The notes under the pieces are model-generated. The model did no database searches, had not been told where the DNA came from, and saw only the letters and a list, made by a program, of their open reading frames with translations. 64,000 bases of DNA, from positions 17,236,001 to 17,300,000 of the forward strand of contig OX597842.1 of NCBI GenBank assembly GCA_951406725.2, read 5' to 3'. This stretch comes from Octopus vulgaris. Taxonomy: Eukaryota. The translations under genes and the position numbers were made by a program. Shown here piece after piece: positions 1 to 64,000 of this stretch. Position 1 is the stretch's first letter. The number at the start of each line of letters is the position of its first letter.

Positions 1-33
1 TATATGTATATATATACATATATACATATATAT

Positions 34-76
<43 letters not shown>

Positions 77-110
77 ATATATATATACATGTATATATAT
101 ATATATAATA

Positions 111-160
<50 letters not shown>

Positions 161-164
<4 letters not shown>

Positions 165-555
165 AAAAATATGGTAAAGTAAAAGACTTCACTTTACCAC
201 ACACCGAACTTTTCAGAAATAGCAGCCAAAAATTTGGCTATTTCTTCAACTGCAAATAAAAGTCTCTAGACAATGCATACTCAGAAAATAACTCACATAG
301 GTATAAGGAAAAACAATGAAAGATCACATCCATATACGATACCCGAGGACAGTCTGTTTCTGGATTTGTGGGTAAAACGCCACTTTTCCTTCATCAGCTC
401 AGAGATTTCTTCTGATTTAGATTTGAAAATACTAAGAATCAAACATACCCGTCCGATATCTGTAACATCGGACAAACCATGCAAGACACCCAGTACTAGC
501 GAATCCAAAAATACGAATGAGATCTATTATTCTCCCTGTCCACCCACGTGAGTCA
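161..555 (-). mobile_element. Non-coding HHR-bearing element fragment next to (TA)n tracts
   Basis: Carries the HHR at 342-403 and the TTGGCTGCTATTTCT motif shared with the 485-bp unit; boundaries approximate. Confidence 0.5.
342..403 (-). ncRNA. Type I hammerhead ribozyme
   Basis: Minus strand: tctgag CTGATGA a-gga..gtgg..ccac..tcc-a GAAA cagactg TC ctcggg; stem I pairs with G-U, stem III acag-a-ctgt is near-palindromic. Confidence 0.75.
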
Positions 556-624
556 TAGAGCATTACATTTCTGCAGAGGTAAAAACTGCAGTTCAAATTC
601 TTGGAGATAAAGCATTATATTGTC

Positions 625-764
<140 letters not shown>

Positions 765-784
765 CACATACATACATATATCCA

Positions 785-1050
785 CAGCTTCTGCGGCCGA
801 ACGGAACAGAATTCCTGAAATACCGCGTTAAGTCGGCCATCTACACTTTTTCCATCCTGTGGAATTCCACCTGTTTGGTGGAAGTGGACCACTAACTGCG
901 AGTTTCCTGTTTTCACTGGCAACTCACTAACAATTCGCCCAGCAGAGGCAACTGGTGAGGCTCGTGACGGCGCTTTGCTGTTCCAGTATCTCAGCCTCGC
1001 CATCACCCATGGCAACGCGTCAAGCATACTGGCGTGCCCCAATAGCCTAA
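785..1050 (+). mobile_element. 3' fragment of CRE-like non-LTR retrotransposon (RLE C-terminus), frameshifted
   Basis: Translates to EATGEARDGALLFQYLSLAITHGNASSILAC, resembling the CRE-type FQRLSLAVQRGNA terminus; KYR and GP motifs upstream. Confidence 0.6.
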
Positions 1051-1344
1051 AGTGGTGAATTATTTTGTTTTTTTCTCTTTTTTCTTCTCTCTGTTTTATT
1101 TTTTATTTTTTTCATTTGTGTTTCCTGTTTTGTCCAATTTTCTAATATGATCTTGAAAAACGGTAAACACTGTGAAGGCAATAGATTACGGAAAAAAGTG
1201 TAAGACACAAGCAAGATTTTTCTAAAATTTCTGCAGAAACAAACTTGGAGTATTTTGTTTTGTGATTTGGTTTGCAAGATTCTTTATATGATTTCGTGTG
1301 TTGAAGCATATTCTGTTGTGTCTGAGCTAAGTGATTTTCTTTTT

Positions 1345-1709
1345 GTGCCTTATAATTTAACACACTCACCGTTAAAATGTCCACTTATTTCTTATTTTTA
1401 TTTTCTTAAAATTTTCGTTGCCTCTTGCAACCTTTTCATTAGTCCTGACTGTCCGTTTTTTACACTGCGTTCCCTTTTCCTTGTTTGTGCTCATATGTGG
1501 AATAGTGTGTGTGTTACTATACATGCATGCATGCATGTATGTATATTTGTATGTATGTAGATATGTATATATGTATATATGTCTGTGTGTATTTGCATGT
1601 GTATCTATGTATATATATATGTATGTATGTATTTATGTATGTATGTATATATGTATGTTTGTATGTACATATGTATGAATATATGTATGTATGCATGCAT
1701 GCATGTATG

Positions 1710-1743
<34 letters not shown>

Positions 1744-2260
1744 TGTATGTATGTATGTATGTATGTATGTATGCATGTATGTATGTATATATGTATGTCT
1801 GTGTGTGTTTGCATGTGTATGTATGTATGTTTGTGTGTGCATCTGTATGTATGTATTCTGCATATTTATGTGCTTGCATGTCCGTGTTTGTGTATTTCCT
1901 ATGCATGTGTGTGTGTAAGCGTGTGTTTGTATATGTATGCACCTCTGTCTCCTTGTGTGTGCATGTCTGTGTGTGTGTTATGCAACTATGTACCATGTTT
2001 GTATGTATGGATGTGCATCTTTATATGTGTGGATCCGTGTCTCCATATTTGTCTGTTTATACATGCATCCATGCATGTATAGGCACACACACTGACACAC
2101 ACACAAGCGCACAAATAAACAAAAGGGAACGCGTGTAAATAACGGACAGAGTCAAGACTATTGAAAATGTTGCAAGACGCAACGAAAATTTTAGGAAAAA
2201 TAAAAAATAAGGAATAAGTGGAAATTTTACCGGTGAGTGTGTTACATAAAAAGGGACAAA
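1345..2260. repeat. Diverged inverted repeat pair (1345-1490 / 2105-2260) flanking an (ATGT)n/(GT)n tract
   Basis: acacactcaccg..aaaattttcgttgc..gcgttccc is present on opposite strands. Confidence 0.7.
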
Positions 2261-2493
2261 ATGAAAATGACTCTCCCCAAACTTGGAGTAGATATGCCAA
2301 AAACATGTAAAATAAACAGTAAATGTAGACAAAAAACAAAACAAAAAACACAAAAATCCCCCAAAACCTACTTTATTGAATTCACGTTTATCTTATCAAT
2401 ATCACCTCGTGATAATTATACATACATACATACATACATACATACATACATACATACATACATACATACATACATACATACATACACACATAC

Positions 2494-2546
<53 letters not shown>

Positions 2547-2834
2547 TAGAGTGAATCCCCAAAAAGAAGGAACAAACACAAAAAATACAAAAAGAAATAA
2601 CATGAGGACGTGGTACATGTAAAGTATTAGCAGACGCTCAGGGAAGAAAGGAAGATGGTTTAACGTTTCGAGCAACGCTCTTCCTTCTACACAAACAGAG
2701 GAATCTCCAATAGAAAGGAAGACGGAGGAAGAAAATCGCCAACGTTTCACATGTGGTTATATATTGAACATATATATATATATATTCATTTATTTATATT
2801 TATATTTATATCTATATTTATATTCGTATTTATA

Positions 2835-2993
2835 TTTATATTGAGGGCATTTTTATACATAAATGCCACACGCTAGAAGGGATTCTTAAAGTCAAACCTA
2901 CCAAATTAAATGTCTTTATTTATTTCGGTAGTTTTGACTTTAAGAGTCCCCCCAAGCGTGTGGCATTTATGTCTAGTAATGCCCTCAATATAA
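2835..2993. repeat. Imperfect ~160-bp palindrome (foldback)
   Basis: atattgagggcatt..aaatgccacacgct..cttaaagtcaaa mirrors tttgactttaag..agcgtgtggcattt..aatgccctcaatat. Confidence 0.8.
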
Positions 2994-3148
2994 ATGAATT
3001 TATTTCAGAGAAAAATTGATGGATTTTTCCGTTACGAGATTCTTCACGCTAACTACTTGATAAATTATTATAAAGATTTTATCCTCTTTTTAAATTGTAT
3101 ATATATATATATATATATGGGTTCTGCTATCTAATATTCATTATATTC

Positions 3149-3198
<50 letters not shown>

Positions 3199-3302
3199 AT
3201 ATATATATATATGTATATATATATATCTATATATGTATGTATATATATATATAGGTATATATATATGTATACATATTTATATATATACATATATATAAAT
3301 AC

Positions 3303-3422
<120 letters not shown>

Positions 3423-3439
3423 TATTAGATAGCAGAACC

Positions 3440-3472
<33 letters not shown>

Positions 3473-3495
3473 CTGTATATATTTATATATATATA

Positions 3496-3566
<71 letters not shown>

Positions 3567-3569
3567 TAT

Positions 3570-3770
3570 TAGATAGCAGAACCTTTCTTTTTTTTGCACT
3601 TATTCTTCACGATTGTTGACATTAATTTATTGGAATTGAATTCAAATATTTTGGTACATGGTAATACATGTAAAAAAAAAATAACAATTTGCTGGTATGG
3701 AATTATCCTTTAAACTTACACAAATATATTATTACAAGTATTTATTTTTCACTCGTTAGGGAACGATAAA
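3570..3770 (+). repeat. Segmental duplicate of 56810-57000 (putative gene 3' flank)
   Basis: Collinear similarity, e.g. aaatattttggtaca, catgtaa, ttgcac..cacgat. Confidence 0.65.
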
Positions 3771-3991
3771 AATCTCCTCACACGGTTAGAATCTAACAAG
3801 TGACCTGTCCGTTGTAGTGTTTTTAACTGATCCCTATGCTGACTCACTCACACCTTTTACAAATTAATAACTGATGTATTGTTAAATTCCTTATTTCAAA
3901 GTTTATCCTTCACCAGCATACACCGTTTTTAAAACTCGGAAATGCAAGACATTTATCACACATATATATACATACATACATACATGCATAC

Positions 3992-4036
<45 letters not shown>

Positions 4037-4261
4037 CAATCAATATAGGGTGGCAAGGAAAATTTTGCAGAATTTTTTTGCCACCAGCGGCCCAGTGGGA
4101 AAAAATTAAATAGTCATAGACCATTTTTAAGTTCAACATTAACAATTAAGGAACGGCCATAATAGGCCATTCACCCACTAGAAATAACAGCCAAAGCTTC
4201 TACCGCAAATAAAGATCAATTCCGTAAATCAGGAGAAAATTAAAAAAACATTTACCCTGTA

Positions 4262-4368
4262 ATTTCTTGTACGGTATACCGTTTCATCTGCTGTTTAATG
4301 GTAAACTAACCTGATTAAATTAAATCAAGCCAATCTTCCATAAGCCCTCAGATTCTTCAGCAAGAAAT
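4262..4368 (-). ncRNA. Type I hammerhead ribozyme (485-bp unit)
   Basis: Reverse complement of 5105-5211. Confidence 0.85.
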
Positions 4369-5104
4369 AGCTCAAGTCGGAACAGATATTTACACGAGTA
4401 TACCCAATCCTGCCAAGGCAATATCTGACCTAAAATTTTCAAATCGTCGCACTCGCGCCAAATTTATCGGCAGCAAATAAATCGTCGATTCCATTACGGA
4501 ATTAACCAAAAAATTCATAATTAATCAATATAGGGTGGCAAGGAAAATTTTGCAGAATTTTTTTGCCACCAGCGGCCAGTGGGAAAAAATTAAATAGTCA
4601 TAGACCATTTTTAAGTTCAACATTAACAATTAAGGAACGGCCATAATAGGCCATTCACCCACTAGAAATAACAGCCAAAGCTTCTACCGCAAATAAAGAT
4701 CAATTCCGTAAACAGGAGAAAATTAAAAAAACATAAATGTTTTTTTAATTTTCTCCTGTTTACGGAATTGATCTTTATTTGCGGTAGAAGCTTTGGCTGT
4801 TATTTCTAGTGGGTGAATGGCCTATTATGGCCGTTCCTTAATTGTTAATGTTGAACTTAAAAATGGTCTATGACTATTTAATTTTTTCCCACTGGGCCGC
4901 TGGTGGCAAAAAAATTCTGCAAAATTTTCCTTGCCACCCTATATTGATTAATTATGAATTTTTTGGTTAATTCCGTAATGGAATCGACGATTTATTTGCT
5001 GCCGATAAATTTGGCGCGAGTGCGACGATTTGAAAATTTTAGGTCAGATATTGCCTTGGCAGGATTGGGTATGCCTCGTGTAAATATCTGTTCCGACTTG
5101 AGCT

Positions 5105-5211
5105 ATTTCTTGCTGAAGAATCTGAGGGCTTATGGAAGATTGGCTTGATTTAATTTAATCAGGTTAGTTTACCATTAAACAGCAGATGAAACGGTATACC
5201 GTACAAGAAAT
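5105..5211 (+). ncRNA. Type I hammerhead ribozyme (485-bp unit)
   Basis: atttcttg CTGAAGA atctg..cagat GAAA cggtataccg TA caagaaat; 8-bp stem I; ACGGTATACCGT palindrome; predicted cut after A5203. Confidence 0.9.
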
Positions 5212-5335
5212 TACAGGGTAAATGTTTTTTTAATTTTCTCCTGTTTACGGAATTGATCTTTATTTGCGGTAGAAGCTTTGGCTGTTATTTCTAGTGGGTG
5301 AATGGCCTATTATGGCCGTTCCTTAATTGTTAATG

Positions 5336-5454
<119 letters not shown>

Positions 5455-5519
5455 CATACACACACACCACACACACACACACACACGAATATATATATGT
5501 ATATACATATATATATATA

Positions 5520-5618
5520 TGAAATACTAATTATCGAATCTCAGTTTTTTATACGCTAGACCACTGGTGTTAAAACTGATGTTATCAAATTAATATCAAT
5601 TTTTCACCCTCATTTTCA

Positions 5619-5622
<4 letters not shown>
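5520..5622 (+). mobile_element. 3'-terminal fragment related to the 505-bp HHR unit
   Basis: gctagaccact..aatatcaattt..accct is shared with 19072-19114 and, inverted, with 37811-37872. Confidence 0.5.
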
Positions 5623-5688
<66 letters not shown>

Positions 5689-5694
5689 CACATT

Positions 5695-5970
5695 CGCATC
5701 TTTATTTCCTTCTTATGCTTAATATATTTTCTGAAACATTCTGTTGCACACAAAAACAAGTTTATGTATTTGCTTTCCAAATGTAATATTCAAAGAGTGA
5801 TTATTCTATGTTGTTTCTTTGCTCTTGTAATTTTTCCTCTGTGACTCATGTATTTATTTTATTGTTGTTAAATAAAACATTTTTCATCTGAGAAAAAGAC
5901 TCGTCTGTCATATTTCTGAAACACTTCTCTTCTTCTCTATATCAACTACTACATACAACATTAATGTTAA
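5695..5970 (+). repeat. Segmental duplicate (also at 57788-57985 + and 60595-60885 -), contains AATAAA
   Basis: ttgttaaataaaacattttt..gactcgtctgtcatattt is shared among the copies. Confidence 0.75.
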
Positions 5971-6255
5971 AGGGGTGACTCCACCGTAAGCAATCTTATC
6001 TAGCAACTGGCTGAACCAACGCTTAAAAGAACTTCTACAAACATTTGCGCAGCCGTATTTCATCTCCCGTTACGTTCTGAGTTCAAATTCCGCCGAGGTC
6101 GACTTGACCTTTTATTCTTTCGGGGTCGATGAAATAAGTACCAGTTGAATACTGGGGTCGAAGTAATCGACAAAGCCCCGTCTCCCAAATTTCAGACCTT
6201 GTGCCTATAGTAGAAAAGAATTCTTATTATTATGAAGGATAATGTAGCGAGCTGG

Positions 6256-6291
<36 letters not shown>

Positions 6292-6349
6292 GTGTCTGTG
6301 TGTGTATGTGTGTGTGTGTGCATGTTTACGCGTGCGTGGCTATTTATGC

Positions 6350-6406
<57 letters not shown>

Positions 6407-6499
6407 ATCCAAACATGAAAGCACAGAAAACACAACAACGCGAGGACGTGGAACAAATATAGTATTATTGGACGCTCAGGAAAGAAGGAAAGAAGGAGG

Positions 6500-6534
6500 G
6501 CTTGACGTTTCGAGCGGAGCTCTTCGTCAGAAAC
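6500..6534 (-). ncRNA. Minimal hammerhead ribozyme in a ~200-bp element (6403-6603); decayed relatives at ~2551-2760 (-) and 38309-38342 (+)
   Basis: gttt CTGACGA a gagc-tcc-gctc GAAA cg TC aagc; stem III is reduced to the ACGT palindrome. Confidence 0.7.
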
Positions 6535-6600
6535 ATAGGAGAAGGAAATATCCAGAGAAGGGAAGATGGAGGAAAAAATTCGCCAATGGTACACACGCGG

Positions 6601-6663
<63 letters not shown>

Positions 6664-6689
6664 TGTACATATGTATATATATATATATA

Positions 6690-7460
6690 CACGCATAAAT
6701 ACACACACACACACGTGTACATATCCACACACACACATCCTCATTAAAATGATACATCTGCCACGACATGATAAAATCACAAATGAAAGGAATTTTAAAG
6801 ACAGGAAAAAAGCCTCATTAATTTAAGAAAAGTAACAAGTTCGAACACGAAATATTCGTGAAGTCTTTACAACGCTGAGGCATAATCACTTTGAAAGAAT
6901 AAATGGAAAATATTAATTAATAATATCCGGCTGCTGATTGCGATAAACATCCTTGAGTCTATTCAATATGTAGTCAACCGTGGTTTATTTGTTTAAAGTA
7001 TATTTTCTTTCTTTTTCCTCTTAAGTAGCTATGTTTCCCGTTGATTATAATCTAGTTATGTTCTTAGTATCGATTAGTATCCAGAAGTGATAAGATACTC
7101 ACAATCAGGGAAAATGATTATTGTTTTATTGAATTTTAAAATATAATCCCAACGTTTATAATTGTTTTCATCGGTGAATGTGCGTGGCTTGGGGATCAGG
7201 ATTTGCACTCACGATTCGTTGAACGTGAGATCGATTCCCAGACGGGATGGCGTGTGCTATCCTTGAGCAAAGTTCTGCATTTCACGTTGCCCCAGGGCTG
7301 TGAGGGGACTGGCATATCAATGAATAGACCCAACGTTTCTTCTGGGCTTCGTAAAAAGTGACGAATTTAGGTTCTCACCTAAATTGTACAAAGGGGTCGT
7401 CCGCCAGGGAATCACTAAGAAATGGGGGATGAAGCGACGCTCTGTAACACAGCATGCTAC
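6690..7460 (+). repeat. Duplicated upstream block (inverted copy 19280-20040; diverged direct copy 32055-33355)
   Basis: Long collinear identity, e.g. gatacatctgccacg, taatatccggctgctgattg, ggcatatcaatgaatagacccaa. Confidence 0.9.
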
Positions 7461-7864
7461 CATGTATGTATGAATGTGTGTATGTATGTGTGTGTATATA
7501 TGTATGTGCATGTATGTATGAATGTGTGTATGTATGTGTGTGTATGTATTCTTGTATGTATGTATGTCTGTGAGTGTGTATTCATGTTTATATGAATATG
7601 TGTGTGTATATATGTATGTGTGTATGTATTCATGTATGCATGTATGTATGTATGTATGTATGTGTGTGTGTGTGTATTCATGTATGTATGAATGCGTGTA
7701 TGTATGTGTGTATATATGTATGTGTATGTATGTATTCATGTATTTATGTATGTATGTATGTATGTATGTATGTATATATGTATGTATGTGTGTATGTATG
7801 TATGTATGTATGTGTGTGTATGTATTCATGTATATATGTATGTGTGTATGTATGTATGTATGTA

Positions 7865-8190
7865 CAGGGGTTGGACAAAAGTAATGGAAACACCTTAAAA
7901 TTTTAAACAAATATATTTTAAAATGGGGTAGGAACATCTTTGGCAGTAATTACAGCTTGAATTCTACGAGGTATAGACGCGTACAAAGTTTGAATTGCTT
8001 CGAAAGGAATGGCTTCAGCTAAAACATTCTCCAGTTCTTGTAGTGATGATGGTGGAGGATATCGACTCCTAACTTGATTTTTCTATAATGCACCATTAAT
8101 GTTCAGTAATATTGAGATCTGGGGGCTGGTGACCAGATAAGATCTTCATCTTCACTACATTCACTGACTTGGATTTCGATTCTTTCCCTG
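7865..8190 (-). mobile_element. Tc1-like transposon remnant (TIR plus transposase C-terminus)
   Basis: TA|CAGGGGTTGGACAAAAGTAATGGAAACAC terminus; decayed WP-SPDLNIIE-like motif near 8105-8140. Confidence 0.55.
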
Positions 8191-8269
8191 TACTCGTTGA
8201 CCACAGGTTTTTCGATGGCATTTAGTGTAATTTATCTAATGCATGATTAAAAATTTATAGCTATCGATA

Positions 8270-9005
8270 TATTGCCATGATAAAATAAAATCGTTTCGCT
8301 CATCATGTATACAAACGCAGTCGACTTGTTTCAACCGTTTATTTGCTAAGATCGATGGATAGAAACAGTTGCTGTTGAAGCCCTAACAAAGCTACGGGTA
8401 AAACTGATAATTTACTTACCTTCTGAAGAGCAAAGCATTCTGGAGAGAAAGACAAACGAATATAAGACCTGGAATTTAAGAACTTATTTAACGAAAAGTG
8501 AAATTACCTGCAACAGCTTCTGGAGTAAGAGGGAAAGAAAGTTCAATTTGGCCATCAATGTTTATAAGAGTGAAAGAACTCGGGAGAGATTGTTTTAAAG
8601 ACATCGTCTTTTCGAAGCCAATGCAAAAAGAAATCAACTGTGAAATATCCTGAATTTATTCTTAAATTACCAGAACGAAGAGAATAGAAATAAATAAAAG
8701 AAAGCTTGTTTATCGAGACTAGGAAAAGGGAACATTAAAAGGCAGAAACTTATTGTTTGCAGTGGGACACGTCTTGTTGGTCGATTTTCAACTAAAAGTG
8801 AAGTTTACTTAACAACCCTGTAACAGTTATGAATCTTAAAGGTAAGTGAATTAATAATATTAAGAATGAAAAGAGAGATAATTACTGAAATTGTTTTATA
8901 ATTCTATAATATAAAATACTGTGGCTGACTTGTGCTTTTATTACATTCGGTTTATCATTATCATTTCTCATTTCCACAGAGAATGGAAAGGACAGGGATT
9001 GTTCA
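8270..9005 (+). repeat. Paralogous promoter/first-exon block (duplicate of 34670-35700); micro-exon ATGAATCTTAAAG|GTAAGT at 8829-8841
   Basis: Collinear similarity over ~700 bp; ATG and donor conserved; both copies encode MNLK, with synonymous differences. Confidence 0.75.
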
Positions 9006-9382
9006 TACATGTACTTTATATAAAAATACAAAGAATACTTTTTATAAAATATCGACATTTTTCGCCCAAATTGGAAATATCGAAACTACTCGTACATTTG
9101 TATGCGACTCGCACACTCTTCTCCATACACTTACTGCAACTTTGCGTACACCTCTGAGTAAGTATCGCCATGACAACATTCTCTGGCATGGTCAATGCGA
9201 CGATCAAATGCTACACACCTTCCTTCCAAGCACTGCTGTAAATAGCAGAAATGATCTAGAACGTTAAAACTTAGCGGTTTGCACAACAGAGTCCCAGCCC
9301 AATTTTTGCCTAGCGGTTTTATCCAGCATCCTTCAACTTAATCTCTCTCGGAACAATCCGGATACTTATTGATCAGACCTCG

Positions 9383-9420
<38 letters not shown>

Positions 9421-9423
<3 letters not shown>

Positions 9424-10603
9424 TTATATATATAAAACTGAGAATGTGTCCGTCTGTCTGTCTGTCTGTGTGTTTCCTTAAAACTTGATAACTACACAAC
9501 CAATTTCATTCAAATTCTACGCATTTAGGGTCCGGGGAGTGTCATCGGCAAAAACATTTTTTAACTTTTTTCCTAGTGCGAGCTCACAGCAATATCATAT
9601 CTTCTTCACTACGATTCCCTAAAACTTGAGAACTACACAACCAATTTCATTCAAATTTTACACATGCCTTACTTAGGGTCCATGTAGTTTCATGGGCAAA
9701 AGAAATGTTCAACTTCTTGCCTAGAGTGAGCCCATTGCAATATCATATTTCCTCCACTATTTCAGTATTACGTGTTAAAAGTGAAACAAAAACGTTTCTC
9801 TATTTTATGTCAGATACTTTCACTTTAACAATAAAAATATTAATAACAATTGAATTATATGTAGTAAGTAATAATTAAAATCAAACTAAAGTATAATATA
9901 ATCGTAACATAACAAAAGTAAATATAGCAATTGGCATGCAATTGCATCAATGACTTGAACTTCAATAAGTGGTTTCACATGAATGGGAATGAATTAAAAA
10001 TAAAATTAGCGTGCAGAAATGGAATAGTCCAGATGGATAATAAACAATTAAATTAAATAAAAGACTATTGTCTATAAAGTATACTATGTAGAGAAAAAAA
10101 AAGGTTTGAACACATGGAGGAAAGCACCTTCGAAAAGTGTCTTGGTGCGACTATGAAAGATATCTAAAAAGAGGCGGAAAATTAGCCACACTAGAAGGAA
10201 GGTTCGAGTCAACGGAGCGTGCAAGGGAGTACTCGACTCGAACTTGCAAAGTGAAAATATTTTACTATTCCCTTTATATCTGGGACGGAGGACGTCCCGG
10301 AAAAATATTTAAAATATCCCCCCCCCCGAGGTAGAAGTAGGTGGATTGTAGCCACACTTCAATACAACAGGGAGGACAAGATACAATAGATCGAAATTAC
10401 AAGAGACGGGCTAACAATTCCAGTCTGTTATGTATTTTGAGTATTGTTATCACTGGCGATATCAAGATATAACTTTGTATTGTGTATTTTATGTGTAGAT
10501 GTATATATATATAGATGTACGTGTAATATATACACAAAATATATACACAGATATATATATGCACTAGCACTATGACCCGGCAACGACGGGTGTTTAATGC
10601 TAG
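9421..10603 (+). mobile_element. Non-autonomous Helitron
   Basis: A|TC 5' end; cccg-gcaacga-cggg hairpin ~9 nt before 3' CTAG|T; second copy at 55668-56336 (-). Confidence 0.85.
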
Positions 10604-10619
10604 TATATATACATATATA

Positions 10620-10665
<46 letters not shown>

Positions 10666-10792
10666 TAAATATATATATATTTATATATATATATATATAT
10701 AATATTATTAGAGACAAAACCACTTTTTTGCAAAACAAACAAGGAAAGACTTAATCAATACATAAAATTTTAATAAATAGTCAAAAAAACCG

Positions 10793-10835
10793 CCACTACA
10801 ATCGTTTCTTGTCTTGATCGACAATCTTCAGGTGG
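10793..10835 (-). ncRNA. Type I hammerhead ribozyme
   Basis: Reverse complement of 17409-17451. Confidence 0.85.
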
Positions 10836-13800
10836 ACTTCAATCTAAAATATCAATATTTTAAAATATACAAATAATAATTTTAAAATAATTAAAGTATG
10901 AATGAAAAAATATAAATATATAATCCATATATAACCTATATATAATCCATATATAATCAATATATAAACAATATATAAACTAAAATAAACCTATCAACAA
11001 TTAAATATAAAATATAAAATATAAAACAAAACAAAAAAATAATAATAATATAATAATAAACTATATATACACCCATACACATATACCTAATTATATATAA
11101 CCATATCTAACTACATACACTAAACCACACACCTATATATATATCCCTATACATTCACATAAAAACGTCTAGGCAACTATAAATAAATAAAATAGCTAAA
11201 TACTTCAACACAATACTTATTCATACTCCCACACACACACACATACAACCCACATTCACGCTCTAGAAAACGGACATCACTCAAAATTATGAACGGAGAA
11301 ATGGAATAAATGGAATTAAAAATTATATTCACTTGGTAAAACGAACACTCCTTAAAAATTATGAATGAAACAATGCAATAAAACAACAGACATCGCAAAT
11401 ATACACAAATTACTACGAATTCCTTAACAAACCTACCATGATAAACCAAAACTCACAAAAACATATAATGATAAAATCTCCCTTTACTAAACTCTATAAC
11501 ATACCTATATAGCAATCCCCCTAACCTAAACATTCACACACAAATACACACACGTAAACCACACACCCACGACATATACAAATACCCACACCACTTACAC
11601 ATACCAATACATACATATAAACCTCAACATATACTCCAAAAACCCACTCAACCCCACACAGACAAATAAACACAAAAATTATGAATGGATTCTTTTATAA
11701 AACTACCATGATAAGCTAAAACTCACAAAAAGAAATGATAAAACCTCCCTTTACTAAACACTATAACATACTTATATAGCAATCCCTTTAACCTATACAT
11801 TCACACACAAAAACACACACGTAAACCAAACACCCATAACAAATACAAACACCCACCCCACTCACACACACCCACAAGTACATATAAGCCTCAACATATA
11901 CACCAAACAAAATTACTTTACCAAGGAACTTAACATATGTATAAAAAGTATAACCGCTCTGGAAACGAACATCTCTAAATTAATGAATGGAGAAATGGAA
12001 TAAATGGAATTAAAAATAATATTCACGTGGCAAAACGAACACCACTCAAAAATTATGAATGAAACAATGTAATAAAACAACCAACATCGAAAATAGACAA
12101 ATTACCACGAATTCCCTAAAAAAACCATGATAAACCAAAACTCTTAAAAACATATAACGATAAAATCTCCCTTTGCTAAACTCTATAACAAACCTATATA
12201 GCAATCCCCCTAACCTAAACATTCACACACAAATACACACACGTAAACCACAGACCCACGACTTATACACATACCTATACTAACTTATAAACCTCAATAT
12301 ACACCAAAATCCACTCCCTCCACACACAGACAAATTAACACATACATCCCAAAACCTAAATAACAAACCCATATACACATTCACACACAAACACACACAC
12401 GCAAAACACACACACACAACAGATACATATACTCCCTCACATATACGCATATACATACTCACTAAACTCGATATATACAACAATATTTACACACCCACAC
12501 TCATACAGATAAATAAATTATACAACTAAAAACTCACACACAATCTCATATACATAAACACTCCTATGAAAACAACATTAAATACATCGTAATTAACCAG
12601 AATATCAAAAATAACAATATGACATAAGGATAAATAAAATACATACTTACATATCAGTTTCAAATTATAAAGTGAAATTAAATTCTTAGCCGTTAAAAAA
12701 ATCAAACCAAAATTACGTTACCATAGAAATAACTTATGTAAAAAAAGAATACGAATACGCGCCATGGAAAGTAAACGTCATTTAAATTATGAATGGAGAA
12801 AAAGAATAAATGGAACTAAAAACTATATCCACGTGGCAAACCAACACTACTTAAAAAATTTATTATGAATGGATTCTTTAAAAAACTACCATGAAAAATC
12901 CCTCCATACCCAATTTACACCCACTTAGCAATCCCAATATATTCATCCATACATGGACGCACGTGCGTGAAGCACATGCATACAATAAATACGTACAACC
13001 CCCCAATACACACTCATATACATACGTATCAAGCTCGACATCCACAGCGATACGTTTACACCCACTCACACCAAGATGGGTGAATTGCACAACCAGGGAA
13101 CGCACACACACATGTGTGCGTTTTTTGATTGTGCAACTCGCCCATATGCATGTATGCGGGCGCGATTACATTGTTGCATATATCGAGCCCAAATAGCATG
13201 CATATGTACATGTGAGGGGGTACACGCTAATGACGTGCGCGTGTACCCCCTGCATTTATACCCGTGCGTGAATATACACATGGAGACTACCACACAGGTA
13301 CAAATGTGTATAGTAATGGGAGCCCCATCACTACACTCAATGTACACTCTCACCCATCCGCACGGAAGTGAAAGTGAATCTCCGGTGTATATGTTGAGGC
13401 TTATATGTAGCGCTGTGGAGGCGAACGTCGTTGAAATTGTGAATGAATGGGTGGAGTTGGGAATTGTAACCGGGTGGTGGACTAGCGTTGCTTGGAATTG
13501 TGAGTGGAATAGTGTAGTAGTGAGGTAGGCATCGAGAATAGGTTTGGGTTGCTGCAAGTTGTTTGTTAGAGCTGCTAAGGTGAGCTAAAGCTCATAAATG
13601 TATATAATGATTTTTCATGGTAGTTTTTTAAAGAATCCATTCATAATAAATTTTTTAAGTAGTGTTGGTTTGCCACGTGGATATAGTTTTTAGTTCCATT
13701 TATTCTTTTTCTCCATTCATAATTTTAAATGACGTTTACTTTCCATGGCGCGTATTCTTTTTTTACATAAGTTATTTCTATGGTAACGTAATTTTGGTTT

Positions 13801-16800
13801 GATTTTTTTAACGGCTAAGAATTTAATTTCACTTTATAATTTGAAACTGACTTGTAAGTATGTATTTTATTTATCCTTATGTCATATTGTTATTTTTGAT
13901 ATTCTGGTTAATTACGATGTATTTAATGTTGTTTTCATAGGAGTGTTTATGTATATGAGATTGTGTGTGAGTTTTTAGTTGTATAATTTATTTATCTGTA
14001 TGAGTGTGGGTGTGTAAATATTGTTGTATATATCGAGTTTAGTGAGTATGTATATGCGTATATGTGAGGGAGTATATGTATCTGTTGTGTGTGTGTGTTT
14101 TGCGTGTGTGAGTGTTTGTGTGTGAATGTGTATATGGGTTTGTTATTTAGGTTTTGGGATGTATGTGTTAATTTGTCTGTGTGGGAGGGAGTGGGTTTTG
14201 GTGTATATTGAGGTTTATAAGTTAGTATAGGTATGTGTATAAGTCGTGGGTCTGTGGTTTAAGTGTGTGTATTTGTGTGTGAATGTTTAGGTTAGGGGGA
14301 TTGCTATATAGGTTTGTTATAGAGTTTAGCAAAGGGAGATTTTATCGTTATAGGTTTTAAGAGTTTTGGTTTATCATGGTTCTTTTAGGGAATTTGTGGT
14401 AATTTGTCTATTTTCGATGTTGGTTGTTTTATTACATTGTTTCATTCATAATGTTTGAGTGGTGTTCGTTTTGCCACGTGTATATTATTTTTAATTCCAT
14501 TTATTCCATTTCTCCATTCATTAATTTAGAGATGTTCGTTTCCAGAGCGGTTATATTTTTTATACATATGTTAAGTTCCTTGGTAAAGTAATTTTGTTTG
14601 GTGTATATGTTTAGGCTTATTTGTACTTGTGGGTGTGTGTGAGTGGGGTGGGTGTTTGTATTTGTTATGGGTGTGTGGTTTACGTGTGTGTTTTTGTGTG
14701 TGAATGTATAGGTTAAAGGGATTGCTATATAAGTATGTTATAGTGTTTAGTAAAGGGAGGTTTTATTATTTTCTGTTTTGTGAGTTTTAGCTTATCATGG
14801 TAGTTTTATAAAAGAATCCATTCATAATTTTTGTGTTTATTTGTATGTGTGGGGTTGAGTGGGTTTTGGAGTATATGTTGAGGTTTATATGTATGTATTG
14901 CTATGTGTAAGTGGTGTGGGTATTTGTATATGTCGTGGGTGTGTGGTTTACGTGTGTGTATTTGTGTGTGAATGTTTAGTTTAGGGGGATTGCTATATAG
15001 GTATGTTATAGAGTTTAGTAAAGGGAGATTTTATCATTATATGTTTTGTGAGTTTTGGTTTATCATGGTAGGTTTGTTAAGGAATTACTCTCACCCATCC
15101 GCACGGATGTGAATCTCCGGTGTATATGTTGAGGCTTATATGTAGCGCTGTGGAGGCGAACGTCGTTGAAATTGTGAATGAATGGGTGGAGTTGGGAATT
15201 GTAACCGGGTGGTGGACTAGCGTTGCTTGGAATTGTGAGTGGAATAGTGTAGTAGTGAGGTAGGCATCGAGAATAGGTTTGGGTTGCTGCAAGTTGTTTG
15301 TTAGAGCTGCTAAGGTGAGCTAAAGCTCATAAATGTATATAATGATTTTTCATGGTAGTTTTTTAAAGAATCCATTCATAATAAATTTTTTTAAGTAGTG
15401 TTGGTTTGCCACGTGGATATAGTTTTTAGTTCCATTTATTCTTTTTCTCCATTCATAATTTTAAATGACGTTTACTTTCCATGGCGCGTATTCTTTTTTT
15501 ACATAAGTTATTTCTATGGTAACGTAATTTTGGTTTGATTTTTTTAACGGCTAAGAATTTAATTTCACTTTATAATTTGAAACTGACTTGTAAGTATGTA
15601 TTTTATTTATCCTTATGTCATATTGTTATTTTTGATATTCTGGTTAATTACGATGTATTTAATGTTGTTTTCATAGGAGTGTTTATGTATATGAGATTGT
15701 GTGTGAGTTTTTAGTTGTATAATTTATTTATCTGTATGAGTGTGGGTGTGTAAATATTGTTGTATATATCGAGTTTAGTGAGTATGTATATGCGTATATG
15801 TGAGGGAGTATATGTATCTGTTGTGTGTGTGTGTTTTGCCTGTGTGTGTGTTTGTGTGTGAATGTGTATATGGGTTTGTTATTTAGGTTTTGGGATGTAT
15901 GTGTTAATTTGTCTGTGTGTGGAGGGAGTGGATTTTGGTGTATATTGAGGTTTATAAGTTAGTATAGGTATGTGTATAAGTCGTGGGTCTGTGGTTTACG
16001 TGTGTGTATTTGTGTGTGAATGTTTAGGTTAGGGGGATTGCTATATAGGTTTGTTATAGAGTTTAGCAAAGGGAGATTTTATCGTTATATGTTTTTAAGA
16101 GTTTTGGTTTATCATGGTTTTTTTTAGGGAATTCGTGGTAATTTGTCTATTTTCGATGTTGGTTGTTTTATTGCATTGTTTCATTCATAATTTTTTGAGT
16201 GGTGTTCGTTTTGCCACGTGAATATTATTTTTAATTCCATTTATTCCATTTCTCCATTCATTAATTTAGAGATGTTCGTTTCCGGAGCGGTTATACTTTT
16301 TATACATATGTTAAGTTCCTTGGTAAAGTAATTTTGTTTGGTGTATATGTTGAGGCTTATATGTACTTGTGGGTGTGTGTGAGTGGGGTGGGTGTTTGTA
16401 TTTGTTATGGGTGTTTGGTTTACGTGTGTGTTTTTGTGTGTGAATGTATAGGTTAAAGGGATTGCTATATAAGTATGTTATAGTGTTTAGTAAAGGGAGG
16501 TTTTATCATTTCTTTTTGTGAGTTTTAGCTTATCATGGTAGTTTTATAAAAGAATCCATTCATAATTTTTGTGTTTATTTGTCTGTGTGGGGTTGAGTGG
16601 GTTTTTGGAGTATATGTTGAGGTTTATATGTATGTATTGGTATGTGTAAGTGGTGTGGGTATTTGTATATGTCGTGGGTGTGTGGTTTACGTGTGTGTAT
16701 TTGTGTGTGAATGTTTAGGTTAGGGGGATTGCTATATAGGTATGTTATAGAGTTTAGTAAAGGGAGATTTTATCATTATATGTTTTTGTGAGTTTTGGTT

Positions 16801-17408
16801 TATCATGGTAGGTTTGTTAAGGAATTCGTAGTAATTTGTGTATATTTGCGATGTCTGTTGTTTTATTGCATTGTTTCATTCATAATTTTTAAGGAGTGTT
16901 CGTTTTACCAAGTGAATATAATTTTTAATTCCATTTATTCCATTTCTCCGTTCATAATTTTGAGTGATGTCCGTTTTCTAGAGCGTGAATGTGGGTTGTA
17001 TGTGTGTGTGTGTGGGAGTATGAATAAGTATTGTGTTGAAGTATTTAGCTATTTTATTTATTTATAGTTGCCTAGACGTTTTTATGTGAATGTATAGGGA
17101 TATATATATAGGTGTGTGGTTTAGTGTATGTAGTTAGATATGGTTATATATAATTAGGTATATGTGTATGGGTGTATATATAGTTTATTATTATATTATT
17201 ATTATTTTTTTGTTTTGTTTTATATTTTATATTTTATATTTAATTGTTGATAGGTTTATTTTAGTTTATATATTGTTTATATATTGATTATATATGGATT
17301 ATATATAGGTTATATATGGATTATATATTTATATTTTTTCATTCATACTTTAATTATTTTAAAATTATTATTTGTATATTTTAAAATATTGATATTTTAG
17401 ATTGAAGT

Positions 17409-17451
17409 CCACCTGAAGATTGTCGATCAAGACAAGAAACGATTGTAGTGG
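17409..17451 (+). ncRNA. Type I hammerhead ribozyme
   Basis: ccac CTGAAGA ttgtc-gatcaa-gacaa GAAA cgattg TA gtgg. Confidence 0.88.
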
Positions 17452-17628
17452 CGGTTTTTTTGACTATTTATTAAAATTTTATGTATTGATTAAGTCTTTC
17501 CTTGTTTGTTTTGCAAAAAAGTGGTTTTGTCTCTAATAATATTTTATAATATTTTACTATAAAATTAGATTTAATCCTAAATCTGATTTTTTTTCCCTGT
17601 AAATTTGGATTTATTCCCTAATATTTAT

Positions 17629-17747
<119 letters not shown>

Positions 17748-17912
17748 CATATTTATATATACCAATTAAGGACTGAACACGAAAAGTGGACAGTCAACAT
17801 GCTAGATATAGAGGTCAAATCGCCATTCTCCACAAAAGATTATGTTCTCAGATCAAACTCAACACAAAACCATAGCAATAAACAAGTGAAAATATACGAA
17901 ATAAATATTTAC

Positions 17913-17976
17913 CCATGTACTAATTAGTTTCGGCTGTTATTTTCCGCAAGGAAAAGTGCAGCCATCATTAGCATGG
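17913..17976 (-). ncRNA. Hammerhead copy with core mutation (CTAATGA), probably inactive
   Basis: Same as 18418-18481 except G5>A. Confidence 0.7.
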
Positions 17977-18417
17977 TCCGATATAAAATGCAATTTGCTG
18001 GACTAGATGCAAACACGATACCGAAATATCGCGTGCATGGAGTACAGCCTATTACATTTGAATATATATTTCAAATGCCTTTACTTTTGGCGCGATGAGA
18101 CCCGAGAAAACTAGCCTGCAGCTAATAATTAGCAGCAGTTAATTTATCGGTTAGAGAACATCTATTTATATAAAATTAATTTAGGGTAGAAATTGATATT
18201 TATCAATTAGAACCAGTGGTCTAGCATATTAAAAAAAGAATCCGAAGATTAAAATATTTCTATATACCAATTAAGGACTGAACACGAAAAGTGGACAGTC
18301 AACATGCTAGATATAGAGGTCAAATCGCCATTCTCCACAAAAGATTATGTTCTCAGATCAAACTCAACACAAAACCATAGCAATAAACAAGTGAAAATAT
18401 ACGAAATAAATATTTAC

Positions 18418-18481
18418 CCATGTACTAATTAGTTTCGGCTGTTATTTTCCGCAAGGAAAAGTGCAGCCATCATCAGCATGG
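18418..18481 (-). ncRNA. Type I hammerhead ribozyme (505-bp unit)
   Basis: Reverse complement of 18816-18879. Confidence 0.88.
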
Positions 18482-18815
18482 TCCGATATAAAATGCAATT
18501 TGCTGGACTAGATGCAAACACGATACCGAAATATCGCGTGCATGGAGTACAGCCTATTACATTTGAATATATATACTGGTTCTAATTGATAAATATCAAT
18601 TTCTACCCTAAATTAATTTTATATAAATAGATGTTCTCTAACCGATAAATTAACTGCTGTTAATTATTAGCTGCAGGCTAGTTTTCTCGGGTCTCATCGC
18701 GCCAAAAGTAAAGGCATTTGAAATATATATTCAAATGTAATAGGCTGTACTCCATGCACGCGATATTTCGGTATCGTGTTTGCATCTAGTCCAGCAAATT
18801 GCATTTTATATCGGA

Positions 18816-18879
18816 CCATGCTGATGATGGCTGCACTTTTCCTTGCGGAAAATAACAGCCGAAACTAATTAGTACATGG
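18816..18879 (+). ncRNA. Type I hammerhead ribozyme (505-bp unit)
   Basis: ccatg CTGATGA t ggctg..ttttcc-ttgc-ggaaaa..cagcc GAAA ctaattag TA catgg; ACTAATTAGT palindrome. Confidence 0.9.
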
Positions 18880-19120
18880 GTAAATATTTATTTCGTATAT
18901 TTTCACTTGTTTATTGCTATGGTTTTGTGTTGAGTTTGATCTGAGAACATAATCTTTTGTGGAGAATGGCGATTTGACCTCTATATCTAGCATGTTGACT
19001 GTCCACTTTTCGTGTTCAGTCCTTAATTGGTATATAGAAATATTTTAATCTTCGGATTCTTTTTTTAATATGCTAGACCACTAGTTCTAACTGATAAATA
19101 TCAATTTCTACCCTAAACTA

Positions 19121-19158
<38 letters not shown>

Positions 19159-20087
19159 TATATGTATTTACGTATATATATATAATATATACACACATTC
19201 ATACATACATGAATACATTCACACACATACATATAAACACACATACATACATATATACATACACATACATACACACATTCATACATACATGGAAGCATGC
19301 TGTGTTACAGGGCGTCGCTTCATCTCCCATTTCTAAGGGATTCCTTGGCGGACGACCCCTTTGTACAATTTAGGCGAGAACCTAAATTAGTTGTTTTTAC
19401 GAAACGCAGACGATACATTGGGTCTATTCATTGATATGCCAGTCCCCTCACAGCCCTGGGGCAACGTGAAATGCGGAACTTTGCTCAAGGATCACACACG
19501 CCATCCCGTCCAGGAATCGATCGCATGTTCATCGAATCGTGAGTGCAAATCCTGTCCCCTAAGCCACTCACATTCACTGATGAAAAAAATTATAAACGTT
19601 GGGATTATATTTTAAAATTCAATAAAACAATAATCATTTTCCCTGATTGTGAGTATCTTATCACTTCTGGATACTAATCGATACTAAGAACATAACTAGA
19701 TTATAATCAACGGGAAACATGTCTACTTAAGAGGAAAAAGAATGAAAATATACTTTCAACAAATAAATCACGGTTGACTACATATTGAATAGACTCAAGG
19801 ATGATTATCCCAATCAGCAGCCGGATATTATTAATTAATATTTCCCATTTATTCTTTCAAAGTGATTATGCCTCAGCGTTGTAAAGACTTCACGAAAATA
19901 TTTCTAGTTCGAACTTGTTACTTTTCTTAAATTAATGAGGCTTTTCATTTGTGATTATATCATGACGTGGCAGATGTATCATTTTAATGAGGATGTGCGT
20001 GTGTGGACGTGTACACGTGTGTGTGTATATATGCGTGTATATATATATATATACATAGGAAAAAAGCAACATGAATGTATCAATATA

Positions 20088-20172
20088 TCGGTACAATTGT
20101 TTCGTTCGAGGACATCTTTAATAAAGCTACAAAAATTGCAGTAAATATAGGTGGCTCATACTCATCAGCCGA
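20088..20172 (-). ncRNA. PLE hammerhead ribozyme (inverted arm)
   Basis: tcgg CTGATGA gtatgag..ctcgaac GAAA caattg TA ccga. Confidence 0.8.
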
Positions 20173-21549
20173 AAAAACATCCGAGATTCCCTTACATCAA
20201 AGGGGGTAATGTTACACTCGTGAAACATCATGGAAAGTTCTATAAAAATGAGAATTTAGATAACATATTGGTTTCTAAGAGTTCAATTAGTATTACACAG
20301 TCATATATCAGGTTATTAAAAAGTTTTTTCAAAACATCTTAGTTTTCCAGAAAGTGAATATAAAAGTGAGGGTGTGAGTTTATCCGTATTGAAAAAGTTT
20401 GATTCCTGGAGATCCGATGAGAGGTATCGAACTCACAGAATATGTGTTTGTCCATATATAGTTCATAGTAAATTGTTAATCAAGCTATGTGAAGAAAGTT
20501 TGGATATAATCGTGCGAAATTTCTGAAAACTGCTGCATTATAATCCGAGGGATAAGCGTAGCGACAGCCTTATAGTGGAGACGAACAGGCTGCTATCGAA
20601 ATCTACAAGAATCACAGAGCTAAAGGAAGAAAGTTGAATTTAACCAACTACTGCTATTAATTGCTATATAAAGAGGAAATGGGAAGATGAAAGGGAGGGT
20701 CAAAAGTTGTTACTATAAGAAAACATCTTAGCGTATTTGGTGCAAAATTCAAACGGAGGTCATTTAATTTATTTCTATATTTATTAATGTTACTATTAAT
20801 AGATTGTCAGGTTATGGGGATATAATAAGAGGTCAGAAGAAAAGAAAAGAAAATGGAGTTATTTTCTAATGAAACCGTACTATTATATTATATTATATTA
20901 TATTATAGGTTTGGGATTATCAGAATGAGTTATTAGTGTAAAAGACCTAAGAAGTTTAACTAACTAATTTCCTATAAGTAGGTTAAATTAAAATAGACTA
21001 AGAATTAGAGAAATAATTTAAATTATCTACATAGTCTAATAGAATGAAGAATTAAATCAAATAACTTAAATCAATAAGTATCACCTAGTACAGTTAGAGA
21101 GAGAATATAATCATAGCTAATTAGATCGTAGCTGTCTAATTAAATATATAATAAAATATGTAGGAGTAAAGTTTTATTCAAAGGGATTTTATATTAAGTG
21201 ATTTTAATATATATACTGTTATCAATTAAAACATCATTTAAAATATTTAAGAGTCTTAGTCCGAGCGTGGATACAAGATTTTCCCAGTTCAATCCTGCTG
21301 TTCAATAAAATATCATTATTTTTTCTATACATTAGTATTTCAAATGTTTCCATGGAGCAAAGTTGACAACCTACTCTGTTATTTTTATAGGGTATCGCTC
21401 TTCTAACTAATTCCCAATTAAGGTTATATTTGATATTATTGTTTTTTAGTTCCCAAATTTTACTAGAAAGAGTGGTGCTATCAGCTTTATGACGTAATCT
21501 GAAGGAGGATAGATGATTGCTAATTCTTTGCCGAAAATTTATGGTAAAT

Positions 21550-23943
21550 ATAGTAAATCTAGTAAATTTATCCTCGATAATGTTTTACCCCAAATAACCC
21601 CACTTCTTCCCTTAAGCCTATGGATAAATACCGATGAGGTACTTAATGGTTTAACTCCCTAACTAATACCAATAATCTAGTCTTCATTCAATTTGACATA
21701 AACAACTACTGCTCTAGCATTTCCCCTATTCTATTAAATAAATCGCTTATATTCGCGATGAATCGCTCCCTCATATCTAGAGAGGAAATATACATTGTAC
21801 TTTTAGCTAGAAAAACATTTATTGAGTTTGAGGGAAAATTATGGACCAGAGCGGATACCCCTAATAATTTCGATATTCCTATGGGCTCAAGTGTTTCTGC
21901 TGAGGTGACCAACTTAGTCGGAGCATATCTACTAAAATGCATAAGAAATGAGATCCCTGAATTGCAAGGTGGTTTATATAGAGATGATGCTTTGTTTGTT
22001 GTCCATAGTAATAATAAATCACACATAGAAAGAATCAAAAAGAAAATTAATAGGTTCTTTAAAGATTTCAACCTTAGCATAACCTATGAGCCAGGCATTA
22101 AAATAGCCAATTTTCTAGATATTACATTAGACCTTAACTCTAAACTACATTACCCATTAGAAAAGAAGGTGAAATCACTAGTTACGTAAGTAAATTATCT
22201 AATCATCCCCCAAATATAATTAATTCCTTAGTTAGAAATATTTCCATAAGAATATCCAAATTATCGTCTAATTTTGATATATTTAACTCACACTCAGAGC
22301 ATTATAATGAGGTGTTATTTAGAGCAGGATATAACAAAAAAATTACATTTATTGATATAGAAAACTTACAAACTCATAATAAGTTAAATAATTTAAATAA
22401 CAATAACCACGTAAACAACAAAAACGATCAAGCCGAAAAGATACGTAGAGGTAGATTTAATACAACATCTAATCGAAATGGTAATAAGAACAAGGATAAC
22501 TGCATAGACCATAACATGGATAGCCCTGATAAGACAATTTTAGATAAAATTAAGAAGCATACAATTAGTAACGTAGACAACAATAAGGATCAAGCCAGAA
22601 ATAATAGTAGAAGTAGATTTACAACGGCAAAATATCCTAATGAAATTAAGAATAACAATAAGAACATAGTACTGAACACATGTAATACGGTTAAAATAAA
22701 CTTTGATAACACTAAGAAACATGCAAATAATAAATACAAAGAATCTGATGATAGAAAGAACAATTCAAACAACCCCAACTCTAATTCTAAGAAATTTAAT
22801 AAGAAAGACATAATATGGCTAAACATCCCTTTTAACTGTGCGGTTTTATCAGATATTCAGAGTAAATTCAAAACAATTCTAGAAAAGAATTTCCCATCCT
22901 CTCATAGATATCATAAAATTATTTCTAAAAAAACAGTCAGAATTTCTTATTCAACCCTCCCAAATATGTCCACTTTAATAGCCAAGATCAATAATAATAA
23001 CATAAAACTAGCCAGGAAAAATTTAAACAATAGCAATAAAAATACAAATGAAAACTGTAATAACATTACTGAAAGTAATAATAGCAACAATGGTAATAAT
23101 GAATGTTATATAATAAGTATAACCAATAGCTATAGAATTGCTAATAATAATAATAACACAAATAGGAATAATTATATTAATAATACGAATTATACCAAGA
23201 ATGTAAGTACAGTAAATGAAGACAACAATGTTATCTGCAATAACACTACACATTTAGAAACCAATACCGACAACAAAACTAACAGCATCAACAATATTAA
23301 TAATGAAAGTAGGGTTATAGAACCAAATGATAGTGTAGGAATACCGATAAATGATAATACTACTTTAGATAATAACATTAACTACAATACTGATAACATT
23401 ATTTTAGATAACAGCAGTAACCAAAATTATGAAAAATATACTCGTACTGTCTCGAGTAACAGTAGTATGAGACTTCTATCCTCGAATTATTCCACATCAA
23501 ATTATAATTCCCCTAGATGTAACTGCAGGATTAAATCAAAATGCCCGGCGCCTGGTTTATGCGGGTTAAATAATATAATCTACAAATGCTCCATAACCAC
23601 AGATAATAACAAATTCACTTATTTAGGATGTACCGTAAATTTTAGAAAAAGAATTAGCAATCATCTATCCTCCTTCAGATTACGTCATAAAGCTGATAGC
23701 ACCACTCTTTCTAGTAAAATTTGGGAACTAAAAAACAATAATATCAAATATAACCTTAATTGGGAATTAGTTAGAAGAGCGATACCCTATAAACATAACA
23801 GAGTAGGTTGTCAACTTTGCTCCATGGAAACATTTGAAATACTAATGTATAGAAAAAATAATGATATTTTATTGAACAGCAGGATTGAACAGGGAAAATC
23901 TTGTATCCACGCTCGGACTAAGACTCTTAAATATTTTAAATGA
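21550..23943 (+). pseudogene. PLE reverse transcriptase-GIY-YIG ORF (frameshifted 5' part, open 22312-23943)
   Basis: QFDINNY, PMGSSVSAEVTNLVG, LYRDD, FLDI; IIWLNIPF; CNCR..CP..C; IIYKC..YLGCT..FRKR..NH; CQLC..E..LLN..CIH. Confidence 0.92.
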
Positions 23944-24413
23944 TGTTTTAATTGATAACAGTATATATTAAAATCACTTTATATAAAATCCCTTTGAATA
24001 AAACTTTACTCCTACATATTTTATTATATATTTAATTAGACAGCTACGATCTAATTAGCTATGATTATATTCTCTCTCTAACTGTACTAGGTGATACTTA
24101 TTGATTTAAGTTATTTGATTTAATTCTTCATTCTATTAGACTATGTAGATAATTTAAATTATTTCTCTCTAATACTTAGTCTATTTTAATTAAACCTACT
24201 TATAGGAAATTAGTTAGTTAAACTTCTTAGGTCTTTTACACTAATTTTAATTTAACCTACTTCTAGGAAATTAGTTAGTTAAACTTCTTAGGTCTTTTAC
24301 ACTAATAACTAATTCTGCTAATCCCAAACCTATAATATAATATAATATAATATAATATAATATAATATAATATAATATAATATAATATAATAGTACGGTT
24401 TCATTAGAAAATA

Positions 24414-25677
24414 CGAGGGGCGTTCAATAAGTAATGCCTCTGACCCACTTGCAGTTGTGCAATCATTTTTATCTCTATAGAGTAAGTGGCAAATTACAGC
24501 TCTGAACTAATTGTGGTTTCTGATTTACAGGTGTTTGAACCGAGTCAAGTGTGAAATGGAGCCTGTTAAGTGTCGAGCAGTAATCCGGTTTTTGTATTTG
24601 AAAGGACGCACACCACCGGAGACTTTTGATGAAATGAAAGTAACTTATGGTGATGATACCCCATCATATGACCTTGTAAAACGCTGGCATAGTGAATTCA
24701 AACATGGTCGGAACTCTGTGGAAACAGCTCCCAGATCTGGTCGACCCCTTCTGCCATTGATGAGGCATCTGTTCGTCAAGTTGAGGCTGCCATTTTGGAA
24801 GATCGACGCATAATTATTCGCCAAATAGCCCATGAGGTCAAGATTAGTACCGGGTCTGTGGAAACTATCATTCATGACCATTTGCATATGCAAAAGGTGT
24901 CTGCCAGATGGATTCCCAGGTTGCTCACGCCTTTCCAGAAGCAAGAGCGCGTCGAGTGCTCGAGGGTGAATTTGGAGATGTGCCAAGAAGATGAGTCAAA
25001 ATTTTTCAAAAGACTGATTACACAGGGTGAAACCTGAGTCCATCACGATGATCCAGAGACCAAAGCCCAGTCAATGCAGTGGAAGCACCGTGACTCACCC
25101 CCTCCAAAGAAGGCAAGGGTGCAGCCCTCCGCTGGCAAGGTCATGCTCACAGTCTTCTGGGACCAGGACGGAGTAGTGATGACAGATTTCCTGGCAAAGG
25201 GTACCACAATTGCAGGAGCCTATTATGCTTCACTTTTGAGGAAATTAAGAGAAGTTATCAAAATCAAGAGGCGGGGCAAGATCAGCAAAGGCATCCTCCT
25301 CCTGCAGGACAACGCTCCGGTCCACAACTCGCTTGTCGCCAGATCAGAAGCACAGGCGTATGGCTATGAACTCCTCCCCATCCCCCTACTTTCCTGACCT
25401 TGCACCCTCTGATTTTCACCTCTTCCCAATCATGAAGATGTTTTTGAAAGGAAAGCGTTTCCCAGATGATGCAGCCTTGATTTCTGAAGTCACGTTGAGG
25501 TTGGAGGACCAAGCTGGGTTCTTCTACAAAAACGGTCTCCAGAGCCGCATGAAACGATGGGAGAAATGCGTAACTCTGGGTGGTTCCTATGTAGAAAAAG
25601 ACTAATAACTGTGCCAAGTTTCGGTGCCTACTGCTATGGGAAGTGGGTCAGGGGCATTACTTATTGAACGCCCCTCC
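24414..25677 (+). mobile_element. Full-length inactivated mariner (DD34D-type) transposon; transposase 24556-25605 with frameshifts and a stop
   Basis: TIRs cgaggggcgttcaataagtaatgcc / ggcattacttattgaacgcccctcc; TA TSD; WIPRLL, QDNA, YFPDLAPSDFHLF. Confidence 0.95.
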
Positions 25678-26368
25678 TAACTCCATTTTCTTTCCTTTTC
25701 TTCTGACCTCTTATTATATCCCCATAACCTGACAATCTATTAATAGTAACATTAATAAATATAGAAATAAATTAAATGACCTCCGTTTGAATTTTGCACC
25801 AAATACGCTAAGATGTTTTCTTATAGTAACAACTTTTGACCCTCCCTTTCATCTTCCCATTTCCTCTTTATATAGCAACTAATAGCAGTAGTTGGTTAAA
25901 TTCAACTTTCTTCCTTTAGCTCTGTGATTCTTGTAGATTTCGATAGCAGCCTGTTCGTCTCCACTATAAGGCTGTCGCTACGCTTATCCCTCGGATTATA
26001 ATGCAGCAGTTTTCAGAAATTTCGCACGATTATATCCAAAATTTCTTCACATAGCTTGATTAATAATTTACTATGAACTATATATGGACAAACACATATT
26101 CTGTGAGTTCGATACCTCTCATCGGATCTCCAGGAATCAAACTTTTTTCAATACGGATAAACTCACACCCTCACTTTTATATTCACTTTCTGGAAAACTA
26201 AGATGTTTTGAAAAAACTTTTTAATAACCTGATATATGACTGTGTAATACTAATTGAACTCTTAGAAACCAATATGTTATCTAAATTCTCATTTTTATAG
26301 AACTTTCCATGATGTTTCACGAGTGTAACATTACCCCCTTAGATGTAAGGGAATCTCGGATGTTTTTT

Positions 26369-26453
26369 TCGGCTGATGAGTATGAGCCATCTATATTTAC
26401 TGCAATTTTTGTAGCTCTATTAAAGTTGTCCTCGTACGAAACAATTGTACCGA
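26369..26453 (+). ncRNA. PLE hammerhead ribozyme
   Basis: tcgg CTGATGA gtatgag..ctcgtac GAAA caattg TA ccga; ACAATTGT palindrome. Confidence 0.88.
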
Positions 26454-26865
26454 TATATTGATCCATTCTTGTTGCTTTTTTCCTATTTGTATGTATATAT
26501 ATATGTATGTATGTATATGTATGTATGTATATATGTATGTATATATGTATGTTTGTATCAATGTATGTATATGTATGTTTGTATGTATGGTTGTGTATGT
26601 ATGTATGTATGTATATATGTATATATGTATGTATGTATGTATATACGTATGTATGTATGTATATATGTATATATGTATGTATGTATGTACGTATATATAT
26701 ATATATATATATATGTACGTAAGTATGTATATATGTATGTATGTATGTACGTATATATATATATATATATATGTACGTAAGTATGTATATATGTATGTAT
26801 GTATGTATATATGTATGTTTGTATGTATTTATGTACTTACGTATGCATGTATGTATGGATGTATG

Positions 26866-27422
26866 TCAGGTGACTTGTAACATGGCTACTGGTAACATGG
26901 AATCCACTACAGCCTGTTGCATGGTCGGGTCATCGGCAACTAAACCGGCAACCCCACCAAGTTTGCTTGGTGAGGAGGGTGTTTATTGGATACCCAGCGG
27001 GATAAAAAACAAAACCCGTCAAAGGGCGGAGGAACTCTTGAGAGTCAACGGCCATCCGATAAATGTCTTAAGGCTATATCATGCGCGAGGACATAGAAAT
27101 AATCGGACTCAATACCCGATCGCGCGGTTAAACCATTGGGAGTGAAGGACTCCTAGCCTTTGTTAGGGCATCCTTCAAGGAAGCGGTAACTCAGGTAACT
27201 GGGATAGCTCCGACATAAAACCTGCGGCTCAGTGGTTACCGATGATGTTGACTTTTTCTTCATTTCGGATTATGGGTGCTGTTGCTTAGTGAGTGGGATT
27301 GACTCAGTGCACAGCCTTTCCTCACTTTAAAAAAAATCTTCTTGCACAGGTATTGCACGATAACAACATTGATTAAGCTTCGTGCAATGGCCATACTCGA
27401 TAACGAGGGGGCAGCCACCATG
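26866..27422 (+). mobile_element. Non-coding repeat embedded in (ATGT)n, resembling an RTE-type LINE 5' UTR; partial copy at 33552-33672
   Basis: GC-richer island; gggcatcc..gg..ggtaactc motif recalled from RTE 5' UTRs; second copy shares ggctactggtaacatg..cagcctgttgcatggtcggg. Confidence 0.4.
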
Positions 27423-27652
27423 TATGTATGTATGTATGTATGTATGTATGCATGTATATATGTATGTATGTATGTATATATATATGTATGTATGTATGTA
27501 TGTATATATATGTATGTATGTATATATATATATATGTATGCATGTATGTATATATAAGTATGTATGTATGTATATATATGTATGTATGTATGTATGTATA
27601 TATATGTATGTATGTATATATATGTATGTATGTATATATATGTATGTATGTG

Positions 27653-27684
<32 letters not shown>

Positions 27685-27694
27685 TGTATATATA

Positions 27695-30424
27695 TATCGC
27701 CCTCCAGATGCCCCAAGCCATGTGGGCAAGTTTGAAGACTGCCTTATAAAAATAGAAGTTCTAACCACATTAGAACAACACATAAGTGTACTTCTTATGG
27801 GAGACTTCAATCTGCCAAATGTCAGATGGCCCGAGGGCCTTTCTCTCCCAGGAATGACAAGATGTGAACGAGGACAGGCGAGGTCCCTCCTGAACCTCAT
27901 CAACACCCTGTACATGGAGCAGGTAATACTCCAACCAACCAGGGCAGGTAACACACTGGATCTCTGCTTCACAAATGACATGGATCTCATCCATAATGTG
28001 AAAGTGACACCGACACTACTCTCGGATCACAACATGATAGAGCTGACCATGTACGGGCCAAAAGAGAGCACGGACATGCAGCCTACAAGAAACCCCCAGA
28101 ATCTTTCCAGCTTGAACTACCATAAGGCAAACTGGAAACAAATTGAGAAAGAGATCCTCAAACAAAACTGGCCTAAATGTCTCTCCTCGCCAGACATCGA
28201 CGTGAAACTTCAACAATTCATGTCTGTAATGCAAGCCATATGCTACAAATATGTCCCAGAGAGAAAGGCCACTGTACACAAGAACAAAATCCCCAGAGAG
28301 AGGAAATTTCTAATGAGACGGCGTACAAAATTTTCAAATCGCCTAAACAAACAGATTGAAAGCAGTGAAAAGTCCCGCCTAAAAATAAAACTGTTGGAAA
28401 TCGAAAAATGTCTGAAACTCTCCCATGAAAAGGAAAGAGCAGACAAAGAAGCCTGGGCTATAGACAACATAAAATCTAACCCCAGAGCTTTCTACAGGTA
28501 TGCCAAAGAAACAGCTACGGTGCACTGTAGAATAGGGCCACTCCTCGAAAAGGATGGCACACTTACAGGAAAACCAATGAGGGTAAGTGAAATACTGAAT
28601 GAGCAATTCAAGAGTGTTGTCACTCCACCCCTTGGGCATCTCCAAATCACCAATCCAACTGACTTTTTTACCACTGCAGATATAAAATCAGAGGCGGCGA
28701 CGATAGATTACATCGATATAAAGGAAGACGATCTAATCAAGGCTATAGATGAAATGAAAACAGACTCAGCTACTGGCCCCGATGGATTCCCGGCAATCCT
28801 CCTAAAAGCATGTAAGAGAGTCCTAGCAAGACCACTGCAGTTCCTCTTTCAGAGCTTCCTTGCAGCTGGCAAACTTCCAAGAAAACTGAAGGAAGGTAAA
28901 ATATGCCCCATTCATAAAGGAGGTAGTAGAGCGGAAGCCAAGAACTATAGACCTATCTCTCTGACCTCACACATCAGCAAGGTCATGGAACGAATAGTCA
29001 GAAGGAAGCTGATCACCTTCCTTGAAGAGAATGACTTGCTGCCCGACATCCAACATGGTTTCCGACCAGGGAGAAGCTGTTTAACTCAGCTCCTACAACA
29101 CTATGACTGGGTGCTGAAACGGCTGCTCAACCACTCAAATGTGGAAGTGATATATCTCGACTTTGCAAAGGCCTTTGATAAAGTCGATCATGGAATGATA
29201 TGTCACAAACTGCGTGATCTCAACATAGTTGGAAAACTGGGAGAATGGCTTCATGACTTTCTGAAAGATAGAAGTCAGGTGGTAGTGGCCAATGGGGCCA
29301 CTTCCATTAACACGCAAATAGTGAGCGGTGTTCCGCAGGGCACTGTTCTGGGACCACTACTGTTCATAATGGCCCTCTCAGACATGCCCTCAGCCACGCA
29401 GAGAGCCACGATCACAAGTTATGCAGATGATACAAAAGTTTCACAGGCAATACAGAACCCTGAGGACACTAAACACCTGCAATATGAGCTAGACAAAATA
29501 TACAAGTGGGCCGAAAAGAATAGCATGCAGTTCAATGCTGAAAAGTTTCAAGCTCTATACTATCAGCATGCAAAACTAAATGCAATACCCAATGAATACA
29601 CTGGACCCGGAGGAATAGCAATCCCAGAGGCACAATCAGTGCCTGACCTAGGTATTTACATGAGTGATGACGCGACCTTTCGTGTACATGTTGCTAAATT
29701 GGCAATGAAAGGTAGACGACTGGCCGGATGGATCATCAGAACCTTTAGAACAAGAGAACAAGAAACCATGATGGTCCTCTGGAGGACACTTGTCCTAAGC
29801 CACTTTGACTACTGCTCTCAGTTATGGTCACCATCCAGTGTCAAGTTGATCACAGAGCTCGAGGCGATCCAACGTAGCTACACGAAGAAGATAGCCTCTA
29901 TGCAGAATGTAAGCTACTGGGAAAGACTCAAGAAATTAAAATTATATTCCCTGGAGCGTAGGCGGGAAAGATATGCCATAATATATATCTGGAAGATCCT
30001 GGAGGGAAGTGTCCTGAACTTTGGCATCGAGAGTTACGCAAAAGCCAGAACTGGGCGCCACTGCGTGGTGCCTAGGACTCCAAACTTGCCATCAAGATGT
30101 AGGACAAGATTCTGTGATAGCCTGGTCTTCCGAGGCCAACAGCTCTTCAATATCCTCCCGAAGAACCTGAGAGACCTGCATGGGGTGGATACAGATGTCT
30201 TTAAAATGAAGCTGGATCTCTTCCTGTCAGGTGTCCCAGATGAACCAAGTTCGCGGCAGGAGGGGCAGATGAGGGCAGCTGCATCGAACTCTCTCATGCA
30301 CCAAATAGCAGTTGCTAGAAGGCCTTCATGAAGTGAAACCAAGTAGCAACACCAAATGGCGGTGCCCCAGCATGGCCACAGCTCATAAGCTGAAACTGGA
30401 AAAATCAAAATCAAAATCAAAATC
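27695..30424 (+). mobile_element. CR1-group LINE, 5'-truncated; ORF2 open 27695-30331 (~878 aa); (AAAATC)n tail
   Basis: APE motifs YRPP, GDFN, LDL, SDH; RT motifs QHGFR, DFAKAFD, GVPQGTVLGPLLF, YADD; LERRR. The N-terminal 89 aa of the listed ORF is microsatellite. Confidence 0.93.
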
Positions 30425-30999
30425 ATATGTATGTATGTATATGTATGTATGTATGTAAGGATATATATGTATATATGTATATATGTATATGTCTGTTTGT
30501 AGTTATGTATGTATGTATGTGTGTATATGTATGTATGTATGTATGTATGTATATATAAGTATGTATGTATATATGTATGTATATATGTATGTATGTATAT
30601 ATATATATGTATGTATGTTTATATATGTATGTATGTATGTATATGTATGTATGTATGTACGTGTGTGTGTATGTATGTATGTCTGTATGTATGTATGTAC
30701 GTATATGTATGTATGTATATATATGTATGTATGTATGTATGTATATGTATGTATGTATATATATATGTATGTATGTATGTATGTATATGTATGTATATAT
30801 GTGTGTATGTATGTATGTATGTATGTATGTATATATGAATGTATGTATGAATGTATGTATATGTATGTATGTATGTATGTAAATATGTATGTATATATGT
30901 ATATATGTGTGTGTTTATGTATGCATGTATGTGTGTATGTATGTATGTATGGATGGATGGATGGATGTATATATGTATGTATATATGTATGTATATATG

Positions 31000-31033
<34 letters not shown>

Positions 31034-31071
31034 TGTGTGTGTGTGTATGTATGTATGTGTGTATGTATGAA

Positions 31072-31630
31072 TGTCATTGTTCAGTTTTATTTCAAGATTT
31101 CTTGCCTATACTGAAAGAACCGGTTTCTAACTTAGATTTAAGGCTCCTTCATTAGAATTTGGTCATCAGCGTATTTTTTATGTATATGTGTATGTATATG
31201 TGTAGATTTGTATATTTTACTTTATGTACGTCTTCTCATGCATATAGTTGCATATTTAGACATGTTTATATATATATTTAAATGATAAACTTCTGGAAAG
31301 TTTTACAGATTTTTACAGTTCCACTGATGGATTGGATTTTTAGGGCTTCGAATTAGCTTTCTCCTTTCTGGTTTTCAGACGCCTAATTTCTCAAGGTTGG
31401 TATTTAGGTAGTGTGTTATATAAACCTGAACTTGTAATCTGGATAAAATAACTACAGATTTCTCAATAGTTCGTTATATGTACTCTCATTTTCCTGATCT
31501 TCACCTCTATGTTAACTCCCGCTGGCAACTAATTTCCACACCTGTACACAGTTTCTCTTCTCTATCCCAAATCATTATATCAGGTCAGTTGTGCTTACAT
31601 TTTATTGAGGTCTTGACTGATGTATGTAAA
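31072..31630 (-). mobile_element. 3' fragment of R4/Dong-like RLE non-LTR element ending in (TACA)n
   Basis: Minus strand reads KCKHN*PDIMIWDREEKLCTGVEISC (PD..E RLE motif). Confidence 0.7.
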
Positions 31631-32502
31631 TTAATTCATAAACCTGCATATATATCTATGTCTAACTACACACAAACACACACACACAGATTAAAATTTG
31701 TTTCTAAGTTATAAAAACAATTTTCACAAAAATATATATATATGTATGTATACATATATATATGTATGTATACATATATATACATATGTATACATATATA
31801 TATATTTATATATATGTATGTGTATATATATATGTATGTGTATAAACATATATATACATATATACATACATACATACAGATAGATAGATAGATATACGTC
31901 GGGTTCTTCCAGTTCCAAATCCTCTTATAAGTTTTGGGGCTTTGACCAACCCGAGGCTACAGTAGAAGGCCCTTTCGCAAGGTGTCACGCTCTGGGGCCG
32001 AACCCGGATCCATGTAATTAGGAAGTAACACACAGAACCACCTACGCCTATATATATATATACACACACACATGTACACACACGTGTACACACACATATA
32101 CACACACATCCTCATAAATGTTGTTTATCGATCAAAATGAGAAATACGTCATGGTAAGCTCACAAATAAAATGAATATTAAGAATCGGGGGAAAGCTCAT
32201 TAATTTCAGAGAAGTAACAAGTCCATGCAAGAAATATCCGAATAGTCATTGGAACTTTGTATATAAACTAATTAATCCATTTTGAAGGAATAAATTGGAA
32301 ATATTAATTAATAATATGCGGCTGCAGATTGCGATAAACAACCTTGAGTCTAATCAATATATAATATCGTGATTCATTTGTTATTAGTATATTTTCTATC
32401 TTTCTAAAAATCATTACAGTATAAATATTTTATGCCCTTAAGCAGCCATTTATTCCGCTGAATATAATCAGTTAATTTTAAGAATCGATTAGAAGATATT
32501 CA

Positions 32503-32918
32503 GGCTCTTTTCGGTTTGAAAGGCAGTTTTTTCTAGCGGTGTCATATGAAATTGTCACCCATAATTATGACCCTAGTATCGATCTGTTGCATTTCAATTT
32601 GTTTTTTAGGGTTAGGGGTGGGGGGAAGGGTATCTTTTTTCTTCAGAAATGTAAATAAGCCCAATCTGTTTCTTAAACGACAGACATATTCAACGACACA
32701 GAATGTTTTTTTTTTACCTCAATAGACGTCATTGAATGTTTGAAATTGCAGAAATTGAAGAAAAACAACAACAAATATTTTACAAACAATAGAATTTTCT
32801 CAATAAAGCCAAGAGAAAAAGATGTTTTATAAACACATTCTAACAGAATACGAAGTTTAAAAGTTTTTATTTATGTGGAAATTATGTTAAAAAACTGTCG
32901 GTCAAACGGAAAAGATCC
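32503..32918. mobile_element. MITE with ~28-bp TIRs and 8-bp TSD gatattca
   Basis: ggctcttttcggtttgaa..tcaaacggaaaagatcc; absent from the paralogous block 6690-7460. Confidence 0.8.
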
Positions 32919-33683
32919 GATATTCAAAATCAGGAAACACGATTATCATTTTATTGAATTTTTAAATAAAATCCCAAAGTTTATACCATTTTTTCATCAG
33001 TGAATGTGAGTGGCTTAGGGGTCAGGGTTTGCATTCACGATCCTCTGAACGTGCGATCGATTCGCAGACAGGATGGCGTGTTGTATCCTTGGGCAAGGCA
33101 CTGCATTTCACGTTGCCCCAGGGCTGTGAAGGGGACTGGCATATCAATGAATAGACCCAACGTTTCGTCTGCGTTTTGTAAACAGAGATTAAAAGGGGCG
33201 AGTTAGCATTTGCACTTTGATCCCGTAAAACCCTCACTACAAACGACAGCCCTAACATAACCATGGGTTGGAGGGTTTTCGCGTAAATGATACAAAGGCG
33301 TCTTCTGCCAGGGAATCACTAAGAAATGGTGGGTGCAGCGACGCAGGGTAACACAGTATTTTCTCATATTACCTATCAAGTAAATGCAAGACAGCCATTT
33401 TCATGCACATAGGTACATACACTTATGTATGTACGTATGTATGTATGTATGCATGTATGTATGTATGTATGTGTGTATGTATTTATGTATGTATGTATGT
33501 ATGTATGTGTGTATGTATGTATGTATGTATGTATGTATGTATGTATGTATGTCAGGTCACTTCCGAGGGCTACTGGTAACATGTAATCCAGTACAGCCTG
33601 TTGCATGGTCGGGTAGTCGGCAACTCCACCAAGCTTGGATGAAAAATAAAACCCGTTAAAGGGCGGAGGAATCATCTACTTGT

Positions 33684-33975
33684 GGAGGCACATGGCCTAG
33701 TGGTTAGAGCAGCGGAGACGCGGTCGAGGGATAGCGGGTTCGAATCTCAGACTGGGCGATATGTGTGTTCATGAGTGAAGCACCTAAGCTTCACGCGACT
33801 CCGGCAGAGAAAAATGGCGAAACTTCTGCTGACTCTTTCGCCACAACTTTCTCTCGCTCTTTCCTTTTGCATCTTGCAGCTCACCCACGTCTCGTCCAGG
33901 TGGGGAACCTATACGTCAAGAAACCGGGGAAACCGGCCCCATATGAGCCAGACATGGCTCGAGAAGGAAAACAAC
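33684..33975 (+). mobile_element. tRNA-derived SINE (family C)
   Basis: A box tggcctagtgg, B box ggttcgaatc. Confidence 0.75.
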
Positions 33976-35205
33976 AATCATCGATTTGGTTTGGGTGTCT
34001 TCATTCGCCATACATTATTATATTACATACAAAGGAGGGAGACTAATCTCCGAACAGTTGCTCAAAATATAATCTCCTCTAAATATTTATCATACGAGAC
34101 GCTTCACCGTTTATAAAAAACGTTTGGATAAAGTGGTTCTTATAACACACGGTCTGAAAACGGTATGATAATGGCTGCAATTCTCTGACTAAGAAAGAAC
34201 CACACAATCGAGGCTCAATGAAACCTGTGGCTAAACAACAGCAACCTTCAAAGTCAAATTTCCGTTAAGAGGTCATACACTTCTCTGAAACTGCTGACTC
34301 TACCCCGAATCCTCTCTCATTCGTCCTTCATTTCAAAACATTTGTTCTTCTTCAAGATGGTATTTTTAACTAGTAACATGTTTAGAGTTTGTAGGATACA
34401 TCAATGTGAATCGAACCAACTTCAGTATTTTATTAGCAGCTTTATCAATCGAAGGCCAATTTGGTATAAACAGTGAAGATTGATTGCTAATATCCATACC
34501 TTTCTCGGAGGACATTATTGATATCCACTTGACATCGAAATACAAACATAAAAGAAGCCTTTATCCCTTCAAGGTCTTAACTCTCTACTTGTTATTGTTG
34601 ACCACACTTCATCCAACAGCATTAAGGATGATATATCCAGTACAAAATGCAAAACAAAAACAAATCGAAAGCTATCGATATATTGCTAAGCTTATAAATA
34701 CAGTCAACTTGTTTCAAGAGGTATTGTTGCGGAGACCGGTGAATAGAAGCGGTCATTGATCGGAAAAGTAACGAAGCTGAGAGTGAAACTAATAATTTAT
34801 AAATAATCGTGAAAGCAAATTATTTTGGATAGAAAGCAACGACAATATAAGACTCCAAGTTTGCGAACGTATTTGAGAAAAGCGAAATAACCTGCGGGCA
34901 AATTCTAGAGTCAGAGGGAAAGAAAGTTCAAGTTGTACATCTATCTTAATAAGAGAGCAAAAAATCTGAAGATATTGTTTTAAGGAGATATCATCTTCTT
35001 GAAGCTTGAACTGTGAAATATCCTAAGTTTCTTCTCAAATTGTCGGAACGAAGAGAATAGAAAGGAATAAAAGAAATCCTGCTTATCAAAACTAGAAAAA
35101 AAGAAATATTAAAAGGCAGAAGACCCCGATTTTCCAGTGAGTCACGTCTGGTTGTTCGATTTTGCAACTAAAAGGGAAGTTTACTTAACAAACTCTGTAA
35201 CAGTC

Positions 35206-35218
35206 ATGAACCTGAAAG
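35206..35218 (+). CDS. Putative coding exon 1 (MNLK-G) of secreted PAN/apple-domain protein
   Basis: ATGAACCTGAAAG|GTAAGT; phase 1 matches the acceptor at 37251; conserved in the paralog at 8829. Confidence 0.55.
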
Positions 35219-35299
35219 GTAAGTGAATTAATGATATTAGGAATGAAAAGAGAGATAAATTCTAAACTTGTTTTTATAATTCTATGATATAAATACTGT

Positions 35300-35609
35300 G
35301 GAAGCGCAATGGCCCAGTGGTTAGGGCAGCGGACTCGCGGTCGGAGGATCGCGGTTTCGATTCCCAGACCGGGCGTTGTGAGTGTTTATTGAGCGAAAAC
35401 ACCTAAAGCTCCACGAGGCTCCGGCAGGGCGTGGTGGTGAACCCTGCTGTACTCTTTCGCCACAACTTTCTCTCACTCTTTCTTCTGTTGGCCTGTTCGC
35501 TTAGCCAGCGGGGTGGCGTCATTTGAAGGCTAAGACAATGTGAAGTGCATTGTGACCAGCGATGTGTAACAACATCTGATAGCCTGGTCGGTCACGGTGG
35601 TCACGGTGA
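35300..35609 (+). mobile_element. tRNA-derived SINE (family C) with 13-bp TSD atataaatactgt
   Basis: A/B boxes; TSD at 35287-35299 and 35610-35622; empty site in the paralog at ~8915. Confidence 0.88.
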
Positions 35610-35910
35610 ATATAAATACTGTTACTACTTGTGCTTTCATCGCATTAGGTTTATCATAATCCTTTTCCCATTTCCAAGGAAAATGGAAAGAAGAGAGGTG
35701 GATTCGTTTAAATCGTGGATCGACTGATAAAATATCTTTTGAGACATATTTTGTCCACAAATTCTGCACTTGTCACCACCTTCTGATGTGTTGTCTATTC
35801 TGTAGTTTTTGACTCAGTAGATGAATATGAAATGTTATATAAGAACAAATATTACCTAATTGTGCATTCAAGAAATATGCTCTCTCTCCCTCTCTTTTTC
35901 TCTCTCTCCA

Positions 35911-35971
<61 letters not shown>

Positions 35972-35972
35972 G

Positions 35973-36019
<47 letters not shown>

Positions 36020-36167
36020 GGTATATGTACATATGTACATGTGTATATGGGTGTATGTGTGTATGTGTACGTATGTGTTTGCGTATATATGTATATGTCT
36101 ATGTATGTATGCGTGTGTATATGTATGTATGTATATGTATACGTATGTGTATGTGTATATGTACATG

Positions 36168-36212
<45 letters not shown>

Positions 36213-36470
36213 ATGTATATGTATGTATATGTGTATGTATATATATACGTATATGTATAAGTGAGAGTCTCCTTATTTACCTATAACTCTAATTTTCTAT
36301 TTATTCTTTTATTCTTTTATTTATTCTTTTATCTACTTTACCACCGATTCCTTTGACCACTCCCCTAAGAATGATAGTTTGCGCCATGCCTACCCCAAAA
36401 AAGTCCACCACCACCACCCCTTTAAACCTGCCTAAATGTATAAATGCCAAAACTACTCTTGTCACCTAGA

Positions 36471-36515
36471 TTCCTGATGATTTCTTTTTAATGAAACAGT
36501 TCTAGTCCTGTAGAA
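36471..36515 (+). ncRNA. Hammerhead ribozyme in a solo pseudo-LTR fragment (~36300-36605) of the PLE family at 62314-64000
   Basis: ttc CTGATGA tttctttttaat GAAA cagttctagtcctg TA gaa; downstream 85 bp match 62400-62485. Confidence 0.7.
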
Positions 36516-36603
36516 GTTCCTTCTATAAAATAAATTAATTTACTCTGCTATGTATTGAGTACCTTATTTACTGTGGTTAACCCCGACTCAACCCGGGACC
36601 TAC

Positions 36604-36681
<78 letters not shown>

Positions 36682-36787
36682 AAATGCATATCTTTATAGG
36701 TGTAAAAATACAATAAACAATTATAGAAAAATGGAGGAGAAAAAGATGTTGAATCACAATTAGATTTAATACAAAATAGGGTTCAAT

Positions 36788-36885
36788 ACATACGAGCGTT
36801 TCAAAGGACAATACAAATATGTAAGAAAAAAATTTTGAGCAAAGTGATTATAATTAAATTTATGCATTGTCATTTTCATCTGTGT
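36788..36885 (-). ncRNA. Variant or decayed hammerhead (core CAGATGA)
   Basis: aca CAGATGA aaatgacaatgca..tgtattgtccttt GAAA cgctcg TA tgt. Confidence 0.55.
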
Positions 36886-37250
36886 GAGGAATTTTTGTAA
36901 GGACATCAAAAAAAGGTTTAATAAAATAAAGTAAATTAAAAAAAGATACAATAAGGGAAAATACAAATGGGGTAATAGGGGAAAAAATCTGATATTTGCA
37001 AGCAAGTTTTAAAAGGGGAAAAAAGTAACAATAATAATAATAGTAAGAGAGACGAAAGGTAAAAAAGACAGACATACCCATGTTCATGCATGTCTATATG
37101 TGCAGTAATATACCTTTATCGGTATTTTTCAACTACTATTTTCATATTCTTATTACTTGCTCTGGCTGGGTTTTTTTATGAATATGATGAATATGAGAGA
37201 GATGAATAGACAAACACGTATGCATGCATGTAATCTTGTATATTTTTCAG

Positions 37251-37577
37251 GAATGGAAACATCAATTCAATATCATTTGATTCTCCTATTGCTGCCATAT
37301 TTGACGCTTGTATTTTCCGTAACTCCTGTAATTGGACAATCAACGTATAGAGAAAGCCAATTCAGAAAACTCACAACAAAATGCTTAACTGATCAGAATA
37401 AAACTACAGAAAAAGCGTCATCTCGTTTAGAATGTTCAATACTGTGTATTTCACGCGATGAGTGCGAATATTTTACCTATTGTAATGGCCGATGTTATAT
37501 GCACCGATTGTTCCACGACAAATACATCGAAGATTATGATTGCAACTGTTCATCGTATATTTCGGCCAAGGGAAACG
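37251..37577 (+). CDS. Exon 2: signal peptide plus PAN/apple-like domain
   Basis: tttttcag acceptor, gtatgt donor; hydrophobic LILLLLPYLTLVFSV; SRLECSILC...C.YFTY..GRC.M Cys pattern. Confidence 0.82.
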
Positions 37578-37661
37578 GTATGTAAATCAACATTTTCCTG
37601 TATGCTTTTCTAATTATTACATATTTTAATCAATATTCTATGTGTTATATATACAAATGAT

Positions 37662-37799
<138 letters not shown>

Positions 37800-38063
37800 A
37801 TTAATTAATAAGGGTGAGAGAATTAGATACTAATTTAATAGTATATCTATTCAACACCAAGTGGCCTAGTGCTCCGAGAAACCTGGATTATTATAATATT
37901 TTATAATATATTATAATATTTTTACAAAATAAATATAAGAGAGTGGTCACTATATGGCTCACTCTAGCACCAGTTAATCCAAAAGGTTTCAACCACAAAA
38001 ATACATGTATATATATATATGTATATATATATATGTATATAAATATATATATATATATACATA

Positions 38064-38151
<88 letters not shown>

Positions 38152-38471
38152 CATATATATATATATATATATTTTTCGCTATTTTCGCTCTTGCGTCTCA
38201 CGTTTGATCTTTGACTTCTGGCCGAAATCAGATCGCCATGTTGATTCGCTAGCTTATGCACGCATTTTTTCTCTTCTTGTTTCTCTCCGTGTTTCTTTTC
38301 TGTGTATCTTTCTGTTGAAGAGCGTAAGCTCGAAACTTAAAATACTTGTTTTATTTATATTCCTGAGCGCCATACTAATACAATTGTTTGTTTGTATTCC
38401 ACCTGCCTTCGTCTTTTGTTTATTTCCGTAAACCTGCCTTCGTCTTTTGTTTATTCTCATAAAGCTTCCCG

Positions 38472-38628
<157 letters not shown>

Positions 38629-38668
38629 CATATACATATATATATACATATATATATATATGTATATA

Positions 38669-38777
<109 letters not shown>

Positions 38778-38783
38778 TATACA

Positions 38784-39006
38784 GGCGAGCTGGCAGAAAC
38801 GTTAGCACGCCGGGCGAAATGCGTAGCCGTATTTCGTCTGTCGATACGTTCTGAGTTCAAATTCCGCCGAGGTCGACTTTGTCTTTCGTCCTTTCGGGGT
38901 CGATAAATTAAGTACCAGTTACGCACTGGGGTCGATGTAATCGACTTCATCCCTTTGTCTGTCCTTGTTTGTCCTATCTATGTTTAGCCCCTTGTGGGTA
39001 GTAAAG
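38784..39006 (+). mobile_element. tRNA-derived SINE (family B); other copies ~6005-6230, 43735-43910 (-), 55277-55390, 59335-59745 (partial dimer)
   Basis: ggcgagctggcagaa..gagttcaaattcc..ggggtcgataaattaagtaccag. Confidence 0.8.
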
Positions 39007-39029
39007 ATATGTATATATATATATACAGA

Positions 39030-39372
39030 TGACACACAAGATAGAACCCCCTCCACGCTTACACTATCAATTAAAAACCGCATTATCCACATATGGAACG
39101 AAAAACTTGAATTTTCTTTCTGGAATACGGTTAAAAACAACCACAAGGCAGAAATTTATGAACGTTGGTTAAATTCTGCACCAGTAATTTTGCCTCATAA
39201 ATTCAAATTAAACGTATTCCAAACGAGCTGGACCAAGAAAAGCAATTAAGAGAGAAACTAAAATTGGACAAAATGAAAACAGAAATCGAACTCCTTAAGC
39301 TTAGAGCGCTAAGCAATGAAAAAAAATTTTAAAAACATCGATGAGGAACTCTACAACGAATTAAAGAAACAT
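39030..39372 (+). pseudogene. Decayed coding fragment, probably retroelement-derived, interrupted by a SINE
   Basis: Reads IWNEKLEFSFWNTVKNNHKAEIYERW..P.ILP.KF then, after a frameshift, a coiled-coil-like EKLKLDKMKTEIELLKLR; no splice context. Confidence 0.35.
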
Positions 39373-39375
39373 TCA

Positions 39376-39782
39376 GGCGCAGGAGTGGCTGTGTGGTAAG
39401 TAGCTTGTTTACCAACCACATGGTTCCTGTTCAGTCCCACTGCGTGGCACCTTGGGCAAGTGTCTTCTACTATAGCCTCGGGCTGACCAAAGCCTTGTGA
39501 GTGGATTTGGTAGACGGAAACTGAAAGAAGCCCGTCGTATATATGTATATATATGCGTGTGTGTGTTTGTATGTCTGTGTTTGTCCCCCTAGCATTGCTT
39601 GACAACCGATGCTGGCGTGTTTATGTCCCCGTTACTTAGCGGTTCGGCAAAACAGACCGATAGAATAAGTACTGGGCTTACAAAAGAATAAGTCCCGGTG
39701 TCGAGTTGCTCGATTAAAGGTGGTGCTCCAGCATGGCCGCAGTCAAATGACTGAAACAAGTAAAAGAGTAAAAGAGTAAAGA
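39376..39782 (+). mobile_element. tRNA-derived SINE (family A); other copies 41069-41655, 43281-43693 (-), 44733-45460 (-, three heads), 47050-47145, 49822-50040 (-), 51290-51500, 57255-57645, 31896-32050 (-)
   Basis: ggcgcaggagtggctgtgtggtaag..ttcagtccc head, ttgggcaagtgtctt core, (taaaagag)n tail. Confidence 0.88.
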
Positions 39783-39949
39783 GAGAGATGGTCAACGCTT
39801 GGAAAGTGTTTTTAAACTGTGGAAAATAACTTGCGAAGCTGAAGAAAACCTAACCCTAACCCTAACCCTACAACGATGGGAAAGACAAGCCAATTTCTTT
39901 ATTAATCTACGAGACACAGTTCAACATAGAAAACGCATCGGATAACCCC

Positions 39950-40825
39950 TTCCTTCTTCTTTCTTCTTCTTACAGTATTCACCCGGGGTGGGTTGGGCTG
40001 GTTTCATTTATCCTCAATGCTGCATTTCTCACAAACGCCGACCAGGCCTGGCGATTTGAGGCTAACGACCGCGTTGTCTCCAACCACTCCTTATTCCAGC
40101 GGCGAAAGCCGTAGATATGGGGGCTTAGGTTGGGTTCCAGATCAGCCTTGACCGTCATCAGCCAGGTTTTTCGTTGTCCACCACATCACTTTCGCCAACC
40201 CTGAAGGGGATCTGGGGCAATTGCTTCGTAGGTTGAGTTCCAGATCAGCCTTGACTGTCATCAACCAGGTTTTTCGTTGTCCACCACATCACTTTCGCCA
40301 ACCCTGAAGGGGATCTGGGGCAATTGCTTCGTAGGTTGGGTTCCAGATCAGCCTTGACTGTCATCAGCCAGGTTTTTCGTTGTCCACCACATCACTTTCG
40401 CCAACCGTGAAGGGGATCTGGGGCAATTGCTTCGTAGGTTGAGTTCCAGATCAGCCTTGACTGTCATCAGCCAGGTTTTTCGTTGTCCACCACATCACTT
40501 TCGCCAACCGTGAAGGGGATCTGGGGCAATTGCTTCGTAGGTTGGGTTCCAGATCAGCCTTGACTGTCATCAGCCAGGTTTTTCGTTGTCCACCACATCA
40601 CTTTCGCCAACCCTGAAGGGGAGGTGGGGCAATTGCTTCGTAGGTTGGGTTCCAGATCAGCCTTGACTGTCATCAGCCAGATTTTTCGTTGTCCACCACG
40701 ACGCTTTCGACAACCCTGAAGGGGAGGTGGGGCAATTGCTTCGTAGGTTGGGTTCCAGATCAGCCTTGACTGTCATCAGCCAGGTTATTCGTTGTCCACC
40801 ACGACGCTTTCGCCAACCCCTTCCT
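39950..40825 (-). mobile_element. RTE-type LINE 3' end with a 103-bp segment amplified ~6.7 times (40126-40820)
   Basis: GWRKRRGGQR.TWLMTVKADLE..W..LASNRQAW; (AGA)n tail; units start at 40126, 40229, 40332, 40435, 40538, 40641, 40744. Confidence 0.85.
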
Positions 40826-41412
40826 GAGGAAAAATAAACCAAAAACATACACAGAAATGACCCAATCTTATCTAACACAAACCACAGACCGTCTAGGGTA
40901 CACAACTCCACTGACCTGACCTCTCTTGCACCCCAAAATAACTTTCAAACAACAATCGGGAATTCAACCCATAATTGAAAATCTGGACGTAATCCTCAAG
41001 ACATCCTACATACAAATCAAAGGTGCCATCGAAACTTCCAGACAATCCTAAACTTTTGGGAAACAATAGGCGTAGGAGTGGCTGTGTGGTAAGTAGCTTG
41101 TTTACCAACCACATGGTTCCGGGTTCAGTCCCACTGCGTGACACCTTGGGCAAGTGTCTTCTACTATAGCTTCGGGCCGACCAAAGCCTTGTGAGTGGAT
41201 TTGGTAGATGGAAACTGAAAAAAGCCCGTTGTATATAGGCGCAGTAGTGGCTGTGTGGTACGTTGCTTGTTTACCAACCACATGGTTCCGGATTCAGTCC
41301 CACTGCGTGGCACCTTGGGCAAGTGTCTTCTACTATAGCCTCGGGCCGACCAAAGCCTTGTGAGTGGATTTGGTAGATGGAAACTGAAAGAAGCCTGTCG
41401 TATATATGTATG

Positions 41413-41447
<35 letters not shown>

Positions 41448-41864
41448 ATGTGTGTGTGTGTGTGTGTTTGTGTGTCTGCGTTTGTCCCCCCAACATCGCT
41501 TGACAACCTATGCTGGTGTGTTTACGTCCCCGTAACTTAGCGGTTCGGCATAAGAGCCCGATAGAATAAGTCCCGGGGTCGATTTGCTCGACTAAAGGCG
41601 GCGCTCCAGCATGGCCACAGTCACATGACTGAAACAAGTAAAAGGTAAAAGTAAAAATAAAAAAAAGTAATACCTACCAATCTACCCCCATCATCTCACA
41701 ATCAATGGAAGAATTTAACCCCGAGACTTAACCTTCAATATGGTTACTTCAATCATTCAACTAGACACAACCTAACTATACAACATAACTTCTCCTTCCA
41801 CCCACATTACAATATTAAAAATAAATTTAACCCAAACCACATCAACCATAGACAATATAACAAC

Positions 41865-42194
41865 ATGATAAGCGGAAAGTGTAACCTCTCGAAAGAGCTG
41901 TTCTTCACTCCTGCTCCAGAGCGTCGGCTGCGGGGTCACTTCGAAAAGCTCTATCTGAGACGATTTCATCTCAATCGAAGGAGAGGGGCTTTCTCCGTCC
42001 GGGTTGCGGATCTGTGGAATAAGCTGCCGGACGAGATAGTGAAGATGCCGACGACCGCTCGGTTCAAAGTCTCTCTTGACCACAAGTGGCCTGAACTCTT
42101 TACATGAACACCACCCTGTACATAACTCCATGTCCCCCTACATGGCCTTGCTTTTTGCTTTTTGAGCCAAAAAATTAACTAACTAACTAACTAA
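41865..42194 (+). mobile_element. CR1-type LINE 3' fragment with (CTAA)n tail
   Basis: LRGH..KL....RR..FSVRV..LWNKLP..IV......FK..LD. Confidence 0.85.
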
Positions 42195-42482
42195 CCCTCA
42201 ATACAACCATAATCCAGTCCGCTACACAGTCACTCCACCACAAATATACTAAGCAAGCTACTTACCACACAGCCACTCCTTCGCCTAACAATTATTTTAG
42301 TTAGTATTTGCACTAAATGAAAGTGAAAGTAAGTATAAATATTACCTTGAAAAAGAAAAGGGACATTTTTTCGTTTTGCCCCTTCTCTCACACACATTCA
42401 TGTGACCCTTTCCTGCCGTTTACGGTTTAACATCTTGTATGTACATCTAGGTCTAAATGATTTACTTTTATTGCATATGCAG

Positions 42483-42574
42483 GTAAAGGCTGGCAGAAAG
42501 TATTTGAGGTAACCGAAAACTCATTTACAAGAAATCTTATTTATTTATTCTGGGACAAATTTCCTATTGAAAAG
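42483..42574 (+). CDS. Exon 3 (GKGWQKVFEV...WDKFPIEK)
   Basis: atgcag acceptor, aag|gtaatg donor; phase 1 in, phase 0 out; open frame. Confidence 0.7.
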
Positions 42575-42879
42575 GTAATGAATTTTTGAAATTACAAAAT
42601 TCTCCAAATTTTAATAAACAATCTGCATATTTGTCAATCTCCTACCTTTGGGCTATTTGACTTTTACCTTTTGTTTTTCGATATTGCAATGGTGTGTGTC
42701 TTTAGTGCCCTAAGCACTGTCCATTTTGTTCTTGTTGTTTAACCTTGATCCATAAGTCTCCCCAAATCACAAGAATCTGTTTTTAGATTCTTGCAGAATA
42801 AAGGAATGCACTCTGTTTTTCTTCCCTTCTTCGTCATCTGCTATAATATCTGGGGTTTTTTTTTTAATTTTTGCTTACC

Positions 42880-43250
42880 AGCCAACGTTTAAATTCTCCT
42901 TTCGTCCCTCATTTAATAACATGCTATCAACATACAGCAGATCAGTAGTCTCCTTTGACTTCTTTCTGCATCCCTTTTGTTCTTCAGGCAATAAATTCTC
43001 CCTTATATATTTCATTTACTATAAGTCCAGTTAATAGTTTCCAGAGAAATGGAAAGTCTATACTTACTGACTTCCTCTCTCATTTCTTTGTCATTCTGTA
43101 TCAGCACCGCCTCTCATTTTGCCATCCTTGTTAGTGCTCCATTTTTATGCAGTCAGTAAAATACGGCTGTGTATACCTGTGAATTCTTGAGAGAATTCTG
43201 AACCAAAATTTCTGAGCATCATCTGGTTCCGGGGCTTTCCATCTTCATAT
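42880..43250 (-). pseudogene. Decayed R4/Dong-like RT fragment
   Basis: KAPEPD, WKLLTG, LLPEEQKGCRKKSKETTDLLYVD. Confidence 0.7.
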
Positions 43251-43498
43251 TTTCTGAAGGTTCTCTTTCACTTTCATATCTCTTACTCTTTTACTCTTTT
43301 ATTTGTTTCAGTCATTTGACTGCGGCCATGCTGGAGCACCGCCTTTAATCGAGCAACTCGACCCCGGGACTTACTCTTTGTAAGCCCAGTACTTATTCTA
43401 TGGGTCTCTTTTGCCGAACCGCTAAGTAACGGGGACGTAAACACACCAGCATCGGTTGTCAAGCAATGCTAGGGGGACAAACACAGACACAAAAACAT

Positions 43499-43531
<33 letters not shown>

Positions 43532-43946
43532 CGACGGGCTTCTTTCAGTTTCCGTCTACCAAATCCACTCACAAGGCTCTGGTCGGCCCGAGGCTATAGT
43601 AGAAGACACTTGCCCAAGATGCCACGCAGTGGACTGAACCCGGAACCATGTGGTTGGTAAGCAAGCTACTTACCACCCAGCCACTCCTGCGCCTATCTGT
43701 TTCAAATTCTAGTAAAAGGACACCAATATTTTAGTGTGGGGATAGGCCGATTACATCCACCCCGGTACTCAACTAGTACTTATTCTATTGACCCAGAAAT
43801 GATGAAAGGTAACGCCGACTTCGGCGGAGATCGAACTCAGAACGCAGCGACGGACGAAATGCCAGTAAGCATTTTCCCCGACCTGCTAACGATTCTGCCA
43901 GCTCACCGCCTTTTTCCTTATCTGCAATATTCGTATTTTCGTGTGT

Positions 43947-44237
43947 GGAGGCGCAATGGCCCAGTGGTTAGGGCAGGGGACTCGCGGTCATAGGATCGCG
44001 GTTTCGATTCCCAGACCGGGCGTTGTGAGTGTTTATTGAGCACTCCACAGACACGTGTACCCTTAACGTAGTTCTCGGGGAAATTCAGCGTGACACAGAG
44101 AGTGAAATACAGGTACAACAGAAACAGGAAGTAAGAGTGAGAGAAAGTTGTGGTGAAAGAGTACAGCAGGGATCACCAGCATCCCTGCCGGAGCCTCGTG
44201 GAGCTTTAGGTGTTTTCGCTCAATAAACACTCACAAA
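43947..44237. mobile_element. Family C SINE with its 3' half inverted
   Basis: Head on + to 44041, body on -; 19-bp ttgtgagtgtttattgagc present as an inverted repeat. Confidence 0.75.
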
Positions 44238-44518
44238 ATCTTTCTCTCCCTCTCTCTTAGCTTTGACCTTCTAACGCTACATTGCATTTCGCTTCTTCTT
44301 CTCTCTCTCCTCCTCCTCTTCCTCCTATCTCTTGTCTTCTCTAGTCTTTTTCTCTTGCACTCAAAGTCTTACTCTTTCCCCCACTGTCCTCTCCATCTCA
44401 TTCTCGCCCTCCTACTCTCTCCTTACATGACATCCTAATCTCCTTTCTCTTCCTACAACTCTGTCCTCCCTCACTCTCTCAGATTCACTACACGTCCGGG
44501 TTTACTTTCTATTTCCAG

Positions 44519-44664
44519 GTGGAATTTCGGTTGAAAAGATCAATTGATTACGTAATAACTTTCAATGGAATAGGGACAAATTCCACATCGTGGTTCCAGA
44601 AAGATAAAATCATTTCTGAGTCCCATCCGACTTGGTATCCAGTGCAATTTATTTTCCATGAGAA
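44519..44664 (+). CDS. Exon 4 (VEFRLKR..FNGIGTNSTSWFQKDKII..)
   Basis: ttccag acceptor, phase 0; F.G.G....SWF motif; weak donor gtataa (otherwise stop at 44687-44689). Confidence 0.65.
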
Positions 44665-45533
44665 GTATAAACAATCTTCTTACTCATAATTAACACTTTC
44701 GACTAATTGTTCCATAGGTAGTTCTTTTTCTATTCTTTACTCTTTTACTTGTTTCAGACATTTGACTGCGGCCATGCTGGAGCACCGCCTTTAATCGAGC
44801 AACTCGATCTCGGGACTTATTCTTTGTAAGCCCAGTACTTATTCTATCGGTCTCTTTTGCCGAACGGCTAAGTTACAGGGACGTAAATACACCAGCATCA
44901 GTTGTCAAGCGATTTTGGGACAAACACAAGCAAACAAATATATATACATACGACGGGCTTCTTTCAGTTTCCGTCTACCAAATCCACTCACAAGGCTTTG
45001 GTCGGCCTGAGGCTATAGTAGAAGACACTTGGCCAAGGTGCCACGCAGTGGGACTGAACAGGAACCATGTGGTTGGTAAGCAAGCTACTTACCACACAGC
45101 CACTCCTGCACCTATATATACATGTATATGACGGGCTTCTTTTCTGTTTCCGTCTACCAAATCCACTCACAAGGCTTTGGTCGGCCTGAGGCTATACTAG
45201 AAGACACTTGCCCAAGGTGTCACGCAGTGGGACTGAACCCGGAACCATGTGGTTGGTAAGCAAGCTACTTGCCACTCCTGCACCTATATATACATATATA
45301 TGACGGGCTTCTTTTCAGTTTCCGTCTACCAAATCCACTCACAAGGCTTTGGTCGGCCTGAGGCTATAGTAGAAGACACTTGCCCAAGGAGCCACGCAGT
45401 GGGACTGAACCCGGAACCATGTTGTTGGTAAGCAAGCTACTTACCACACAGCCACTCCTGTAATAAAAATGTTATCAGATTTTTTTTACTATTAAGTTTA
45501 TTAAATTTATTAATTTTAATATATCAGTTTCAG

Positions 45534-45640
45534 TAACCTGAGCATTAAGATCGTGTATGCTAACAATCGTTGGACAGACGTCAAAAGAAAAAGTGGAAAT
45601 GAGGAAAAATACGATTTTTCTCACAAAGATGAAGTCGGGA
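45534..45640 (+). CDS. Exon 5 (NLSIKIVYANNRW..HKDEVG)
   Basis: tttcag acceptor, gtaagt donor; phase 2 in, phase 1 out; open frame in a unique island. Confidence 0.55.
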
Positions 45641-45659
45641 GTAAGTAAAACATATCCTC

Positions 45660-46091
45660 GGACCTTTTCGGTTTGAACGGCAGTTTTTTAAAATAATTTC
45701 CACGTAACTAAACACTTGTAAACTTCGTATACTGGTAGAATGTGTTTATAAAACATCTTTTCTCTTGGCTTTATTGAGAAAATTCTATAGTTTGTAAGAT
45801 ATTTGTTGTTTATTTTCTTCAATTTCTGGAATTTCAACCAATCAAGGACGTCCATTGAGGTAAAAAAACATTCTGTGCCGTATGAATATGTCCCTCGTTT
45901 AAGAAACAGATTGGGTTTATTTATCTTTGTGAAGAAAGAAAAAAAGATACCCTTCCCCCCACCACTAAACCTAACTAACCCTAACCCTAAAACAGATTGA
46001 AATGCAATAGATCGATACTAGGGTCATAATTATGGGTGACAATTTCATATGACACCGCAAGAAAAAACTGCCGCTCAAACCGAAAAGATCC
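45660..46091. mobile_element. MITE (same family as 32503-32918, opposite orientation) with 9-bp TSD catatcctc; partial copy at 60425-60592
   Basis: TIRs ggaccttttcggtttgaacggcag / ctgccgctcaaaccgaaaagatcc; TSD at 45651-45659 and 46092-46100. Confidence 0.85.
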
Positions 46092-46324
46092 CATATCCTC
46101 TTGATTTCAATGCAAATAATTGTATAACCCTATATGTGTATATGTGTGTGCGTTTGTGTATGTGTGTGTGTGTGTGTGTGTTAGAGTGTGTGCACTGTCA
46201 CATACATATAAATCTTTTAAAATAGATTTTTAAAGCCAAAACAATGCAAGTTGTAAAAAAATTAGTAATACAGGTCGATGGTTTATACTCTTACTGTGTA
46301 ATTCTTCGGGAAATTTACGGAGAA

Positions 46325-46429
<105 letters not shown>

Positions 46430-46437
46430 CAGACAGA

Positions 46438-46536
<99 letters not shown>

Positions 46537-46618
46537 ATAGATAAATAGATAGATGGATAGAAAGATAGAAAGAAAGATAGATAGAAAGATAGATAGATGG
46601 ATAGATAGATAGATAGAT

Positions 46619-46717
<99 letters not shown>

Positions 46718-46784
46718 TAGATAGATAGATAGATAGATAGACAGATAGCAGACAGACAGATAGATAGATAGATAGCAGACAGAC

Positions 46785-46841
<57 letters not shown>

Positions 46842-47152
46842 TGTTTCTTTATTCGCCACACAGGGCTGCACACAGATAGAACAAATTACAAGGTAGAGCT
46901 TTTCTTTTGAAGGTTTAAAAAAAAAAAAAAGGAAGGGGAGTTTCGATCAAAAGGGATCGTAAAAGGAGAGAAAAAGGACAAAAAAAGGGGGGTTAAAAAA
47001 AAAAAGGGGGAGAGGAAAAAAAAAATAAAATAAAATAAAATAAAATTGGTGGCATCTTGGGCAAGTGTCTTCTGCTATAGCCCCGGGCCGACCAATGCCT
47101 TGTGAGTGGATTTGGTAGACGGAAACTGAAAGAAGCCTGTCGTATATATGTA

Positions 47153-47420
47153 TCTCTTATTATAAAAGGCAGATTTTATCTGCCTCCCTTTGGGAGTTAT
47201 ACAAATCTACAATATAGGATTTCTTCAATTACAATTTACCTAGCATTTTTAAGGGTACAATGCATCGCGTCATGCCAGGTCCAGTTTTTAAAATTTCAAC
47301 TCCAATTAAGCAAAATTTACAGAAAACTCACATTCTGGTGTGTGTCAAATGCTTTTCTTAGTCTGGTTTACACCACACGCAAACGCACACACACAGTGGG
47401 CAACGAATAAAATGAAAGTA
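47153..47420 (+). mobile_element. Helitron-like 5' segment, duplicated at 48973-49240
   Basis: A|TCTCTTATTATAAAAGGCAG start; near-identical second copy directly follows a Helitron CTAG end. Confidence 0.55.
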
Positions 47421-47949
47421 AATAGCGACAGAGTGATTTGAGGAAGACTAAAGTGAAAGTATTCTGTCTATGACGCTGATAGATACATGAGTAAAATGTA
47501 TGGGAAGCTAAGAGCTAAGAGTGAGTGAAAATGTTCTTGGAAGAGAGTAATTAGTAATAAAGTAAACATACATACATACATACATACATACATACATACA
47601 TACATACATACATACATACATACATACACACACACACATACACACACACATACATACATACACACAGACACATACATACACACACACACATACATACATA
47701 CACACATACATACATACATATACATACATACATACATATACATACATACATACACACACACATACACACACACACAGTATTGAAGCTTGAGAACAATCAG
47801 ATACATTTGCAACACATCTGTTGAAAATATTATTGTTCACACACATACATATACATATATACATATAGACAGACAGACAGATAGACACACACACACACAT
47901 GATCCAGCATGGCCACAACCTCAAGGCTGAAACATATAAAAGAATAACA

Positions 47950-48320
47950 GAATATAAATGTGTGCAAAGTACAAGAAATATTAATGCAGTATATGGGGAT
48001 TGGACAATAAGCGTAAGGCAGTGTCAATGGTGGTTCCAGAAATCCCGAGCCATAAACTACAGCCTAGAAGACGAGCCTCATCCTGAAAGATCTGTAGAAC
48101 TCGACAAGGACATCCTGAAAACCCTGGTGGAACAAAATATCATCGTAACTGTTGAGGAACTAGCAGAGAAGCTTGGATTTGGTCATTCAACCATTCATTG
48201 ACACCTGTGTGCTATCGGAAAAGTCAGCAAATTGGGTCAATGGGTTCCTCACGAACTTTCCGAGTCTAATTGCATGCAGAGAGTGAATGTATGCTTTTCT
48301 TTGCTGTCATATCTCACCAC
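47950..48320 (+). pseudogene. Mariner transposase N-terminal fragment
   Basis: RNINAVYG..QWWFQK..LEDEP..TVEELAEKL..GKVSKLGQWVPHEL. Confidence 0.85.
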
Positions 48321-48336
48321 TACTGCGCTATGTATA

Positions 48337-48972
48337 TCTATATATATAAAACTGTAGTTGTGTGAGTGTCTGTCCCCTTCGATTTAGATTCCTAACTACT
48401 CCCACATTTTGCGGTACAGTTTAACCAAATTCGGGTAGCTTATAGTCGTGATTCATATCGAGCCCGTCTGAATATTAGCGCGCGTCTACGATGAGTCTAC
48501 GATTTTAAAAATAATTTAACATCATTTTTATTCCATTTTAATGCATAATTTTTCGTGTGTCGATGGCGGCGGAGTTGGCGTCCACGCTCACACCTGCACC
48601 TGTGGGGAAGGGAGTGTAAGGAAATCAACGTCGTAATGCGTTGTCAAGGAGACCAGTGTTCTTTTAGAACAACGACTTCATGGCTTGAAGACACCAAAAC
48701 AGAAATGGCTAAGAAAGCGTCTACATGAGTCTACGATTTAAAAAAAAATTTACCATCGTTTTTTTTCCATTTTAATGCATTTTTTCGCTATTATATAAGG
48801 GAAGTAACTCTCTAAAAATGTCTACGATGAGTCAACGATTTTAAAAAAAATTTACCATCATATTTTTTCCATTTTTAATGCATTTTTTGCTATTTTTTGG
48901 CTATAACTCTCTAAAAATGCTTATATAGTTATTTCCCTTACAAACCCGAGCAACGCCGGGCGATACTGCTAG
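48337..48972 (+). mobile_element. Non-autonomous Helitron
   Basis: A|TC start; cccgagcaacgccggg hairpin; CTAG|T end. Confidence 0.85.
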
Positions 48973-49485
48973 TCTCTTATTATAAAAGGCAGATTTTATC
49001 TGCCTCCCTTTGGGAGTTATACAAATCTACAATATAGGATTTCTTCAATTACAATTTACCTAGCATTTTTAAGAGTACAATGCATCGCGTCATGCCAGGT
49101 CCAGTTTTTAAAATTTAAACTCCAATTAAGCAAAATTTACAGAAAACTCACATTCTGGTGTGTGTGTCAAATGCTTTTCTTAGTCTGGTTTACACCACAC
49201 GCAAACGCACACACACAGTGGGCAACGAATAAAATGAAAGTAATTCACTTACTGTAGTGAGTGATTCTTTCACTCTGCCTCCCACTTCCTCTTTCCACAC
49301 ATAGACACGCAAATATATAAATAAAATTGTAAGCTAACGTGCGTGTGTGTGAATGTGTGTGTGTGTGTGTGCGCGTGTATGTGTGTGTGAGGGTGCGTGT
49401 GTGTGTGTGTGTGTGTGCGTGTGCGTGAGTGTGTGACAGGAAAGTTTTTTACGACGAATATAAGACCTATATCCAAGTAGCAGAA

Positions 49486-49752
49486 AGATAAGACAGTAAG
49501 GTGTGATTTGAGGGAGATTTGGCTGCTATTTCTACCATGTCTAGCTGCCATGTAGGGGCCTCCCTCATAGGCTCATACATACATATATACATAGATAAGA
49601 CAGTAAGGTGTGATTTGGGGGAAATTTGGCTGCTGTTTCTACCAGGTCTAGCTACCATGTAGAGGTCCCCCTCATTGGCTCATATATATATACATACATA
49701 AGACAGTAAGGTGTGATTTGAGGGAGATTTGGCTGATGTTTCTACCAGGTCT
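49486..49752 (+). repeat. ~105-bp tandem repeat, ~2.5 copies
   Basis: ataagacagtaaggtgtgatttg..ttggctgctatttctacc recurs three times. Confidence 0.8.
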
Positions 49753-50113
49753 GTTAGGCCTTCTCATGTAAACTCAAGCTTTCTCATGCCTTGAACATAA
49801 GACCAAAGCAGAGAATGTATTCTTTTATTCTTCTGCTTTTTCCAGCCATTGGTCTGTGGCCATGCTGGGGCAATGCCTTGAAGAATTGTAGTTTAATGAA
49901 TCAACTCCAGTTTTATTTTTGTAAGCATTGTATTTATTCTATCTGTTTCCTTTGTCAAACCACTAGGTGACAGGGATGTAAACAAACCAACATTCGTTGT
50001 CAAGCAGTGGTGGAGGACAATCACAAGCACAGACACGCACACACACACACATACATGCATACACATATACACACATACATACATACATATATATATGTGT
50101 GTGTATATATATA

Positions 50114-50372
50114 TTGCAGCGTGGAAGGTGTTTGTAAGCCATTTAAGAAACACACAAAAACCGTTACATTCACTTCAACATTTAAATTTAATTTGCCAAA
50201 ATATTTTCGTTGCTTTGAGACCGCGACCTGTTCACTGACAAAAATATCGTGCTAACAGGTCGCGGTCTCAAAGCGACGAAAATATTTTGACAAATTAAAT
50301 TTAAATGTTGAAGTGAATCTAACGGTTTTTGTGTGTTTCTTAAATGGCTTATAAACACCTTCAACGCTGCAA
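50114..50372. repeat. ~118-bp-arm foldback with a ~22-nt spacer
   Basis: ttgcagcgtggaaggtg..gcgacctgtt / aacaggtcgc..caccttcaacgctgcaa. Confidence 0.85.
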
Positions 50373-50536
50373 CTGTTTTCGTTCCAGCACACGATCTCAG
50401 ATCAAGTCACTTGCTATGCAAGTACATCTCTGTAACTATATATATATTTTTATATATATATATATATGTATATTGGTAAAAACAGTAAGATCACAAAAGA
50501 AAGAAAGAGACCTCAATATTATGTCAATAGAGGAAA

Positions 50537-50931
50537 TCTTTATATATAAAAGTGAGGTTGTGTGTCTGTCTCCTACGATTTAGATTCCTAACTACTCCCA
50601 CATTTTGCAGTGCAGTTTAACCAAAACCGGGTATCTTATAGTCGTGATTCATATCGAGACCGTCTGGGTATTAGCGCGCGTCTACGATGAGTCTACGATT
50701 TTAAAAAATATTTACTATCAATTTTTCCCATTTTTAATCCATTTTTGACATATATAAGGGAAGTAACTCTCTAAAATTTATTATTAAATCTCAGAACGTA
50801 AAAAGCTACAGTAACACCCCTCCCCCTTTGTGGTTAGCCATATTGAGATGGCTATTATACTTTACATCTCTAAAAATGCTTATATAATTATTTCCCTTAC
50901 AAACCCGAGCAACGCCGGGCGATACTGCTAG
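50537..50931 (+). mobile_element. Non-autonomous Helitron (family of 48337-48972)
   Basis: TC..hairpin..CTAG ends; shared internal sequence. Confidence 0.85.
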
Positions 50932-52404
50932 TATATATATATATTACTATATTCAGCTATAAATAATAAAGCAAATCCTACTCCTCCATACTCAACATTA
51001 AAACCAGAAACTAACTCTGATTCCCCTTCAGCAAAATCAAAAGGAGCTCGATGAGTCTCCGCAATTATTGACACAACCCACATTATAAATATAAAAAAAT
51101 TAACAAAAAAAATTCAACAAATATATTGATATTTTAACAAATTCACTAAACTAATACTTCCCACCAACAACAAACAATATGTGTGTGAATATGTTTGTGA
51201 ATATATATCCTCCAGGCTTCATCAGGTGTCTTAGGGAAATTTCGTGTGTGAAAATATGTGTGTGAATATGTGTGTGAATATGTTTGTGTGTCTGTGTTTG
51301 TTCCCCTAGCATTGCTTGACAACCGATGCTGGTGTGTTTACGTCCCCGTCACTTAGCGGTTCGGCAAAAGAGACCGATAGAATAAGTACTGGGCTTACAA
51401 AGAATAAGTCCCGGGGTCGAGTTGCTCGACTAAAGGCGGTGCTCCAGCATGGCCGCAGTCAAATGACTGAAACAAATAAAAAGGGTAAAAAAAGAGTAAA
51501 AAGAGAGAGAGTAAGAGTGATCAATAGGGATCGTTATCACAGAAATGTCAATATGAAGTGTAAAGGGGAGGACAGGTGAGGTTTACCCGTGGAAAGAAAA
51601 GCCTACGGAAAAGACCACGGTAGCCTCGGTCAATGGAGTCACATGTTGTATTTCTTTTTTTTTGCGAATAAGCAACTCTCTGTTTTCAATTTCTGGGTTC
51701 ATAGGATCATGCTCAAAGTGGCTTCGTCATTCATACGTGCCATTCTTGCTACATTCACCCATCTTTTTTTAAAACATTCGCTAGACAAAACTTGCCTCTC
51801 TACTCTCACTTTCCTTTTCAAGTGGTACTTGAAGAAGTTGATGAGAGATTGACCAGAGAGGAAAGTGTTTGTCTCCAATCCTTTCAGACGCGTCCACCAG
51901 ATACATTCTTTCGACATAGCCACAAGGATGATGAAAATAGCTCTTCCTTCCCGTTTGAAGGAAGGAGGCGTGACAATATTGACGATAGACTCAGCTGATA
52001 AACCGACTCGTCCCACACGTGACAGCAGTTGTTCGACATAAGCCCACAGGTCGGAAATTGTTGGACACTGCACGAGTGCGTGCAGAACGGTTTCGTCGCT
52101 CTGACCGCATCTCGGGCAGGTCGGCCCCGTGTTTCTCGAGCCGTGTCTGTAGAGCTTATCCCGAACGGGTAGCGCTTCTCGGTAGCACTGCCAGGCCAGG
52201 GATCTCTGGAAGTTGTCCATGAGCCCTGGCTCGAAAGTCGCCCTGAACAGTCGGGTCAGGTACTCCTCGTCGACGTCTAGGTTCGCCCCGAGCTCGTCGT
52301 CGTACCTCCCCTCCACTAAACCCCTATAGAATGCTTTGGTTGTGTTGAAGCGAAAGCATTTAGAGAGAGAGAGAGATAGATAGCAGACAGACAGATAGAT
52401 AGAT

Positions 52405-52443
<39 letters not shown>

Positions 52444-52458
52444 TAGATACCTAGATAA

Positions 52459-52511
<53 letters not shown>

Positions 52512-52520
52512 AAGATAGAT

Positions 52521-52607
<87 letters not shown>

Positions 52608-52616
52608 AAGATAGAT

Positions 52617-52696
<80 letters not shown>

Positions 52697-52697
<1 letters not shown>

Positions 52698-53665
52698 TGT
52701 TTCTTTATTAGCCACACAGGGCTGCACACAGATAGAACAAATTACAAGGTAGAGCTTTTCTTTTGGGGGTAAAAAAAAAGAGAGTGGTGGTTTTCGATCA
52801 AAAGGGATCGTAAAAGTAAAGAAAAAGGACAAAAAGAGGGAGGGGTTAAAAAAAAGGGTGGGGGAGAGGAAAAAAAATGAATAATAGGGATCGTTATCAC
52901 AGAAATGTCAATATGAAGTGTAAAGGGGAGGACAGGTGAGGTTTACCCGTGGAAAGAAAAGCCTACGGAAAAGACCACGGTAACCTCGGTCAATGAAGTC
53001 ACATGTTATATTTCTTTTTTTTGCAAATAAGCAACTCTCTGTATTAATTTTTATGGTTCATAGAATCATAGTCAAGGTGGCTTCGTCATTCATACGTGCC
53101 ATCCTTGCTACATTCACCCATCTTTTTTTAAAACATTCACTAGACAAAACTTGCCTCTCTACTCTCACTTTCCTCTTCAAGTGATACTTGAAGAAGTTGA
53201 TGAGAGATTGACCAGAGAGGTAAGTGTTTGTCTCTAATCCTTTCAGGCGCGTCCACCAGATACATTCTTTCGCCATAGCCACAAGTATGATAAAAATAGC
53301 TCTTCCTTCCCGTTTGAAGGAAGGATGCGTGACGATATTAACGATAGACTCGGCGGATAAACCGACACGTCCCACACGTGACAGCAGTCGTTCGACATAA
53401 GCCCACAGGTCGGAAATTGCTGGACACTGCACGATTGCGTGCAGAGCGGTTTCGTCGCTCTGCCCGCATCTCGGGCAGGTCGGCCCCGGGTTTCTCGAGC
53501 CATGCCTATAGAGCTTATCCCGAACGGGTAGCGCTTCTCGGTAGCACCGCCAGGCCAGGGATCTCTGGAAGTTGTCCATAGGTCCCGGGCCGAAAGTCGT
53601 TTGAAACAGGCGGGTCAGGTATTCCTCGTCGACGCCCAGGTTTGCCCTGAGCTCGTCGTCGTACA
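52697..53665 (-). mobile_element. Tx1/L1-like LINE 3' end in (GATA)n
   Basis: zf-RVT-like CPRC..H...C; AATAAA just before (ATCT)n. Confidence 0.8.
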
Positions 53666-53670
53666 TAGAT

Positions 53671-53734
<64 letters not shown>

Positions 53735-53736
<2 letters not shown>

Positions 53737-54880
53737 GTTTCTTTATTGGCCACACAGGGCTGCACACAGATGGGACAAGTTACAAGGTAGAGCTTTTCTT
53801 TGGGGGGAGAAAAAAAGGGTGGCGTAGGTTTTCGATCAAAAGGGATCGTAAAAGGGATAAAAGAACAAAAAAAAAGAAAAAAAGAAAAAAGGCAAAGAAA
53901 AAAAAGAAAAAAAGGATAAAAAAAAAGTGAAAAGAAGAAAAGAAAAATGAAAAAAGAAGAAAAAAGAGGAAAAAAGGGGGAGAGGAAAAAAACGATCAAA
54001 AGGGATCGTGTATCACAGTGTCATGATGTATGGTGTAAAGGGGAAAGTAAGTAAGGTTTATCCGTGGGAAGAAAAGCCTACGAAAGAGACCACGGTAACC
54101 TTGGTCAATATTGTTATATGTTACCACATTTGTTTGCAAGTGGGTAACCCTCTGTTTTCAATTTCTGGGTTCATAGGATTATGCTCAAGGTGGCTTCGTC
54201 ATTCATACGTGCCATCCTTGCTACATTCACCCATCTTTTTTTAAAACGTTCGCTAGACAAAACTTGCCTCTCTACTCTCACTTTCCTTTTCAAGTGGTAC
54301 TTGAAGAAGTTGATGAGAGGTTGACCAGAGAGGAAAGTGTTTGTCTCCATTCCTTTCAGACGCGTCCACCAGATACATTCTTTCGACATAGCCAGAAGGA
54401 TGATGAAAATAGCTCTTCCTTCCCGTTTGAAGGAAGGAGGCGTGACAATATTGACGATAGACTCAGCTGATAAACCGACTCGTCCCACACGTGACAGCAG
54501 TTGTTCGACATAAGCCCACAGGTCGGAAATTGTTGGACACTGCACGAGTGCGTGCAGAACGGTTTCGTCGCTCTGACCGCATCTCGGGCAGGTCGGCCCC
54601 GTGTTTCTCGAGCCGTGTCTGTAGAGCTTATCCCGAACGGGTAGCGCTTCTCGGTAGCACTGCCAGGCCAGGGATCTCTGGAAGTTATCCATGGGCCCTG
54701 GCCCGAAAGTCGTCCCGAACAGGCGGGTCAGGTATTCCTCGTCGACGTCCAGGTTCGCCCCGAGCTCGTCGTCGTACCTCCCCTCCACTAATCCCCTATA
54801 GAATGCTTTGGTTGTGATGGAGTCACTCAAGGTTGACCCAGGACGGCAGAGTTGCTTGAGAGCAACGCGACACTCGCGGA
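53735..54880 (-). mobile_element. Tx1/L1-like LINE 3' end in (GATA)n
   Basis: Same family; ORF 54171-54830. Confidence 0.8.
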
Positions 54881-54946
54881 TGGCTAGATAGATATAAACA
54901 GACAGACAGACAGACAGACAGATAGATAGCTAGCTAGCTAGCTAGC

Positions 54947-55029
<83 letters not shown>

Positions 55030-55107
55030 GGAGAGAGAGATACGTGTATGATCGTCGAATTAACTTCATAAATTTTTAACAAATTTTTCCTTTCATTTTT
55101 CTTTGAG

Positions 55108-55157
55108 ATGAGATCTCTCGTTACAATGCACTGATCGTCTCAATACTTTTAAAATAG
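55108..55157 (+). CDS. Candidate terminal exon (N-EISRYNALIVSILLK*)
   Basis: Strong polypyrimidine tract but GAG acceptor; phase 1 fits exon 5; model totals 735 nt. Confidence 0.3.
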
Positions 55158-55242
55158 AATATATATATATATATTAAGAAAAAAGCATATATATATATAT
55201 ATATATTATATGTAAGAATATATATATATATATCTATATTAA

Positions 55243-55273
<31 letters not shown>

Positions 55274-55458
55274 CATTCGGGGTCGATAAATTATGTACCA
55301 GTTACGCACTGGGGTCGATATAATCGACTTAGTCCCTTTGTCTGTCCTTGTTTGTCTCCTCTGTGGTTAGCCCCCTGTGGGCAATAAAGAATTATGAAAT
55401 AATAATAACATCGAAAACTATCTTAAGAATGAGAACCCAAGTTCGAAATTTCCCTAAG

Positions 55459-55502
55459 ACACCTGATGAAGCCTGGAGGATATATCAGCCGAAACATTGT
55501 GT
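55459..55502 (+). ncRNA. Minimal, partly decayed hammerhead; truncated inverted copy at ~51205-51244
   Basis: acac CTGATGA agcctg-gaggatatat-cagcc GAAA ca TT gtgt. Confidence 0.5.
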
Positions 55503-55667
55503 TAAGAACAAACAAGATGAGGAAAAAATATCCGTCAAATGTAAATAATGTAAATAAGACAACAGGAAATATACTGATGAATTACACTTATTTCCAAAGT
55601 GGTTTAATTTTAGATAATTTTGATCGGATTAAAAACAAACTGCATCGTTTCACAGTTTTATTGACTA

Positions 55668-56336
55668 CTAGCATTAAAGACCGGGTCATAGTGCTAGTGC
55701 ATGTATATATGTGTATATATATGTGTACATATTACATGTACATCTATATATATACATCTACACATAAAATGCAAAATACAATTTTATATCTTGATATCGC
55801 TAGTGATAACAATACTCAAAATATATAACAGACTGGAATTTTAGCTCTTCTTTTTTCTCTACATTGTATACTTTATAGAAAATAGTCTTTTCTTTAATTT
55901 AATTTTTTATTATCCATCTGGACTATTCCATTTCTGCACGCTAATTTTATTTTTAATTTATTTCCATTCATGTGAAACCGCTAATTCAAGTTCAAATCAT
56001 TGATGCAATTTTATACCAATTGCTATGTTACGATTATATTATACTTTAGCTTGATTTTAATTATTACTTATTACATATAATTCAATTATCTGACATAAAA
56101 TAGAGAAATATTTTTGTTTCACTTTTAACACGTAATACTGAAATAGTGGAGAAGATATGATATTGCTATGGGCTCGCTCTAGGCAAGAAGTTGAACATTT
56201 TTTTTTGCCCATGAAACGACAGGGACCTTAAGTAAGGCATGTGTAAAATTTGAATGAAATTGGTTGTGTAGTTCTCAAGTTTTAGGGAAACACACAGACA
56301 GACAGACACACATTCTCAGTTTTATATATATAAAGA
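55668..56336 (-). mobile_element. Non-autonomous Helitron (deleted copy of 9421-10603)
   Basis: Reverse-complement similarity; TC and CTAG ends. Confidence 0.82.
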
Positions 56337-56424
56337 TTAAAAGTGTTTTATTTTTATTCACTTTTATTTTATTATTATCATCTTTTTCATAATTATATAT
56401 ACTTACTTGTACTTGTGGTGACAT

Positions 56425-56777
56425 TCGCCCTGGGCGGGTTGAGTCGGCTTCTTCTACTCATGGTAGAAGTTTCGTGGGAATATGGATTTCACAAGCGGTC
56501 CCCAACAATCCCGCATGTGGAGAAATCCTGTTTGCCGCAGATTATCCGCAGACGCAGGGACCGAACGACCGAGGAGCCGCCGGTTGCCGAAACAGACACT
56601 CCGAGGATTTTCACCAGAGCCCCGTCTGCCGGGTTGTGACCCTAATACCACTCGGTGTCGGACCAATCTGCCTTGGGTGGCCCCTACCAGGAACCGAAGT
56701 TCCCGACGGCATAGCTCTGACACTACCCGTTGCCAGCGTCCCCACCACGGCGAGGAGGGGATGGATTTTGGGGACGC
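56425..56777 (-). mobile_element. Probable RTE-type LINE 5' UTR fragment
   Basis: GC-rich island; cgtggtgggg..gagctatgccgtcggga..ctggtagggg.caccc motif recalled from RTE 5' ends. Confidence 0.4.
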
Positions 56778-58229
56778 AATTATGTATATATATTAGATAT
56801 ATATTTTTAGATATCAGAACTTTTTGTTGCACATTTTCTACACGATGGTTGACACAACTTCACTGGATCTGAATAGAAATATTTTGGTACAGGGCAAAAC
56901 ATGTAAGAAAATAACGATTTGTTGTGATGAAATTACCATTTAAATTTACATCAATATATTACACGTAGTTATTTTTTACCCCTTTGGGGTATGATAAAAA
57001 ATTAATTTTTAACACAGTGAATATTAAATCTGTTCTAGAGTTTTCAACCAAATACATTTCTTACTCCCTGGCACATCGACAAAGTCTTAAATAAGACTCT
57101 CGTGTCCATTTTACGATATAAAAAAATGATGTTTTGTTAAATTCTTTATACTTTTACCACCATGCAAGATATTTGCACCATTGGTGACATCCTGTAATAA
57201 ATAATATATATATATATATATATATATGCATGCAAATAGACATTATTTACTATAGCGTAGGAGTGGCTTTGTGGTAAGTAGCTTGCTTACGAACCATATG
57301 GTTCCGGGTTCAATCCCACTACGTGGCACCTTGGGCAAGTGTTTTGTACGCTAGCCTCGGGCCGACCAAAGCCTTGTGAGTGGATTTGCTAGACGGAAAC
57401 TGAAAGAAGCCCGTCGTATATATGTATATATATATATGTATGTGTGTGTATATGTCTGTGTGTCTGTGTTTGTCCCACCAACATCGCTTGACAACCGTCC
57501 CCGTAACAGCGGTTCGGCAAAAGAGACCGATAGAATAAGTACTGGGCTTACAAAGAATAAGTCCCGGGGTCGATTTGCTCGACTAAAGGCGGTGCTCCAG
57601 CATGGTCACAGTCACATGACTGAAACAAGTAAAAGAGTAAAAGAGTATATGTGTATATATATATATATATATATTTTTTATTTATTTATTTATTATAAAA
57701 AAACGAAGGTGTGTATGCATACTGAATCCTGTACACATATATGCACGCATATATATTATTTATTATACACACACACACACACACACACATTCGTAGATTT
57801 TTCTGTGATGCTCAGTAAACCTTCTGGAACATTCTGATGCACCCGAAACAAGTTGCTTTCCGAATGTAATATTTCAAGAGTGACTCTTCTCTGTCGTTGC
57901 TTTACCGTTTTTATTGTTAAATAAAACATTTTTATCCCAGAAAAAGACTCGTCTGTCATATTTGTAACACATTTCTCTTCTCTTTAAGCTTTCAGTCTTA
58001 GCTTAACGTATTTTCACGCCCGACATCACAAAATGCATCTGAATAAACATCACCGCACAGCAAATAGAGACTCAGACATTGCTTAGAAAATAATATTCAT
58101 TTTTAACCTCGTATATAGTACGCATTAGGGATTTTGACCTTTAAATTTTGGGGAAAAAAATGTGGATTATACTCGAAGATTTACGGTATGCTCTGAAGGT
58201 TTTACAATATAATGTTAACGCTGTATGCG

Positions 58230-59011
58230 TACCTTTTCCTTCTTTGGACACTAAAACTCTGCTTGCGAAGACCTGTTGAAGCAAGTGAAATCAATCAATC
58301 AATCAAAAGCAAAATCAAAATCAAATTCGATGACTGGCGTCCGTGCTAGCAGGGTGCAAAGAGCACCATACGAGTGTGATCATCGACAGAGCGGCTAACC
58401 GGCTTCCGTGCTGGTGGCACTTAAAGGGCACCATTCGAGCGTTATCGTTACCAGCGTGGCCTTACTGGCACTTGTGCCCTTGCTAGTAGGGTGCCAAGAG
58501 CACCATCCGAGCGTGATCGTTGCCAGAGCAGCCAACTGGCTTCCGTGCCGGTGGTACGTAAAAGGGCACCATTCGAGCGTGATCGTTACCAGCGCGGCCT
58601 TACTGGCATTTGTGCCCGTGGTATCAGGGTTCCAAGAGCACCATCCGAGCATGATTGTTGCCAGAGCAGCCAACTGGCTTCTGTGCCAGTGGCACATAAA
58701 AGGGCACCATTCAAGCGTGATCGTTACCAAAGTCGCCTTACTGGCACCTGTGCTGGTGGCATGTGTGAAAGGATTCGAGCGAGGTCGTTGCCAGTAGCGC
58801 CTGACTGGTCCCCGTGCAGGTGGCACGTAAAAAGCACCCATTACACTCTCAGAGTGGTTGGCGTTAGGAAGGGCATCCAGCTGTAGAAACTCTGCCAGAT
58901 GAAGATTGGAGCCTGGTGCAGCCATCTTGTTCGCCAGCCCTCTGTCAAAATCGTCCAACCCATGTTAGCATGGAAAGCGGACGTTAATCGATGATGATGA
59001 TGATGATGATG
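58230..59011 (+). mobile_element. Retroposon with internal ~138-bp (two ~69-bp half-unit) repeats and a (GAT)n tail
   Basis: gagcaccatccgag at 58498 and 58636; tggttggcgttaggaagggcatccagc..gatgatgat 3' end. Confidence 0.7.
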
Positions 59012-61162
59012 ACTGAGTTAGTGATCCCAATGTGAGGAATTTTATTTGGCAACTGGCACAACCAGCGATCAAAGGAACTTCTACGCCAGGTTCCCTAATC
59101 GGTTTTCGCATGGTCTCTAAAGCTGAATGTCCTTTCTAATGCCAACCACTTTACTGAGTGTACAGGGTGGTTTTTATGTAGCACCAGCACCACTGCTTTT
59201 CACATAGCACCAGCACCGACAGGATCAGCAAATATCTTGCAAAGCAATGACTCGTCAGCTGGGTGGAGTAGGGGGTATTACCGAGGGGTCTGGTTTTGTG
59301 CTAGTTGTGAGATTAATGGTATACAGGGACAAGCGGCGAGCTGGCAGAATCGTTAGCACGCCGGGCGAAATGCTTAGCGGTATTTCGTCTGCCGTTACGT
59401 TCTGAGTTCAAATGCCGCCGAGGTCGACTTTAACTTTCATCCTTTCGGGGTCGATTAAATAAGTACCAGTTACGCACTGGGGTCGATATAATCGACTTAA
59501 TCCATTTGTGTGTCGTTGTTTGTCCCCTCTGTGTGTAGCCCCTTGTGGGCAGTAAAGAAATAGGTATTTCGTCTGCCGCTACGTTCTGAGTTCAAATTCC
59601 GCCGAGGTCGACTTTGCCTTCCATCCTTTCGGGGTCGATTAAATAAGTACCATTTACGCACTGGGGTCGATATAATCGACTTAATCCGTCTGTCTGTACT
59701 TGTTTGTCCCCTCTGTGTTCAGCCCCTTGTGGGTAGTAAAGAAATTGGTATACAAGGACAGAAGTAAGTGTCTTCCTGTAGAGAAGATACATGGATCCCC
59801 CCATTGGAGGAGAACAGAAAGTGAGTTAGAGAGTAAAACAAGGAGAGCAATAGTGAGAGAGATGATGGTGATGATTATTGGGACATGTCCTCAAGGAAGA
59901 TTGGGGTGGTGGGAATAGATGAGGGGAGAGGGAGGTTTGGGCTGGGTGACGGGGGGCATGATGGAGATGACGGGAATAAAAGATGGAGAGAAATATAGAA
60001 GCTTGGGGTAAGGGATTGCAGGAGATACGTGAGGGCACTGAGGGTGATAGCAAGTAAATAAGGAGTTGATGATGGGGAAGAGCAAGGGGAGGGGGAGAAA
60101 AGCAGAGAAAGGAGATTATTAGAGACAGGAGACAGGGGAAGAAGGTAACTGAGGAAGTCAGGCGGGGTGGAATATGTGCTTGTTTTGCACCAGATGATAG
60201 AGAAAGTCAAGGGTGTTAGGGGATGAAATGTGGGCGAAGGCTGAAAGTTAATGGAGCAGATCCCATAATGGATAAGATTAACCAAAGTGGTTTTAGGATA
60301 CCAATTCTGTTGTGGTGGGCAGGTGCTCTTCAGTACAGCAATGTGCCACATATCTTCATCCTTTATAAGAATCTGTATTTTGAAATCAGCTTTTGGAACT
60401 GTGTCCTGTCTTCCTAGACCTCAAAGAAATTGAAGAAAAAAAAACAAATATCTTACAAACCATAGAATTTTCTCAATAAAGGCAAGAGAAAAAAGTGTTT
60501 TATAAACACATTCTACCAGTATACGAAGTTTAAAAGTGTTTAGTTACGTGGAAATTATTTTAAAAACTTACCGGTCAAACCGAAAAGATCCCCATTTAGT
60601 ATTAATGCTATATGTTGAAGTTGATATAAAGAAGAAGGGGAATTATTTTAGAAATATGACAGACGACTAATTTTCTCAGATAAAAATGTTTTATTTAACA
60701 ACAATAAAATGAATAACTGGGTTACAGAGTAAATAGTACAAGAGTAAAGTAACCAGAAAGAATAGTTACTCTTTGAGATATTCAATTCGGAAATATTTCA
60801 TTCGAATATATTACATTCGTGCGTCGCGGAGTGTTTCCCATTCGTGCACCACAGAAAGCATATTAAATAAATGACAGAAAAATATGTGTGTGTGTGTGTA
60901 TGGACTTTGGGTGGCGGTGGAGTGAAATATCTTGCATTTCCTTGATAAGCAACGATATATACTGATGAAGGATAAACTCTGTCCGTCCGTTTGTCAGTCC
61001 ATCTGTCCGTCAGTATATCCGTCTGTCCGTCCGTCTGTCCGTCTGTATGTCCGTCTGTCTGTTCATCTGTCCGTCTGTCTGTCCGTCTGTCTGTTCATCT
61101 GTCTGTCCGTCCGTCTGTCTGTCCGTCTGTCTGTCAGTCTGTGTGTGTCTATCTATCTATCA

Positions 61163-61198
<36 letters not shown>

Positions 61199-61556
61199 GT
61201 CTGTCTGTCTGTCTGTCTGTCCATCTATCTATCTACATGAATGTATTTATGTATGTATGTATGTATGTATGTATGTATGTATGTATGTATATATGTATGT
61301 ATGCATGTATTTATGTATGCATGTATGCATGTATGTATGTATGTGTGTGTATGTATGTATGTAGGTAGGTATGTATGTGTGTGTGTATGTATGTATGTAT
61401 GTATGTATGTTAAGAATATGCAGTTTCTGGGATGTATATGTATTCTATTTTAAAATTATTGAGACGTCCAATGATTCGTAACGCCATTTCACACCTGAAA
61501 AACATGAAAGGAAAAAATTGTTAAAAATTTATGAAGCTAACACGATGACCATAGCC

Positions 61557-61631
<75 letters not shown>

Positions 61632-61633
61632 GC

Positions 61634-64000
<2,367 letters not shown>

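Follow-up and report, generated by a model that had tools for sequence, protein, structure and literature searches.

A two-armed, protein-free hammerhead tandem repeat in Octopus vulgaris: a likely non-LTR retrozyme with an insertion footprint like that of Penelope-like elements

Structure of the 505-bp insertion

The window, a stretch of 64,000 nucleotides from a contig of Octopus vulgaris, contains an insertion built from a 505-bp unit. Self-comparison gave the period directly (17756-18612 aligns with 18261-19117) and also produced inverted diagonals. It bore out the preliminary description in that the unit is present on both strands, with about 1.6 copies on the minus strand and about 1.1 on the plus strand. 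If window position 18575 is taken as U1, so that the unit runs from U1 to U505, the insertion can be described as two arms. The short-ended arm (17749-18574, minus strand, 826 bp) comprises 1.64 units, U149-U505 followed by U1-U469, and its 3' end lies at the TA run U457-464 of the unit, where it merges into (TA)n. The long-ended arm (18575 to about 19130, plus strand) comprises about 1.1 units, U1-505 and then U1 to about U46-51, and likewise merges into (TA)n at the unit TA run U46-51. The two arms meet head to head (5'-5') at 18574/18575, without a spacer and in different phases (U149 and U1). Both outer ends adjoin (TA)n, as had been reported before; the tract extends over 17621-17761 on the left and 19126-19191 on the right. 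The segment of about 94 nt from the short to the long 3' end (19031-19130, plus strand) is referred to here as the tail and is a candidate protein-binding site. A terminal direct repeat of about 50 bp, which had been described as a feature of the plus-strand copy, is present, but it is no more than the stretch by which an arm of 1.1 units exceeds one unit.

The two arms are nearly identical, with few differing positions. Four substitutions fall in the final 50 bp of the plus-strand arm (19083-19125) as against two across the remaining 1.3 kb, and this combination of four was absent from the other loci fetched. No clean empty site was found among paralogues of the right flank. These paralogues run on into other sequence, and the locus therefore sits at a rearranged junction. 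With regard to a target-site duplication, both flanks consist of (TA)n.

Hammerhead motifs, coding content and predicted fold

Motif parsing confirmed that the insertion carries two intact type I hammerheads and one G5>A copy. The plus-strand motif (18816-18879) has an intact core composed of CTGATGA (18821-18827), GAAA (18861-18864) and GTA (18872-18874), with cleavage predicted after 18874. Its stem I is CCATG/CATGG, stem II is extended, and stem III is short with a palindromic loop. An identical intact copy lies on the minus strand at 18418-18481, and the third motif (17913-17976, minus strand) reads CTAATGA as a result of the G5>A change at 17969. This change, which inactivates the hammerhead core, occurred in 1 of 139 units examined.

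Rfam did not recognise a hammerhead at the 505-bp element. The window gave no match at the gathering score, and relaxing the limit to E<=1 brought up only AT-repeat noise near the element. The hammerhead call is therefore founded on the motif parsing, on the intact core in 135 of the 139 units examined across the family (two of three at the window locus) and on covariation of stem I between sister families, in which it reads CTACG/CGTAG or CTGTG/CACAG, so that pairing is retained despite divergence. The unit is non-coding (longest stop-free frame 59 codons; G+C content 33.9%), and a search of the unit for a tRNA head found none. As a circle the window unit is predicted to fold with -128.3 kcal/mol (z = -4.6 against 40 dinucleotide shuffles).

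In the accessible text of Li, Clavereau and Pollet (2026; 10.64898/2026.07.22.740005) a retrozyme is regarded as active if two consecutive units have complete hammerheads. Such pairs were found at many loci of the family, but not at the window locus, which is therefore likely to be a product more than a source.

The family and its two fixed 3' ends

Searching the genome (2.8 Gb in 227 contigs) with the 505-bp unit yielded 1785 candidates, of which 39 were scored. Identity to the window copy, which falls in a minor subfamily, was mostly about 95%. Exact patterns gave lower bounds of at least 653 short-end junctions (a pattern that also picks up sister subfamilies), at least 438 long-end junctions and at least 481 hammerhead cores, with no matches to the reversed-pattern controls. 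The insertions thus number in the hundreds, are dispersed over many contigs and lie in (TA)n.

Two samples of loci were compared. Sample 1 consisted of the 39 best-hit loci including the window locus: 28 were two-armed and 11 single-armed. Among the two-armed insertions 25 of 28 combined a long with a short end, two were long+long with central TA, one was other+long and none was short+short. The 3' ends of the arms lay at about U46-58 (long) and about U457-469 (short). Sample 2 comprised 91 distinct loci found via the short junction only. They derive from the first 95 in a list of 100 of the 653 matches; four of these lay within loci already counted, and six loci were common to sample 1. One locus (L369), where the pattern had matched an internal expanded TA run, was scored by hand. 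Here 77 of 91 loci were two-armed, and 75 of these 77 were long+short (71 simple, four complex; p about 2e-21 against even odds). The remainder consisted of one other combination, one complex short+short locus and 14 single-armed loci. The long ends, which had not been selected for TA, adjoined TA in 71 of 74 cases. The unit has three TA runs of at least 6 nt, and the two 3' ends fall at two of them (U46-51 and U457-464), about 94 nt apart; their exact positions are uncertain by a few bases, since the ends merge with the (TA)n target.

The preliminary description had interpreted the insertion as circular permutations of one cycle, entered at different points on the two strands. Arbitrary entry must be abandoned, as the outer ends are the two 3' ends that are fixed throughout the family. 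In other words, the arms are not free circular permutations: their 3' ends are fixed and only their 5' ends vary. A genome-wide breakpoint map had been suggested as a check, with fixed ends in all copies as the outcome that would speak against permutation. The sampled loci show this for one half of the ends, the 3' ends being fixed at two sites; variability is confined to the 5' ends.

Variable 5' ends and head-to-head junctions

Clustering of the long-arm 5' ends in sample 1 was set aside, because the full-length query biases it, and junction statistics were taken from sample 2 only. Positions were taken from the ends of BLAST alignments and may be off by a few bases. The 5' ends are variable and peak broadly at U326-375. 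None of 158 arms (0/86 short, 0/72 long) started at the hammerhead cut (U296-306). Like those of Penelope-like elements (PLEs), these variable ends are 5' truncations. The longest arms reach 7.1 units and run uninterrupted across the hammerhead cut.

Of the 72 simple two-armed loci, 20 have arms that end at the same unit position to within 3 nt, against 2.7 expected, and none of 20,000 permutations reached this number. Outside the U326-375 peak the same-phase stops amount to 8 of 37, compared with 1.1 expected. Ten of the 72 long arms end close to the short site. Spacer-free palindromic junctions were seen in 7 of 74 cases and are centred on short self-complementary words. Palindromes at the inverted junctions of PLEs are known and have been attributed, in the part of PMC3846280 that was available, to self-priming.

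Sister families and the shared tail

A second element of this type, a 485-bp hammerhead element, lies at 4032-5337 with a long-ended minus-strand arm and a short-ended plus-strand arm. Its fold-back junction at 4734 has a 2-nt spacer, and paralogues without the element exist. The unit had been described as unrelated in sequence to the 505-bp unit but identical in architecture. The architecture is indeed the same and no BLAST match links the two, but short motifs are common to them at both ends and in the tail.

Two smaller pieces of the window (5520-5622 and 37811-37872) had been listed as solitary 3' termini related to the 505-bp unit. They do have the common tail motif, but they are truncated copies of two other families. 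The first (5521-5622, plus strand) is a tail-only fragment of a related third family, not of the 505-bp unit, and lies between TA runs. The second (37803 to about 38007, minus strand, with its right boundary set by eye) is a 5'-truncated long-ended copy of a 535-bp hammerhead tandem family. This family is very young, and in all 40 scored matches an 87-bp piece of the 37.8-kb copy was 100% identical. With the tail piece as query, 11 of 17 distinct loci were two-armed, and all 11 were long+short. In the near-identical copies L150-L179 of this family the 5' truncations cluster at the hammerhead (about V301-346), unlike those of the 505-bp family.

Seven related tails have a core motif in common that folds as a small hairpin. 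A consensus of the seven sequences retains only this 5-pair hairpin, with no compensatory change. A helix linking both start sites was predicted in a single fold and, being absent from the consensus, was discarded.

Autonomous Penelope-like elements in the same genome

Two protein searches and a GIY-YIG family search revealed that the genome carries intact elements of 781 aa and 775 aa that combine a reverse transcriptase (RT) with a GIY-YIG endonuclease. Further PLE families were found, one a degraded family that we take to be Neptune-type and several that we presume to be Hydra-like; clade names, here and below, were assigned from motifs, and Pfam confirms RT and GIY-YIG only. The 3' ends of the 781-aa and 775-aa elements fall at internal TA runs, in two positions about 35-40 nt from each other. 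The ends seen at 30 loci of the 775-aa family were long in 16 cases, short in 9 and internal in 2, and inverted long+short pairs occur at L210 and L219/L220 (775-aa family) as well as at L105 (781-aa). Autonomous Neptune-type PLEs of the same genome thus leave the insertion footprint of the 505-bp family.

The very young Neptune-type loci L210-L239 were 100% identical in protein in 76 of 76 scored matches; many have an intact 775-aa frame, and they carry a hammerhead-like core, CCGAAGA. Upstream of the main frame, the 781-aa Neptune-type loci L100-L105 have a second one that reaches 479 aa at most, and a motif scan of them found no canonical hammerhead.

An autonomous PLE with an end homologous to the 505-bp unit was sought among 150 fetched PLE loci, many of them redundant, and no linked match was seen; this sample is incomplete and did not target the Naiad and Poseidon clades. 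None of the autonomous families sampled has sequence in common with the 505-bp unit. Nor did a PLE reading frame run into the tail at any of 189 tail-bearing loci. Tail-profile matches inside PLE loci were considered as partner ends and dismissed as independent nested insertions. An 18-nt match between the 485-bp unit and the 781-aa element was taken as chance, since it lies within the reading frame and on the opposite strand. That the 505-bp unit is itself an autonomous PLE was ruled out, as the unit has no RT/GIY-YIG frame.

Insertion mechanism and nature of the template

In our view the two-armed insertion of a protein-free hammerhead tandem repeat is probably explained by a non-LTR retrozyme copied in trans by the RT/GIY-YIG protein of a PLE. 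The link to PLEs is supported by the two fixed ends, the pairing of a long with a short end, the 5' truncation, the TA target and the matching footprint of elements that encode RT and GIY-YIG. Against this explanation, no homologous autonomous partner appeared among the families sampled, the tail of 94 nt is longer than those described, Rfam misses the hammerhead, and the insertion has no clean empty site.

The events may be pictured as follows. A PLE RT-endonuclease would bind the 94-nt tail and cut a (TA)n tract on both strands. The DNA ends would then prime reverse transcription, each from one of the UA runs on either side of the tail, probably aided by base pairing of these runs with the (TA)n target. 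The two cDNAs would extend for up to about seven units, halt at variable points and be joined head to head (5'-5'), in many cases as a fold-back. Joining might rely on microhomology, on collision at the short site or on a template jump that produces the fold-back. The template would be an RNA that covers the unit more than once, and the arrays would also have undergone local tandem change once inserted.

What this template was can be approached through rare variants, defined as those found at no more than two loci and covered by at least three units, with the window locus and L031 excluded. Five variants were present in every covering unit of an insertion, four of them in both arms. Ten were present in only some units, each confined to one arm, and 100 were singletons. 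At L046 and L064 the short arm carries a variant in its last unit and the long arm carries it in its penultimate unit, whereas the neighbouring units are without it; at L052 a variant alternates between units. Variants in all units of both arms need a bottleneck of one unit at some step. A monomer circle alone cannot yield the unit-restricted patterns of L046, L064 and L052. These patterns fit the use by both primers of one tail of a heterogeneous multimer, be it linear or circular, or a change after insertion. Detection of a circRNA junction at the GUA site, suggested in the preliminary description, would not discriminate, since ligation of a circle at this site yields the very sequence of tandem read-through.

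The original proposal, that a monomeric circular RNA is reverse-transcribed by a rolling-circle process from arbitrary entry points to give permuted copies, thus appears improbable. A circle would readily account for arms of up to 7.1 units that continue across the hammerhead cut, for the five loci with a rare variant in every covering unit and for the lack of 5' ends at the cut site; the predicted circular fold and the circles demonstrated for other retrozymes (PMC7229834, accessible parts) also speak for it. On this proposal, however, entry would be arbitrary, and it occurs at two fixed sites; nor would one expect the ten rare variants confined to some units of an arm, or the unit-restricted variants at L046, L064, L052 and elsewhere. 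A stronger competitor, to which we give somewhat less than an even chance, keeps the enzyme and the two-site priming but supposes that only linear uncleaved multimers serve as templates, that unequal DNA exchange enlarges the arrays and that the hammerhead is an inherited PLE relic. This accords with the available portions of two studies, in which PLE insertion in vitro did not need hammerhead cleavage (PMC11167929) and eight of nine Xenopus retrozyme dimers were uncleaved (10.64898/2026.07.22.740005). The shared last-unit and penultimate-unit variants of L046 and L064, and variants in adjacent units, point the same way. It is less comfortable with variants in all units of both arms, for which a one-unit bottleneck has to be supposed, and with the preservation of hammerhead pairing while sister families diverge. 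Amplification at the DNA level as a satellite or fold-back, or an assembly artefact, without any RNA step, might come to mind in view of the many near-perfect palindromic junctions, since library or assembly errors can produce such structures. We regard it as very improbable, given the fixed and unequal outer ends, the strict pairing, the 5' truncation, the dispersal over many contigs, the TA targeting and the matching footprint in RT-encoding elements.

Returning to the trans-copied retrozyme, we favour hammerhead-derived circles as the template for part of the events, the balance against uncleaved linear multimers being about even. What survives of the earlier proposal is therefore the retroposition of a hammerhead RNA into (TA)n, which is supported, and a circle as a possible intermediate in view of the shared variants and the fold. 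The permutations provide no evidence for it, the 3' ends being fixed and the 5' ends truncated. A more specific scheme, which we put forward tentatively and consider rather unlikely in its entirety, is that a single ribonucleoprotein primes both ends of the (TA)n break by pairing and copies a hammerhead-made circle for several turns, and that the trailing polymerase switches to the leading cDNA once this has stalled, so giving rise to the same-phase fold-backs. If true, it would tie retrozyme circles directly to the two-site priming of Penelope and would supply a minimal template for reconstitution.

Comparison with known systems

The comparisons below refer to the accessible parts of the cited papers. 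The 505-bp family fits the definition of a non-LTR retrozyme in every feature that sequence can address. Like the metazoan non-LTR retrozymes (PMC7229834; 10.64898/2026.07.22.740005) it has a type I hammerhead in each non-coding tandem unit, a low G+C content (33.9%; criterion <45%) and a self-paired predicted circle, and it coexists with PLEs. The unit of 505 nt is above the range of 170-400 nt in PMC7229834 and inside that of 51-972 bp in 10.64898/2026.07.22.740005. Cleavage and circles of the 505-bp family are predictions. Two-armed insertions with two fixed 3' ends are a feature of the 505-bp family that was not found in the accessible text of either source; the supplements of the latter may list similar ones.

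In its mode of insertion the family appears to behave like a non-autonomous PLE (cf. PMC8557442, PMC4209133). An inverted 5'-truncated copy, a one-ended tail and two RT start sites have been described for PLEs (PMC8557442, PMC11167929, PMC3846280). The endonuclease-bearing (EN+) PLEs Neptune, Naiad, Poseidon and Hydra (PMC8557442, PMC3846280) share with the 505-bp family the head-to-head inverted 5'-truncated arm, the one-ended tail, tandem units, a microsatellite target and palindromes at the inverted junction. Their tails, however, are 30-40 nt long as against 94 nt, and the 505-bp unit has no reading frame; the local Neptune-type elements, with 35-40 nt between the 3' ends, also have the shorter spacing. 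The Poseidon element PAc, studied in vitro by Frangieh et al. (2024; PMC11167929), resembles the 505-bp family in that two internal RT start sites define the tail and in that both target strands are cut and extended, as would be the case here. PAc, the one PLE studied in vitro, differs in that its RT starts at a site without homology to the cut DNA, whereas the putative start sites of the 505-bp family are UA runs that could pair with (TA)n.

Twin priming of L1 is a further parallel, with a head-to-head inversion and outer ends at priming sites. The 505-bp family, in which 10 of 72 long arms end near the short site, differs from it in having a fixed second priming site, no poly(A) and arms that overlap by up to several units.

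The literature searched, with most subscription journals outside it, contained no publication on cephalopod retrozymes or on pairing and junction statistics of this kind. What we describe is a new family of a known kind of element; the kind is known and the architecture has been described qualitatively for PLEs, which limits the surprise, and the quantitative footprint is a useful addition. It bears on the way in which PLEs produce tandem and inverted copies, and on whether the circles of animal retrozymes are real templates of PLE transposition. A protein-free template of 505 nt with two mapped start sites and a strict long+short rule lends itself to testing in vitro, which is also aided by three classes of junction, a natural core mutant and the presence in this genome of intact young PLE proteins.

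Neighbouring elements in the window

The 505-bp element occupies the right-hand TA tract of a larger tandem-plus-inverted element (10604-17689), which has a period of about 1740 bp, lies between TA runs and contains short hammerhead-like motifs at 17413 (plus strand) and 10831 (minus strand). A broken PLE at 20038-26503 has RT and endonuclease-like frames (21647-23943), an inverted arm and a hammerhead at 26373. It is split by a mariner-like transposase remnant near 24400-25680, and its relatives in the genome have frames of 980-1090 aa. A second PLE remnant (61689-62823) includes a hammerhead at 61896 (minus strand) and an N-terminal piece of a reading frame. The window also contains a long unbroken LINE-type frame with endonuclease and RT (27404-30331) and, at 37109-37585, a frame of 158 codons that resembles a secreted cysteine-rich exon, presumably PAN/apple-like; the latter region is part of a segmental duplication on contig C29.
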